From: an uncultured Gemmatimonadales bacterium
Lineage (GTDB): Bacteria; Gemmatimonadota; Gemmatimonadetes; Gemmatimonadales; GWC2-71-9
Assembly (NCBI GenBank): GCA_963844035.1
Contig: CAWJMT010000036.1
Coordinates: 64,001-128,000 of the forward strand
DNA length: 64,000 nucleotides
Reading direction: 5' to 3'
How positions within the stretch are numbered: position 1 is the first letter of the stretch; the number at the start of each line of letters is the position of its first letter. The position numbers and the translations under genes were made by a program. Below are positions 1 to 64,000 of this stretch, piece after piece. The notes beneath the pieces were generated by a model that was not told the origin of the DNA, made no database searches, and saw nothing but the letters and a program-made list of their open reading frames with translations.

Positions 1-394
1 GGGCGACGCGCATCTCGTCGTTCAGCGCGTAGTCGTCGATGAACGGGCGGCTGGCGACGCTGGCCACCGCGATGGGCGGGCGCGCCAGCCGTGATCGCAG
101 CGCTTCTGGAGCGAGCACCGCCGCCTGGCCGTCGCCGAGCAGGGCCACGAGGCGGCGCAGTCCGCGCCAGAACTCGAGATCGGGCTGGGGTTGCACGGCG
201 CGGCGCAGCGATGCGGCGAGCGCCGAGTCCCAGTCGGCACGCACGTCGGCCCATCGGGAGGAGTTACGTCGCGCCTCGCTCCACACGCGCGCGACCAGCT
301 GGGTGCGGTCGGTCGCCGAGAGCTTTTGCGCGGCGCCGCGGGTGGTTGACGTCACCACGAACACCAGGAGGGCGAACAGCAGCCGGATGGACAT
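1..394 (-). CDS. Secreted protein, probable S41-family peptidase N-terminus (partial, runs off window start)
   Basis: Not in ORF track. Manual translation from ATG 394 gives MSIRLLFALLVFVVTSTTRGAAQKLSATDRTQLVARVWSEARRN...ADWDSAL...LRRLVALLGDGQ: a signal peptide plus a helical domain resembling S41/tricorn C1. TAGATT lies 6 nt upstream of the ATG. Confidence 0.65.
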   Translation of the reverse strand, partial: MSIRLLFALLVFVVTSTTRGAAQKLSATDRTQLVARVWSEARRNSSRWADVRADWDSALAASLRRAVQPQPDLEFWRGLRRLVALLGDGQAAVLAPEALRSRLARPPIAVASVASRPFIDDYALNDEMRVA

Positions 395-1625
395 GCGCCT
401 AATCTATTTGGTCCTCTTCATGGCGCCGCAGGTACTGCTCTACCGCTACCTGTGGGAGCGCCTCCCAAACCCCGAGCGGCCGCGCCAGGCCGGGATCGCG
501 CGCGCGGTCCTGACCGTCGTCTTCGTGGTCTTCAACATCCCGTGGATCTTCGTCGCCCACCGGGTGCTGTTCGGAACGGTGTGGGGCATCGGCTGGATAC
601 CGTTCACCGGTCCCTGGGTCGCGTGGCAGCTCCTGGGATGGATCTTCCTCGCGCTGGTCGTCCTCTATGTGGCGCTGAAGGGGTTGCTCTGGGTGGTGGG
701 ACGGCTCGAGCAATGGAAGGTCGGACGGGTGGACCCGGTCGTGGCGTTCGAGCTGTCGGATGCGCCGGAGGTCCAGCTCACCCGCCGTCAGTTTCTCGCG
801 CGCGGCACGTACGCCTACGCCGCGGCGGGCGCCGCGCTCTCGACGTACGGGATCTGGAGCGCGTATCGAGTCCCGGTCGTCACCCGCCGCACCCTCACGT
901 TCCCGGACCTGCCTGCCGCGTTCGACGGCCTGCGCGTGGCGCATCTCTCCGACCTTCACGCCGGGATACATCTGGGCGAGGACCGCATGCAGGAGATCGT
1001 CGCCCAGGTGAATGCACTGCGCCCCGATCTGGTCCTCCAGACCGGCGACATGATCGACATCTCGCGCCAGTACATCGCTCCCTACGTGCGTGCGTTTCGC
1101 GACCTGTCCGCCCCCCTCGGCTGTTTCACCGTGCTGGGCAACCACGATCACTACACCGGGTCGGCGCAGGTCGCGCGTGGCGTGCTCGACGCGGGACAGG
1201 TCCTGCTGATGGACCGATCCAAGGTGATCGAGCGTGACGGTGCTGCCATCGCCCTCCTGGGGATCGACGATCCCGACAACTGGAAGTCCGACGATCCCCA
1301 GGCGGAGTTTGTGGACCGCGCGCTCCGGCATGCCCCACCGGAGGCGTTCAAGATCCTGCTGAGTCATCGCCCCGGTGCCTGGGACGCGGCGGTACCTCGG
1401 GATATCCAGCTCACACTCGCCGGCCACATTCACGGTGGGCAGTTCTATCTCCCGGTCCTTGGCTGGTCGGCCGGGCGGCTGATCACTAAGTACGTCATGG
1501 GACACTTCCAGCGCGGCCACAGCCAGCTGTACGTGAGCCGCGGCATCGGCGTGGTGGGGGTGCCGATAAGAGTATTCGTGCCCCCGGAGATTGAGCTGTT
1601 TGAACTCAGGCGGGTAGGCGGGTAG
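393..1625 (+). CDS. Membrane-anchored calcineurin-like metallophosphoesterase (YkuE/YaeI type); start 393 or 420
   Basis: DLHAG, GDMID, GNHD, SHRP and GHIHGGQ motifs; N-terminal TM helices and an RRQFL motif. The ORF-track extension 39-392 is antisense to the upstream gene. Confidence 0.88.
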   Translation: MRLIYLVLFMAPQVLLYRYLWERLPNPERPRQAGIARAVLTVVFVVFNIPWIFVAHRVLFGTVWGIGWIPFTGPWVAWQLLGWIFLALVVLYVALKGLLWVVGRLEQWKVGRVDPVVAFELSDAPEVQLTRRQFLARGTYAYAAAGAALSTYGIWSAYRVPVVTRRTLTFPDLPAAFDGLRVAHLSDLHAGIHLGEDRMQEIVAQVNALRPDLVLQTGDMIDISRQYIAPYVRAFRDLSAPLGCFTVLGNHDHYTGSAQVARGVLDAGQVLLMDRSKVIERDGAAIALLGIDDPDNWKSDDPQAEFVDRALRHAPPEAFKILLSHRPGAWDAAVPRDIQLTLAGHIHGGQFYLPVLGWSAGRLITKYVMGHFQRGHSQLYVSRGIGVVGVPIRVFVPPEIELFELRRVGG

Positions 1626-1667
1626 ACGGGTGGTACGCCCGCCTACCCGCCTGCCCGCCTACCCGCC
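1608..1667. repeat. Inverted octamer tandem repeat (AGGCGGGT)x3 / (CCCGCCTA)x3-4 between convergent genes; hairpin, possible bidirectional terminator
   Basis: Read directly from the sequence. Confidence 0.8.
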
Positions 1668-2231
1668 CTTTATCGCGTCCCACGCCGCTTCAATCGTCGC
1701 ACCCACGCTCGCATGCTCCGCGGTCCACTCGCGGGCCGACACCCGGTCCACGACCAACGCCAGCACGCTCAGCCACACGGAGGCCCACAACTCCGCGGCG
1801 CCCGGTCTCACGGACCCGTCGGCCTTGCCATGGGCGATCACGCTCTCGACCGCGAGCCGGAAATCGCGCGCCACCTTGTGGCTTTCGTCGTCCAACAGGG
1901 CGCCGTGCCGCTGGACGAAGAAGAGCCGGGCAATCGCCGGCTCGCGCGCGGCGCCAGCCGCCAAGGCCCGCCCCAGCTCGTTCAGCCGCTCCCGAGCGCC
2001 CGCGTGTGCAGCCTCCGCCTCGGTGACCAGCTGGGCGGCCCAGCGCGCGGACGCCCGGTACAGCTCGTTCAGCAGGTGCTGCTTGCTGCGAAAGTGTCGG
2101 TAGATGGTGCCTTCGGCCACGCCCGCCTTCCGGGCAATCTGGGGCGTAGTGGCGAGGTGATAGCCTTCGGTCGTGAACAGCTCGAGGGCGGCACGCACCA
2201 AGCGCTGGCGCGTCAGGTCGGCCTGCGTCAT
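1659..2231 (-). CDS. TetR/AcrR family transcriptional regulator
   Basis: TRQRLVRAALELF...IARKAGVAEGTIYRHFRSK helix-turn-helix; ATG 2231 chosen. Confidence 0.9.
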   Translation of the reverse strand: MTQADLTRQRLVRAALELFTTEGYHLATTPQIARKAGVAEGTIYRHFRSKQHLLNELYRASARWAAQLVTEAEAAHAGARERLNELGRALAAGAAREPAIARLFFVQRHGALLDDESHKVARDFRLAVESVIAHGKADGSVRPGAAELWASVWLSVLALVVDRVSAREWTAEHASVGATIEAAWDAIKGG

Positions 2232-2342
2232 CGGGCGGCAATCTAACGCCGTGCTGGGCGCGATGCTGGGCGCGCCGCCGCGTGCGCCGCCGCTAGATTT
2301 CCAGCGCCTCGCGATTCCCCTCCAACCGGGAGGCCGCACTCG

Positions 2343-3478
2343 ATGCGGATTCTCGTGCTCGGCGCAGGGTTGCAAGGATCCGCCTGCGCGTACGATCTGC
2401 TCCAACAGCGCGCCGTGGACCGCGTCACGGTCGCGGACCTGAACCCTCAGGCCGCCGTCGACCTGCTCAAGGACCACCTCGGCTCGCGCCTCGTGCTCGC
2501 CACGGTGGATGTCCAAGACGCGACCGCCCTGCGTGGACGTCTTACGCGGGCATGACGTGGTCCTGTGCGCGCTGCCCTACTACTTCAACCTCGCCATCTC
2601 CCGGCTGGCGCTCGAGCTCGGCATCCATTCCGCCGACCTGGGCGGCAACACCGACATCGTGTTCCAGCAGAAGCAGCTCGATGCGGAGGCGCGCGCCAAG
2701 GGTGTGACGGTGGTCCCCGACTGCGGCTTGGCTCCAGGCATCGCCAACATTCTTGCCGCGGAGGGAATTCGCCGCGTTGCTGACGCGGAAACGGTCAAGC
2801 TCTTCGTCGGTGGGCTGCCGCAGCGTCCGGAGCCTCCCCTCAACTACCAGCTGGTCTATTCGCTGGAAGGAGCGCTCGACTATTACACCACGCCCGGCGT
2901 GGGTCTTGCGCGACGGGAAGCCCACCCACGTCGACCCGCTCTCCGAGCCCGAGCCGGTCGCGTTCCCGCCGCCGCTGGGCACCCTCGAGGCGTTCCATAC
3001 GGCCGGCGGTATCTCAACGCTGCCGTGGACGTACCAGGGTCGGATTCGTACCATGGAGTACAAGACGCTGCGCTACCCGGGTCACGTGGCGCTCATGCGG
3101 GCGATCCGGGATCTGGGATTGCTCTCGCTGGAGCCGATCAAGGTCAAAGGCCAGCAGGTGATCCCGCGCGATGTGTTCATCGCCGCGGTCGCCCCGAAGC
3201 TGACCAAGCCTGCGCAGCCCGACCTGGTGGCGCTGCGGGTGGAAGTGCGGGGACGGAGCGGCGCCCAGGTCGCGTGGCAGATACTCGACTACTTCGACGC
3301 AGTCCGGGGCATCAGCGCGATGCGGCGCGTGACGGGGTATTCGCTCGCGATCACCGGCGTCATGCAGGCGGACGGCCGTATCGGGGTGCCGGGCGTGCAC
3401 ACACCCGACGAGGCGGTGCCGTTCGCGGAATTCGTTGCTGAGCTGGGAAAACGAAACATCGAAATCAGAGAGGTGTGA
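2343..3478 (+). CDS. Saccharopine dehydrogenase / lysine 6-dehydrogenase family protein (frameshifts near 2530 and 2895)
   Basis: MRILVLGAGLQG Rossmann motif, DCGLAPG, GGLPQ, YKTLRYPGH across three frames; GGGAGG SD. Confidence 0.85.
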
Positions 3479-3480
3479 GA

Positions 3481-3534
3481 AGGTGTCAGGTGCCAGGTGT
3501 CAGGTCCCTGACACCTGACACCTGACACCGGCAC
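3481..3534. repeat. Inverted heptamer tandem repeat (AGGTGTC)n / (TGACACC)n between convergent genes
   Basis: aggtgtcaggtgccaggtgtcagg-tc-cctgacacctgacacctgacacc. Confidence 0.8.
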
Positions 3535-4712
3535 CTAGTAGCTCCACTGCGTCCCGAACAGGAGCTGTGCTCCCTCGCTGGCTGCGCCGACGCCCACCAC
3601 CAAGAGCGAGTTACGTAAGAAACGCACCGCCACTTCGACGCCTCCGCTCGGGTGCAGGCCGTCCGTGGTGAGGCGAAACCCTTCCCCTGGCCCGAATACC
3701 CGGCCCGTGTCGTAGAAGCCCACGATCACGACCTCGAACACGCTCGGAGCCAGGACCGCCCGGTAGCGCAGCTCGACCCCGCCGAGCAGCTTCCCCGGCC
3801 CTACAAACCGGGCGTCGTAGTAGCCACGCAGCGACTGGTATCCCCCCACGGCGACGAATGGGCGCTCGCTCGACTCCATCTCGACCTGGGGGGCCAGGGG
3901 CGGACTGCCGCCCGTTCCCTCCCCGCCGAGGCGTGCCGCGAGCACTAGGCGCTTGAACGGGTGCAGGTACACCCGTGCGCTCCCGGTCGTGCGCGTGTAC
4001 CCCGGCCCGCTCGCGAACAGTCCTTCAACCACGATTCCGGAATGGGGATCAAGTTCATTGTCGCGGGTGTCGAGCACCAACCCGGCCCGTACGGTCTTGT
4101 CGGTGAACCGTTCAAACGTCGAATCCTGTGCGAACAGACTGGGGCCGGGGAGTGCGTGAAAATCGGTGCGGGTGATGCCCGCACCTACGAGCGCGCGTAG
4201 CGGTCCCACCACGCGACGCTGTAGCGTGATGCGGGCGGCCGGATGAGTACGGCTGACCTGGTAGTAGTGCGGTGCATCCGCCGTGACACTGTCGGCAGTG
4301 TAGGGCGCGTCGTTCCCCAGGCCATAGAACCCCAGCCGATTGTCGCGAGCGGCGGACAGGGTCAGCCGGAGGCGCCATCCGTCCCACAAGGCGGGGAGCT
4401 GGGCGTCAGCGACCACGTTGTAGCTACCCTCCGTGCTCCCGCCCGCGTCGAAATTCACGGCGCCGGCGTTGAGCCTCCGGGCGCTCGCTCAAACCCGAGC
4501 GCGCTCGACAGACCGTAGTGCGCGGCAAACCAGAAGCCGTCCACCGTGCTGTAGTACGCGTAGGGATAGAACGAGCCGCTCCACGCGCGCTGCCCGCTGA
4601 GCGAAGGCACCAGGGCAAACGCGCCGGCCAGCGCGGTGACCCAGGTTCGCCGCGCGAACGTGGTCAGCTTGCCGGGGGTGGGGCGCACTCCTAATGTTCC
4701 GCTTCGTGTCAT
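3535..4712 (-). CDS. Omp85/BamA-TamA family outer-membrane beta-barrel (frameshift near 4460)
   Basis: DTRDNELDPHSG, GGYQSLRGYYDARF, FYDTGRVF; the signal peptide is in the upstream frame (4455-4712). Confidence 0.75.
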
Positions 4713-4798
4713 CAGATCCTTTCGACCGTCTCGAATCTATATGCGGGAGTCTTGGTCGCCCGGCGGAGCATGGCAGACCCGCGCGTCGGAGTTGAGGT

Positions 4799-5521
4799 GT
4801 GTCCGCGGCTCCTGAGTTGTCGCTCGTGATTCCGGTGTACAACGAACGGGACAGCCTGCCGCTCCTGGTCGGGGAGATCGCTGCCGCGCTGATTGGACGA
4901 CCCTACGAGATCGTGGCCGTGGACGACTGTTCGGACGACGGTTCCCTGGATGTGCTCAAACGCCTCAAGCTCGAGCACCCTCAACTGCACATTGTGGCGC
5001 TGGCGGCGCGCGCCGGTCAGACGGCTGCGTTCGCCGCGGGCTTCCAGGCCGCGCGTGGTGCGGTGATCGTCACCCTGGACGCCGATCTGCAGAATGACCC
5101 GGCGGACATCCCCGCGCTCGTCGGGCGGCTCGCCGAGACCGGCATGACGGCGATCGTCGGGTACCGGGTGAACCGCCGCGACTCCGGTTGGAAGCGCCTG
5201 CAGGCCCGTATCGCGAACGGTGTACGCAACCGGCTGAACGCCGAGACGATCCGCGACACTGGATGCTCGCTCAAGGCGTTTCGCGCGGATGCGGTGCGGG
5301 CGCTGCCCCTGTACAACGGCATGCATCGCTTCTTCCCAACCCTGATCAAGCTGTATGGAGGAACGGTGGGGGAGATCCCGGTGCAGCACCGGCCGCGTCG
5401 CTTTGGCCGAACCAAGTACGGCATGTGGAACCGCGTGTTCCGATCCCTGGCCGATGCCCTGGCCGTGCGCTGGATGCAGCGCCGGACGCTGCGGTACGAC
5501 GTGCGGGAGGAGTTGATCTAA
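4799..5521 (+). CDS. Glycosyltransferase family 2 (DPM1/ArnC-like polyprenol-phosphate glycosyltransferase)
   Basis: VIPVYNE, VDDCSDDGS, TLDADLQNDP, DTGCSLKAF, HRPRRFGRTKY. Confidence 0.9.
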   Translation: MSAAPELSLVIPVYNERDSLPLLVGEIAAALIGRPYEIVAVDDCSDDGSLDVLKRLKLEHPQLHIVALAARAGQTAAFAAGFQAARGAVIVTLDADLQNDPADIPALVGRLAETGMTAIVGYRVNRRDSGWKRLQARIANGVRNRLNAETIRDTGCSLKAFRADAVRALPLYNGMHRFFPTLIKLYGGTVGEIPVQHRPRRFGRTKYGMWNRVFRSLADALAVRWMQRRTLRYDVREELI

Positions 5522-5862
5522 TGAGCGCCCATGAAGAGTGGGTCAAGCAGATCGCGGCCGAGCTCGACGGTGAGCTGACGCTCCCGGAGCGGGCCACACT
5601 CGCCCACCACCTCGCGGGCTGCACCGCGTGCGCCGGTGCGCGTGCCAGCCATCTGGAGCTTCGGGTGGCGCTCGCGCGCTCGGCGGGTCAATTGGACGCA
5701 CCGGCAGGTCCTCGTCCCCAGATCCGGGGAGGCAGGGTTGTGCTCTGGGTGGCGGTCACCTTGTTCGTAGGAATCATGGCCGGGTGGCTCGCGCACGTTC
5801 GGTGGGGTGGGCCAGGCCCCGGCTCGCTGGAGGCGTCGCGTGCCGCGTTTACCCTGGAGTAG
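5521..5862 (+). CDS. zf-HC2 (ZAS-like anti-sigma) membrane protein
   Basis: LDGELT...HLAGCTAC followed by one TM helix; TAATG overlap with the GT2 stop. Confidence 0.75.
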   Translation: MSAHEEWVKQIAAELDGELTLPERATLAHHLAGCTACAGARASHLELRVALARSAGQLDAPAGPRPQIRGGRVVLWVAVTLFVGIMAGWLAHVRWGGPGPGSLEASRAAFTLE

Positions 5863-6721
5863 CTTCGCCGCCGCCGCCGCCGCGCTGCTGGCTGCGGCAC
5901 CGGCCGCGGCCCAGGTGCCGGGCTACCGCCTCACGTACGCGGTCCGCGTCCTGGAACGGGATGCCGGTGGAACGCGCGTGCTCGCGGTAGGGTCCGTAAG
6001 CGGTCCCCAGGAAACCAACCTTCGCCTCGCCCTGCGTACGGATACAGCGGAAGTGGAGGCGTTGCTCGACGTCTTCGCCGAGCCCGACACGGCGACCCTT
6101 TCGGGCGCATTCCTGGCGCGGCGTCGCGCCGGCCGTTCGCGTCGTGGCCTGCCGCTCTGGGAGGTGGACTCCTACCGGCGGAGCACACGCATCGCATGGG
6201 GTGCGACGTCCTACTTGTACCCCTTCGGCCGAGTGCAGGGTGGGGAGCGTCACGCGGTTTGGCTCGAGATCGTCGTCAGTCGCGAGTTCGCGGGGGGCCA
6301 AACGCGGCCTGCGGAGTTTGTCGGGATCAACGACTCCTCCCCAGTTCGGCTGACCCTCGAAGCGGTTGTACGCCCGCGGCGGGCCGCTGTGCGGCTCACC
6401 CTCCTGCGGGCCGATACCGCCAGCGCGCCCAAAGTGTTGGACATGGTCCCCGACGCGAGCAGCCGGCCGGTGACGTTCGTGGTGGGGCCAGGGCAGGCGC
6501 GCACGGTCGAAGTGGCTCTCACCCTCCCCGACCCGCCCCGCGCCGGCCGCGACAGTGCGCTCGCCACCAATGCGGACGTGCTGTGCCTGCTGGTCGTTGA
6601 CCCCGGATCCACGGAGCCGGCGCGGCGGCGTTGCGGGCGCTTGAATAACGTGGCGCGGCAGCTGCCCCTCTCCGATCGAGATACCCTGGTCGTAACGTTC
6701 GCCTGGCCAGCGGCGCGCTGA
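5840..6721 (+). CDS. Hypothetical exported protein
   Basis: GGAGG SD before GTG 5840; Ala-rich signal peptide AAAPAAA/Q. Confidence 0.6.
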   Translation: MPRLPWSSFAAAAAALLAAAPAAAQVPGYRLTYAVRVLERDAGGTRVLAVGSVSGPQETNLRLALRTDTAEVEALLDVFAEPDTATLSGAFLARRRAGRSRRGLPLWEVDSYRRSTRIAWGATSYLYPFGRVQGGERHAVWLEIVVSREFAGGQTRPAEFVGINDSSPVRLTLEAVVRPRRAAVRLTLLRADTASAPKVLDMVPDASSRPVTFVVGPGQARTVEVALTLPDPPRAGRDSALATNADVLCLLVVDPGSTEPARRRCGRLNNVARQLPLSDRDTLVVTFAWPAAR

Positions 6722-6732
6722 GCTCCGCAAAC

Positions 6733-6761
6733 TTGACAATGAGAATCCCGATTTATATCAT
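6733..6761 (+). promoter_or_regulatory. sigma70-type promoter TTGACA-17-TATCAT
   Basis: TTGACA 6733-6738 and TATCAT 6756-6761 in an AT-rich island. Confidence 0.75.
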
Positions 6762-6783
6762 CGGCTTTCCTGTCATGTCGTTG

Positions 6784-6806
6784 CAATTGATACTCATTCT
6801 CAATTG
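6784..6806. promoter_or_regulatory. Fur-box-like operator
   Basis: TGATACT-C-ATTCTCA (6788-6802) against the 7-1-7 consensus TGATAAT-N-ATTATCA, 2 mismatches, inside a CAATTG...CAATTG palindrome; upstream of iron-uptake-type genes. Confidence 0.75.
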
Positions 6807-6811
6807 GTGCC

Positions 6812-8020
6812 ATGCGACTGAGCGCTCTGTGCGTCGTGCTCTTGGGGTTGGCGGTCCCTGTCTCCGCGGCTGCCCAGGAAAAGGATGAATCGCACGATTC
6901 CGGGCGCTTCGGCTTCGGGGGTTTTGCCGTCCTCAACTATTTCCACTTCGCTTGGGACACCGACACCAACCGCCGCGACGCGGTGGATCTGGAGCGGTTC
7001 GTCCTCGAGTCGCACTACCAGGTGAATCCCCGGCTGTTGTTCGAGAGCGAGGTCGAATTCGAGCACGGCGGGACCGGCGTGACCATGGAGTTCGACCGGC
7101 TCGAGGAGTTCGGTGAGTTCGAGCAGGAGGTCGAAAAGGGTGGTGAGATCGTGGTCGAAAAGCTCCAGGCCACGTTCCAGCTGCGGCGGGCGTTGAACGT
7201 GCGGGTCGGGCACCTCTACGTCCCCGTCGGGCTGCTTACAGCGTACGACGAACCCGAGGACTACTTCACCAACACGTATCCGGAGGCCGAAGCGGCGTTG
7301 ATCCCCACGATCTGGCACGAGACGGGAGCGGGGGTTTTCGGGCAGGTAGGGCGGGTCCACTACCAGGGCTACGTGGTCACCGGGCTCGATGCCACCGGCT
7401 TCAGCTCGGCCACGTGGGTGCGGCGCGGCCACCAGGTGCGCTTCGAGACGGCGAACGCGGAAGACCTCGCCTTCACGGGGCGCGTGGATTTCGACGTCGC
7501 TCCCGAATGCCGCGTCGGCGCCTCCGCCTATTGGGGCAACTCAAGCGGGAACCGGCCCAAGCCCGACCTCGCGGTGCCTGCCTACGTCACGATTTTCGAC
7601 GGCCATGCCAACGCGGTGGTCGGTCGGTTCCGGCTGCGTGGCCTGGTGCTCTACGGCGAGCTGCAGAATGCCGACCTCGTGTCGGCCGCGAACCGCAACC
7701 TTTCCAACAACCTGAACGTGAAGCGTACACCGGTCGGGAGCGCCGCCCTCGGATGGTACGTCGAAGGCGGGGTCAACGTGCTGGGCTCCCATGCGCCCCT
7801 TTTCTTCTACGGGCGTTACGACTGGTACGACACCATGTACAAGGTGACCGGTGACGTGTTCGATAATCCGCGCTGGGCGCGTGAGGCAGTGACCACCGGC
7901 TTCAACTGGTTTCCCGATCCTCACTTCATCGTGAAGGCGTCGTACTCCCGGCGGACCATCGGAATCCCCTCGGCCAATGTCGAGGAGACCGTGGCGCTGG
8001 GAGTCGCGGCGCAGTTCTAG
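6812..8020 (+). CDS. Outer-membrane porin-like beta-barrel associated with imelysin loci
   Basis: Signal peptide, EVEFEHGGTG motif, C-terminal LGVAAQF. Confidence 0.75.
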   Translation: MRLSALCVVLLGLAVPVSAAAQEKDESHDSGRFGFGGFAVLNYFHFAWDTDTNRRDAVDLERFVLESHYQVNPRLLFESEVEFEHGGTGVTMEFDRLEEFGEFEQEVEKGGEIVVEKLQATFQLRRALNVRVGHLYVPVGLLTAYDEPEDYFTNTYPEAEAALIPTIWHETGAGVFGQVGRVHYQGYVVTGLDATGFSSATWVRRGHQVRFETANAEDLAFTGRVDFDVAPECRVGASAYWGNSSGNRPKPDLAVPAYVTIFDGHANAVVGRFRLRGLVLYGELQNADLVSAANRNLSNNLNVKRTPVGSAALGWYVEGGVNVLGSHAPLFFYGRYDWYDTMYKVTGDVFDNPRWAREAVTTGFNWFPDPHFIVKASYSRRTIGIPSANVEETVALGVAAQF

Positions 8021-8048
8021 CCAACCTTTCAACAATCCTTTTGGATGA

Positions 8049-9101
8049 ATGATGAAGACTCTGCTTCCCCTGCTCGGCGCCCTGTTGCTCGTCACCTCCG
8101 CCTGCAACGAAGACACCGCCGCTCCTCCGGCCGGGTTCGACGCGACCGCCATGCTGGCCGACGTCCCGACCAAGGTCATCCTCGCCACCTACCAGGACCT
8201 CGAGGCGAAAGCGGTGGCGCTGCGCACGGCCGTTAATACGTTTAACGGGGCACCGACCGATCCGAACCTCACCGCGGCCCTGAACGCGTGGCGGGCAGCC
8301 CGCCGTCCGTGGGAGCAGGCTGAGGGCTTCTTATTCGGCCCGGTCGAAACGCAGGGGATCGACCCGGCGATCGACAGCTGGCCCGTGAATCGGGTGGACC
8401 TCGACGCCGTACTGGCGAGCGCAGCGACACTCAACCAGGCGTACATCGATGGACTCGAGGGCACGCTGAAGGGATTTCATACGATCGAGTACCTGCTATT
8501 CGGCACGACGAGCACCAAGGTGGCGGCGGACTTCACCGCCCGCGAGCGCGAATATCTCGTTGGATCGACGGCGAGTCTCGCGGCGGCGGTGACGACGCTC
8601 CGCGCCGCATGGGATCCGGCCGGCGGCAATTACGCGCACACCGTGTCTTCCGCCGGTGCCGCCGGAAACGCCGTCTACATCAGCCAATCCGCCGCGATGC
8701 AGGAGCTGATCAACGGCATGATCGTGATCTGCGACGAAGTGGCCAACGGCAAGATCAGCGGTCCTTTCGATCAGCAGGATCGCTCGCTCGAGGAGTCCCA
8801 GTTCAGCAACAACTCGAACCAGGACTTCGCGGACAACATCCGCAGCGTGCAGAATGTGTACATGGGCAACTACGGCACGTCGAGCGGCACCGGCGTACGG
8901 GCGCTGGTCCTCGCGAAGCAGTCGAGCCTCGATGCCACCATCCAGAGTCAGATAACCGCCGCAATCAACGCCATCGGCGAGATGACGCCGACCTTCGGGG
9001 AGGCGATCACCAGCAATCCCACTAAGGTCGAGGCGGCACGCACGCGGATCCGTGACCTCAAGCTGACCCTCGAGTCGCAGGTGCTGGCGTTGGCACAATG
9101 A
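8049..9101 (+). CDS. Imelysin-like (peptidase M75) iron-regulated lipoprotein
   Basis: Lipobox VTSAC, WEQAEGFLFGP, IDSWP, GFHTIEYLLF. Confidence 0.88.
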   Translation: MMKTLLPLLGALLLVTSACNEDTAAPPAGFDATAMLADVPTKVILATYQDLEAKAVALRTAVNTFNGAPTDPNLTAALNAWRAARRPWEQAEGFLFGPVETQGIDPAIDSWPVNRVDLDAVLASAATLNQAYIDGLEGTLKGFHTIEYLLFGTTSTKVAADFTAREREYLVGSTASLAAAVTTLRAAWDPAGGNYAHTVSSAGAAGNAVYISQSAAMQELINGMIVICDEVANGKISGPFDQQDRSLEESQFSNNSNQDFADNIRSVQNVYMGNYGTSSGTGVRALVLAKQSSLDATIQSQITAAINAIGEMTPTFGEAITSNPTKVEAARTRIRDLKLTLESQVLALAQ

Positions 9102-10473
9102 CCAGGTCGCTCCGTGCGTGGCTGTGGGTTCTCGCGGTCCTGTTGACCGCCTGCGACGACGGGACCGCCCCGCCGCCGGAAGGCGACGATGCCGCGGCCC
9201 GCTCGGGCGGCGACATGACCGTGTTCGACGCCACCAGCGGCTCGTTCAACGCCCCGGCCCCGAATCTCTCGGCGGCGCGGCTGGCGGAACACGTCGAAGG
9301 CGACGCCCAGTTCGAGGCGACGTTCGTCACGGCGCCGGCGCCCGTCAACGCAGGGTTGGGTCCGCTGTACGACAACACATCCTGCCGCGCGTGCCACATC
9401 AAGGACGGCCGCGGCCGGCCGCCCGAGGGGAGCGAGGCGTTCGTCTCGATGTTGCTGCGCCTCAGCGTGGCGGGGACGGACGCGCACGGTGGGCCGGTGT
9501 CCGCCGCCGGGCTTCGGGCACCAGCTCCAGGCCCGCGCCGTGATCGGCACGGCAGCCGAAGCCGATCCTCGGGTGACGTACATCGAGCTCGCGGGGACCT
9601 ACGGCGACGGTCAGCCGTATTCGCTCCGGGAGCCGCACTACGACCTGATGACCCCCTACACGCCGCTGCCCGCGGGCCTGCTCGTCTCACCCAGGGTCGC
9701 GCCGGTGGTGTTCGGCATGGGGTTGCTCGAAGCGATCGACGAAGCCACCGTCGTCGGCCGCGCCGACCCCGCCGATGCGAACGGCGACGGCATCAGCGGC
9801 AAGGCCAACTACGTCTTTGATCCCGACGACCGGTCTGATCGCACTCGGCCGCTTCGGGTGGAAGGCGTCCGCCGCGAGTGCGTTGCACCAGGTGGTCGGT
9901 GCCTATAACGAAGACATGGGGGTCACGTCGCCCTACCTGCCGGAGGAGCCGTGCGTGGGACAGCTGCCCGGTTGCGCGACGCACGCGCCCGACGTCACCG
10001 ACACGATAACGGAGTCGGTCGCGATGTACGTGCGTACGCTGGGTGTCCCCGCCCGCCGCTCCCTGAACGACGCCACCGCGCTGCGCGGCGAGCAGTTGTT
10101 TCAGACCGTGGGCTGCGCCGCCTGTCACACGCAGACGGTCGTCACCGGTACGGCTCCCGAGACTCCGGAAGCGGCGGCGCAAACGATTCACCCCTACACC
10201 GATCTGCTCGTGCACGACATGGGGCCCGGCCTCGCCGACGGCCGCCCCGACTACCTGGCCGGCGGCCAGGAATGGCGCACCGCGCCGCTCTGGGGCATCG
10301 GCCTGACGCAGGTGGTCAACGGACACACCTACTTCCTGCACGACGGACGCGCCCGGGGACTGGCCGAAGCGATCCTCTGGCACGGCGGCGAAGCCATGAC
10401 GGCGCGCGAGCAGTTCCGCACCCTCCCGGCTGCCGATCGTGCGGCGGTGCTGGCGTTCCTCGGCTCGCTCTAG
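9098..10473 (+). CDS. Di-heme oxidoreductase family (DHOR/DUF1111) lipoprotein (frameshifts near 9500 and 9825)
   Basis: LLTAC lipobox, GLGPLY, CRACH and CAACH heme motifs, GRFGWKA, WRTAPLWG, LHDGRA. Confidence 0.85.
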
Positions 10474-10500
10474 GCGTGCCCTTGCCCGCGCGAGAGCCGG

Positions 10501-10536
10501 TGTATAATTTCTCGGTGCGATGAATATTAATGCAGC
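10501..10536. promoter_or_regulatory. ARG box (ArgR operator) over the argC start, with TATAAT -10
   Basis: TGAATATTAATGCA (10521-10534) fits the TGAAT-N4-AT(T/G)CA core; weaker TGTAT half-site at 10501; TATAAT at 10503-10508. Confidence 0.65.
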
Positions 10537-11479
10537 GGTGCCGGTGGGCGTGTTTGGGGCCTCCGGGTATGTCGGACAGGAGTTGATGCGGCTCCTGGCC
10601 GGTCACCCGGGGGCCTCGATTGCGTTTGCCACCGCCGAATCCTCCGCCGGCGAGGTGATGGAGGGCCAGCGGCTGCTCAAGGCCGACGACGCGCCGCTCC
10701 AGCGCGCGGAGCTGGTGTTTTCCTGCCTGCCGCACGGGGTCTCGGGACGCTACGTGCAGGCGGCGCGCGCCGCGGGCCGCCGGGCGGTGGATCTCTCGGC
10801 GGATTTCCGTCTGAGTCCGGAGGCGGTGTACGGGCTCACCGAAGTCACGCGGCCGCGCGTGGCCGGCGCGGACCTCGTCGCCAACCCCGGCTGCTATCCG
10901 ACGGCGGCGTTGCTTGCGCTCATTCCGCTGGCCAAGCGGGGCCTCATCGACCCGGCGCGCGACGTCGTGATCGACGCGGCGTCGGGGGTCACCGGCGCGG
11001 GGCGCAGCCCCAAGCGCGAGCTGCTGTTCGGCGAGGTCACGGAGAATTTTCGCGCCTACGCCGTCGGCAACACGCATCGGCACCTCCCCGAGCTCCGCGA
11101 CACGCTGGCACGCGAGGGAGGGTTCACGGGCGACCTGCTGTTCACGCCGCACCTGCTGCCGGTCAAGCGCGGCATTCTCGAGACGATCCACGTGCCGCTC
11201 ACCCGGGCTCTCGATCAGGCGGCCGCCGAGGACCTGTACGGCGAAGCGTACGCGGGCGAACCGTGCGTCCAGCTCATGCGGGGTGGGCTACCCTCGCTCC
11301 AGGACGTGGTGTACCGGAATCGAGTGGCGATCGGTGTGGTGCCGGTGACCAACGTGCAACGGCCGCGCCTCACGGTCATCGCGGCCATCGACAACCTCGT
11401 CAAGGGCGCGGCGGGGCAGGCGGTGCAGAACATGAACGTGATGCTCGGAATCCAAGAGACGCTGGGGCTCGCGTGCTAG
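10520..11479 (+). CDS. argC: N-acetyl-gamma-glutamyl-phosphate reductase
   Basis: GASGYVG, DLSADFR, ANPGCYPT, SGVTGAG, DNLVKGAAGQAVQN. Confidence 0.95.
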   Translation: MNINAAVPVGVFGASGYVGQELMRLLAGHPGASIAFATAESSAGEVMEGQRLLKADDAPLQRAELVFSCLPHGVSGRYVQAARAAGRRAVDLSADFRLSPEAVYGLTEVTRPRVAGADLVANPGCYPTAALLALIPLAKRGLIDPARDVVIDAASGVTGAGRSPKRELLFGEVTENFRAYAVGNTHRHLPELRDTLAREGGFTGDLLFTPHLLPVKRGILETIHVPLTRALDQAAAEDLYGEAYAGEPCVQLMRGGLPSLQDVVYRNRVAIGVVPVTNVQRPRLTVIAAIDNLVKGAAGQAVQNMNVMLGIQETLGLAC

Positions 11480-12238
11480 GCCCGCGCGTCGCCAAGCTCG
11501 GCGGCAACGAGCTCGACCGGCCCGGGTGGCTCGAGGAGTGTGCGCGGGCGCTCAAAGCTTGTCGATCCACTTGTAGTGGTGCACGGGGGCGGGCAGGCGA
11601 TCACCGCCTTGTCGCGGCGTCTCGACTTGCCCGTCGAGAAGCGCGACGGTAAGCGCGTCACCACGGTCCAGGTGGCGGAGGTCGTCGAGATGGTGCTCGC
11701 GGGCCCCGTGAACCGCCAGGTCGTAGGCGCGCTGCGCGCCGCCGGCCTGGACGCGCTGGGCCTGTCCGGAACGGACGGGGGACTGTTCACGGCGCGCCGC
11801 GCCGCCGGCAACCTCGGCCACGTAGGGGAGATCACTGCCGTCCGGGCCGCGCTGCTCCAGAGTCTCCTGCTCGCGGGACTCACCCCGGTCATCGCTCCTG
11901 TCGCGCCAGACCCTGACGTTTCGGGCGTGCCGTTCAACATCAACGCCGACGATGCGGCCTCCGCGGTCGCCGCCGCGCTGGGCGCCTCCGAGCTGCTGTT
12001 CGTGTCCGATATCCCCGGGGTCAACGTGGGTGGCGTCGCTCAACCCGAGATCGCGGCGACCGAGATCGAAGGGCTCATTGCCTCAGGCGTTGCGAAGGAT
12101 GGGATGGCCGCGAAGCTCAGAGCCGCCGCCGCTGCTCTCCGGGGCGGCGCGCGCGTCGTGCGCATCGGCGACATGGACATGCTCCGCACGCCCACCGCCG
12201 GCACCCGGATCGTGGCCGCCGTGACGCAGCCCGCATGA
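11473..12238 (+). CDS. argB: Acetylglutamate kinase (frameshift near 11555)
   Basis: VAKLGGN in the upstream frame, then VVHGGG, NINADDAA, GMAAK. Confidence 0.9.
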
Positions 12239-13398
12239 CCGCGACCACTCCGGCTGCTTCCGCCCTCCTCGGGGTCTACGCGCGGGTCGGTCCTCTGTTC
12301 GTGGGCGGCGACGGCGTTGAGCTGATCGCCGAAGACGGCACCCGCTACCTCGATTTCGTCGCCGGGATCGGCGTCAACGCCCTGGGCTACAACCATCCCG
12401 TGATCCGGGGGGCGATCGAGCGGGCGCTGGCCACCGGGCTCATCCACGTTTCCAACCTGTACCGGACGGACCCGGGCGAGCGGTTGGCCGACGAGCTCGT
12501 GAGCCGCTCGTTTGCGGACCACGTCTTCTTTTGCAATTCGGGCGCGGAGGCGAATGAGGCGGCGTTCAAGTTCGCCCGCAAGCGCACCGGGAAGCCGGGC
12601 ATCGTCGCGTTCAGCGGCGCGTTCCACGGACGCCTGTTCGCCACGCTCGCCGCGACCGATCGCCCCGACTACCGCCGGCCCTTCGAGCCCCTCGTGCCGC
12701 ACATCGAGATCGTGCCGCTCGGCGATCGCGCCGTCGCCGGCCGGGCGATCTCAGCCGAGCGCACGGGGGCGGTCATTATCGAGCCGGTGCAGGGGGAGGG
12801 CGGTGTCCGCCCCATCGATCCGGCGTGGCTGGCCTGGCTGCGGGAAGTGTGCGACGAGCGCGGCGTGGCCCTGATCTTCGACGAGGTGCAGTGCGGCCTC
12901 GGCCGGACCGGGACGCTGTTCGCGTACGAGCAGACCGGGGTCGTCCCCGACATGGCGACCCTCGCCAAGCCGTTGGCCGGCGGCCTGCCGATGGGAGCGG
13001 TCCTCCTCAAGGAGGCGATTGCCCAGGCGCTCGCTCCCGGCGATCACGCGACCACGTTCGGCGGCGGGCCGCTGGTGGCGAGCGTGGCGCTCGAGGTGGT
13101 GCGCGCGCTCGCGCATCCCGACCTGCTCGCGTCGGTGCGCCGCAACGGCGAGTGGATGGAGACGCGCCTGTCCGGCGTTGCGGCGCGCTCGAGCCGCGTA
13201 CGTGCCGTGCGCGGACGGGGACTGATGTGGGGCGTCGAGCTCACCGAGCCCGCGGCGCCATTTGTGGCGGCGATGCGCGAGCGCGGCTTGTTGATTGCGA
13301 CGGCCGGCCCGAACGTCCTCCGCATGCTCCCGCCTCTCGTGATCACCCCGGCCGACCTGGCGCGCGGGGTGGCGATTCTCGAGGCGGTGCTGGCGTGA
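12235..13398 (+). CDS. argD: Acetylornithine aminotransferase
   Basis: YLDFVAGIGVNALG, NSGAEANE, FDEVQCGLGRTG, AKPLAGGLP; position in the arg cluster. Confidence 0.92.
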   Translation: MTATTPAASALLGVYARVGPLFVGGDGVELIAEDGTRYLDFVAGIGVNALGYNHPVIRGAIERALATGLIHVSNLYRTDPGERLADELVSRSFADHVFFCNSGAEANEAAFKFARKRTGKPGIVAFSGAFHGRLFATLAATDRPDYRRPFEPLVPHIEIVPLGDRAVAGRAISAERTGAVIIEPVQGEGGVRPIDPAWLAWLREVCDERGVALIFDEVQCGLGRTGTLFAYEQTGVVPDMATLAKPLAGGLPMGAVLLKEAIAQALAPGDHATTFGGGPLVASVALEVVRALAHPDLLASVRRNGEWMETRLSGVAARSSRVRAVRGRGLMWGVELTEPAAPFVAAMRERGLLIATAGPNVLRMLPPLVITPADLARGVAILEAVLA

Positions 13399-13892
13399 GG
13401 ACGGCGCCGCTCGCGCTCGTGCGTCCCACGCGCGCGCCGGTGGTACGTCCCGCATCGCTCGTGGACGTGCCGCAGCTCGAAACGCTGATCGGGCCCTACG
13501 TGGCGACGGGGGACCTGCTACCGCGCAGCAACTACGACCTGTGCCGCCACATCAAGGAGTATGTGGTCGCTCCGGGCCCGGACGGACGCATCGTCGGATG
13601 CGGCTCCCTCAAGGTCTACTCGCAGGCGCTCGGCGAAATCGCAGGGCTCGCCGTGCATCCCGACGCACAGGGGAGCGGCGTGGGCCGCGCCATCATGGAG
13701 GCGCTGATCGCCGAGGCGCGGGCCAGCGGGCTTGCCGAGGTGCTGGCGCTCACGCGCAAGCCGGCATTTTTCTTCAAGCTCGGCTTCCTGCCGTCGGAAA
13801 AGGAGCACTTCCCATTGAAGGTGTGGGCCGACTGCACCCGGTGTCCGCGGCAGAACTGCTGTGACGAGGTGGCGGTCGTCCTGAAGGTCTAG
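13395..13892 (+). CDS. argA: Short GNAT N-acetylglutamate synthase (short ArgA)
   Basis: LLPRS...VGCGSL...EIAGLAV...G.GVG...FFFKLGF...KVWADC..C; GTGA overlap with argD. Confidence 0.8.
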
Positions 13893-14890
13893 CTGTCTTT
13901 CCGCTGCTCCCGGCCGAATCGGTGCGGGGGGTCAACGTCCCGGGGGGACACATAGACCTGGTCCCCCTTCTGCAACGCCAACTCCACGTACCGTTCCCGC
14001 GCCACTTCCACCTCGATCGTCTGGCCGCCGTCCAACCCGTCGAGCTCGACTCGCACCACTGCCCCGAACGGGCGCAGGTGGCGCACGGTCGCCAGCACGG
14101 CATGGGCGCCCTGAGCGGTCCGCGCCAATTCGACGTCGTGTGGCCGCAGCAGCCGTCCGTGGAACAGATTCACGTCGCCGAGGAAACGATACACGAACTC
14201 CGACGCGGGATGCTCGTACACCTCCTCCGGCGTGCCGACTTGCTCGATCCGTCCCTGGTTCATTACCACGATGCGATCCGCCACCTCGAGCGCCTCTTCC
14301 TGGTCGTGGGTGACGAACACGCTGGTGACGTGAATCTCGTCGTGCAGCCGCCGCAGCCAGCGCCGCAGCTCCTTGCGGACCTTCGCATCGAGCGAGCCGA
14401 ACGGCTCATCGAGCAACAGCACGTTGGGCTCCACGGCGAGCGCTCGGGCGAGCGCGACCCGCTGGCGCTGCCCGCCGGACAGCTCGGACGGATCGCGGCC
14501 GGCCACGCCGTCCAGCTGCACCAGCCGCAACAGATCGTGGGCCCGGCGCCGGATCTCGGCTTCGGTGGGGCGCGTGCTGGGTGGCCGCACGCGCAGCCCG
14601 AACGCGACGTTTTCGAGCACGCTCATGTGGCGGAACAGGGCGTAGTGCTGAAACACGAAGCCGACGCGCCGGTCGCGCACGTGGCGCTCGGTGGCATCCT
14701 CGCCGTGGAAATGGATCGTTCCCGAATCCGGGGCCTCCAGTCCGGCGATGATCCGGAGCAGGGTGGTCTTACCGGAGCCCGACGGGCCCAGCAGAGCGAC
14801 CAGCTCCCCCGCCGGAATTTCGAGGCTCACGCCGTTGAGCGCCTGTGAGCCGACAAACACCTTGCTGACGTCGCGAACCTCGATACTCAT
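13889..14890 (-). CDS. cysA: Sulfate/thiosulfate ABC transporter ATPase
   Basis: [47 protein letters not shown] tail. Confidence 0.95.
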
Positions 14891-15789
14891 ACGGCCGCCT
14901 CCTGCTCGTGCGCCGTGTCCGCTCGCCGGCGGAGCTCAAACCACTCCACCAGGCTTCGGGCCACCAGCGTCACAATCGCGAGCAACGCGAGCAGTGACGC
15001 GACCGCGAACGCCGCCGCGAGGTGGTACTCGTTATAGAGAATCTCCACCTGTAAGGGCAAGGTGTTGGTGACCCCCCGGATATGTCCCGACACGACCGAC
15101 ACGGCGCCGAATTCGCCCATGGCGCGCGCATTACAGACGATCACGCCGTACAGCAGGCCCCACTTGATGCTGGGAATCGTAATACGGCGGAAGGTCTGCC
15201 ACCCGCTCGCGCCCAGCACCATCGCCGCCTCCTCCTCCTCCGTGCCCTGCTCCTGCATCAGCGGAATCAGCTCGCGCGCCACGAACGGGACGGTCACGAA
15301 GATCGTGGCGAGCACGATGCCCGGCACGGCGAAGACGATCCCGATCTCGTGGTCGGCGAGCCAGGGGCCGAACCATCCTTGCGCGCCGAACAACAGCACG
15401 AACATCATCCCCGCGATCACGGGCGAGACCGTGAAGGGCACGTCGATCAGCGTCACCAGGAGCTGCTTCCCGGGAAACGTGAACTTCGCGATCGACCACG
15501 CGGCCGCCACGCCGAAGACCAGGTTTAGCGGCACCGCGATCGCCGCCGTCAGCAGCGTGAGCCGGACCGCTGCGAGCGCATCGGGATCGCGCAGCGCCGC
15601 GGCATAGACCCCGACCCCTTTCCTGAATGCCTCGGTCAGCACCACGATCAGCGGGAGGGCAAGGAACAGCGCGAGAAACGCGAGCGCCGTCCCCATCAGG
15701 ATCCAGCGGACCCACGCGGGCTCGGCGGCCGGTCCCGCCCTTCGCGTTCGCGGCGGAGCACTCGTGCGCATCGCGAGGGCTTGAGACAT
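14887..15789 (-). CDS. cysW: Sulfate ABC transporter permease CysW
   Basis: [31 protein letters not shown]. Confidence 0.95.
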
Positions 15790-15791
15790 CG

Positions 15792-16628
15792 CTAGTCCGT
15801 GGCCCCCGTCAGCCGCTTGCGGCTCGAGAGCACATTGATGGCGACGAGCAGCGCGAACGAGATGACCAGCAGCACCACGGCGATCGCCGATGCGCCGGCA
15901 TAGTCATACTGCTCGAGCTTCGTCATGATCAACAGCGGAGCGATTTCCGTGCGCATCGGCATGTTGCCGGAGATGAATACCACCGAGCCGTATTCGCCGA
16001 CCGCCCGCGCAAAGGCGAGGGCAAACCCCGTAATGAGCGCCGGCCGGATGGCGGGCAGCAGCACGCGACGGAACACATCCCAGCGGGTCGCGCCGAGACT
16101 CGCCGCCGCTTCTTCCACGTCCGCCTCGAGGTCCTCGAGTACGGGCTGCAGAGTGCGGATCACGAACGGCAACCCGATGAAGGTCAACGCCACGACGATG
16201 CCGAGCGGCGTGAAGGCGACCTTGATTCCGAGCGGGGCGAGCCACGACCCGAGCCAGCCATTGGGGCCATACAGGGTGGTGAGCGCGATCCCTGCGACCG
16301 CGGTCGGAAGCGCGAACGGCAGGTCCACCAGCGCGTCTACCAGGCGCCGTCCCGGGAACGGGTACCGCACCAGCACCCAGGCCACCACCAATCCGAACAC
16401 CGCACTAATGACGGCCGCTGTCAGCGATGCGAGCAGGCTCAATCGGTACGAGGCGAGCACGCGCGGGGTTGTGACTGCGTCCCACAGACCGCCCCAGCCC
16501 AGGCCCGCGCTCTTTACGAAGATGGTGGACAGCGGGATCAGCACGACAAGTCCGAGGTACGTCACCGTGAACCCGAGTGACAGGCCGAAACCCGGGAGCA
16601 CCGACGCCTGCCTCCGGAGCACGCTCAC
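15792..16628 (-). CDS. cysT: Sulfate ABC transporter permease CysT
   Basis: [33 protein letters not shown]. Confidence 0.95.
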
Positions 16629-17647
16629 GGCTTCGCGACCCGGGCCTGATAGATCTGGTCGAACAACCCCCCGTCCGCGAAGTGCTTTGCTTGAACTTTG
16701 CTCCAGTCGCCGAATACCTCGGCTACTGTGAAGAGCGCGATCTTGGGAAACTGCCCGGCGAATTTGGCCGCGACGGCATCGAGGCGGGGCCGGTAGTAGT
16801 TCTTGGCCGCGATCTCCTGTCCGGCGTCTGTGTAGAGGTACTCGAGATAGGCTTGGGCGACGGCCAGGGTGCCGTGCTTCTTCGCGACCTTCTCGACCAC
16901 CGCAACCGGTGGCTCGGCAAGAACGGTGATCGACGGCATCACAATCTCGACCTTTCCCGATCCTAGCTCACGCACCGCCAACAGGGCCTCGTTCTCCCAC
17001 GCGATCAGGACGTCTCCGATGCCGCGCTCCACGAAGGTGGTCGTCGCACCCCGCGCACCACCGTCCAGCACCGGGACGTTGCCGTAAAGGCTGGTCACGA
17101 ACGCGCGCGCCTTGGCTTCGTCGCCCCCGGGACGTCGCAGCGCGTAGCCCCAGGCGGCCAGGTAGTTCCACCGCGCGCCCCCCGACGTCTTCGGGTTCGG
17201 AGTCACCACGGAAATTCCCGGGCGCACCAGATCGTCCCAGTCCCGGATGTGTTTGGGGTTGCCTTTGCGGACGAGCAAAACGATGGTCGATGTGTACGGC
17301 GTACTGTTGTGCGGAAGCCGCGATTGCCAGTCGGGCGGGATCAGGCCGCTCCGCGCGCTGATCTGGTCGATGTCGCCTGCCAGCGCGAGCGTCACCACAT
17401 CTGCGCCGAGTCCGTCGATTACGGCGCGCGCTTGCGATCCCGAGCCCCCATGGGATTGGCGGATCGTGACGTCCTGACCGGTCTTCTCCTTCCAATAGCG
17501 GACGAACGCCGCGTTGTACGACTGGTACAGCTCACGCGTTGGATCGTACGACACGTTGAGCAGCGTGACGGGCTTTTGGGCTGGCGCGGGCGTGATCGCG
17601 GAAACCGCGAGCGCGACCAGCAATGGGAGCGTCATATGTCGAGTCAT
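16625..17647 (-). CDS. sbp: Sulfate-binding periplasmic protein
   Basis: [37 protein letters not shown]. Confidence 0.95.
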
Positions 17648-17657
17648 GTATGCTCCC

Positions 17658-19010
17658 TCAAAACGCCTGTTGGATGCGGACGACGAAGAAATTCTCATTG
17701 GTGCGATTGCCGGTCGCGGCCCCAGCGGCGAAGCGCGTCCGTTCGTAGTTCACCGCGAAGTGCACCGCGGGCGCGAGGTGCCACTTGATGCCTGCCCCCC
17801 ACGCCTTCGCGCTGGTCACGGAATTCCCCACGGCCGCAAAGATGGGAAACGCGTCCGCGTCCGGAAGCAACTCACTGTAGCGGGCGCCGAGCTCCAGAGC
17901 CCCCCAATTCCGTTTCTTGGGATCGAACGGTCGCTTCGGGGTGACCGTAGCGAACGAGGCTTTCTCGCCGGTGACAAACCACGAGGCGGCCACCTGCCAG
18001 CCGCGACTCGTCAGGCGGCTGCCGGCGGTCCCGCGCGTGACATCCTGCTCAGATATGGAGTATTCGCCGAGTACACCGATCGGGCCACCGTACCAATACG
18101 CCTGCGGCGCGTAACGGATACGGCGTCCGTTCGCGACCGTGCTGTCGCGGTAGCGGAACATCGGCTGCTGGCCGGGCGTCACGTATGTCGGCAACGCGCT
18201 GGCCGCGAGTGTACCGCGCTCGATCCCGGTGCTGGCGGCAATCCCCACTCCCAGGCCACCCACTTTGGCGAACACGCGCGCCTCGAAATCCTTGTCGTTC
18301 GTCAGGTCCGCATCCCCGTTCCCCAGATCCGGTACGCCGTTGAAGACCCCGACGGCGTACGACAAGTGCCCTCCCGCGAGATCGCCGACCGCCTGCAGAC
18401 CGACGTCGCGGTTCGGCACCAGGTTGGTCGGCAGTCCGCGCTCGACGAACCGGATGTCCGTCGCCGACTGCAGACGCTCGAGACCGAGCGGCGGCTTCGT
18501 CTTGCCGGCGCGCAGCCCGAACTGTGCGGCAGGCCGGAAGTCCAGGTAGGCGTCGAACAGCACCACCCGGCCCTGCCCGAAATCGGGCGTCAGCCGCAGC
18601 GTGAAGTACTTCCACACCGTGGCGTCGAGGACTGGGCGAGCGCGCCGCAGGCCCAGGGTGGTGTTGCCGAGCGTCGCTGGGGCTTCGCCGGGGAAAGAGC
18701 GCCCATCGGCCTGGATGTAGGCGCGAAACTTGAGCTGATACGCACCGTCTGCCGACTTGATGAGGAACCCCTCCTTTCCCGCCGCTACGCGGGGTTGCTG
18801 CTTCGCCGCCGCGGCAACGCTGTCCTGCTTGAGCTCCAGGAGACGCGCGAGAATGCGCACCTTCTGGTCGAGCTGCTCCAGTCGTTCCCCGACGCTCGGT
18901 TGTGAGTCGCGCAGCGCGGCCGTGTCCTGCTGCGCCGCGCCCGATTGCGCCGCACCAGCCAACCCCAGGATGCTGATCACCAATGCCACCGACCAATGAG
19001 CCCTGTACAT
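17658..19010 (-). CDS. OprO/OprP-family anion-selective porin, first gene of the sulfate operon
   Basis: Signal peptide, short coiled coil, LRRARP, PDFGQG, GLERLQS, PNRDVG, C-terminal QQAF; GAGGAG SD. Confidence 0.85.
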
Positions 19011-19049
19011 GGAATCGCTCGCTCCTCGTCCATTGAGATGAACCCGCAC

Positions 19050-19080
19050 AAAAAACCCGGTCACGTTTGGGGTGGCCGGG
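19050..19080 (-). terminator. Intrinsic terminator (attenuator 3:4 hairpin) in the sulfate operon leader
   Basis: Minus strand CCCGGCCAC-CCCAAAC-GTGACCGGG-TTTTTT, 40 nt upstream of the porin ATG. Confidence 0.85.
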
Positions 19081-19121
19081 CCTGGGATCAGCTCGATTGG
19101 CGGAGAGGCTTGAGCGATTCC

Positions 19122-19214
19122 TCACATCGACAATGCGCGTACCATGGCGCCCGTCCAACCCTGAGGCTGGCGGGGACAACAACACATGGGACAACAGCGC
19201 AGCGCGATGATCAT
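19122..19214 (-). CDS. Cys-rich leader peptide (30 aa) MIIALRCCPMCCCPRQPQGWTGAMVRALSM
   Basis: Manual translation; 5 Cys codons, all TGT; lies between the promoter and the terminator. Confidence 0.8.
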   Translation of the reverse strand: MIIALRCCPMCCCPRQPQGWTGAMVRALSM

Positions 19215-19224
19215 GAGGCGGTAC

Positions 19225-19253
19225 AAGCTAGAGTCCTCCCTTGGGCAAGTCAA
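19225..19253 (-). promoter_or_regulatory. sigma70-type promoter TTGACT-17-TAGCTT for the leader and sulfate operon
   Basis: -35 at 19253-19248, -10 at 19230-19225, 10 nt before the leader ATG. Confidence 0.7.
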
Positions 19254-19271
19254 CACGGCGAGGTCCGCCTG

Positions 19272-19301
19272 TTGACACAGCCGAAGCGGGACGCTGAGAT
19301 T
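19272..19301 (+). promoter_or_regulatory. Possible divergent promoter TTGACA-18-GAGATT just before ATG 19307
   Basis: Perfect -35, imperfect -10, no SD. Confidence 0.4.
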
Positions 19302-19306
19302 GCCGC

Positions 19307-20386
19307 ATGACCAGCCCAGCGTTCGGCCGCTTCTTCCTCCCCGGTCCCACCGATGTCCATCCCGATGTGCTTGCGGCCATGGAGCGGCCCATGATCGGGC
19401 ACCGCTCGAGCGCGATGGAGCAGCTCATGGGCGGCATGGCGGCGCCGCTTGGCCGGCTGTTCCGCACGTCTCGTCCGGTGCTCGTCGGTACCGCCTCGGC
19501 AACGGGGTTCATGGAGATGGCCGTCCGCAACGGCGTGGCGCGCCGCGCCCTCTCCCTCGTGAACGGCGCGTTCAGCGAGCGATTCGCCGACATGGTCGGC
19601 GCTTCTGGGAAGGAGTGCATCCGGCTCGAGGTGCCGCTCGGGAGCGCCGTGGAGCCTGACCTGCTGCGGGACGCGTTGCGCCGCACGCCGGTCGACGCCG
19701 TCACGCTCGTACACTCGGAGACCTCGACGGGCGTGCTGCAGGACGTCGCGGCGCTCGCCGCCGTGGTTCGAGAGTTCGACAACGTGCTCCTGCTTGTGGA
19801 CGCGGTCACATCGCTTGCCGGCTCCCCGGTCGAGCACGATCGCTGGGGCCTGGACTTCACGTTCACCGGCTCGCAAAAGGCGCTCGCCCTCCCGCCCGGC
19901 CTGGCGCTCGGCGTGGCCTCCGAGCGGATGCTCGAGCGGGCGAAAACCCTGCACGGGCGGGGCCTGTATTTCGACCTGGTGAGCTTCGAAGAAGCGACGC
20001 GGAAATCGCAGCCCACCAACACTCCCGCTCTCTCACTGTTTTACGCGCTCGAGGCGCAGCTTGCCCGCATCGAGCGGGAAGGCGGCGTCGAGGCCCGCTG
20101 GCAACGCCACGACGCGATGCGCCGGCGGGTGGAGGCGTGGAGCGAGCCGCACGGCGTCCGCTATGTCCCCCCCGAAGGGCGACGCAGCTGGACCGTGTCG
20201 TGCCTCCAGGTGCCCGCAGGGAAGAAATCGCAGGAGATCGTTGGCGCGCTGCAAAAGAAGGGCTGGACCATCGGCGGCGGGTACGGGGCCTTGAAAGACA
20301 AGACGATCCGCATCGGCCACATGGGGGATCACACGGTCGCGGCGCTCGACGAGCTGCTGGCCTTGGTCGCGCAGACGCTTGTATGA
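19307..20386 (+). CDS. Class V PLP aminotransferase (serine-pyruvate/alanine-glyoxylate type; likely acts as phosphoserine aminotransferase)
   Basis: LPGPT, HSETSTG, VDAVTS, GSQKALALPPG, IRIGHMG; ATGA-coupled to serA. Confidence 0.88.
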   Translation: MTSPAFGRFFLPGPTDVHPDVLAAMERPMIGHRSSAMEQLMGGMAAPLGRLFRTSRPVLVGTASATGFMEMAVRNGVARRALSLVNGAFSERFADMVGASGKECIRLEVPLGSAVEPDLLRDALRRTPVDAVTLVHSETSTGVLQDVAALAAVVREFDNVLLLVDAVTSLAGSPVEHDRWGLDFTFTGSQKALALPPGLALGVASERMLERAKTLHGRGLYFDLVSFEEATRKSQPTNTPALSLFYALEAQLARIEREGGVEARWQRHDAMRRRVEAWSEPHGVRYVPPEGRRSWTVSCLQVPAGKKSQEIVGALQKKGWTIGGGYGALKDKTIRIGHMGDHTVAALDELLALVAQTLV

Positions 20387-21978
20387 CCCTGCGCGTCGTG
20401 GTGGCCGACCGGGTGGCCAAGGCCGGGCTCGCGGAGCTCGAGGGATCGGCGGAAATCGAAGTCGCCAACGTCGCGGGGCAGCCGCGCGACGAGCTGCTGC
20501 GGGCCCTCGCGGGGGCGCACGCTCTTATCGTGCGGAGCGAAACGCGCGTGACGGCGGAGTTGCTGGCCCAGGCGCCGCACCTGCGAGTGATCGCTCGCGC
20601 AGGGACGGGCGTGGACAACATCGATGTCCACGCCGCCACCCGCCGGGGTGTGGCCGTCATGAATGCGCCCGGCGCCAACACCGTCAGCGCCGCCGAGCAC
20701 GCCATGGCGCTGCTGCTCGCCCTGGTGCGCCGTATCCCCGGCGCAGTGGAATCCATGCGCCGCGGCGAGTGGGATCGGAAGCGGTTCGAGGGTAGTGAGC
20801 TGCGCGGCAAGACGATGGGCATCGTCGGCCTGGGGAGAATCGGCGGGCAGGTCGCGCAGTTGGCGCGGGCGTTCGGCATGCAGCTCGTGGGCCACGATCC
20901 CTTTCTCACACCCGAGCGTGCGGCCGAGCTTCAGGCGAAGCTGGTGCCGCTGGAGCAGCTCCTCCAGGTCGCGGACGTGGTCACGCTCCACATGGCTGCC
21001 ACCGAACAGACGCATCACCTGATCAACGCCGAGCGTCTGAAGTTGATGAGGCCGACCGCCGTACTGATCAACACTGCGCGCGGGGAGCTCGTGGATGAGG
21101 CTGCGCTCGCGGAGGCGGTCCGGTCCGGCCAGATCGCAGGCGCCGCGGTGGATGTGTTCGCGGTCGAGCCCCTCGCCGCCGACTCACCGCTCCGCAACAT
21201 CGATCGCCTGATCCTCACGCCGCACCTGGCGGCTTCCACGGCCGAAGCGCAGGAGCGGGTCAGCATCGAGACGTGCGCAGCGGTGCGGGAGGCGCTTCTC
21301 CAGGGCGACCTGTCGTTCGCGATCAACGTGGCGGGGATCAGCGGGAGTGCGCTGCGGCGCCTCGGGCCCCTCCTGGATCTGTCTCGCCGGCTCGGCAGGC
21401 TGGCGCTGTCCCTCGCTCCCGCGCCTACGAAGGCGATCGAGGTAGCGTTCGGGGGTGAGGACGAGACCGCCGTTCGGCCCGTGCTTCTGGCGGCCCTCGA
21501 GGGACTCCTCTCGGCCATGGGTGTGGACCCGGTGAGTCTGGTGAATGCACAGATGATCGCCGAGGACCGCGGCATCCGCCACGCCCGCAAGACGACCGCG
21601 CCCGAGCCCGGGTTCGAGACCACGGTGAGCATCGTGTTGGAAACCGCGGAGGGACAGGTGCGCGTCGCCGGAGCGTTGGTCGGCGACAGCCACGGCCGCG
21701 TGATCCGGATCGACGACTATCACGTGGACGTCGCACCGGAAGGGTGGATGCTGGTGATCCGCAACCGGGACGTGCCCGGCGTGATCGGCAATGTGGGGAC
21801 GCTGCTTGGCGGGGCGGGGATCAATATCGGGAGCTACCACCAGGCGAGGCTCGCCGTGCCCGGCAAAGAGGCCCTCGCGGCAATCACCGTCGATCAGCCG
21901 CCCACCGATACCGTCATGCGTGCGCTGGAACGTGTGCCCGACGTGGTGCTGGTGCGGCTGGCGCAGCTAGGAGACTAG
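20383..21978 (+). CDS. serA: D-3-phosphoglycerate dehydrogenase (long form with ASB and ACT domains)
   Basis: IVRSET, RAGTGVDNID, GLGRIG, INTARG, TPHLAAST, NRDVPGVIG. Confidence 0.95.
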   Translation: MTLRVVVADRVAKAGLAELEGSAEIEVANVAGQPRDELLRALAGAHALIVRSETRVTAELLAQAPHLRVIARAGTGVDNIDVHAATRRGVAVMNAPGANTVSAAEHAMALLLALVRRIPGAVESMRRGEWDRKRFEGSELRGKTMGIVGLGRIGGQVAQLARAFGMQLVGHDPFLTPERAAELQAKLVPLEQLLQVADVVTLHMAATEQTHHLINAERLKLMRPTAVLINTARGELVDEAALAEAVRSGQIAGAAVDVFAVEPLAADSPLRNIDRLILTPHLAASTAEAQERVSIETCAAVREALLQGDLSFAINVAGISGSALRRLGPLLDLSRRLGRLALSLAPAPTKAIEVAFGGEDETAVRPVLLAALEGLLSAMGVDPVSLVNAQMIAEDRGIRHARKTTAPEPGFETTVSIVLETAEGQVRVAGALVGDSHGRVIRIDDYHVDVAPEGWMLVIRNRDVPGVIGNVGTLLGGAGINIGSYHQARLAVPGKEALAAITVDQPPTDTVMRALERVPDVVLVRLAQLGD

Positions 21979-21994
21979 GGCGGGAAACGGGCAG

Positions 21995-23041
21995 CTAGAA
22001 GGCGACCGCCGCCTGTATCACCCCTTCGTTGACCGATCCCTCCAGGTCCGTCTCCCGGTGCCGGTACTCGACTTTGATCTGCGCGGTCGCGGCGAAATCG
22101 TATCGGGCGCCGACCACGACGAGCTGCTCGTCGTCGGCGACGTAGTAGGGGCCGGCCGGGTCGAAGATGAGCCCATCGTAGCGCGCATAGGGCACGAACT
22201 TCCCGAGCCTAAAGCCCGCGTAACCGTAGAATGCATCGGTGGCGGTCGTGGCCCCGCCCGCGGTGGGAGCGTGGGTGATATGCTGGTACTCCCCGAGCAG
22301 TTCCAATGCGTTCCCAAAATACACGGCGTACCCACCGAACATTTGCTGCGTGAGCCCGGCCAGGACGGTATCGCCGGGGGTGAGGGGCGCGTCGACGGGA
22401 GCCCCGTAGACTCGGGGGGTGCCTTGGGCGATGTGATCGTTGTAGTAGTTGACCCCAACCTTGAGGGCATGGGTGACCTGAGAATGCAGGGCGAGGGTCA
22501 CCGACTTGGGCGAATCGTTGTCGTCGATGGGCGTCGAGCCGATCCCGTTGCCGATCATCGCGTCGAAGCCCAGGTGGAGCGCGGTGAGGTCACGGCCCGC
22601 GACCAGCAGCCCGGTCGTGTGGATTGGGAGAATCCCGCCGTCGTCCTCGAACAGATACATATCCGGCCGCTCGATGGTCGGCTGCATGAGCGCCCCGTGG
22701 TGGTATGCGTTGTTCCAATACCCGAAGGGCGTGTGGTGTTTTCCGACCGCGATCTGGATGTGGCTGCTGGGGCGATAGGAGATGATGAGGCGCTCCACGT
22801 CGACCACGAAGTCCCCGTCGAATTCAAATACGGTCTCTCCCAAGAACGACCACTTGGGTGCCAGTGCCGACGTGATGTACAGGTCGTATTGGCCGAGCGC
22901 GAAGTGCGGATTTGCTCCGTCAGCGTCGGATGCCGCGGCGATGACGTCGGTGAAGCCCCTGATCTGGGTGTCTTGAGCGGGCGCGCCACGCGCGGCAAGC
23001 GCCAGCGCGAGGAGCAGCACGATGCCTCGGAGTGTGCTCAT
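21995..23041 (-). CDS. Outer-membrane porin-like beta-barrel
   Basis: Signal peptide, GKHHTPFGYWN, C-terminal QAAVAF. Confidence 0.75.
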   Translation of the reverse strand: MSTLRGIVLLLALALAARGAPAQDTQIRGFTDVIAAASDADGANPHFALGQYDLYITSALAPKWSFLGETVFEFDGDFVVDVERLIISYRPSSHIQIAVGKHHTPFGYWNNAYHHGALMQPTIERPDMYLFEDDGGILPIHTTGLLVAGRDLTALHLGFDAMIGNGIGSTPIDDNDSPKSVTLALHSQVTHALKVGVNYYNDHIAQGTPRVYGAPVDAPLTPGDTVLAGLTQQMFGGYAVYFGNALELLGEYQHITHAPTAGGATTATDAFYGYAGFRLGKFVPYARYDGLIFDPAGPYYVADDEQLVVVGARYDFAATAQIKVEYRHRETDLEGSVNEGVIQAAVAF

Positions 23042-23066
23042 GCGTGGTCCCTTTCCTCGCTCCACC

Positions 23067-23579
23067 TCAGCGCAACCTGTACGCCGGGTCGGATGGCGCT
23101 CGGCCATCGATGGTTACGACCTTCACCGTCTGATCCACCGCTGCCAGGTCGATGAAGGCCAGCGCGCCCGGGTGCTCCGCGACAAACCGGTTGAGCTCTG
23201 ACCCGCTGGCGATAGCCTTGGGCGGCGTGACGTCCTGTCCCTGAAACACCAACTCCATCCAGTGCCGCCGGAAGCGGTCGCTGGTCATCCCAAGGGCCGT
23301 AAGAAAAAATGCGGCTTCGGCGGTAGGATAGGTCACCAGGGCAACACGCACGCGGTTGGGAAAGGTGACGGACTGCCCGAGGTACAGACGCTGCAGGTCT
23401 GACAGCGGGAGGTTCTGCATGGGATTCGCCCGGTTCACGATCACCGCGACCTGGGCGTCGGCCGCCGCCGGCGACGCAGCCACGGCGAGCGGAAGGAAGA
23501 CGAGCAAGGCTCCGAGGCGCCGGACGGCGCTCCGTGCGACACCTCCATTGAGCAGCACTGGGGTCGTCACGGGGCACAC
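23067..23579 (-). CDS. PstS-like single-domain periplasmic binding protein (start uncertain)
   Basis: AQVAVIVNRANP...DLQRLYLG...FVAEHPGALAFID...VKVVTIDG. Confidence 0.75.
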   Translation of the reverse strand: MCPVTTPVLLNGGVARSAVRRLGALLVFLPLAVAASPAAADAQVAVIVNRANPMQNLPLSDLQRLYLGQSVTFPNRVRVALVTYPTAEAAFFLTALGMTSDRFRRHWMELVFQGQDVTPPKAIASGSELNRFVAEHPGALAFIDLAAVDQTVKVVTIDGRAPSDPAYRLR

Positions 23580-23607
23580 GATACGCAATGGTCCCCCCGG
23601 ATGCAAC

Positions 23608-25669
23608 CTAGTCCGCGGCGGCCTCGCGTGCCGGGTCATGCTCCCCCGCCAGCAGCCGGAACGACTGAACGGCACCGGTGAGCCGGTCGGCCGCCTCGGC
23701 GAGCTGGTTCGCGGACGACGCGACCTCTTGGGTTGAGGCGGTCTGCTGCTCACTCGACGCCGCGATCTCCTGAGTCGCCGCGAGCAATCCCATCGGTGCC
23801 CTCGGCCACGCTCTGGAGTCGGGCAGCGATCTCTTCTACGAGCGCCCGGACCTCGCCGGTCGAATTGGCGATCTCACGCCCCCAGGCATCGTTGGCTTCA
23901 GCCTCGGCCGCGACGCTGGCGAGTCCCTGCGCGGCCGTCTGCGCCGCCTCCCGCGCCGCGGCGCTGCCCTGCGCGAGCTGGATGAGGCGGTTCCGCGTCC
24001 CCTGCACACGCGCGAGAACCCCTCGTACCGTGTCCGCCGTCTCGCCGGCCGCAGCGGTCGTGACTGACGCGAGCTTGCGGACCTCGTCCGCCACCACCGC
24101 AAAGCCGCGGCCCTGTGGCCCCGCGCGGGCGGCTTCGATGGCGGCATTGAGTGCCAGCATGTTGGTCTGCGTCGCCACCGCTTTCGCCTGCTTGACGAAA
24201 CGCTGAATCTCGGTGGACGCTGTCGCCAGAGCTTCCGCCTCGGCGGCTCCCTTGCTCACCTCGTCGGCGAGCTTGGAGAGCTCCGCGGTGCTCTCGTCCA
24301 GCACCTCTTTGTTGCGTCGCGCCAGGGTCGTGAGGTTGCTGTTGCGGCGGACCGAATCCGCCGCCCCCGCGGCCAGGATCGTGATGATCTGCAGGATCTT
24401 CTGCGCGTCGTCCGCTCCGGCCCGCACCATCTGGGCCTGCTCGGCGGCCCGACGGGACAGGTCCTGACACGTGGCCGACATCTGCTCCGTGGACGCGCTC
24501 ATCTCTTGGGTGGACGCGGAAATCTCCGCCGCCATAGCGGCCGCTTCGTCCGCCGCCGTACGGATGGCGCCGACGAGCCGGCGCAGCGCGACGACCATCC
24601 CCTGCACGGAGTTGAGCAATCCTCCTACCTCAACGTCCTCATCCGTGCGGCTTCCGATGGTGACGGATAGGTCGCCTCCCGCAACGCGGCTCGCGGCGGC
24701 GCCAGCCGCGCGGATCGGCCGGGTCACGCGCTCGTGGAGCCATCGCCCGCGCCGCCACAACAGCACCATCGTCAGCACCAGCAGCCCCAACGAGCTGAGC
24801 CAGATTGACCGGCGCGTGGCTCGCACCGCTGCATAGGCGCGGCTCGTCGGTTGCCGGAACAACACCCTCCACGCGCCCTTGTTGGTCAGGATCGAAACGA
24901 CCAACTCTGGTCCGCGGGACGTGGACACGATCGCCGTCGAGGACTTTTCGTCCTGGGGGATGACGCTCCACTCCGGGAGCGGTTGGAGCAGACGGGAGGC
25001 GTCTGGAGTGACGATCAGGCGACCCCCGCCGTCCACGACCTGCAGGTAGGCGCTGTCGCCGAGATCGGCCACTGCGAGCAGCCACGCCAGCTTGTCCAGC
25101 GCGAACCCGGCGCGCAGCACGCCCAGGGGCCGCCCGCCACCCGCGGGCCGGACTGCCACCGCGTATTCGATGGAGGCTGCCGCCGCGCTCGAGTCGTAGC
25201 GCGGCGCGCTCTCGAACGTTCCGTCGCGCATCGCGGCCTTCCACCATGTCTCCTGCGAGTTGTCGAGGCGCTCCGGCGGACTCGAACCGACTACGGCGAA
25301 GCCGCGGCTTTCGGTGAGGAGGATCTCGCTGATGTCGGAGTGCTGCGGGTACTCCCGGAGGAACGCCTGGAGCTCGCGACTGCCGCCGGCGCTCCGGTCG
25401 CCTGCTAGGCGGACGGCCTCGCGGGCGGCCGCGACGGTCGAGGGCGACGTGGCGAGCGCCTCGACTTCGTGCCGGCGCTCGCGCATGTAGCTCGAAGCGA
25501 GCGCGGCAACCCGGCTACTGACTTCCACTCCCCGCTCATTGGCGAGATGCTCGAGGGTCCGCCGGGCGGCGTCGCCTCCGATAACTGCCAGAGCCGCCAC
25601 GAGTAGCGCGGCGACCGCCGTCCCTTTGAGGAGGAAGCTCGACCGGAGTTGCTGGAACCAGAGCGCCAT
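23608..25669 (-). CDS. Methyl-accepting chemotaxis protein with Cache-like sensor and HAMP (frameshift near 23790)
   Basis: [17 protein letters not shown]...[14 protein letters not shown]-terminus continues in ORF 23608-23793. Confidence 0.9.
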
Positions 25670-25736
25670 GAGGGCTGAAGTCGCTAAGGTATGGCGGGTT
25701 ACACACGGGGGCAAGTCCGCTTAATTTCAAGCACTT

Positions 25737-28145
25737 ATGGGAAACATGCCGACGTACGACCCGGCCACCGTCGAGACTGCCTGGCAGGCGCGCTGGGAGC
25801 GTGACCGCACCAACGAGCCGGAGCTCGACCACCCGCGCCGCCCGTTCTACAACCTCATGATGTTCCCCTACCCGTCGGCGGAGGGGCTCCACGTCGGTAA
25901 CATGTTTGCCTTCACGGGCGCCGACATCTACGGGCGGTTCAAGCGCCTGCAGGGCTACGACGTGTTCGAGCCGATCGGCTTCGATGCGTTCGGCATCCAC
26001 TCCGAGAACTACGCCCTCAACATCGGCGCGCACCCCGCACGTCTCATTCCTCAGAACATCGCCACGTTCCGGCGGCAGCTGCGCCGGTTCGGGGGGATGT
26101 TCGACTGGCGGCACGAGCTCTCCACGACCGACCCGGCCTACTACAAGTGGACCCAGTGGCTGTTCCTCCAGCTCTTCAAGGCCGGGCTGGCCGTTCGCAA
26201 AAAGGCCGCCGTGAACTGGTGCCCGAGCTGCAAGACCGTGATCGCCAACGAGCAGGTGATCGACGGCTACTGCGAGCGCCATCCGGACGTCAAAGTCGAG
26301 CAGCGATTTCTCGAGCAATGGTTCTTCGCCATCACACGCTACGCCGAGCGGCTGCTCAACAACCTCGACACCCTTGACTGGTCGGCCAGTACCATCGCCA
26401 TGCAGCGCAACTGGATCGGCCGGAGCGAAGGGGCCGAGCTGGTGTTCGAGACCCCGGCGGGGGAAAAGATCACCGTCTTCACGACGCGGCCCGACACGGT
26501 GTTCGGAGCCACCTACATGGTGCTGGCGCCGGAGCACCCGCTTGTGGATGCACTGACCGCGGTGGAACAGCGTTCCGCCGTGCGGGCCTACCAGCGGCAA
26601 GTCGCCGCGAAAGACATCGTCGCTCGCAAGGTCGGCGACAGGACCAAAACCGGCGTCTTCATCGGCTCGTACGCCCGGAACCCGGCGACCGGCGAGGCGA
26701 TACCGATCTGGATTGCCGACTACGTGCTGATGGAGTACGGGACCGGCGCGATCATGGCGGTGCCGGCTCACGACGCGCGCGACTTCGAGTTTGCCGCTCA
26801 GTTCGGGCTCCCCGTACGGCAGGTCGTAGGCCCCGCGGGGGACGTGCTGCCGCTCGAGTCGGAAGACGGCGCGCTGATCAACTCCGGTGAGTTCGATGGA
26901 GTCCCCTGCCAGGAGGCGAAGGCGCGAATTGTGGCCTCGCTCGCGAGCCGCGGGCTGGGAACGGCCCGCGTGCAGTTCCGACTCCATGACTGGTGCATCT
27001 CCCGCCAGCGCTACTGGGGACCACCGATCCCGATCATCTATTGTGAGCGGTGCGGGCCGGTGGGCGTCCCGGAAAAGGATCTGCCGGTCGAGCTCCCCTT
27101 CATCGACGATTTCCGCCCCGATGACACCGGCGTAAGCCCGCTGGCTCGCCACCGCGAGTGGTACTTCGTGAAGTGCCCGCAATGCGGCGGGGAGGGCCGG
27201 CGTGAGACCGACGTGTCGGACACCTTCCTCGACTCGTCCTGGTACTTCCTGCGCTACCCGTCGTCAGAGGTCGACGGGCGCCCCTGGGATCCGCAGCGCA
27301 CCAAGACCTGGCTCCCGGTCAGCACGTACATCGGCGGGAACGAACACGCGGTGCTGCACCTGCTGTACTCCCGGTTCATCACGATGGTGCTGCACGAGCT
27401 CGGGCACGTGGAGTTCGAAGAGCCATTCCCGAAGCTGCGGGCTCACGGGCTCATCATCAAAGACGGCGCGAAGATGTCCAAGTCACGGGGCAACGTCGTG
27501 GTGCCGGACGCGTTCATCCAAAAGTGGGGTGCCGACACGTTCCGGATGTATCTCATGTTTCTCGGGCCGTTCCGCGAGGGCGGCGACTTCCGTGACGAGG
27601 GGATCACGGGCGTGCGGCGTTTCCTGGACAAGGTGTGGGCCCTCGTCCACGATGCCGAGCAGGCGCCGCCGCAGGCGCTCTCGGCCGCCGTCGAGCGGAA
27701 GCTGCACCAGACCATCCTCAAGGTGACCACGGATACCGAGAGCCTCGACTACAACACGGCGATCGCGGCGATGATGGAGTACGTGAACCTGTTGCGGGAA
27801 GAAGGCGCGGCACAGCGCGCTGCCGTCGAGCCCCTGGTGGTGATGCTCGCGCCCTTTGCCCCGCATATCGCCGAAGAGCTCTGGGCCCACCTGGGGCACG
27901 CGCCGTCCGTCTTCCGGGCCGCCTGGCCCGTCTACGACGAGCGGCGTGCCGCGTCGGGTGAAGTGGAGATCGTGGTGCAGGTGAATGGGAAGGTGCGCGG
28001 GCGCCTGACGGTCGCGCGCGGCACCACCGAGCCCGACGTACTGGCGCGCGCGTTGGGGGACGATGCGGTGCGCCGGTTCATCGATGGCATGCCGATGAAA
28101 AAGACGATCTTCGTCCCGGACCGCCTGCTGAACCTGGTGGTTTAG
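25737..28145 (+). CDS. leuS: Leucine--tRNA ligase
   Basis: MFPYPS..LHVGN, WIGRSEG, FTTRPDT, GTGAIMAVPAHD, KMSKS, VQVNGKVR. Confidence 0.97.
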   Translation: MGNMPTYDPATVETAWQARWERDRTNEPELDHPRRPFYNLMMFPYPSAEGLHVGNMFAFTGADIYGRFKRLQGYDVFEPIGFDAFGIHSENYALNIGAHPARLIPQNIATFRRQLRRFGGMFDWRHELSTTDPAYYKWTQWLFLQLFKAGLAVRKKAAVNWCPSCKTVIANEQVIDGYCERHPDVKVEQRFLEQWFFAITRYAERLLNNLDTLDWSASTIAMQRNWIGRSEGAELVFETPAGEKITVFTTRPDTVFGATYMVLAPEHPLVDALTAVEQRSAVRAYQRQVAAKDIVARKVGDRTKTGVFIGSYARNPATGEAIPIWIADYVLMEYGTGAIMAVPAHDARDFEFAAQFGLPVRQVVGPAGDVLPLESEDGALINSGEFDGVPCQEAKARIVASLASRGLGTARVQFRLHDWCISRQRYWGPPIPIIYCERCGPVGVPEKDLPVELPFIDDFRPDDTGVSPLARHREWYFVKCPQCGGEGRRETDVSDTFLDSSWYFLRYPSSEVDGRPWDPQRTKTWLPVSTYIGGNEHAVLHLLYSRFITMVLHELGHVEFEEPFPKLRAHGLIIKDGAKMSKSRGNVVVPDAFIQKWGADTFRMYLMFLGPFREGGDFRDEGITGVRRFLDKVWALVHDAEQAPPQALSAAVERKLHQTILKVTTDTESLDYNTAIAAMMEYVNLLREEGAAQRAAVEPLVVMLAPFAPHIAEELWAHLGHAPSVFRAAWPVYDERRAASGEVEIVVQVNGKVRGRLTVARGTTEPDVLARALGDDAVRRFIDGMPMKKTIFVPDRLLNLVV

Positions 28146-29278
28146 AGGACCCGGGCAACCAGCTCGCCGACCAGGTAGCCGACACCGGCGACTCCAACCC
28201 CTACCACGAACATGTCGGTCCCGCTGCGAATCAGCCCGCGGCCCGTGAACAGGCTGCGCGCAGCACCGACCGCGAAGTGCGAGACCATGGCGATGGCGAA
28301 CGCCGTCCACGCCGCCGTCGGACCGTCGAGCACCAGAAAGGGCGCGACCGGAATGAACGCGCCGATCGCCGTTGCGCCTCCCGTGAGCCAGCCCTCCTTG
28401 AGCGGCGTTGAGTGCGCCTCGCCGATCTTCAGCTCCTCGCGTACCTGCTCCCCCAGGGCACGCTGTGGATCGCGCATCACTTCTTCGGACATCCGCCGCG
28501 CGGTGCGCGGGTCAACACCCTTGGCCTGGTACAGGAGGGCCAGCTCCTCCTCCTCGACCTCGGGCATGATCCGGATCTCTTCTTTTTCCATCTCGATCTC
28601 GTGGGCGTACACTTCCTGCTCGCTTTTCGCAGCGAGGTACCCGGACGAGCCCATCGACAGTGCATCCGCGATCATCCCCGCAATTCCGGAAACCAGGATG
28701 ACGTGCGGCGCCACGCCGGCACCGATCACGCCCGCCACGAGACCGAAGTTCGCCGTCAGCCCATCATTGAAGCCGTACACGACGTTCCGCAGGAAGCCGC
28801 CCGACCCGGTTTGATGCCAGGGCTCCGCCCCGCGCCCAGCGAGGCTCGCCAGGGTGCCGGCGTGCTCGGCCGACTCCTTCGCGAGGGTGAGCGAGACCTG
28901 GCGGGCGTCCTTCGCGTGCGACGCCGCGTGCATGTCCATGTATCCCTTCACCTCCCGCCCCTCCTCCCGCAACAAGACGGGCAGCAGGTACTGCGGGCCG
29001 AATCGTCGACCCAGCCACGCCATGACCACGGCCTTGAGTGACGGCGCGACCCGCGTAGGAACGGGATGGCCGTTGTCGGCGAGCAGCTTCTCCCACATCT
29101 CGGTGTGACGTCGCTCGACGGCCGCAAGCTGGCGGTAGATTTCCTGTTTTCCGGGGTCGGGTTCCTCCGCGGCGAGGGCGACGTAGAGGTAGGCCGCGTC
29201 GTACTCGTCCTGCCAGTGGTGGCGCCACTTGTGCAGGGTCGGTCGGTCGGGCGCGGTGGTGAGCGCGGGATGGGACAT
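28142..29278 (-). CDS. VIT1/CCC1 family Fe/Mn transporter with N-terminal rubrerythrin-like domain
   Basis: DEYDAAYLY...ERRH, LRNVVYGFNDGL, ALSMGSSGY. Confidence 0.88.
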   Translation of the reverse strand: MSHPALTTAPDRPTLHKWRHHWQDEYDAAYLYVALAAEEPDPGKQEIYRQLAAVERRHTEMWEKLLADNGHPVPTRVAPSLKAVVMAWLGRRFGPQYLLPVLLREEGREVKGYMDMHAASHAKDARQVSLTLAKESAEHAGTLASLAGRGAEPWHQTGSGGFLRNVVYGFNDGLTANFGLVAGVIGAGVAPHVILVSGIAGMIADALSMGSSGYLAAKSEQEVYAHEIEMEKEEIRIMPEVEEEELALLYQAKGVDPRTARRMSEEVMRDPQRALGEQVREELKIGEAHSTPLKEGWLTGGATAIGAFIPVAPFLVLDGPTAAWTAFAIAMVSHFAVGAARSLFTGRGLIRSGTDMFVVGVGVAGVGYLVGELVARVL

Positions 29279-29423
29279 AGTCGAAAGATACCCTCTATGC
29301 ATGCAAGTGACTAGTTCTCAACCGGTTACGGACATGCGGGGCGGCGGGACACCCGTACGCACCGGCCGCTATCTTCCAAACGCAGCGACGTTCCGTGGCG
29401 GATTCGCATCGTATTGATAGGAG

Positions 29424-29963
29424 ATGACTATCTCGCTCGCCGTCCCGGACATCCTGATCGCTCGTGCCAAGTCGGGGGACGTCGAGGCGCTCGAAGCATT
29501 GTACCGCGCCTTCGAAACACCCGTCTACAACCTGGCTCGGCGCATCCTCCGGAATGAGGAGGATGCGGAGGATGTCTTGCAGGAGACGTTTCTCGAGGTC
29601 GTGCGCAGCATTCGCGCGTACCGTGGCGAGGGACATCTTTGGGGCTGGATTCGCCGCATCGCGGCGTCCAAAGCTCTCATGCGCATCCGCAAGGATCACG
29701 TTCGTTCCGAGGAGGCGTTCGACGAAGAGACGGTGGAAGGCACCCCGGCAGTCGGGGTGCCGGCGCACATCGATCTCGAGCGGGCGATGGCGCGATTGAG
29801 CGAGACGTCGCGCGCGGTGGTGTGGATGCACGACGTCGAGGGATACACGCACGAAGAGATCGCGGAGATGATGGGCAAGACCGTGAGTTTTTCCAAATCT
29901 CAGCTCGCGCGGGCGCACACGCGGCTCCGGCGCTACTTGGAAGGAGAAGGGATCACCCGATGA
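29424..29963 (+). CDS. ECF RNA polymerase sigma factor
   Basis: DAEDVLQETF, WIRRIA, HDVEGYTHEEIAEMMG...SKSQLARA; AGGAG SD. Confidence 0.92.
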   Translation: MTISLAVPDILIARAKSGDVEALEALYRAFETPVYNLARRILRNEEDAEDVLQETFLEVVRSIRAYRGEGHLWGWIRRIAASKALMRIRKDHVRSEEAFDEETVEGTPAVGVPAHIDLERAMARLSETSRAVVWMHDVEGYTHEEIAEMMGKTVSFSKSQLARAHTRLRRYLEGEGITR

Positions 29964-30541
29964 TGCATTGTACGATGGAGGAGTTGCTGGCCCAGCGGGC
30001 GAATGAGGGGTCGGTGTGGGGGCGCCAGCATCTCGCCGAGTGTCCGGTGTGCCAGGCCGAGATGGAGGCACTGTACCAGCGCGTCGCGCAGCTGAAGGCG
30101 CTGCCGCCGATCGGTCCGTCGCGGGACCGGTGGCCCGTCATCCGTCAGCGGGTTGTTGGTGCGCGCACGCGGGAGCGTCGCAACTGGGCGGTTCGGGGCC
30201 TCGCGGCGGCCGCGTTGCTCGCCGGTATAGCGGTGTTCCGTCCCTTCAGTGGGGCGTCGGCATACGCGGAGGACCTGGAGCGGGCCAAGCAGCAGTCGGC
30301 CTCGCTCGAAACCGAGCTGCAGGAGTACAATCCCGACTCGCGGGTCGTGAGCGGACGGGCCGCGTCGCTTGCGGCAGAATTGGAAGATCGCATCGCCGCA
30401 GTGGATGGCTGGCTGGCGCAGGTGAGCGGTACGCCGGCCGAGCGTGACCCAGATCTCGTGAAGATGTGGCAGGACCGCGTGAATCTGATGCAGCAGCTGG
30501 TGGATGTGCACGTGACCAGCGCGTCGTACGTGGGCTTGTGA
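29960..30541 (+). CDS. Putative anti-sigma factor (HxxxCxxC, TM helix, coiled coil)
   Basis: HLAECPVC, TM helix; ATGA coupling to the sigma gene. Confidence 0.8.
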   Translation: MMHCTMEELLAQRANEGSVWGRQHLAECPVCQAEMEALYQRVAQLKALPPIGPSRDRWPVIRQRVVGARTRERRNWAVRGLAAAALLAGIAVFRPFSGASAYAEDLERAKQQSASLETELQEYNPDSRVVSGRAASLAAELEDRIAAVDGWLAQVSGTPAERDPDLVKMWQDRVNLMQQLVDVHVTSASYVGL

Positions 30542-31416
30542 CGTCTCGCGAAGCAGAGCGGATCCTATTCATTCTCGCTACCATCGTGCTGAGTCTGCCC
30601 CGGCCTTCGGCCGCGCAGGCGCAGCCGAACCAGCCACGGCCGCGCACCCTGGTGCCGACCCGTGGACCGCACGGTCGCCTCGGGGTCGTCGTCAAGACGG
30701 GAGCCGCTCCGAGCACTGACAGCATCGGCGCGTGGATCGAGGCGGTCACGCCCGGAGGGCCTGCGGCAAAAGCCGGTCTCAAGGCCGGTGACGTCATCAC
30801 CAAATTCAACGGGACGGCGCTCGCCGGCTTGGCGGCGCCCGAGGAGAATGCCTCGGGCCCGGGGCGCAAACTGGTGACGCTGGCGCGCGATCTGGCGCCC
30901 GGCGACACGGCCCCCATCGAGTACCGTCGCGGCAGTGACTCGAAGAAGACGAGAATCGTCACGGAGGACGTCGGTTCGTGGATGGTCATCGTGGACCCCG
31001 TGGAGCCTGTGGGGCCCGGTATCGTTCAAGTTCCTGGGGGTGGAGACCCGGGGTTCCCTTCGTTCTGCTTCGGCGAGTCCTGGTGCGACATCGAGCTCGT
31101 CACCGTCACACCGGAGTTGGGTGACTACTTCGGCACCAAAGAGGGGGTGTTGGTGGTGAAGGCGCCCGGGGACTCGACCCTGCCCCTGAGGAGCGGCGAT
31201 GTGATTCTCGTGATCGGCGGGCGGCGGCCCACGTCCCCCTCGCACGCGATGCGCATCCTGCGGTCCTACGAGGGGGGAGAGACCGTGACCATCGAGATCC
31301 TGCGCAAGAAGAAACACTCGACGGTGGCGTGGCTGGTACCGCGATCCGAAGACCGGTTGCGCCCGTTCCTGCGGATGCACCGGATCGTCCCCGACTCACC
31401 GTCTACCCGAAACTGA
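30538..31416 (+). CDS. Exported tandem PDZ-domain protein
   Basis: GRLGV...VTPGGPAAKAGLKAGDVITKFNG; second PDZ LGDYFGTKEGVLV...LRSGDVIL. Confidence 0.8.
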   Translation: MTSREAERILFILATIVLSLPRPSAAQAQPNQPRPRTLVPTRGPHGRLGVVVKTGAAPSTDSIGAWIEAVTPGGPAAKAGLKAGDVITKFNGTALAGLAAPEENASGPGRKLVTLARDLAPGDTAPIEYRRGSDSKKTRIVTEDVGSWMVIVDPVEPVGPGIVQVPGGGDPGFPSFCFGESWCDIELVTVTPELGDYFGTKEGVLVVKAPGDSTLPLRSGDVILVIGGRRPTSPSHAMRILRSYEGGETVTIEILRKKKHSTVAWLVPRSEDRLRPFLRMHRIVPDSPSTRN

Positions 31417-31419
31417 CGG

Positions 31420-33333
31420 CTATTTGCGCCGCCGCGCGGCCGGGAGCACCTGGTCGAAGGCGGTGAACTCGAAGGGCTTGGGAATGTAGGGGCGCCCGGT
31501 GCCCACCAGGAAGCTCCGCACCTGCTCATCCACCAGCTGGCCGGTCGTGAAAATCACTCGCTCCGCGTGCTCGGCGTCCTTGAGACGGAGCTCCCCATAA
31601 AGCTGTTCCCCGGACAGGTCGGGCATTCGCATGTCGACAATGACGGCATCGAACGTGCCTTCGCGCAGGCGGGCGAGGCCATCCTTGCCGCTCGCCGTGG
31701 TTTCCACCTCATGGCCCCGGCCGGCGAAGTACCGTTGGAGCGCGACGCGCACTGAGGCTTCGTCGTCGACCACGAGTATGCGCAGCTGGTCGCCCACGGG
31801 CGCTGCCAGGGGCAAGCGGCTGTACTCGTCGGAGCCGCGCGCCAGCACGATCGGCAGCTCAACCACAAAACGCGCGCCGCCGGTGGGGGCATTTTCGGCC
31901 CAGATGCGACCATCGTGCTCCCGCACGATGCCCAGTGAAATCGACAACCCGAGCCCGGTCCCCGATCCCGTGGGTTTCGTGGTGAAGAACGGGTTGAAGA
32001 TTCGTTCAATGAGATTGGGCGGGATTCCGGGGCCCGTATCTTCGATTTCGACCCGAATGACGCCGCCGGTACGGCGCGTGCGCACGGTGAGCCGCTGGGC
32101 GTCCCGCTGCCGCTTCTCCATCGCCTGCTCGGCGTTGGTGATGAGGTTCAGGAACACCTGCTGCAGCTGGTGGGCGTCCGCCATCGTCTCGGGCAGCGCG
32201 TCGTCGTAGTCCCGCACGACCTCGATGCCACGCACCCGCAGCTCGTAGCCGCGCAGCTCGAGCGTGTCGTCCAGCACCTGATTGGTCGACGCCGCCGTGC
32301 GCTCCGGCTTGTGCTGCCGGGCGAAGGTGAGGAGGTTCTGGACGATGCGCGACGCGCGTCGCGCCTCCGCATAGATCATCTCCGCTGCGGTGCGCTGGTC
32401 GGGCGGAAAACGCTTTTCGGTCAGGAGCAGCTGCGCAAAGGCGGAAATGCCCGCGAGCGGGTTGTTCAGCTCGTGCGCGACGCCGGAAACCAGCTGCCCG
32501 ATCGCCGACATCTTCTCCGACTGAATCAGCTGTTCCTGCAGCATCTTCTGGTCGGTGACGTCCCGGATGACGCAGAGGACTTCTTCGTCCCTTTGCGGCG
32601 TCGAGTACGTCACCTGGATGGTCCGAACGTCGCCATCCTTACGCAGGAAACTCGTTTCGAAGAGACCGGTTTCGCCCGCGAGCGCCATCTGGAAGTGCGC
32701 CAGGGCCTTCGGCAGCTCGTCATCGGGGAGCATGGGCGCGAACCACTGTGCAACAAGCTCCTCGCGACGGTAGCCTGAGATGTTTTCGGCCGCGTGGTTG
32801 AACGTGGTGAAGCGCCCGTTGGCGTCCAGCGTCACGATCGCGTCCGACGCGGACTCGAACAGGTTGCGATAGCGCGATTCGGAGCGGGCCAGGGTGTCCT
32901 GTGCCCGCTTCTGCTCGGTGATGTCGCGCAGCGTCGAGACGGTGCCAACCAGCTGTCCTTCGACCACCAGCGGCGCGGAAGACACAGCAACATCGCGCTC
33001 GCCGCCATCGGGCCGCAGGACCGTGGTCTCGAACCGCTGCTCTTCCCCGGCGTACCCACGCCGATCCCGCTCCGCGACGTGCTCGCGCTCGACCACGGCG
33101 AGGAGGTCGTCGACAGGGGTCCCGGGCAGGTCCTCGAGCGGCCGCCCAAACAACTCGGCCGCGGCCCGGTTGACGGTCGCCACACGGCGGTCGACCCCGG
33201 TTACCACCACCGCGTCGGCCAGCGCGGCGACGATCTCGCGCGCGGCCGACAGTGGATCGAGCGTCGCGCTCTTCGGCGGGGCGGCGGATCTCCGCACCCC
33301 AGGCGCCGGCGACGTGCGTTGGCGCTTACTCAT
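31420..33333 (-). CDS. Cytoplasmic hybrid histidine kinase (PAS-PAS-HisKA-HATPase-REC)
   Basis: SGVAHELNNPL, QVFLNLITNA, DTGPGI, FFTTK..G.GTGLGL, ILVVDDE, DMRMP. Confidence 0.92.
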   Translation of the reverse strand: MSKRQRTSPAPGVRRSAAPPKSATLDPLSAAREIVAALADAVVVTGVDRRVATVNRAAAELFGRPLEDLPGTPVDDLLAVVEREHVAERDRRGYAGEEQRFETTVLRPDGGERDVAVSSAPLVVEGQLVGTVSTLRDITEQKRAQDTLARSESRYRNLFESASDAIVTLDANGRFTTFNHAAENISGYRREELVAQWFAPMLPDDELPKALAHFQMALAGETGLFETSFLRKDGDVRTIQVTYSTPQRDEEVLCVIRDVTDQKMLQEQLIQSEKMSAIGQLVSGVAHELNNPLAGISAFAQLLLTEKRFPPDQRTAAEMIYAEARRASRIVQNLLTFARQHKPERTAASTNQVLDDTLELRGYELRVRGIEVVRDYDDALPETMADAHQLQQVFLNLITNAEQAMEKRQRDAQRLTVRTRRTGGVIRVEIEDTGPGIPPNLIERIFNPFFTTKPTGSGTGLGLSISLGIVREHDGRIWAENAPTGGARFVVELPIVLARGSDEYSRLPLAAPVGDQLRILVVDDEASVRVALQRYFAGRGHEVETTASGKDGLARLREGTFDAVIVDMRMPDLSGEQLYGELRLKDAEHAERVIFTTGQLVDEQVRSFLVGTGRPYIPKPFEFTAFDQVLPAARRRK

Positions 33334-34004
33334 TTCTTGTAGCAGGCCACCATGGACTCTCGCATCAGCGACAGACTCTTCACCGACGCCGACGTCACCG
33401 CGTCCGGATCTTCGTCTTTTGCGACACAGCTCTTGATGATCTCGAGCGCGTGGATCGGATGCTCATCGTCGTACTTGGCGTGCTCTTCGAGCCACCAACG
33501 CCCCCGGGGACCGATCTTCTCGTTGCTGCCCAGCCCCTTCAGCGCCTTCTCGGAGATCTTCTGAGCCACGCCCTCCACGGCATAGTTCACCGCGCCGACG
33601 GCAGAAGCGAACGGCGCCGTCCGGCTCATGCTGGTGAGGTAGTCGTGGAACTCGCGCGTTTGGGCGTTCATTTCCTCGGCCACCTGAAACCGCGCGCGGG
33701 GGACCTTGAAGCCGTCGCCCATGGCGCGCCACATGGCATCGTGACGCTTCTCCACGCGGATGTTGTCGCGGAAGAACGACTGGCCATTCGCCGGGGAGCG
33801 ATCCAGCAGGATCTGCAGCCACTGCGGGAAGTCCCGGATGATGGGATAGAACGCCACGAGGAAGTTCTGAATCCCGCCATCGGCGAGTCGATTTTCCGAC
33901 GCATCCACGACGACCGGGGTATCGAGAATCGCCTTGCGGTGCGGCTCCAACTCGGTGTCCAAGCCAGCCACCCAAGTTGGGTGTGGCGTTATCTCTACAG
34001 ACAT
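33330..34004 (-). CDS. Heme-oxygenase-like diiron (TenA/PqqC/CADD-like) iron-containing redox enzyme
   Basis: DNIRVEKRH and WWLEEHAKYDDEH metal-ligand patterns, NYAVEG; AAGGAG SD. Confidence 0.75.
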   Translation of the reverse strand: MSVEITPHPTWVAGLDTELEPHRKAILDTPVVVDASENRLADGGIQNFLVAFYPIIRDFPQWLQILLDRSPANGQSFFRDNIRVEKRHDAMWRAMGDGFKVPRARFQVAEEMNAQTREFHDYLTSMSRTAPFASAVGAVNYAVEGVAQKISEKALKGLGSNEKIGPRGRWWLEEHAKYDDEHPIHALEIIKSCVAKDEDPDAVTSASVKSLSLMRESMVACYKK

Positions 34005-34195
34005 GCCGTCTCCTTCTAGGGCGCGTTTGTGTGGGGGAACCGTCCCAGCAACAAAAGCACCTCAATTTACACTTGGGTGCGAGTGATGCAAATTCAAGTA
34101 CGGTGGTGACTTGGACTACAGCGCCCGATCGCATTACAGGTTTGTCTCGTAACTCCGCTGCCTGCCAAGGCATGCCGTTCCCAGCCCCGTCCCAG

Positions 34196-34226
34196 TTGAC
34201 ATGATATATCAGTCACGCAGTAACGT
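34196..34226 (+). promoter_or_regulatory. Probable padR promoter/operator: TTGACA followed by palindrome TGATATATCA
   Basis: TGAC-A-TGATATATCA-GTCA dyad overlapping the -35 element. Confidence 0.5.
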
Positions 34227-34243
34227 CACGTAACATCGTACTA

Positions 34244-34792
34244 ATGGAGTGTCAAATGAGACGCGGCTTTGGATGGGACACATTCGGATTCGCTTTCGGC
34301 CCGCGACAATGGGCCGGCGGGCGCCGTCGGCGCCAGTGGTTCGAGTCCGGTGACATGAAGTACGTGATCTTGAAACTGGTGCAGGAAAAGCCCCGGCATG
34401 GCTACGAAGTGATGAAGGAGCTCGAAGAGCGCATGCACGGCTGCTACTCCCCGTCGCCCGGGACGGTTTACCCCACGCTCCAGTGGCTCGAGGATGAGGG
34501 CCTGGTGATCGCCAAAGACGTGGCGGGCAAGAAGGTCTTCGAGATTACTGACGCAGGGCGTGCTTTCCTGGAGGAGCATCGCGACGTGGTGGAAGAGATA
34601 TTCGATCGGGTGAAGGAAACCGTGGAGCGGGTAATGGGCGGTGCCATGGTGGACGTCAACCGCGCCGTTGGTCGCCTGGTCAAGGCGGTGTACCGCACCG
34701 GCTGGAAGGTCCAGGACGATGGGGCACGCCGGAAGGTTGCCGAAGTGCTTACACGGGCGGCTGAGGAGCTCGAGGTGCTCGCTGGGCACTAG
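34244..34792 (+). CDS. PadR family transcriptional regulator
   Basis: GDMKYVIL...PRHGYEVM...YSPSPGTVYPTLQWLEDEG. Confidence 0.92.
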   Translation: MECQMRRGFGWDTFGFAFGPRQWAGGRRRRQWFESGDMKYVILKLVQEKPRHGYEVMKELEERMHGCYSPSPGTVYPTLQWLEDEGLVIAKDVAGKKVFEITDAGRAFLEEHRDVVEEIFDRVKETVERVMGGAMVDVNRAVGRLVKAVYRTGWKVQDDGARRKVAEVLTRAAEELEVLAGH

Positions 34793-34967
34793 TCACGGCT
34801 CGCCTCCACACGAAGCGGTAGGCCTGTGCTTCACCTGCCGCTCCATGCGGTCGACCACCAACCGGCATGGCTCCACGTTCTTCCGCTGTGCTCGCGCCGA
34901 GACGGACGCACGGTTTGTCCGATACCCGCCACTCCCGGTGCGCGCCTGCGCCGGCTATGAGGAAGCC

Positions 34968-35249
34968 ATGTTCTTCGTCGTTCTGATGCACTATACGGCG
35001 CCGCTTGCGGAGGTGGACGCGATCCGTCCCGCCCACATCGAGCATCTCGAGCGCTTCGCTCGGGAGGGGGTGTTCCATGCGTGGGCGCGCCGCGACCCTC
35101 CGGCGGGCGGAGTGCTCGTCGCGGCGGCGCCCGACCGTACGACCCTGGAGTCGATCGTCGCTCAGGACCCTTACCTGCAGGCGGGTGTGGCCCGCGCCGA
35201 GATCGTCAATTTCAGCCCCGCCAACGTCCGCGGAGCACTGCGCACCTAG
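34968..35249 (+). CDS. YciI family protein
   Basis: MFFVVLMHYTAPLAEVDAIRPAHIEHL...GGVLV...DPY. Confidence 0.8.
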   Translation: MFFVVLMHYTAPLAEVDAIRPAHIEHLERFAREGVFHAWARRDPPAGGVLVAAAPDRTTLESIVAQDPYLQAGVARAEIVNFSPANVRGALRT

Positions 35250-35390
35250 GTCGGCTGCTAGACGACGTAACTGCATGCGGCACTGAGACGTAGGCCTCCT
35301 GGCGACCGTTCCTCCGCCGCCCCTCTATTGCATCTGGCCCCGGCGCTCGCCACTTTGAGGCCGCGCCCCCCAAAATCTACCGAGGTGATA

Positions 35391-36315
35391 GTGGTCCATC
35401 CGAGTCTGGTGGAGCGCGCCAAGTTGTTCTTCTTCCGCCACTTCGAGCGGATCTTCGTGCTGCTGCTCGTCGGCGCCATGCTTGTCATTCACGCCGTGAT
35501 CGAGCAGAAGTTCGCATTCCTGAGCTTCTACTACCTCCCCGTGATTCTCGCCGGCTTCTACGGCGGCCGGCGCTTTGCCGTCGTGTCCAGCCTGTTCATG
35601 GTGTCGCTCGTCTTTTTCTACCAGGCGGTGCAGGGACTCGACATGCTCCCTGGCTTTTACGAGGGTTCGATTCTGACCCTCGGGCCCTGGGCGGGATTTC
35701 TCATCCTCACCGGGTACGTCGTGGGCAGACTTGCGGAGCAGCGGGAGGCGCGCCTGGTCGAGGTCAAGAACGCCTACATGGCGACCCTCGAGCTGCTCGC
35801 GTTCCATATCGAGTCGACGGAGAAGAACCAGCAGGGCCACGGCAATCGCGTCTCCGAGCTGGCGGTTGCGATTGCGCAGGAGCTCAAGCTGCCGAAGGAG
35901 GACGTCGAGAATCTCCGCGTGGCCGCGCTGCTGCACGAAGTGGGCACCCGCGATCACCGACTGGTCCGCCTGCTGTCGGGCTCGCAGGGCGACGCGTCGG
36001 TTCCGGTGGCTCGCGCGATGCACGGTGCGGCGGGAATTATTGCCGAGTACGCGCACTACTACGAGATCGTCGGCGAGGACTGGGCTATCGACACGCTGCC
36101 CATGCCCCTCACCGTAAAGATCCTTGCCGTGGCGGATGCGTTCGAAACGCTGCAGATCGCCACGCCGGTGCGCCAGGCATTTCCGAAGTGGAGCGCCCTG
36201 GAAGAAATCGAGCGGGGGGCCGGGTCGACGTTCACACCGGCGGTGGTGCGGGCGCTCCGGGCCGTGGCGGGGGCGCCCGAAGCCTCGCATCGCCCCCACC
36301 CTGAAGGTGGTGTAG
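35391..36315 (+). CDS. Membrane protein with degenerate HD-GYP-like domain (probable indel near 36290)
   Basis: N-terminal TM helices (FYYLPVILAG), GHGNRV, AALLHEVG, ILAVADAFE; a cleaner end TLKVV* lies in another frame at 36315. Confidence 0.75.
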
Positions 36316-36318
36316 TCC

Positions 36319-37230
36319 TTACTGCGCAGCCGGCGGCGGCACTACTGCCACCGCCATTCCCATGACGTGATAGCCCGAATCCACATAGACGATCGATCCC
36401 GTGATCGCGCGCGCCAGCGGGCTCAGCAGGAACGCCGCGGTCGCCCCGACATCGTCGGCATGAATCGGCCGTGGTAGCGGGGCGTTGGCGGTCGTGTACG
36501 CGATCATCTGCTCGATGAAGCCGATGGCGCTCGCCGCGCGTGATGCCCAGGGGCCGGCCGAGATGGTGTTCACCCGCACACCGTAGCGGCGGCCTGCTTC
36601 GTAGGCGAGGGTCCGCGTGTCCGCTTCGAGCGCTGCCTTGGCCGACGACATGCCGCCGCCGTATCCCGGGATCACCCGTTCTCCCGCCATGTAGGTGAGA
36701 GAGAGAAAGGCCCCCTCAGGACGCATCATGGGGCCGAGGTGGTGCACCAGCGCGATGTTGCTGTACGCGCTCACCCCCACGGCGTCGAGATATCCGCGCC
36801 GGGAGGTGTCGAGCAGCGGCTTCTTGACTTCCGACGCATTCGCGAGGCTGTGGACCACGATATCGAGTGGCCGCTCGCCAAAATCCTGGCGTAGCCGCTC
36901 GGTGACGCCCTGGACGCTGAAGTCGCCGACCTCGCGGTAGCGCTTGTTCTCCCGGATGTCGGTGGGTGCGTCGGCGAGCGTATCGAAGGCCGCGTCGAGG
37001 GGATAGATGCGCTCGAAGGTCAACGTGCCGCCGTCCGCGAGCCGCATCGACTCCGCGATCTTGCCCCGCTCGAGCAGCTTGGTAAAGATGCCGAGCGCCG
37101 GCGGCCAGGTTCCGAGGCAGATCGACGCTCCCGCCTGGGCGAGGGCTTTGGCGATGGCGAAGCCGAACCCGCCGTCGTCGGCGACACCGGCGATGAACGC
37201 GCGTTTTCCCGAAAGATCGATGTTCAGCAT
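36319..37230 (-). CDS. fabI: Enoyl-ACP reductase (plant/chlamydial-type FabI)
   Basis: [18 protein letters not shown]...ENKRY insert, [20 protein letters not shown]. Confidence 0.9.
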
Positions 37231-37240
37231 GGGCCTCACA

Positions 37241-38236
37241 TTACCATCGTATGGCCGCGCTCGCCCAGGTGAATCCCGAGCCGAACGCGGTGAGAATCAG
37301 CAGGTCGCCTCGCCGCAGCCGTCCTTCCGACAGCGCCTCATCGAGCGCGATCGGGATCGAGGCGGCGGTCGTATTGCCGTATTTCTGAATGTTCGCGTAG
37401 ACCTGGTCGTCACGGAGACCAAGCGCTTTCTGCACCATCTCGATGATACGCAAGTTTGCCTGATGGGGGACCAGGAGCTTCACGTCGGCAGGCGTGAGGC
37501 CGTGGGTGCGGAGCGCGAGCTGGACGGCTTGCGGCATCAGCACGGCCGCTGACTTGAACACCTCGCGACCGTCCATCACCGCGCGATGCTGTCCCGCCTC
37601 GATCATGGCCACACTCACAAACGGGTCGTGGGCGAGGCCCGGGCCGTCGACCCAGAGCTTCTCCGCATGGCGCCCGTCGGCAAAGAGGTGGGTGGAGAGG
37701 ATGCCGCGGTCGGGGTCGTCGGTGGGGCCCAGGATCATCGCGCCTGCGCCGTCCCCGAACAGCACGGCGGTGTCGCGCCCCCGGGTCGTCTTGTCGAGGC
37801 CGCGTGAGTGTACCTCGGCACCCACCAGGAGAATGCGGCGGTACTGGCCGACGCGGATCCACGCGTCCGCGACCGAGAGCCCGTACATGAACCCGCTGCA
37901 CTGGTTGCGGATGTCGATGGCGGGGATGTCGGTGACGCCGAGCTCACGCTGGAGGAACACGCCGTTGCCAGGCTCGAAGTGGTCCGGGGTACAGGTGCAG
38001 TACACGATGCAGTCGAGATCACTCGGCTTCATGCCGGCCTTGGCGAGCGCGCGGGACGACGCTTCCCGTGCCAGGCTCACGCCCGTCTCTCCAGGCCCCA
38101 CCCAGTGGCGGGCGCTGATCCCGCTGCGCTGCACGATCCACTCGTCCGACGTGTCCATCATCGTCGCGAGATCGTGGTTGGTGACGCGCCGCGCGGGCAC
38201 GTGAAAGCCGGTAGCAAGCACTTCGGTACGGGGCAT
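37241..38236 (-). CDS. fabH: 3-oxoacyl-ACP synthase III
   Basis: [49 protein letters not shown]. Confidence 0.93.
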
Positions 38237-38303
38237 CAGGCCTCGGCGCGCCAGGTTGCGGGGTGAGAGTGAATGGGGAAGATTTCGCCGCCGGCAGGGC
38301 AAA

Positions 38304-38332
38304 GTTAGGCGGTTAGGCGGTTAGACGGCTAG
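38304..38332. repeat. Octamer tandem repeat (GTTAGGCG)x~3.5
   Basis: gttaggcg gttaggcg gttagacg gctag. Confidence 0.75.
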
Positions 38333-38349
38333 GGACCAAGGGGAGCGAC

Positions 38350-40371
38350 ATGCAGAAACTACGACGGTTCGTCTTGATCGGTGCATTGACCGCAGTCTCA
38401 TCCCTCGCTCCTCGTGCCAGCCTCGCCCAGAAGCGCGCGATGACGTTCGCCGATTTCCTCGCGCTGCCGAGCGTTGGGGGGCCGCAGCTCTCGCCCGACG
38501 GGAAATCGATCGCCTATACCGTCACGACGTATTCCCTGCCCGACAATCGCGGCACGTCGCGCGTCTGGCTCGCGGACGTGGCGACCGGCCGCACGCGGCA
38601 GCTCACGCAGGGGCCAGGGTCGGACCGCCAGCCGCGCTGGTCGCCCGACGGGAGCAGCCTGGCATTTGTGTCGACCAGGCAGGGCGGCGCTCAACTGTGG
38701 GTCCTGGCGCTCGCGGGCGGCGAGGCCCGTCAGGTGACGAGCCTTCCGGACGGCGTGTTCGATCCGGTGTGGCTCCCCGACGGAAAAGCGCTGCTCGTGA
38801 CCAGCGACATCAAGTGGCCGGCGGAGCAGGAGATCGACCGCCGCAACGGCGAGTACCCGACCGACGCGCGCCTGTGGACCGACCTGTTCTACCGGCACTG
38901 GGACGAGTGGCGCGCGGGAAAACGGCAGCACCTGTTCTCGGTGAATCTGGCCGACGGGCGGGCCCGGGACATCACGCCACTCGACCGCGACGTCCCGACC
39001 ATCGCCACCGGCGGCGACGGGGACGTGCACGTCGCGCCCGACGGGCGCGAGATCGCCGTGGCGATCCACACCGATCGGGTCGCCGACAGCACCAACGTCG
39101 AGATCTACGCGCTGCGGCCGGACGGCTCCGGCCTACGAGCGCTCACGAGCGGCCGCGGGGCGGACAACACACCGCGGTATTCTCCCGACGGACGGTGGCT
39201 GGCGTACCTGTCCCTGGAACGGCCGGGGTTTGAAGCCGATCGGGGGCGGCTCATGCTGCTCCCCCGGACCGACGGGCGGACCGGCGGTCCGGCGGTCGAG
39301 GCCACAAAGGGGTGGACGCTATCCGTGGCGTCGTATTCCTGGTGTCCGAGCTCGCAGTGCATCCTCGCGGTCGTGGAAGAGCGCGGCCGGGAAAACATCT
39401 ACCGGATCGACCTGCCGTCCTACCGCCGGTCCGACGTGGTGACGAACGGCGGGGTGAACACGGCCGCGACCCTGGCCCTCGACGGACGGTCCGCGGCGTA
39501 CCTCCATCAGAGCAACACCGAGCCCGCGGAAGTCTGGTTCGGCGGACGGCGTCTCACCCACCACACCGACTCTGGCGTAGCGGTGCTCGATTTGCGTCCA
39601 CTCGAGTCGATCGGGTTCGTCGGGGCGCTGGGGGATTCGGTGTTCGCGTGGGTCCTGAAGCCGCCCGGCTTCGACGCCGCGAAGAAGTACCCTCTGATCT
39701 ACTTGATCCATGGCGGTCCCCAAGGCGCATGGGACGATCTGTGGCACGCGCGCTGGAACTACCAGATGTTCGCGAGCCGCGGCTACGTCGTCGCGGCAGT
39801 GAACTTCCACGGCTCGACGGGCTACGGCCAGGCGTTCACCGATGCCATCTCGCAGCACTGGGGAGACTATCCGTACGAGGACCTGATGAAGGGCCTGGAC
39901 GTGGTGGCGCGCCTCCCGTACGTCGATTCAACGCGTATGGGAGCGGCTGGAGCGTCGTATGGCGGCTACATGATCTACTGGCTGGCGGGCCACACCAATC
40001 GCTTCAAGACGCTGGTCGCCCACGACGGCGTCTTCAACCTTGCAAGCATGTACGGCTCAACCGAGGAGCTGTGGTTCGTCGAGTGGGAACTCGGCGGCAG
40101 CCTGTACCGCAATCGGGCGTTGTACGAGAAGTGGTCCCCGCACAACCACGTGGAGCAGTGGAAGACCCCGATGCTCATCGTCCACTCGCAGCTCGACTAT
40201 CGCGTGGATCTGTCGGAAGGCTATCAGGCGTTCACGGCGCTCCGCACCATGGGCGTTCCCGCGAAATTTCTGTACTTCCCCGACGAGGGCCATTGGATAT
40301 TGCGGCCGCGCAACCGCCGCATCTGGTGGAGCACGGTGCTCGACTGGATGGACCAGTATCTAAAAAAATAG
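38350..40371 (+). CDS. S9 family (prolyl oligopeptidase/acylaminoacyl) peptidase, secreted
   Basis: PD40-like SPDG repeats, IHGGPQ, GASYGG, DYRV, FPDEGH. Confidence 0.93.
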   Translation: MQKLRRFVLIGALTAVSSLAPRASLAQKRAMTFADFLALPSVGGPQLSPDGKSIAYTVTTYSLPDNRGTSRVWLADVATGRTRQLTQGPGSDRQPRWSPDGSSLAFVSTRQGGAQLWVLALAGGEARQVTSLPDGVFDPVWLPDGKALLVTSDIKWPAEQEIDRRNGEYPTDARLWTDLFYRHWDEWRAGKRQHLFSVNLADGRARDITPLDRDVPTIATGGDGDVHVAPDGREIAVAIHTDRVADSTNVEIYALRPDGSGLRALTSGRGADNTPRYSPDGRWLAYLSLERPGFEADRGRLMLLPRTDGRTGGPAVEATKGWTLSVASYSWCPSSQCILAVVEERGRENIYRIDLPSYRRSDVVTNGGVNTAATLALDGRSAAYLHQSNTEPAEVWFGGRRLTHHTDSGVAVLDLRPLESIGFVGALGDSVFAWVLKPPGFDAAKKYPLIYLIHGGPQGAWDDLWHARWNYQMFASRGYVVAAVNFHGSTGYGQAFTDAISQHWGDYPYEDLMKGLDVVARLPYVDSTRMGAAGASYGGYMIYWLAGHTNRFKTLVAHDGVFNLASMYGSTEELWFVEWELGGSLYRNRALYEKWSPHNHVEQWKTPMLIVHSQLDYRVDLSEGYQAFTALRTMGVPAKFLYFPDEGHWILRPRNRRIWWSTVLDWMDQYLKK

Positions 40372-40385
40372 CTGATTGCTGTTCT

Positions 40386-42332
40386 TCAGCGCTTCTTCCA
40401 CACGTTGTTGTCCCGCCGCACGTCGGGAAGGTCCATGTCCGGGTCGATTTCGACCTTGACGAGATCAGCGGGGGCGGGTCGGACGTACACGTAGCGGTTC
40501 CCCTGAAACCAGACCTCGATCGGGAGCCGGACGCGCGCGGTCGAGTCGTTGGCATACGTCAACTTCAGATCCACGGGCATCGGCAGGTCCCCGCGACTCG
40601 ACAGGATAACCCCGGCGTACGGGGCCCCACTCTTGTCGCGCACCGTCGCGGCCGAATCGATCGCGAGGTCCACGACGTCGTTCGTATAGAACCATCCGCG
40701 CCAGAACCACGAGAGATCCTCGCCCAGCCCGTCTTCCATGGTCCGGAAGAAATCAGCGGGCGTGGGGTGGCGATACGCCCAGCGCCGGATGTACTCGCGG
40801 AACGCCGCGTCGAACCTGGTGGTGTCGTCCGCGATCTGGTGCCGCAACAGATAGAGTCCAACGGCCGGCTTGTTGTACGCGACCTGGCCGAGCTGCTGCG
40901 GATCGATGCGATCGGGCGGGAAGATCGGCGGCTGGTCGCGGCCGGTAGCGGCGATTCTCGCCCAGTTCTGCGTGTCGCCCCGATTCCGATCCCACTGCGA
41001 GTCGGGGTAGAACGAGCGTACCGAGTAGATGTTGATGAAGGTATTGAACCCCTCATCCATCCACGCGAACAGGCGCTCGTTCGACCCCACGATCATCGGG
41101 AACCACTGGTGCCCCAGCTCGTGGGTGGTGACGGAGTAGAGGGCGAAGCCGGTGGCCTGGTCGCCGCAGAACACGATCATGGGGTACTCCATCCCCCCCA
41201 CGGGCCCCGCCACGTTGATGGCGGTGGGGTAGGGGTACCGGAACCACCGTTCCGAATAGTGCTCGATGGTGTGGCGGGAGTACTTGGTCGAGTTCTCCCA
41301 GTCGCGGTCGGCTTCGGGGGTATAGACCGATTGGATCAGGATGCCCTCCCAGCCGCTCGCGTCCCAGATGAAGTTCGGCGCGGCCGCCCAGGCGACGTCC
41401 CGGACATTTTTCGCGTTGAAGCGCCACGTGAGGGTCGGGCTGGCACCGGCGGGCCGGGTTGAGGCCTGGCCCGCCTCGCTCCTCGCGATGATCAGGACGG
41501 TGGTGTCGGATTTGAGGGCCTGGGCCAGGCGTGACCGCTGGGTGGCGGTCAGGACTTCGGTCGGGTTGGCCAGCGTCCCGGTCGCGACGACGACAAAGTT
41601 GCGCGGCACGGTGATCTCCACGTCGAAGTCACCGTATTCGAGGTAGAACTCTCCCTGCCCCAGGTACTGCTCGGTGTTCCATCCCCGTACGTCGTCGTAC
41701 ACGGCCATTCGGGGATACCACTGCGCCATCTCGTATAGCCACCCGGTGTCATAGTGCTCGCGACCCATGCGGTCGGAGCCGTGCTCGGGGATCTGGAATG
41801 AGTACGCGATCGCGAATTCCACGGCGCCTCCGGGCGGGAGGGGGCGACTCAAGTCGATCCGCCCCATCGTCCCGTTGACCGTGAGCGCGAGCGCGGTCGT
41901 CTTGACCGGCTTCCCCGCCGACCGCGAGATCGCTTCGACCTTGGATATCACGTAGCCGCCATCGAACCCGGCGCCGGCGAACCGCGCTCCGGGCGGATTG
42001 AGCGCGGTGCCACGGCTGTCATCCCGGTAGATGTTCTGGTCCAGCTGAACCCAGACGTAGCGCAGCGTATCGGGTGAGCGGTTGGCGTACCGCACGGTGA
42101 CGCGGCCGGTGAGCGTGTGGGCGCCGGTGTCGAGCGACGCCCGAATCGTGTAGTCCGCCCGTTGCTGCCAGTATTCATGCCCGGGGGCACCCGACCCGGC
42201 GCGCACGGGGCTCGCCGCGGGGAGCTCGAGGCGCCGGAAGGGGGACGTGTCGCCGACCTGAGGCGGCAGCGCAGGAAGCGCAGGCTGCGGCTGCTGCTGA
42301 AGGGCGGCGAGTACGAGCGCGAATGCGAGCAT
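40386..42332 (-). CDS. M1 family zinc aminopeptidase, secreted
   Basis: GGMEYP, HELGHQWF, WMDEGFN. Confidence 0.92.
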   Translation of the reverse strand: MLAFALVLAALQQQPQPALPALPPQVGDTSPFRRLELPAASPVRAGSGAPGHEYWQQRADYTIRASLDTGAHTLTGRVTVRYANRSPDTLRYVWVQLDQNIYRDDSRGTALNPPGARFAGAGFDGGYVISKVEAISRSAGKPVKTTALALTVNGTMGRIDLSRPLPPGGAVEFAIAYSFQIPEHGSDRMGREHYDTGWLYEMAQWYPRMAVYDDVRGWNTEQYLGQGEFYLEYGDFDVEITVPRNFVVVATGTLANPTEVLTATQRSRLAQALKSDTTVLIIARSEAGQASTRPAGASPTLTWRFNAKNVRDVAWAAAPNFIWDASGWEGILIQSVYTPEADRDWENSTKYSRHTIEHYSERWFRYPYPTAINVAGPVGGMEYPMIVFCGDQATGFALYSVTTHELGHQWFPMIVGSNERLFAWMDEGFNTFINIYSVRSFYPDSQWDRNRGDTQNWARIAATGRDQPPIFPPDRIDPQQLGQVAYNKPAVGLYLLRHQIADDTTRFDAAFREYIRRWAYRHPTPADFFRTMEDGLGEDLSWFWRGWFYTNDVVDLAIDSAATVRDKSGAPYAGVILSSRGDLPMPVDLKLTYANDSTARVRLPIEVWFQGNRYVYVRPAPADLVKVEIDPDMDLPDVRRDNNVWKKR

Positions 42333-42371
42333 TGTGGTGTCCTCGGTGTCGGATTCGAACAGCGGGGGACT

Positions 42372-43329
42372 CTACGTGGTACGTGCCGGCGCCTCGGCGG
42401 TTTCCGCCGCCTCTCCGAGGTATCCGCCGGCCACTCCGCCAACGACCATCGCCAGGCCGAGCCAGCCGATCGACGTGAGATGCTGGCCCAGCAGGAAGAA
42501 CGCGAGCAACGTGCCAAGCACCGGCTCGACCGTCGCTGCGACGGCGGTTGGCGCTGCGTCGATGCGCTTGAGCGCCGCAAAGAACAGGAAGTTCGCCGCG
42601 AGCACGGGTCCCAAGGCGAGCAGCGTCACAAAGGTCCACGCGCTCGCGCCCTGCGGGCGCACGAGCGGATAGCCGGCGAGCGGGAGCACGATGCCGAGCA
42701 CGAAGATGGCGCCGGCCATTTCGAGAAACAGCACCTGGCGCGCGCCGTAGCGCGGGACGGTATAGCGGGCGACCAGCGTCATCCCGGCGTACGCGACCAT
42801 GGCGAGCAGTCCGCCCGCGATCCCGGCCACCAGGCTCGGGAGGGGGATCGCCGCTGCTCCCGCGCCGTGGCTGCCGCCCTGCACGGTGAACGCCGCGCCG
42901 GCCATCACGACGAGGGCGAGCGCGATCCGCCGGACCGTGAGCTTTTCCCCGAGGATGGGCTTCGCCAGCACCGCAACCAGGACGGGCGCGATGTAGAGGA
43001 GCGCGGCCGCGCCCGCGACGCCGGTGCCGGCGATACCGAACTGGTACGCGACCTCGAACAACGCGGTCAGCGTGCCGCCCGCGAACCCGGCGATGAGCCA
43101 GGCCTTGGGCTCAACGCGAAACAGCTCGCGGTGAAATAGACCGTACACGAGCAATCCGACGAAACCGAGCACGAGTCGCCAATAGCCGATCCCGGTGATC
43201 TGCTCGCCTGCCCGATACAGGAGCGGTGGAGAGCGGGCCGGTCGTTCCCCACACGGCACCGGCTGAGAGCGCGAAGAGATACCCCGCGAGACGGGAAGGG
43301 CGGGCGGCGGTGGGGGTAGTGGTTGTCAT
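42372..43329 (-). CDS. EamA/DMT transporter (frameshift near 43225)
   Basis: N-terminus AGYLFALSAGAVWGTTG in ORF 43111-43329; EPVLGTLLAFFLLGQ; about 10 TM helices. Confidence 0.85.
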
Positions 43330-43351
43330 GCGCGTGGAGCGGAACGATAAC

Positions 43352-44140
43352 TCACACGAGCGTGCCGCGCAGCACGGTCACGGCCTGGCCGCCCAGGATG
43401 ACGCGGTCGCCTTGTAACCGCGTGCGTACGACTCCGCCGCGCGCTGATGCCTGATATGCCAACAGCTCCGACTTGTGGAGCCGGGCGGTCCAGTAGGGGG
43501 CCAGCGCGCTGTGCGTCGACCCGGTCGTGGGATCCTCGTTGATGCCGCACGCCGGCGCGAAGAAACGGGACACGAAGTCGAACGGCGGTGTGGCGGCGCG
43601 GCTCGTCACAATGATCCCGCGGGTGTCGATGCGTGCGAGCACGCTGAAATCCGGAGCCAGCCGGCGGACCGTGTCTTCGCTGTCCACCTCCACCAGGTAG
43701 TCGAAGCGGCTGCGACCCACCGCATGGGGCTGTACCCCGAGGCCCTCCACCAGGCCGGGCGGCGTATCGGCTGGAGTCGCGACGGTGGCGGGGAAATCGA
43801 GCTCGATCCACGCACCGCGCCGCTCAGCGACGAGCAGTCCGCTCTTGGTGTGGAACCGCGCCGGTGCCGCCGGGGCGAGGTGGCCGCCCTCCCACAGCAC
43901 GTGGGCGCTGGCGAGGGTGGCGTGGCCGCACAGGGCTACTTCGACGGTGGGCGTGAACCAGCGAAGCTGGTAGCCATCGTCCGCGCGATGCAGGAAGGCT
44001 GTCTCGGACAGGTTCATCTCCCGTGCGACGTCCTGCATCCAGCGCTCATCGCGCGGCGCGGGGAGAATGCACACCGCGGCCGGGTTGCCGGCAAACGGTT
44101 TGTCGGTGAAGGCGTCGACCTGGACGATCGGGAGTTCCAT
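43352..44140 (-). CDS. PhzF family isomerase/epimerase
   Basis: QVDAFT..PF.GNPAAV, NLSETAF, EVALCGHATLA, EDPTTGS. Confidence 0.92.
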   Translation of the reverse strand: MELPIVQVDAFTDKPFAGNPAAVCILPAPRDERWMQDVAREMNLSETAFLHRADDGYQLRWFTPTVEVALCGHATLASAHVLWEGGHLAPAAPARFHTKSGLLVAERRGAWIELDFPATVATPADTPPGLVEGLGVQPHAVGRSRFDYLVEVDSEDTVRRLAPDFSVLARIDTRGIIVTSRAATPPFDFVSRFFAPACGINEDPTTGSTHSALAPYWTARLHKSELLAYQASARGGVVRTRLQGDRVILGGQAVTVLRGTLV

Positions 44141-44146
44141 GGCGCG

Positions 44147-44902
44147 TCAGGCTGGTGTGAACCGATTCAGCGCCGCGCGCTCGTCCGGTGTCAGGGTGGC
44201 GCCCGTCGCGCGCTTCTTGAGCAACCGCTCGACTTCCTCACGGTTGACGGGGTGCAGGTCCTCGAGGCGGATCTTGGCCCACTGCTCGGAATCGGACGAC
44301 GCGGAGTCGGGACGGTCCGGGGTCGCCGCCATCCGCGCTCGAAATTGCGCGGCGGGGGAGCGACGCTCCATCCAGGTGAGGTACACGAAGCCGCCGAGGA
44401 ACCCGCCGAGGTGTGCGAAATGTGCCACGCCCGGTTGCACGCCACCGAAGCCGCCGGAGAGCGACAACGCCGTCATGCCGACCACGAACCAGCGCGCCTG
44501 AATCGGAACGACGCCCCAGAGATACATGAGCGCGCGCGGCCAATAGCGGGCGTAGCCGAGCATGACACCGAACACGGCGCCGGACGCGCCCACGATCGCG
44601 GCGTGTGGCTGGAACGCCAGGGACGCGAGCGCACCGACCAGGCCGCTGACGCCATACAGGGCGACAAAGTGCTGCCCGCCGAGCCGGGCTTCCACGCGCG
44701 GCCCGAAGAAATACAGGGCGAGCATGTTGAAGGCCAGGTGCCAGGGTCCGGCATGGAGAAACATGTACGTCACGAGCGTCCAGGGACGCATCGGGATCAG
44801 TGCCGGGACGAGGACCAGGGCCTGGGGGACAGTCGGGAGGGCGATGCTCAGCAGGAACATGCCTACGTTCAGGACGATCAGGCGCTGGACCCACGACGTC
44901 AC
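44147..44902 (-). CDS. Rhomboid intramembrane serine protease
   Basis: PWTLVTYMFLH, HLAFNM, VGASGA, AHFAHLGG. Confidence 0.9.
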   Translation of the reverse strand: MTSWVQRLIVLNVGMFLLSIALPTVPQALVLVPALIPMRPWTLVTYMFLHAGPWHLAFNMLALYFFGPRVEARLGGQHFVALYGVSGLVGALASLAFQPHAAIVGASGAVFGVMLGYARYWPRALMYLWGVVPIQARWFVVGMTALSLSGGFGGVQPGVAHFAHLGGFLGGFVYLTWMERRSPAAQFRARMAATPDRPDSASSDSEQWAKIRLEDLHPVNREEVERLLKKRATGATLTPDERAALNRFTPA

Positions 44903-44913
44903 AAAGGCGCTCC

Positions 44914-45549
44914 CTAGCCTGCGGCGACTTTCGGCACCGTTCCGAACCGCCGTTCGCGGGCGCGGAATTCCTCGAGGGCAGCCGCCAATTCCGCGGCGCC
45001 GAATTCCGGCCACATCCGCTCGGTGAAATGCAGCTCGGCGTAGGCGCATTCCCAGAGGAGAAAGTCGCTGAGCCGCTGCTCCCCACCGGTGCGGATCAGC
45101 AGGTCGACATCGGGCAACAGGTTTCCGGTGGCGATTGCCCAGCGGGCCGAGTAGTCGACGGCGAGGCGGAGGTGCAGCGTGGTTCCGGCCGCGGTGGCCA
45201 ACTCCGCATCCTCCATCGCGGCGACGAGCGGCGCCGGGAGGCGGTCGCGGCGCCCCACGATCTCGAGATGCACACCGTTCTTGATGAGCCGCGGCGTTTC
45301 GGTGCGAAGGTGGCGGGCGAACAGCCGCATCAGGGCCGAGACTTCGTTCGTCGGCCGCTTCCAGTTGTCCGCCGAGAAGGCGAACAGCGTCAGCCCGCCG
45401 ACGCCGAGCGCCGGCGCCGCCTCGACGAGCGGGCGCACCCCCTGTGCACCGGCGCGATGGCCAGCAGTGCGGGGAAGTCCCCGGCGCGTTGCCCAGCGAC
45501 CATTGCCGTCCATGACGATGGCGACATGCAGGAGTCCGGCGGCCGGCAT
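44914..45549 (-). CDS. uppS: cis-prenyltransferase (undecaprenyl diphosphate synthase-like)
   Basis: [46 protein letters not shown]. Confidence 0.9.
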
Positions 45550-45917
45550 CAGCGCTCGCGCGTGGCCCGAATCAGGGCCTCCATGTGGTCGAGATAGCGC
45601 TCGAGCGCCCGGCGCCCGATGGCAGTCAACCGATACTCGGTTTTCGGCATGCGCCCCGCGAACGACTTGGTGCACCGCACGTACTGCGCCTCCTCGAGCT
45701 TGCGCGCGTGCGCGCTCAAGTTCCCGTCGGTCGTTTTGAGCAGACGCTTCAGGTCGTTGAACGTCAACGTCTCGTTGACCGCGAGTCCGCTCACGATCGC
45801 CAGCCGGACGCGCTCGTGGATCAGGCGGTCGAGTTTCGGCGCCTGAGCGCGGGCCACGGCCGGGGCCACGGCGCGGTCAATGGGCTGGGATCGCCGGATC
45901 GAGGTGACCTTACCCAC
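45549..45917 (-). CDS. Winged-helix transcriptional regulator (HTH_34/ArsR-like)
   Basis: [16 protein letters not shown]...TDGNLS.H..KLEEA.YV. Confidence 0.88.
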
Positions 45918-46521
45918 CGTACCTCCGTGCGATCACGGCGCCGAACACGAGGTGCAGCCCGCCGAACCCGGCCGCCATGCACCAGTTCCCCCACGCCGCC
46001 GGGCCGAACAGGGCCACGGCGCCGACAAGCATGAAACAGAGCCCCATCACCGGTACGATGCGCACCGACACCGCGCCCGTCGTCGCGACGCCGGCGCCGT
46101 ACAGCATGAGCCAGGACCCGGGCAGCGCGTGCGGCACGCCGGCGCGAAACAGCCAGACCGTGAGGAGTCCGGCGACCACGACGGGAGGGAGAAAGCTGAG
46201 GCCGAAGCGGCGAGCCGGACCGGACAAGATCGGGTCGTTCGCCGCGTGCGCCTTGCGGGCGAGGGCCCAGCCGCCGATCACGAGCGCTACTACCGCCTCC
46301 GCGAGCCATACGGCGAGCCAGAGCTCGACGGTGGGTTGGCGTGCGGCGAGCGCCGCGGCAATGAGCGCCGTGGTGCCGACGGCCACGCCGCCCCATCCGG
46401 GCACTGCGGTGAATGCGCCGGCGCGCTCCATCGTTTCCCTGATGAAGCGCAGGTTGTCCATGGCACGGTCGTGCAGCGCGGGGGGATCATTGCGGTGTGG
46501 CGCAGGACGGGGCCGGAACAT
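45910..46521 (-). CDS. Hypothetical membrane protein
   Basis: AMDNLRFIRETMERA..F, about 6 TM helices, FGGLH. Confidence 0.8.
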   Translation of the reverse strand: MFRPRPAPHRNDPPALHDRAMDNLRFIRETMERAGAFTAVPGWGGVAVGTTALIAAALAARQPTVELWLAVWLAEAVVALVIGGWALARKAHAANDPILSGPARRFGLSFLPPVVVAGLLTVWLFRAGVPHALPGSWLMLYGAGVATTGAVSVRIVPVMGLCFMLVGAVALFGPAAWGNWCMAAGFGGLHLVFGAVIARRYGG

Positions 46522-46527
46522 GGGGGC

Positions 46528-46576
46528 AGGCTAGCGACGCGGGCCCATGTTTGTCAAGTACTTTACGGCACAAAGT
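46528..46576 (-). promoter_or_regulatory. Leaderless promoter TTGACA-18-TAGCCT-6-ATG with adjacent palindrome ACTTT-N7-AAAGT
   Basis: -35 at 46557-46552, -10 at 46533-46528, dyad 46560-46576. Confidence 0.65.
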
Positions 46577-46580
46577 GAAA

Positions 46581-47786
46581 CTAGGTTGTGGAGGCGGGCT
46601 TCCGCAGCCGCAGCACCTTGAGCGACAAGCTGCGGGCGAGAATGCCGATGCCGCCCGCGTCGCCGTCGCGCCGCGGCACGGCGCGGTAGATGAGAACGAC
46701 GACGATCCAGGTCAACCAGCTTACCCGCTCGGGCCATGTGAGCGACCGGAGCATGAACCAGGGCTGGCTGAATGCCGCGGTCCACGGCTCCCACGAGCCC
46801 TGGAGCAGCGCGAGGGGACGCGCGAGCACGTGGTTGGCCTCGTAGCCGTGATGGCTGGGGCTGGCGACGTTCCACATGCAGGTCGCCTTGCCCCAGCCGT
46901 GGTTGTCGCTCGCGCCGACCAGCACGAGGTCGTGCTGTTGGGCGAGGGTGACCACGCGCGCGCGGGCTTGAACAGGGAACCCGATCGCCTTCGGCGCGCA
47001 GTTCACGATCTCGAACCCGTCCAGGCCCGCCTTGACGAAGGCGTCGAGATCGTCCCAGTGGTTGCGCCAGTATTCGGGGAGAGAAGCGATGGTGATGGCT
47101 CCCCGGCGGTGCAGTTCGGCGAACACTCCGAGCATCGAGCGCGTGTCGCGGTTGTAGGGGTCGCGGTCGATCGGTGTGAGCTGGCCGAGCGCCACGATGT
47201 GCTGGCCCGAAACGCTCCACTCGGCACCCTGCAGCAGGACGAATGGATCGTCCACCCGCCCATCGAACACGTGGTTATGGTCCGTCACGTACGACGCGGC
47301 GAACCCCTGCGCGGCATGCCAGTGCGCGAGGTCCAGCGCACTCCAGCCGGGACGCCCGTCGTGCGACTCCTCGGTGTGGGCATGATAGTCGATCACGGTC
47401 ATGGCGGAGTCGGTGGCGACAAGCCGCGCCACCGGGCGGGGCAGGGCCACCGTGGCGGCGGCCACCGCGACGAGCATGAGGGGACCCAGCACCGCGCGCG
47501 TCATTCGACGCGCCAGGGTGCCGGACCGCAACGCGCCCCAGAGGGCGAGGGCGACGGCCCACACCGCAAGGAGAACGCGCGCGCGCTCGATGCTCAAGAA
47601 CGTGAGCCCGTCGAGCACGTCGGAAAGGGGCGCGACGACGACGTACGCCAGCGGTCGAACCAGCTCGGCGTCGACTGCGGGTGCGCCCGAGACGGCATCG
47701 ACCAGGGAGGGGAGCGGGTCAAGCGCGCTGACGAGCACGAGCGCAATCAGGGCGATCGTGATCGGGTAGCGGCGCGCGGCGTTCAC
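46581..47786 (-). CDS. Membrane-anchored PHP-family metal-dependent phosphoesterase
   Basis: IDYHAHT..SHDG, VTDHN, GAEWS, GASDNHG. Confidence 0.78.
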   Translation of the reverse strand: MNAARRYPITIALIALVLVSALDPLPSLVDAVSGAPAVDAELVRPLAYVVVAPLSDVLDGLTFLSIERARVLLAVWAVALALWGALRSGTLARRMTRAVLGPLMLVAVAAATVALPRPVARLVATDSAMTVIDYHAHTEESHDGRPGWSALDLAHWHAAQGFAASYVTDHNHVFDGRVDDPFVLLQGAEWSVSGQHIVALGQLTPIDRDPYNRDTRSMLGVFAELHRRGAITIASLPEYWRNHWDDLDAFVKAGLDGFEIVNCAPKAIGFPVQARARVVTLAQQHDLVLVGASDNHGWGKATCMWNVASPSHHGYEANHVLARPLALLQGSWEPWTAAFSQPWFMLRSLTWPERVSWLTWIVVVLIYRAVPRRDGDAGGIGILARSLSLKVLRLRKPASTT

Positions 47787-47851
47787 CCCTAGAATCCTCG
47801 TGTGAGAGCGATGGAAGCTATGCCTGAGTGTGCGGTCGTGTCGAGCCTGCG

Positions 47852-48349
47852 GTGACGGACTATGGCCAACTCCCCAACCTTGTCCTCGGCCCCCTGACTG
47901 GGCGTCCCGACACGGATTGGCACCGAGCCCCTCCAGGGAAATGGTGCCCGGGGCAGATCGTCGAACACCTCACCCTCTTGCTCGAGTACAGCGCGCGAAC
48001 CTTCCAATCGCGCCGCGCCAAGGAAACAATGCGGCGCCGGGCACGCAGCCCCCGGGAGTGGGCCGGGTACCTCCTCGTGTTGCGAATGGGATGGATCCCG
48101 AGCGGGTGGCGGGCGCCGGCGCCGGTGCGGCCGGCCGAGCATCCAGAGCGGACTGAAATGGAGCGGCGCTTCCGGGAAGCGGTCGAGCGGTGCGCGGTTC
48201 TGGAGCGCGAGCTCCTCCCGGCCCGCGCTGGCGACTTGTTCGTCAAACACGCGGTGCTGGGCGATCTGACGATCCCTGAGTGGGGGCGCTTTCACATGCT
48301 GCACTGCGCGCACCATGCCCGGCAGATCCGGGCCCGGCTCGCCGCATGA
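47852..48349 (+). CDS. DinB-like/DUF1569 protein
   Basis: PGKWCPGQIVEHL...HAVLG.L...W..FH..H..HH..QI. Confidence 0.8.
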   Translation: MTDYGQLPNLVLGPLTGRPDTDWHRAPPGKWCPGQIVEHLTLLLEYSARTFQSRRAKETMRRRARSPREWAGYLLVLRMGWIPSGWRAPAPVRPAEHPERTEMERRFREAVERCAVLERELLPARAGDLFVKHAVLGDLTIPEWGRFHMLHCAHHARQIRARLAA

Positions 48350-48504
48350 GTCGGAGCAGGAAGGACAAGCTCACGGTCCGGGTCCCGAACCCCGAGGCGC
48401 CGGTCAAAGAGCGCCTCAAGACGCCGTCGCACAAGGTGCACCGCTCGAAGAAGGGATATCAGCGGCAGGAAAAGCACCGGCGGGGCCCGCTGGACAAGGA
48501 ATAG
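48346..48504 (+). CDS. Small basic protein (52 aa), ArfA-like C-terminal motif
   Basis: MSRSRKDKLTVRVPNPEAPVKERLKTPSHKVHRSKKGYQRQEKHRRGPLDKE; ATGA-coupled upstream, 4 nt to the next ATG. Confidence 0.6.
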   Translation: MSRSRKDKLTVRVPNPEAPVKERLKTPSHKVHRSKKGYQRQEKHRRGPLDKE

Positions 48505-48508
48505 GACC

Positions 48509-49681
48509 ATGGCGCATTTCAACTACCTGATCGTCGGCGGTGGCATGACCGCCGATGCCGCCGCGCGCAGCATCCACGCCGTCGACGAGACGGGCGCGAT
48601 CGGCATCATCGGTGCGGAACCGGATCGGCCCTACAATCGCCCGCCGTTGTCCAAGGGCCTATGGAAGGGTGAGGCCGAGGACACGATCTGGCGCAAGCCG
48701 GAGGTGCCCGGCGTGACCCTGCACCTCGGGCGCCGCGTGGTGAATCTCGACCCCGCCGGCAAGCGCGTCACGGACGATAGCGGCGCGACGCACACCTTCG
48801 ACCGGCTGCTGCTGGCCACGGGCGGCGCGCCGCGCCGTCTGCCGTTCGAATCCGATCGATCATCTACTTCCGGACCCTGGCTGATTACCGGCGTCTCCGT
48901 GCCCTCGCGAATCAGAAGCCGCGTTGCGTGGTCGTGGGCGGCGGGTTCATCGGCAGCGAGGTGGCGGCGGCGCTCCGGATGCAGGGGTGCGAGGTCGCGA
49001 TGCTTATCCCCGAGGCGGGGGTGGGCGCGCGGGTGTTTCCCGCGGACCTGTCAGGGTTTCTGGCCGACTACTATCGGGAGAAGGGCGTGGAGGTGCGGAC
49101 GGGCGAGGGGGTGACCGGCGTCGAGGACCGGGCAGGGAAGGCCGGGCTGCGGACGACGCTCGGCAAGGAGCTCGCCGCCGATGTCGTGGTCGCGGGCCTC
49201 GGGATTCAGCCAAGCGTCGAGCTGGCGGAGCGGGCGGGGCTCAAGGTGGATAACGGCATCGTGGTTGACGCACACTGTCGCTCCAGCCATCCGTCCATCT
49301 ACGCCGCCGGCGACGTGGCGAACTTTCACAACCCGGCGCTCGACGCTCGGATGCGCGTGGAGCACGAGGACAATGCCAACACGATGGGGAAGGTCGCCGG
49401 TGAAAACATGGCGGGGCAGGCCACGCCCTACGACCACCTTCCGTTTTTCTATTCCGATCTTTTCGACCTGGGATACGAGGCGGTGGGTGACCTCGACGCA
49501 CGGCTGGAAACGTTCTCTGACTGGAAAGTGCCGTTCCGCGAAGGCGTCGTGTACTACCTCAAGGGCTGGCCGAGTGCGCGGAGTCCTGCTGTGGAACACG
49601 TGGGGACAGGTGGACGCTGCGCGGGCCCTGATCGCACAGCCGGGTCCGTTCAAAGCTGGGGACTTGAAAGGCCGGTTCTAG
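48509..49681 (+). CDS. FAD/NAD(P)-dependent ferredoxin reductase-like oxidoreductase (frameshifts near 48860 and 49565)
   Basis: IVGGG, PYNRPPLSK, LLLATG, GGGFIGSE, IYAAGDVA, PFFYSD. Confidence 0.88.
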
Positions 49682-49806
49682 AACCGAAACCCCACCGCCA
49701 GATTGTAATGATTGTCGGTGAACTCTCCTGCGCTATAGGTCGTCGCGAGCCGGCGGTACGCGAGTCCGATCACCAGCGGAGGCTGCGATAGGCTAGACGC
49801 GGACAT
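49678..49806 (-). pseudogene. Orphan C-terminal fragment of an outer-membrane beta-barrel
   Basis: Manual translation ...PPLVIGLAYRRLATTYSAGEFTDNHYNLAVGFRF*: two amphipathic strands and a terminal Phe, no signal peptide. Confidence 0.5.
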
Positions 49807-49912
49807 GCAAATGCTAGACGCATAGACGGGCAGCGGCTTACAGTCGTAAGCGGTCAGGACAAGCGCTTCCTGCCCCCTTCGGACGGTTCACCACTGCGCG
49901 TCTATACGTCTA
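49793..49912. repeat. TAGACG-based direct and inverted repeats flanking about 70 nt
   Basis: TAGACGCATAGACG (49815-49828) against CGTCTATACGTCTA (49899-49912), 1 mismatch; extra CTAGACGC at 49793. Confidence 0.7.
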
Positions 49913-51783
49913 CCTGGCGGCGCGCACGCGCACGCTCGCCGGACTGAGCCAGGTCTCGGCGGGCGTTCCCCAGTTTCGTGAGCGGCTGCTGACGAGTCGC
50001 GATCGCGCGAATTCCCTCGACCAGGCGCAGGAGTACCGCGATCTGATCGGTGCGGCCTGGATTCTCGTGACGAACAGCGAGGGCATCCTGGTGGCCCGCA
50101 CCGACTATCCGACGCAATACGACCGCGACCTCTCCCGCGGTGCGCTGATCGCCGGCGCACTCTCGGGTGAGCAGACGAGCGGGGCGTGGCTGGACGACGC
50201 GGCGGGCCGCCTGTTCATGGCCGTTGCGACCCCCCTCGCCGCGTCGCGAACCGCGTCGCCGCAAGGGGTTCTGGTGGCGGCCTACGCGCTGGACGATTCC
50301 CTGGCACAGACGGTCAAGCAGGCAACCGGCTCCGACGTGGTGTTCCTCGCGCTCGACACGCTGAACCGGCCGTACGTGGTGGCGAGCACGCTGCCCCGCG
50401 ACCAGATCGAGCCCGCGCTGATCGCCGACAGCAGTGCGATTCGCGAGCTCGCGAGTCGCGAGCCAGCGAGCGATTCCACCGGGCGCCAGCTCGCGGCCGT
50501 CCTGGGCGGCGAGCACCTGCTCGGCCTCGCGGGGCCGATCCGCTCGGCAGGCGGGGACGTGTACGGTGCCTTCGTCCCGTTCCGATCCCGCGACGCCGAG
50601 CTCGCGGGGTTTCGGGCGCTGCGGCGCACCGTGATGCGTCGCAATCGCGCTGGGGGTGCTGCTGGCGCTGGCGCTCGCGTTCATCCTGGCGCGGCAGATC
50701 GCGCTCCCGGTGCGGCGGCTGGTCGCAGCGACCCGGCGCGTGCAGGACGGCGACTACGATGTCCAGATCGACGTGAAGTCAGGTGACGAGATCGGCATTC
50801 TGTCGCAGGCGTTCCGGAGCCTGGTGGAAGACCTGCGGGAGAAAGCGGCCCTGGTGGACTACATGATCTCGGCGTCCGGCGCCACGGCGACGAAGCAGGT
50901 CACCAGCCTCGCGCCGGGGATGCGGACGGCGGTGGTAACGCCGGGCGGCCAGGCTCCGCGCCCGGGCGCGGTGTTCGACGGTCGGTACGACGTGAAAGAA
51001 CTGCTCGGCGCCGGAGGGATGGGTGTCGTGTACCGCGCGTTCGATCGCGAGCTCGGTGAACCGGTCGCGATCAAGACGCTGCGGCCCGAGCTGCTGGCGG
51101 GGGACAGCGGTTGCCCTGGAGCGGTTCAAGCAGGAAATCCGGCTGGCGCGCAAGATCGCCCACCGTCACGTGGTGCGCACGTACGATCTGGGCGAGGTCG
51201 ACGGGATGTACTACCTCACGATGGAGTACGTGGAGGGCACGTCGCTCAAGCAGCTGATCAACTCGCGCGGCAAGCTGCCGCTCGCCGTGACGCTGACGAT
51301 CGGCAAGCAGCTGTGCCGCGCCCTCGAGGTGGCGCACGAGCAGGGCGTCATCCACCGCGACATCAAGCCGCAGAACATCGTGGTCGAGCCGAACGGCTTC
51401 GTGAAGGTGATGGACTTCGGCATCGCGCGGCTCGTGCATGCGCCGCAGGGCGAGGGCCTGACGCAGGAAGGCGCCTCGATCGGCACGCCCGACTACATGT
51501 CGCCGGAGCAGCTTGCGGGAAGGGAGCTCGATGCCCGGAGTGATCTCTATGCGGCGGGGGTGGTGCTGTTCGAATGTGTGACGGCCCGCCTTCCCTTCCA
51601 CGCCGACACGCCGTGGGCGCTGATGGCGAAGCATCTCGAAGGATCGCCGCCCGATCCGCGCACGCTCAACGCCGAGGTACGGAGCAGCTCGCGAGCGTGA
51701 TCCTCAGGGCCATGGCCAGGGACCCCGGCGATCGGTTCGCGAGCGCGGCGGCAATGCATGATGCCCTGGCGGCGATCGGCTAA
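49905..51783 (+). pseudogene. Membrane Ser/Thr protein kinase (Cache-like sensor, TM, HAMP, kinase), 5'-truncated, frameshifts near 50640, 51110 and 51680
   Basis: LGAGGMGVVY, VAIK, HRDIKPQN, VKVMDFG, GTPDYMSPEQ; no start codon or first TM helix upstream (in-frame stop at 49815). Confidence 0.8.
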
Positions 51784-51814
51784 ACGCGCCGCGTCTCCTC
51801 ATATATTCCCGACC

Positions 51815-52336
51815 ATGCGCTATTCAATCATGGTGCTGGCAGCATTGCTCGGCGCGTGTCGCGCGCGCCCGGCCGACAACGCGCGCACCCGGGACACGAC
51901 GGGTATCGCGGAGCGGTTCCCGTTGGGACGGGACTCCACCGACAGCCTGATGCGAACGCCCCGCGTCGTGAACGATGCCGCGGTGGTGGTATTCTGGCTG
52001 CGTGCCGCTGACACCATGGCTGCGGACGATCAGGCTGCTGCGTTCGAGGACCTGCGCTATTACACCGACCAGGTGGCGCCAGCGCTGGCGTCCAATGGGG
52101 TGGGGTTGATCGCCACCCGCGCGGATACGCTCTATGTCACATTGCCCGGCGAGCGCCGGCGGACGATTCTCTTGTCCGGGCTCGACTACCCGTACGGATA
52201 CGTGCTGGTCGATCCCGGTGGGCCGGAGCGCATTCTGACGGGCGTGTATTCGGACGACGATCTGCTCGACGAGCTGCGCGCCTACTTCGATTTATCCGAT
52301 GATTCCGCCTCAGTGGTTCCCCGGGCCACGACCTGA
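51815..52336 (+). CDS. Hypothetical lipoprotein
   Basis: MRYSIMVLAALLGAC lipobox; TATATT 7 nt upstream. Confidence 0.7.
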   Translation: MRYSIMVLAALLGACRARPADNARTRDTTGIAERFPLGRDSTDSLMRTPRVVNDAAVVVFWLRAADTMAADDQAAAFEDLRYYTDQVAPALASNGVGLIATRADTLYVTLPGERRRTILLSGLDYPYGYVLVDPGGPERILTGVYSDDDLLDELRAYFDLSDDSASVVPRATT

Positions 52337-52427
52337 GGCGGGGTCGCGCGAGTGAACTCGCGGCTCGGCGTCTGCCCGTGAACGGGCGTGATGGCGCCGC
52401 TTCAGCGGCGAGGGCCGAGCCGCGGCT

Positions 52428-54057
52428 TTAGCCGCGCTCGGGAGCCCCATTCACGTGGAGGCGTAGCGCTGTTTCGGTGAGCCGCGCCGCGGCGGTGGCG
52501 ACGCGCTCGGACGCTGCGGTGAGGTCCCCGAGCGAGGCGATCTGCTGCTGGGTCGCGGCGGATGCTTGCTGGGCACGCTGCGCCGCCACCTCCGCCATCG
52601 AAGCGGTGTCGATCATGCCGCTCGTGACCGCGCGGATCCGGGCGGTATGGGCTTCGGTCTCGGCAGCGAAGCCGGTGGCGAACCGGACGGTGGTGTTCAA
52701 GTCCGTGAAGATCGCTTCGATGGCCTGCCGCACCGCCGCCGACACGGTGCCCACACCCTGCGCCGTGCGGCGCGCGTCGTCCAATGCCGCGAGCAATGCC
52801 GCAATGTTGTCCTGGATTTCCTTCACCCGGGCCCCCACCTCATCCGTCGAGCGGGCGCTCTGCTCGGAAAGCTTGCGAACTTCTGTCGCGACGACGCGGA
52901 ACCCGAGGCCGTGCTGGCCGGCTCGTGCGGCCTCGATCGCCGCATTGAGGGCGAGCAGATCGGTCTGGCTGGCGACCCGCGCGATGCTGTCCACCAGCTT
53001 GCCGATCTCGCGCGACCCGATTTCGAGGGTGGCGGCGGCGCCCGAGACCTGATCCATGCGCTCGACCAGGGTCACCAGCAGCTCCCCGGCTCGACCAATT
53101 TCGTCGCCGTGGCGGCGCGCCTGCTGCGCAACAGCGCTGACCTGCCGCTCCGCCTCCCGCGCGCGTCCGTGGAGTGCCGACGCCACGCCAGCCGCCGCCT
53201 CAGCAGCGGTCCGGCCCTGCCCGATCAGCTCGCGCTGGCGCTCGGCGCCCTGAAAGAGGTTCTGCACCGTGACCGAGCTTTCCAGGGCCGCCGACTGCAA
53301 CAGCCGCGCCGCGCCCGCCAAGTGCTGCGCCAGGCTGCCAAGCTCGCGCGACTCCTTCTGCACCTGGCGCACGGCACCCGCAATGGCGTCACTGGTCCGA
53401 TTGAGTCCCTGCTCCACCAGCCCCACGTCGTCGAGCTCTGGTTGGGGCACGCGCACTGTGAGATCGCCGTGCTCGATGCCGGCAAGGATGGCGCGGGTCC
53501 CGCGTAGCCGGTCGACGATCCTGACCACCAGGGGAATCAGCGAGGCCGTGCTGATGCACAGGATCAACGCCTCCTGCGCGAAGGTGACCCAGGTCCAATC
53601 CGGGCCGCCCTGGCGGAGAGCAGTGGCCACGGCGAACCCCACGAGGTTCAGAACGAGCGCGTACCACGCCTCACGCTGGCCGAGGGAGAATGCGGTGAGG
53701 AGCGGGCCGATCAGGTAGACGGCGTAGGCGAGGTGACCGGCCGGTCCGAGGGCGTAGAGGACTGCCGAAATCATCGCACTTCCGACGCCCATGTCGAGCG
53801 TCGCGTGCCACGCCGTGCAGGGGCCGATCGCGCGCCAGGCGCTGCAGCGCCAGATTCATCCCGACGAAGCACACCGCGAACGCCGGAACGAACCACCAGG
53901 AGATCGTGATGAGTCGCAGCAGCCGGGCCACGCCCAGCACCGCCACCGCACCGCCGACCCAGCGCCAACGCGCGCGCGTCGCGGCGAGCACGTATGCACG
54001 ACGTTTGGCGCGCAGCTCCTCCGCGGCTGGGTCGGCGACGCTGGGGTCAGGCGGCAT
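52428..54057 (-). CDS. Methyl-accepting chemotaxis protein with multi-TM sensor (frameshift near 53800)
   Basis: [29 protein letters not shown]-terminal TM helices in the upstream frame from ATG 54057. Confidence 0.85.
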
Positions 54058-54105
54058 CGGGGGAAAATGGCCGACGCGTCCCGTGAGGGGTAGAGGGCAC
54101 GGGCC

Positions 54106-55098
54106 GTGATCGTATCCGCCCTCCTCCTTGCGACCGTGGCCCTTGTCCAGGCGCCCGCCGATTCGACCGGCGCAACGTTGTATAGGGCGTGGTGCGCCAT
54201 TTGCCATGGGGCGGATGGCCGCGGCGCGCCTGCCCACCAGACGCAGCTGTCCGTACGCCCGGCGAACCTCGCCGAGTGCAAGACGTCCACCGCCGAGACG
54301 GAGGATCAATGGACGGACATCGTGCGAGAGGGCGGCGCGGCGTTCGGCCTGTCGCTCGACATGCCGGCGTACGGCCAAGCCGCGACGCCTGAGCAGCTCC
54401 GGGCCGTGGTGCGCTACATCCGCTCGCTGTGCCAGGAACGGGGCTGGCCACCCGGCGAGCTGAACTTCCCCCGGGCATTTCTCGCCGAGAAGGCGTTCCC
54501 CGAGAACGAGGTGGTCGTGACGGCGCACGGGACGGGCCAGGAGTACATCTACGAGTGGCGCGTCGGCCGGCGCGCGCAGATTGAGGCGAGCGCGCGCACC
54601 GTGTTCGACTCGGCCGGCGACCCATTCGATGGCGTGACGGCCGCGCTCAAGTACAACGTCTGGCATTCGGCGGCGCGGCGCGCCATCGCGAGTGTCGGTC
54701 TCGAGGCCACCCCGCCGGTCGGGCGGCAGGAGGCCTGGGAGCTGGAGCCATTCTTCGCGTTCGGGGCGAACCCGCTACCGGCGCTGTTTATCCAAGGGGA
54801 GCTTGCAGGCGCGTGGGAGGACGGGGAGGGCATGGCCGACTTCTCGTACAGCCTCGGTGTTGGCCGCGAGGTCGGGCGCTTCGTTCCCATGATCGAGGTC
54901 GGCGGTACCGTGCCACGGGAAGGCGAGAGCTCCATGTCGCTCGTGCCTCAGGTCTGGTTCCGGCTCTCGCGACTGGGGCATGTGGCTGGCTCACTCGGAG
55001 TCGAGATTCCGGTGCAAGGGCCCGAGCCGCATCATCCGCGCCTCACGGCGTTCGTGCTCTGGGACTTTGGCGACGGTGGACTGTTCAAGGGCTGGTAG
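54106..55098 (+). CDS. c-type cytochrome fused to a beta-strand-rich C-terminal domain
   Basis: Signal peptide, CAICH, distal DMPAY, then GELNFPRAFLAEKAFPENE and amphipathic strands ending GLFKGW. Confidence 0.75.
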   Translation: MIVSALLLATVALVQAPADSTGATLYRAWCAICHGADGRGAPAHQTQLSVRPANLAECKTSTAETEDQWTDIVREGGAAFGLSLDMPAYGQAATPEQLRAVVRYIRSLCQERGWPPGELNFPRAFLAEKAFPENEVVVTAHGTGQEYIYEWRVGRRAQIEASARTVFDSAGDPFDGVTAALKYNVWHSAARRAIASVGLEATPPVGRQEAWELEPFFAFGANPLPALFIQGELAGAWEDGEGMADFSYSLGVGREVGRFVPMIEVGGTVPREGESSMSLVPQVWFRLSRLGHVAGSLGVEIPVQGPEPHHPRLTAFVLWDFGDGGLFKGW

Positions 55099-55579
55099 GG
55101 TGTTTTTCGATGTAGGCATTCAGCGCGCGCGCCGCCTGGGCTCGGATCGCGCGTTGGACCGGGGGCGCCCAGCCAAGCAGCAGCCCTTTCATGCCGAGGG
55201 CCTGGCGGGCCCAGGCGTAGAGGTCGAACACGTCGGTATGGCGGTGGATCTTGCCGTCTCGAAACGTGAATGAGGCTGTCACGCGATTGTGCACCGGCCG
55301 ACCGGTCTGGGTGAAGGTGTACCAGGCTTCCCAGTGCGCCGAGACCCCCTCGGCGGACGGGTGCACGCTGGGCAACTCGATCCGCAGGTCGGTGGCGCGC
55401 TCGCACAGCATGCGCCACATCGCGCCGACCCGCCACCCGGCGAGATCGGTGAACACCGGATCGTGGAACTCGGCATCGGGTGCGTAGCAAGCCGCCATCG
55501 TACGGTGATCGCGTCGCTGAAAGGCGGCGTAGAACGACCGGACCAAATCGACGTGCGGCTCCATCGTGGTGCTAGGCAT
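55085..55579 (-). CDS. SnoaL/NTF2-like protein
   Basis: FYAAFQRRD...CYAPDAEFHDPVF...FRDGKI..H.D.FD. Confidence 0.85.
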   Translation of the reverse strand: MPSTTMEPHVDLVRSFYAAFQRRDHRTMAACYAPDAEFHDPVFTDLAGWRVGAMWRMLCERATDLRIELPSVHPSAEGVSAHWEAWYTFTQTGRPVHNRVTASFTFRDGKIHRHTDVFDLYAWARQALGMKGLLLGWAPPVQRAIRAQAARALNAYIEKHPTSP

Positions 55580-56069
55580 CACCTTCCCGCTCGGATCGCT
55601 GCCGCCAAAGCGCGCGCAGCAGCAACAGCGCGCCGATGGTGATCCCGGTGTCGGCGACGTTGAACGTCCAGAACCGCCACGCGGGCACGCCAATGTCAAT
55701 GAAGTCGACGACACCGCGCGGCGATATCAGGCGACTCAGCAGATTCCCGAGTGCTCCACCCAGGATGAGCGCCAGCGCAGCTGCTCGAATGCGATCGGTG
55801 ACCGGGGTAGCGAGGTACAAACGGAACAGGAAGGCGATGACTACCAATGCCAGGGCGGACAGGCCGACCCGCGAGTACGAGCCGAGCGACATGCTCATGG
55901 CGGCTCCCGGGTTGTGGGTGAGCGTGAGACGGACGACGCTTCCCAACACCTCATGCGGCGTATGCTCGGGCGCCAGGTAAGTCTCGGCCAGCCGCTTGGT
56001 GCTACAGTCCGCGACCAAGAGCGTGGCCAGAACGGGCCAGAAGGCACGGGCTCGCGGCGGCCAGGTCAT
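55572..56069 (-). CDS. lspA: Lipoprotein signal peptidase II
   Basis: D..TK, NPGAAMS, GGALGN, VVDFI, FNVAD. Confidence 0.9.
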   Translation of the reverse strand: MTWPPRARAFWPVLATLLVADCSTKRLAETYLAPEHTPHEVLGSVVRLTLTHNPGAAMSMSLGSYSRVGLSALALVVIAFLFRLYLATPVTDRIRAAALALILGGALGNLLSRLISPRGVVDFIDIGVPAWRFWTFNVADTGITIGALLLLRALWRQRSEREGDA

Positions 56070-56103
56070 GTCCACTGCTTCCTGGTGGCTAAGGGTGTCG
56101 GTG

Positions 56104-56637
56104 CTAGTGGCCGGCAGTGACCAACTTCGCGACCTCGAACCCTTGCGCCGCCGCGGTGGCCAACAGCCGTGCGTAAATTGCGTCGTCCATCTGGGGGCTT
56201 CGGGACAGCACCCAGAGATACTCGCGGTTCGGGGTCCCCACCAGCGCAGCACTGTAGTCATCGGTGAGGTCGAGAATCCAGTAGTCGCCCCACACCATCG
56301 ACAAGAACGACAAGAACCCCGGCGCAAAGCGCACCTTGAGCCTCGAGGTCGGGCCTTGCCGGTCGGCCAGACGCGCCCGCCCTTCAGCTCGGATCACTTG
56401 TCCCTCGGCCCCACGGCATGTGTTGGTGACGCGGAACTCGCCGCCGGGAAGCAGCTCGTACAGCGCCGTCGTCTCTCCCCGGCACTTCTCCTGGAAGCGA
56501 TTCGGGAGCCGCGCGACTTCGTGCCAAAGGCCGGCGTAGCGCTCGAGGTCTACCGTGGGCACGCTGCGTACCTGGCCCAGGACAGCGTCTTGCGTGGCAA
56601 GCGCCGCGAGGATGATGGTGAGGAGATGGGCTGTCAC
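56104..56637 (-). CDS. blc: Bacterial lipocalin (Blc-like)
   Basis: VDLERYAGLWHEVARLP, GDYWIL, YLWVLSR. Confidence 0.88.
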   Translation of the reverse strand: MTAHLLTIILAALATQDAVLGQVRSVPTVDLERYAGLWHEVARLPNRFQEKCRGETTALYELLPGGEFRVTNTCRGAEGQVIRAEGRARLADRQGPTSRLKVRFAPGFLSFLSMVWGDYWILDLTDDYSAALVGTPNREYLWVLSRSPQMDDAIYARLLATAAAQGFEVAKLVTAGH

Positions 56638-56924
56638 TGCTCCTGTCCCCGTCGCCACGCGCGCAACAAGCCCCACACGAGGCCGAGCCCGAAGCCGATC
56701 GGGCCGGTGATCAGAATCCCCAACAGCGGGCCCTGGTTGGCGCCGGGCGTCACGATCATCGGGCCCACGAAGCCCGCGAGGAAGGAGATACCGCCGACGA
56801 ACAAGGCGAAGCCGACGGGGTGCTCGCGCCGCCACCAGCGGTTCTGCACGGGGCCATAGCAAACGGCGCCCCAGACCGCGGCGATCGGCACGAGCGGGAT
56901 CATTAGGGAGATCAGCAGCCCCAT
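56634..56924 (-). CDS. Small hypothetical membrane protein
   Basis: GFVGPMI..PGANQGPLLGILITGP.G; GTGA coupling to the lipocalin gene. Confidence 0.7.
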   Translation of the reverse strand: MGLLISLMIPLVPIAAVWGAVCYGPVQNRWWRREHPVGFALFVGGISFLAGFVGPMIVTPGANQGPLLGILITGPIGFGLGLVWGLLRAWRRGQEQ

Positions 56925-56952
56925 GGCGCGTGGTGCGGCCAGGCTGCGGCCA

Positions 56953-58164
56953 CTACTCGTATCTCAGGGCGACGATCGGGTCGAGACGCGCCGCGCGGCG
57001 CGCCGGCCAGATGCCGAAGAAGAGGCCGATGCCGGCGCTGAACACGAATGCCAGCAGGATGGCGAGCGGGGAGATCAGGGTGTTCCAGTGCGCGATCCAC
57101 GAGATCACAACCGCGCCCAGCGTGCCGAGCAGGACGCCGATCAGTCCCCCCAACAGGCACAACACGAGTGCTTCGACCAGAAACTGAAACAGGATATTGA
57201 ACCGCGTGGCGCCGAGCGCTTTGCGGACGCCGATCTCGCGCGTACGCTCGGTGACCGATACGAGCATGATGTTCATGATCCCGATGCCGCCCACCAGCAG
57301 GCTCACGGCGGCGATCCCGGCAAGGAGGTACTTGAACGTGTCGGTCGTCTGCTGGAGGGTCGCCAAGATGTCGGTCTGGTTGCGGATCTGGAAGTCATTG
57401 TCCTGACCCGGCCGGATCTTGTGCTGGCGCCGCAGCACCCGCTCGATCTCGATCATCGCGAGGTTCATGGATTCGACGTCACGGGCTTGCACCGCGATGT
57501 TGCGCAACCGGTCGGTGCCCATGACACGGTAGCGTGCCGTTTGCAGCGGGATGAGGATCTGCTCGTCGGGGTTGGAGAAACCCTGTGCCCCCTTCACCGA
57601 CAGCACGCCGATGATGTCGAAGGCGATACTGCGGATGAGGATCTGCTGGCCGATCATGGCGTCGCGATTCGAGTTGAGCATGGTAGGAACGGATCCCCCG
57701 AGCACCGCCACCCGGCGCCGTGCTGCGTCGTCCCCGGCGGTGAACATCCGGCCCGCGGTCACCGTGTAGGTGTGGACCGGGGCGTACTCCGCGGTCGTCC
57801 CCACGACGTTCACGTTGATGTTCTGATCGCCCAGCTCCACCTGGAGATTACTGCTCAGTTCCGGCACGACCGCAGTCACGTACCGAGCATTGTTCGCGAG
57901 CGCCGTGTCATCGTCCAGGGTCAGGCTCACGCGGCTGCTGCTCGCGACGCCGCGGTTGAAGCTCTGGCCGGGGTTCACGCTCAGCAACGTGGGACCGAGC
58001 GCCTGGATCCGGTCCTGCACCGACTTCTGGGCCCCCGATCCCAGCGCGATCATCGTGATGACGGCACCCACGCCGATGATGATGCCCAGCATGGTGAGCA
58101 GCGAGCGGAGTTTGTTTGCCCGCAGCGCATCGAGCGCCACCGTGATGATCTCGCCGATCAGCAC
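56953..58164 (-). CDS. MacB-family ABC transporter permease
   Basis: NKLRSLLTMLGIIIGV, GGIGIMNIMLVSVTERTREIG, LDPIVALRYE. Confidence 0.93.
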   Translation of the reverse strand: MLIGEIITVALDALRANKLRSLLTMLGIIIGVGAVITMIALGSGAQKSVQDRIQALGPTLLSVNPGQSFNRGVASSSRVSLTLDDDTALANNARYVTAVVPELSSNLQVELGDQNINVNVVGTTAEYAPVHTYTVTAGRMFTAGDDAARRRVAVLGGSVPTMLNSNRDAMIGQQILIRSIAFDIIGVLSVKGAQGFSNPDEQILIPLQTARYRVMGTDRLRNIAVQARDVESMNLAMIEIERVLRRQHKIRPGQDNDFQIRNQTDILATLQQTTDTFKYLLAGIAAVSLLVGGIGIMNIMLVSVTERTREIGVRKALGATRFNILFQFLVEALVLCLLGGLIGVLLGTLGAVVISWIAHWNTLISPLAILLAFVFSAGIGLFFGIWPARRAARLDPIVALRYE

Positions 58165-58165
58165 G

Positions 58166-59317
58166 CTACCTCCCTCCGGCGCCGGTGAGCACGATCACCG
58201 TATCATGTGCCGTCACACCGCTCACGACCTCGATATAGTCCTGGTCGGTAAGCCCCGTCGTGATGGGCACGGGAACGATCTGGCCGGTCCGTGACGCGAA
58301 CACGACGTAGCGTCCGCCGGTTGTGATTGAGTCCGTCGCGGACGGGGTGGCCACCTGGCGCTGCACGGCGAGCGAGTCGAGTCCGAGAACGCGCGCCGCG
58401 GAGGCGATGTCGCGCGGCGTCCGGAGCGCCGCGTTGGGCACCGCGAGCACGCCCTGGCGCTGCCCGATGTGAATCTGGACCTCGGTGTTCATCCCCGGCT
58501 TCAGCACGTGATCGGGGTTCACGATGTTCACCTGAACCGGGAACATCGTGACGTTCTGGGTGACCTGCGCCTGGGGCTCGATCTTCAAGACCCTGCCGTT
58601 GAACGTGCGGTTCGGGAACGCGTCCACGGTGATCGTCACCGTCATCCCAGGCTGGATCTTGCCGACATCCGTTTCGTCGACGAGCGCCGACACCTGCACC
58701 GTGTCGAGGTTCGCAATCTTGAGAATCACCGTGCCCCCGGCCACGTCGTTCGTGGGGCTGGAGATCACGGTGCCGAGCACCGCGGAGAGCTCGAGCACCA
58801 TACCGGTCACCGGCGAACCGACGCGCGTGTCGGCCATCGCGTCCTTGGCGGTCTGGAGGTTCGCCTGCGCGGTGACGACCGCCGATCGGGCCGTCGCGGC
58901 TCCCAGCTGGGAAGAGTCGTAGCCGGCGTGGGTGATCGACTGAGTCTGGAAGAGCGCCTCGCTGCGCTTGAGCTGCGCGGTGGCGTTGTCGAGCTGCGCC
59001 TTGGCGACGGCGAGGCTCGCCTGGGCCTGGGCGAGGTTGCTTTGCGGAATGCGCGGATCGATCCGGGCCAGCAGCTGACCCTTCGTGACCTCGTCGCCCG
59101 TCTGCACCGGCATCTCGAGGATTTCTCCCGACGCCTTGGATTTCACGCTCAACGTGAGAATCGGCTGGATGACGCCGGACGCGGTCGCCGTGACGACGAT
59201 ATCACGTGTTTCGACGGGGACCCGTTGATACAGGGGCGTGGTCTGCGCCTTGCGGCAGGCACCGGCGACCACGCTCGACGCCGCGACTGCGGCCAGGAGG
59301 CAACGTTGCGCAGTCAC
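58166..59317 (-). CDS. MacA-like efflux periplasmic adaptor (copy 1)
   Basis: VAGAC lipobox, VKSKASG, GDEV.KGQLL, VDETDVGK, LKPGMN. Confidence 0.9.
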   Translation of the reverse strand: MTAQRCLLAAVAASSVVAGACRKAQTTPLYQRVPVETRDIVVTATASGVIQPILTLSVKSKASGEILEMPVQTGDEVTKGQLLARIDPRIPQSNLAQAQASLAVAKAQLDNATAQLKRSEALFQTQSITHAGYDSSQLGAATARSAVVTAQANLQTAKDAMADTRVGSPVTGMVLELSAVLGTVISSPTNDVAGGTVILKIANLDTVQVSALVDETDVGKIQPGMTVTITVDAFPNRTFNGRVLKIEPQAQVTQNVTMFPVQVNIVNPDHVLKPGMNTEVQIHIGQRQGVLAVPNAALRTPRDIASAARVLGLDSLAVQRQVATPSATDSITTGGRYVVFASRTGQIVPVPITTGLTDQDYIEVVSGVTAHDTVIVLTGAGGR

Positions 59318-59318
59318 A

Positions 59319-60852
59319 TTACCTCGCCGGCGCGCCCGGTGCCGGTTGCTGTTTTAGGCCGGGGAGGCCGCCGCCGGTCACGTTCTGGAAGCGCTGGCGG
59401 AATTGCTGTTGCGCCTGCACCAGCGACGCGCTCGGCAGCACGAGCACGGAGTCCGTTTCGGTCAGTCCGCTTGTAACCTCGATAAAGTCCTGATCGCTGA
59501 GCCCCGTGCGGATTGATACGGGCATGATCTTGCCACCCCGAACCACGAACACGATGTAGCTGCTCGACACCGGGCCGCGTGATCGCCCGCCCGCACCGCG
59601 TCCACCGCCCGCGCCTCGTCCGCCACCCGCTCGCCCGCCGCCGGAGGGCCGCGCGCCCGTGGCCGCTCTGCCCCCGGCCGAGTCCTGTCCCCGGGCGGCA
59701 CGAACCTGAGCCAGCAAACTCCGCTCGGCATCGGTCAGCTCGCCGCCGCTCCTCGCCTTTTCGAACGCCGACCGCACCTGTTCAGGCGTCACGCCCGGGG
59801 GCAACGGCCCCATGCGTCCGCCGCGTTCCCCGGCAGAACGGCGCTCGGCGGTGTCCCCACCGGTCCGCGGCGGCGGGGGCGCGGCGGCGGCTGCGGCCAA
59901 CTGCTGCTCGACCGCCTGTGGGTCGAGCCCGAGCACGCTCGCCGCGGAGGCGACGTCCCGAGGCGTGCGGAGCGTGGCGTTGGGGATCGCGATCACATTC
60001 TGCACCTGTCCCATGTGAACCCGCACGCCGGTGTTCATCCCCGGCTTGAGCACGTGCCCCGGATTCGGGATGTTCACGCGCACGGGAAACATCGTGACGT
60101 TCTGGCTGATCTGCGCCTGCGGCTCGATCTTCAGGACGGTACCCTCGAACGTGCGGTTCGGGTATGCATCCACCGTGATCGTCACCGGCATTCCGGGCTG
60201 CACCTTCCCGATGTCCGTTTCCACCACGAGCGCCGAGTCCTGCACAGTATCGAGGCTCGCCATCTTGAGGATCACCGTGCCACCGCCGAGCGTTGGGCTC
60301 GAGATGACGGTGCCGCGCACCGCGTCGAGCTCGAGGATCGTGCCGGTAATCGGCGCGCGCACATGGGTGTCATCCATGGCCTCCTGGGCCGTGCGCAGCT
60401 GCGCCTTGGCGGTGACGACCGCCGACTGCGCCGTGATGTACGCCAGCCTCGCACGCTCATAGTCGGTTTCCGCGATGGATTCGCTCTTGTAGAGCGCCTC
60501 ACTCCGCTGGAACTGCGCAGTCGCGTTCGTGAGCTGGGCGTGCGCCTTGCTGAGGTTGGCCTGCGCCTCGGTCAGGTTGTCGCGCGGAATCCGGGGGTCG
60601 ATCCTGACGAGCAGCTGGCCCTTTTTCACTTCGTCGCCGGTCTGCACCGGCATCTCGATGATTTCGCCCCAGGCCTTCGATTTCACGCTGAACGTGAGGA
60701 TCGGCTTGATCACGCCCGTGGTGGTCGATGTGAGCACGACGTTGCGGCGTTCGACCGCGACTGTTTCGTAGAGCGGCGCGGACTGCGCTTTGGTACAGCC
60801 GGTGATGCCGACGAGCGAACGCCGCGGACGTGGCGAGGAGCAGGTGCTTCAG
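59319..60852 (-). CDS. MacA-like efflux periplasmic adaptor (copy 2) with Gly/Arg-rich insert; 5' frameshift near 60815, start uncertain
   Basis: Same motifs as copy 1; ITGC lipobox upstream of the ORF-track start. Confidence 0.85.
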
Positions 60853-61592
60853 GGGGAGCCCTTGGTCTTCTGGTCGCGCTCGACGAGCCCGTCCCGCAGC
60901 AGGATCTGGCGGTACGCATGGGCGGCGATGTCGGGCTCGTGGGTGACCACGATGATCGTCTGTCCCGCATCGTGCAGCTCCTTGAAGAGCCGCATGATGT
61001 CTTCGCCGGTGGCCGAATCGAGGTTACCGGTCGGCTCGTCGGCGAGCAGGATGGACGGCTCGTTCACGAGCGCCCGGGCAATTGCCACGCGCTGGCGTTG
61101 ACCCCCCGACAGTTCGTTGGGCCGGTGCTCCATGCGATCGCTCAGGCCCACATGCTGGAGCGCTCCGGCGGCGCGCTCGCGCCGCTCTTTGGCCGCGATC
61201 CCTGCGTAGATCAGGGGCAGCTCGACGTTGTGCAGGGCGTTGGCCCGGGGCAGCAGGTTGAACGTCTGGAAGACAAACCCGATCTCCTTGTTGCGGATGC
61301 GCGCGAGCTCGTCGTCCGAGAGGTCCGATACTTTCTGGCTGTTCAACCAGTACTCGCCGGCCGTGGGCGTATCGAGGCAGCCGATCAGGTTCATGAGCGT
61401 GGACTTGCCCGAGCCCGACGGACCCATGATCGCCACGAACTCGTTCTTGCGGATCTGGATGTCGACGCCGCGCAACGCGCGCACGACCTCGCCGCCGATG
61501 TCGTATTCGCGGGTGAGCTTGTGCGTGAGGATGACGACATCCGGGAGCGGCGTATCCCCGGTGCGGAACGCCGTCGATTGCGGGCTCGTCAC
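60849..61592 (-). CDS. ABC transporter ATP-binding protein (MacB/LolD type)
   Basis: [37 protein letters not shown]. Confidence 0.95.
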
Positions 61593-62893
61593 AGCGGATG
61601 ACCGACCAGGGCCTCGAGCTGCGCCCGGGCGTTCTGGTAGTCGAAGCGGGCCTGCACCTGGGTCACCTGCGCCTCGGTCACATTCGCCTCGGCGGTGAGG
61701 AGGTCGAGCAGGGTGCCGGCGCCGAGCCGGTAGCGATCCTGCTGCACGCGGAGCGCCTCCCCGGCGGCGACGACGTTGGCGTCGGCGAAGCCGATCTGAG
61801 CAGCGGCCGTGAACAGTGCGGCGACCTGTTGGGTGAACAGGGCATTGAGCTGCCGGCGCAGGTCCGTGGCGTGGGCTTCGGCCACATCCCGCTGCACCGA
61901 CGCGGACACCTGACTGCCTTCACGGGAGAACCCGTTGAACAGCATCCAGCTTACCGAGAATCGCAATGCCCAGTTGTTGAGGTAGTTCGGGGAGCCCGAC
62001 CAAGGGGCTTCGAGACCCGAGTAACCATTGGAGTAAGATGCGGAGAACGTCGGCCAGTACTCCGCGCGCGCCACTCTCACCTGGGCCCGGGCCGCGCGAG
62101 CCTGCGCCTCCGCCTGCCGGATCTGGGGCGAGGAATCGAGCACCTGGGCGCGCAGCGTCGTGGTGTCGGGCAGGGGGGCGAGCGCCGAGTCCCGCACCGC
62201 GCGCACCGGTCCATCCACGCCGACCTGGCGGCCCAGGTTCGCCGTGGCGGTGGCCAGGTTTCCTTGGGCCTGGAGCAGGGTCAACTGGGCCGTGCCGAGG
62301 TCCACCGTCGCCGTCAGGGTGTCGGAGCGGAGGGTCGCGCCGACGGCGAACCGGTTGACCGATGTCTGCAGATTCTGTTTGGCGCGCTGCATCTGGGATT
62401 CGGCCACGCGCACGAGATCCTCGCTGGCGAGGGCCGTGAAGAAAACCTGCGCGGTCGCCGCGGTCACCTGATAGCGCTGGTTGACGAGCCCGGCTTCGGC
62501 GGCGTCGCGGGCGGCGTCGGCGGCGCTCCTGGTCCCGAGCCGCCGGAACCCGTCGAACAGGTCGAGGCTCAGCTGGAGCGTGCCAGCGTACGAGGTCTTG
62601 CTCAACGCGATGTTGGTCTCACCCGTCGAGGTGTTGTACCGCGAGGGGGAGGCGTAGTTGGAGGACCCGCCCACGGAAATCGTCGGCAAGAAGGCACCGG
62701 CGGCGGATCGCTGGTCCGCGCGGGCGTTGCGCTGATCCCCACGAGCCTGGATGATGGCGGGCTGCACCTCGAGCGCGCGCCGAATTGCGTCCGCCAGGGT
62801 CAACTCCACCTGCTGGGCCGCCGCGAGCGTGGGCAGCATCGCAAGGACCAGGGTGGCGCCGGTGAGGCGATGGCGTTCTTTAGGTGCCGCCAT
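61589..62893 (-). CDS. TolC family outer-membrane channel
   Basis: [34 protein letters not shown]. Confidence 0.9.
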
Positions 62894-63390
62894 TGCGGAC
62901 CGAGTGGGCCGCACACCCGGACGCGTCGACCCGCGTCCCCCGGGGCGTATTCCTGGCACTTGTCGATCCAGTTCAGGAACCCGATCTTCGTCCCCGTCCC
63001 ACGATGCCTGACTGGCGCTGTCGGCGGCGTGACGCTGACGTGTCGTGCCACGCCATCAGCTCGCGGAAGCGCGACCCGCTGGGCCGGTGTCAGCTCTTCT
63101 TCGATCTCGACTTGCATGACTGCACGGAGGGAATCGATGCCGGGACGGGTCTGACGCCAGATGGAATCCATCTTCATGCGGCGGAGCTCGAGAATCGTCC
63201 GGATAGAGTCCTGCTGGTCCCCGGTGAGGCCGAGCTGGGTCGTCAGGTACGCGATGGTCGTGTTCGGATCACGGTCCTGCCGTGCGCGCCCGGCCGTCCA
63301 ACCCTTGAGCAACCAGCCGGCAGCTCCTCCCACGACGACTGCGCTCGTCAGGAACGCGGCGGCCAGCCAGTGTGATCGGCTGGGGAGCAT
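62890..63390 (-). CDS. Spy/CpxP-like (LTxxQ) membrane-anchored periplasmic protein with C-terminal TSP3-like motif (frameshifted, 3' end uncertain)
   Basis: LGLTGDQQ..I..IL...ELTPAQR; downstream DGDEDRV../WIDKC../TRVDASGC pieces in alternating frames. Confidence 0.6.
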
Positions 63391-63735
63391 CTACCGATGG
63401 CCCTCGGGCACGAGGAGGACGCTGGGGTGGGGCGGTGTGGCGGTCGCCACCAACGCGTGGGCTGAGGGACCAGCGACCGGCGCCACGAGGTCCAGGGGTG
63501 CTTGGTGCATCGCCCCGACCAGCAGCCCCGCGCCGAGCGCCGCCACACACGCGGCACCCGCGCTGCGTCGGGCCCAGTTGGCGAGGATGTCCCAATGGAC
63601 GGGATGTGGGGCTGCGACTGCAGCCATCACCCGTGCGACGAATGTCGAGTGATCCTCGGCGGACAACGCCTGACGGAGCGCGGTGCCGAGCACCGGATCC
63701 GGCCGATGATCGAACGGCATGGGCATCCCCTTCAT
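63391..63735 (-). CDS. Putative single-TM anti-sigma-like protein
   Basis: ATGA coupling to the sigma stop; FVARVMAA followed by a TM helix. Confidence 0.6.
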   Translation of the reverse strand: MKGMPMPFDHRPDPVLGTALRQALSAEDHSTFVARVMAAVAAPHPVHWDILANWARRSAGAACVAALGAGLLVGAMHQAPLDLVAPVAGPSAHALVATATPPHPSVLLVPEGHR

Positions 63736-64000
63736 TCCTGCTCCCTCCAATCCGCGAGTAAAACGCGCAGGGCACGCCGCGCGTGAAAGACTTCGGACCG
63801 AACCGTGCCTTCGGGTAGGCCAAGGATTTCTCCAATTTCCGCGTGCGTGTAGCCTTCTACGTCGAACAGGACGACGGCCATCCGCCGCCGTTCGGGCAAC
63901 TCAGCCAGAGCCTGCCGCAGCCGCCAGCCCAGCGCCCGCCGATCCGCGTCCGCATCGGGAAGGGTGCCGCCGGACCGCATGTGGTTCTCGAGCGGCTCCG
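63732..64000 (-). CDS. ECF sigma factor, region 4 (partial, start beyond window)
   Basis: ALAELPERRRMAVVLFDVEGYTHAEIGEILGLPEGTVRSEVFHARRALR. Confidence 0.9.
   Translation of the reverse strand, partial: EPLENHMRSGGTLPDADADRRALGWRLRQALAELPERRRMAVVLFDVEGYTHAEIGEILGLPEGTVRSEVFHARRALRVLLADWREQE

Follow-up and report, generated by a model that had tools for sequence, protein, structure and literature searches.

A conserved poly-cysteine leader before a porin and sulfate ABC transporter operon of Gemmatimonadales, most likely a ribosome-mediated transcription attenuator

Leader-peptide transcription attenuators such as trpL and hisL of E. coli are characterized by a short upstream ORF (uORF) with a run of cognate codons, by mutually exclusive 1:2, 2:3 and 3:4 helices and by an intrinsic terminator. 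For cysteine, leaderless poly-Cys small ORFs constitute the Cys ribulon of mycobacteria; one of them, Ms5788A, acts by sequestration of the Shine-Dalgarno (SD) sequence and not by termination, while the mechanism at the other loci is not resolved in the available part of that report (10.1101/834739). In the available text of a further study, actinobacterial Cys leaders have no conserved terminator behind them (PMC1262725), and the accessible portion of another treats the mycobacterial ones as translational (PMC13236596). In Rhodobacterales, uORFC-8-2 is described, in the available text, as a predicted two-Cys uORF with an intrinsic terminator before cysS (PMC8632094). As far as the accessible portions of these sources go, Cys attenuation is demonstrated only at the translational level, in mycobacteria, and the terminator type is predicted only before cysS, in Rhodobacterales.

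The element presented here is located in a window of 64,000 nt (positions 64,001 to 128,000 of contig CAWJMT010000036.1, from an uncultured Gemmatimonadales bacterium), upstream of an operon for a porin and a sulfate ABC transporter. It is a real and conserved element, and very probably operates as a Cys-tRNA-sensing, ribosome-mediated transcription attenuator of porin-sbp-cysTWA. The three components of trpL and hisL are all predicted in it, and the same kind of stall scan gives the same profile; it differs in that it would sense Cys, is probably leaderless and would control the uptake of a precursor (sulfate), and also in that region 2 lies inside the 30-codon ORF, with the stop codon 27 nt further on. 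With the mycobacterial ribulon it shares leaderless poly-Cys ORFs, present as independent copies before several sulfur operons. In the available descriptions, however, the Cys codons of the mycobacterial type pair with the downstream SD and there is no terminator, whereas in the window the modelled SD state is independent of the ribosome and both a terminator and an antiterminator are predicted. Likewise, uORFC-8-2 is a predicted Cys-codon uORF with an intrinsic terminator and the same proposed mechanism, but the available text confines it to cysS in alphaproteobacteria, with two mostly UGC codons, the tandem Cys at 14-15 and no antiterminator named (PMC8632094). The window element belongs to Gemmatimonadales, has its Cys run at 11-13 and, across its family, porin, sbp or TauE genes downstream; the two are set apart by description, not by sequence.

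The initial annotation knew of no classical Cys attenuator on a sulfate transporter in this lineage, and in the openly accessible literature no description was found for Gemmatimonadota or for a sulfate transporter, although comparative attenuation surveys may list further Cys leaders. As a claim of novelty it was nevertheless overstated, considering the terminator-type Cys uORF predicted before cysS in the available part of PMC8632094. The attenuation principle is textbook, and the surprise is therefore limited. Should the wider ribulon reading given further below hold, this element would rank as the first cysteine attenuator of the terminator type for which an antiterminator is defined, and also as a natural example of mutual replacement between an RNA switch and a transcription factor. 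The element represents a compact, well-sampled (61 variants) switch of the predicted terminator type that is testable in a surrogate host, and it suggests a way in which sulfur uptake may be regulated in a phylum that has been little studied. Moreover, Rrf2 and leader versions of one operon exist side by side, which makes regulator replacement testable.

Anatomy of the leader and its operon

The features of the locus, all on the minus strand of the window, are the following:
13889..17647, minus: sbp, cysT, cysW and cysA-like genes of a sulfate ABC transporter (NCBIfam)
17658..19010, minus: O/P-family porin, the operon's first gene (PF07396, E 1.7e-28)
19050..19064, minus: region 4 GUGACCGGG plus U6 (19055-19050), predicted intrinsic terminator
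19070..19081, minus: region 3 GCCCGGCCACCC, terminator 5' arm and partner of region 2
19105..19123, minus: small hairpin GAGG/CCUC spanning the stop codon, in the antiterminator loop (from folding)
19149..19161, minus: region 2 GGGUUGGACGGGC, within the ORF (codons 18-22), partner of region 3 under the modelled stall
19165..19174, minus: region 1, anti-antiterminator arm, paired with region 2 in the free fold
19176..19184, minus: sensor Cys run TGT TGT TGT, codons 11-13, with the modelled antiterminator maximum when the A site is on C11-P14
19214-19122, minus: leader ORF of 30 codons, beginning MIIALRCCPMCCCP…, with ATG at 19214 and TGA at 19124-19122
19225..19230, minus: predicted -10 box TAGCTT (TAnnnT), conserved, 10 nt 5' of the leader ATG
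19248..19253, minus: predicted -35 box TTGACT, of which TTGAC is invariant in 5/5 aligned congeners

The operon had been named porin-sbp-cysTWA, and this identity holds for the porin and for sbp, cysT and cysW, which exceed their NCBIfam cut-offs; the ATPase is CysA-like, passing the subfamily cut-off TIGR00968 while scoring too low for the CysA equivalog cut-off. In 4 of 6 loci, the porin has its closest named relatives in Gemmatimonadales or Gemmatimonadota. Upstream, an aminotransferase gene and serA are transcribed divergently. A promoter-like site, TTGACA-17-TGAGAT (window 19272-19307, plus strand), stands back-to-back with the leader promoter; the aminotransferase-serA operon, possibly leaderless too, has its ATG about 7 nt further on. 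The GTGTCAAC site is kept in congeners.

Read from the minus strand, the 30-codon ORF is as the initial annotation gave it, with Cys at codons 7, 8, 11, 12 and 13, every one of them TGT. The genome disfavours this codon, as had been claimed for this GC-rich DNA: TGT accounts for 856 of 5233 Cys codons (16%) in 1983 probable genes. In 11 family leaders retrieved by genome searches favouring neither codon, 40 of 49 Cys codons are TGT. This preference could reflect the pairing of UGU with region 2 that is seen in the folds, or a slower wobble decoding by tRNA-Cys(GCA), the only tRNA-Cys anticodon found in this genome (2 genes).

The letters TTGACT and TAGCTT, separated by 17 nt and followed by 10 nt and the ATG, are present where they had been placed; a consensus promoter/terminator scan did not call this promoter in the window, and the -10 box matches the consensus at 3/6 positions. 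Across the genome, TAnnnT occurs 6-9 nt 5' of 9.5% of 1175 first ATGs, in comparison with 0.55% of 9044 internal ones, and this excess makes leaderless starts look common. In this test, in which AUG at +1 marks a leaderless start, the spacing of 10 nt in the window lies past the genome-wide peak of 6-9 nt and shows a smaller excess (0.85% of first against 0.12% of internal ATGs). The leader ORF is probably leaderless, or nearly so, with its start at 19214. The description of the ORF as lacking an SD is true for the ATG, but 12 nt upstream there is an in-frame TTG preceded by GGAGG at 8 nt, though this GGAGG falls within the promoter spacer.

Regions 1-4 and the U6 tract were all recovered at the coordinates first assigned to them, upstream of the porin ATG (19010). 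The predicted stability is -13.9 kcal/mol for the terminator and -21.9 kcal/mol for the 2:3 duplex. The bulged terminator of the window was not called by a simple consensus scan, and the whole-leader fold is no more stable than its own shuffles (z -0.94). In the small GAGG/CCUC hairpin, a G-C pair is replaced by A-U, a double change, in 3 of 45 rows.

Modelled response to ribosome position

Full-length folding of 8 leaders gave the terminator in every state. For this reason, and because the whole-leader fold carries no stability signal, a truncated nascent RNA was used: the RNA was cut just past region 3, and a ribosome footprint of 28 nt was held single-stranded. In the window, the modelled probability that region 3 is captured was 0.81-0.85 with the A site on C11-P14, in comparison with 0.10 for the ribosome-free RNA, 0.10-0.13 on codons 17-22 and 0.36 at the stop codon. 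Stalls on C7-C8 gave a partial signal, 0.37-0.48 in this window profile and 0.3-0.5 in the models. Thus the fold with and without a stalled ribosome behaves as had been proposed, since the stall on C11-P14 yields 2:3 and the free RNA does not. As for the trigger, the model identifies C11-C13 as the sensor, and C7/C8 contribute only partially.

Assumed footprint lengths shorter or longer than 28 nt move the switch window to C13-R15 or M10-P14, and with a +10 footprint the modelled switch begins only at C12-C13. When the stretch from the Cys run to region 3 was subjected to dinucleotide shuffling, none of 150 shuffles matched the switch amplitude, while 5/150 matched the stall value alone. In 60 family members, P(2:3) exceeded 0.5 in 39, 45 and 53 when the ribosome was stalled on the run's first, second and last Cys, respectively, in 16 when it was stalled three codons earlier, in 2 when the RNA was free and in 2 with the ribosome at the stop codon. 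The same kind of stall scan, applied to E. coli trpL and hisL as controls, gave high values at the sensor and zero at the stop, as expected. A generic stall scan of unrelated Cys leaders produced a clean on/off profile in only about 5 of 19; its automatic choice of terminator was wrong for one locus (L062) and over-extended for the window.

In the full-length RNA of the window under stall, the terminator is favoured over the antiterminator by 7.3 kcal/mol. As the terminator wins at equilibrium in every state, antitermination must be kinetic, which is not unusual: in the same comparison, the terminator is favoured by 4.8 kcal/mol in trpL and by 28 kcal/mol in hisL.

On this basis, transcription would start from TTGACT-17-TAGCTT, and a ribosome coupled to the polymerase would initiate leaderless, or nearly so, at 19214. 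When cysteine is replete, the model predicts that, if the ribosome is absent or has reached the stop codon, 1:2 pairs and leaves region 3 available to the 3:4 terminator, the formation of which would end transcription at about 19050. When charged tRNA-Cys is scarce, the modelled ribosome stalls at the Cys run with the A site on C11-P14 and region 1 covered; 2:3 would then form before region 4 is made, the terminator would be blocked and the uptake genes would be transcribed, so that the operon would respond to cysteine. The trp/his-type 1:2, 2:3 and 3:4 logic of the initial annotation passes the folding, conservation and shuffle tests, but the geometry departs from that of trp. Since region 2 is inside the ORF, a ribosome at the stop leaves it uncovered, and termination relies on 1:2 re-forming behind the ribosome.

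Every in-silico-testable feature of classical leader-peptide transcription attenuators is found in the modelled element. An intrinsic terminator is predicted between leader and first gene (hairpin plus U6, with covariation), and an antiterminator excluding it is indicated by the 2:3 duplex and a swap test, its column covariation not being significant. In silico, the antiterminator is favoured only by stalls at the sensor codons, an outcome that depends on the assumed footprint.

Conservation, covariation and cargo exchange

A close porin was found in seven relatives. The four of the same genus carry the promoter, the Cys run, GGGTTGGACGG and the terminator, with the leader ATG 7-8 nt past the -10 box; in the other three the element was not seen in the DNA fetched. 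A metagenome pattern scan, in which the Cys, region 2 and region 3 cores were fixed and the promoter, ATG, region 4 and U tract were left free, returned at least 120 loci, about half of which had no in-frame ATG or terminator arms and were excluded as chance matches. Together, metagenome and genome loci gave 75 that pass an ATG-plus-terminator-arm filter, corresponding to 61 distinct sequences; one with a premature stop (L092) was omitted from folding. The first downstream match in these 61 is TauE in 48, the porin in 5, sbp in 3 and a small ORF preceding the porin in 1, with none in 4. Homologous leaders keep the Cys codons and stems, which the initial annotation had proposed to look for in relatives; the metagenome members were picked by their Cys, region 2 and region 3 motifs, and their conservation is thus partly circular. 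The GGACGG core of region 2 is read in frames 0, 1 and 2 in 17, 42 and 2 of the 61 members, which places the constraint on the RNA; the peptide past the Cys run is not what is conserved.

In three congeners (L282-L284; genomes G001, G004 and G005), a TauE-type gene comes after the same leader and porin where the window has sbp-cysTWA, so that the cargo behind the leader has been exchanged. A separate motif, GACCGGACnnCCGGARG, is located just 5' of the sulfate porin gene at 10 loci of several genera (L003:1400, L005, L006, L258:3699, L259:201, L261, L264:3730, L276:1023, L280:3738 and L281:3709); it is absent from this genome and had no Rfam match in the 4 loci tested.

For the core family, RNAalifold returns the 2:3 helix as its consensus; the helix is nearly invariant, with 0/8 pairs compensated. 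A sequence-only model matched 14 of 28 genomes of a neighbouring genus and 16 of 151 genomes of the family, of which 8 matches are weak (E 5e-7 to 3e-4). These eight distant homologues (L305-L312, in G175, G121, G063, G027, G167, G024, G018 and G030) follow short ORFs rich in Met and Cys; the gene they stand before encodes an O-acetylhomoserine sulfhydrylase (metY; TIGR01326, over cut-off) in 7 and is aspartokinase-like (by eye) in 1. Their regions 2 and 3 change in step, for example GGAGUGGAC/GUCCACUCC and GGGUGGACUG/CGGUUCACCC. In a swap test comparing cognate with permuted 2:3 duplexes, in which both could pick their partner window equally freely, the cognate ones were more stable over 16 homologues (p=5e-5) and also with one per genus (n=8; p=0.005), a choice that removes kinship only partly. 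The 2:3 register differs by one base between the core and distant groups, and fixed-register column covariation of 2:3 including the distant members was not significant (215/500 shuffles). In the terminator of the 16 homologues, 97.7% of cells are paired, with 6 double changes and 4/500 shuffles as high. The expected covarying stems were hence obtained for the 3:4 terminator and, by the swap test, for 2:3, but not for 2:3 by columns. The distant metY-type members often retain 2:3 when free or at the stop, which speaks against a uniform mechanism. Several of L305-L312 sit behind another hairpin and a shared motif, AAAGAGCTAAA, and these loci had no Rfam match at gathering score.

One metatranscriptome contained 10% of the sampled words, and a 151-nt contig of a relative spans 19037-19193 with 5 differences and 6 gaps. 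The contigs of this relative listed are 151-267 nt long and cannot show ends, strand or level, so this RNA contig was not used as evidence.

Competing explanations, Rrf2 and further leaders

A translational leader of the mycobacterial kind, in which stalling frees the porin's ribosome-binding site and the hairpin is secondary, has a precedent in Ms5788A, which in the available text acts translationally (10.1101/834739), and the porin SD is indeed predicted to be largely paired. Its modelled accessibility, however, is independent of ribosome position (0.21-0.23 in four states), and what is conserved and covaries is the hairpin with the U tract, whereas the spacing to the following gene is very variable; we regard this explanation as very improbable. 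Alternatively, the Cys-rich peptide itself might be what the locus serves to make, as a binder of metals or thiols or as an arrest peptide; the terminator would then simply end its transcript, with constitutive leakage into the operon. Metal binding by CC..CCC motifs is conceivable, and a GWTD-like motif recurs in many members, but it reads GWTD, RVGRT or GLDGR depending on the frame, and what is kept is confined to the Cys run and its position. As the peptide has no Pfam match and the 2:3 complementarity co-varies with region 3, this seems very improbable.

The least probable account makes a transcription factor or a metabolite-binding RNA the main control and the ORF incidental. Against such an RNA, Rfam gave no match in the window at gathering score. 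In 10 related loci at E<=0.5 there was no match to a leader- or T-box-named family, the matches being one to SAM_alpha and three to miRNA models, each below cut-off, and 9 further related loci gave none. A transcription factor is brought to mind by the Rrf2 genes and palindromic sites of related operons, and by the three Rrf2 genes over cut-off in this genome, one of them beside rhodanese-like and cysteine-synthase-like ORFs. Yet the Rrf2 subfamily of sulfate operons, found in 18 of 301 genomes, was found in 0 of 7 of this genus, and throughout the family a Cys run, in frame with an ATG start, stays at a constant spacing from region 2. A factor might nevertheless act at the promoter in addition to the attenuator.

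Gene sbp scores above cut-off in 28 of 301 genomes; three are of this genus, and all three have the leader. Among the 25 sbp operons outside the genus, an Rrf2 gene stands just upstream in 14 (13 scanned plus one from separate look-ups), and the other 11 comprise 7 in or behind longer cys clusters (by eye), 3 cut short and 1 with the palindrome alone. The leader was not seen in any of these 25 in up to 5.4 kb fetched. Two genomes (G123 and G296) possess both this Rrf2 subfamily and a Cys leader at another operon; the exclusion between Rrf2 and leader is therefore per operon, not per genome. The subfamily scores below the CymR and IscR cut-offs. AT-rich palindromes of the TACTCTA..TAGAGTA type lie between the Rrf2 gene and the sulfate operon at L007, L264, L265, L273 and L276, and are a candidate operator of this subfamily. 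In the present genome, an Rrf2 gene at G000:C37:285579-288980 (L222) is followed by the rhodanese-like and cysteine-synthase-like ORFs (by eye), possibly a factor-controlled sulfur operon.

A promoter-plus-TGYx3 pattern gave 54 rows (48 sites by hand count) in 38 of 301 family genomes, in comparison with 22 for the reversed control. Of the 47 sites examined (G086 was left out), 23 have, 6-11 nt past the -10 box, the start of an in-frame Cys ORF with 20-36 codons, one being cut by the contig end; the 24 dropped (long genes, out-of-frame runs, TTG/GTG starts) have no ATG-initiated short in-frame Cys ORF. With downstream DNA, 17 of 22 leaders precede sulfur genes (porin 5, sbp 1, TauE 5, cysH 5, rhodanese 1), another 3 stand before an ATP-grasp-like gene and the last 2 have no gene assignment. 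There is perhaps an even chance that, in Gemmatimonadota, leaderless poly-Cys ORFs followed by intrinsic terminators make up a cysteine "ribulon" that acts on transcription, in which one RNA switch scaffold (GGRNUGGAC / GGCCCGG..CACCC) moved among sulfate porin-ABC, TauE and metY genes, with the sensor codons retuned from Cys to Met/Cys, and at the sulfate operon occupies the position of the Rrf2 repressor of sister genera.

This genome contains 39 short poly-Cys ORFs, 4 of which have a U tract behind them; two of these four are in an AT-rich island and two head sulfur operons. A second, non-homologous poly-Cys leader of 33 codons, MRLCCNAIGCCCP…, is located at G000:C4:328198-328400 (L039:1501-1700; C4:328234), with a hairpin of -31.7 kcal/mol, followed by cysH, siroheme synthase genes and a sulfite-reductase-like gene (by eye). 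In the model, the antiterminator of this leader forms again close to the stop. Further poly-Cys leaders are present in other families of the phylum. Those at L206, L217, L212, L216 and L218 have terminators and stand before genes for carbonic anhydrase (2), DsbD-N/thioredoxin, a PF03601 membrane protein and a dicarboxylate-symporter-family protein, possibly unrecognised members of a sulfur regulon. Finally, a leaderless Leu-rich leader with a terminator, MQLAFALPLLLLVLLLVLIG…, was observed on the minus strand of L041 (G187:C3) before a gene that is isopropylmalate-synthase-like by eye, and is a candidate Leu attenuator.
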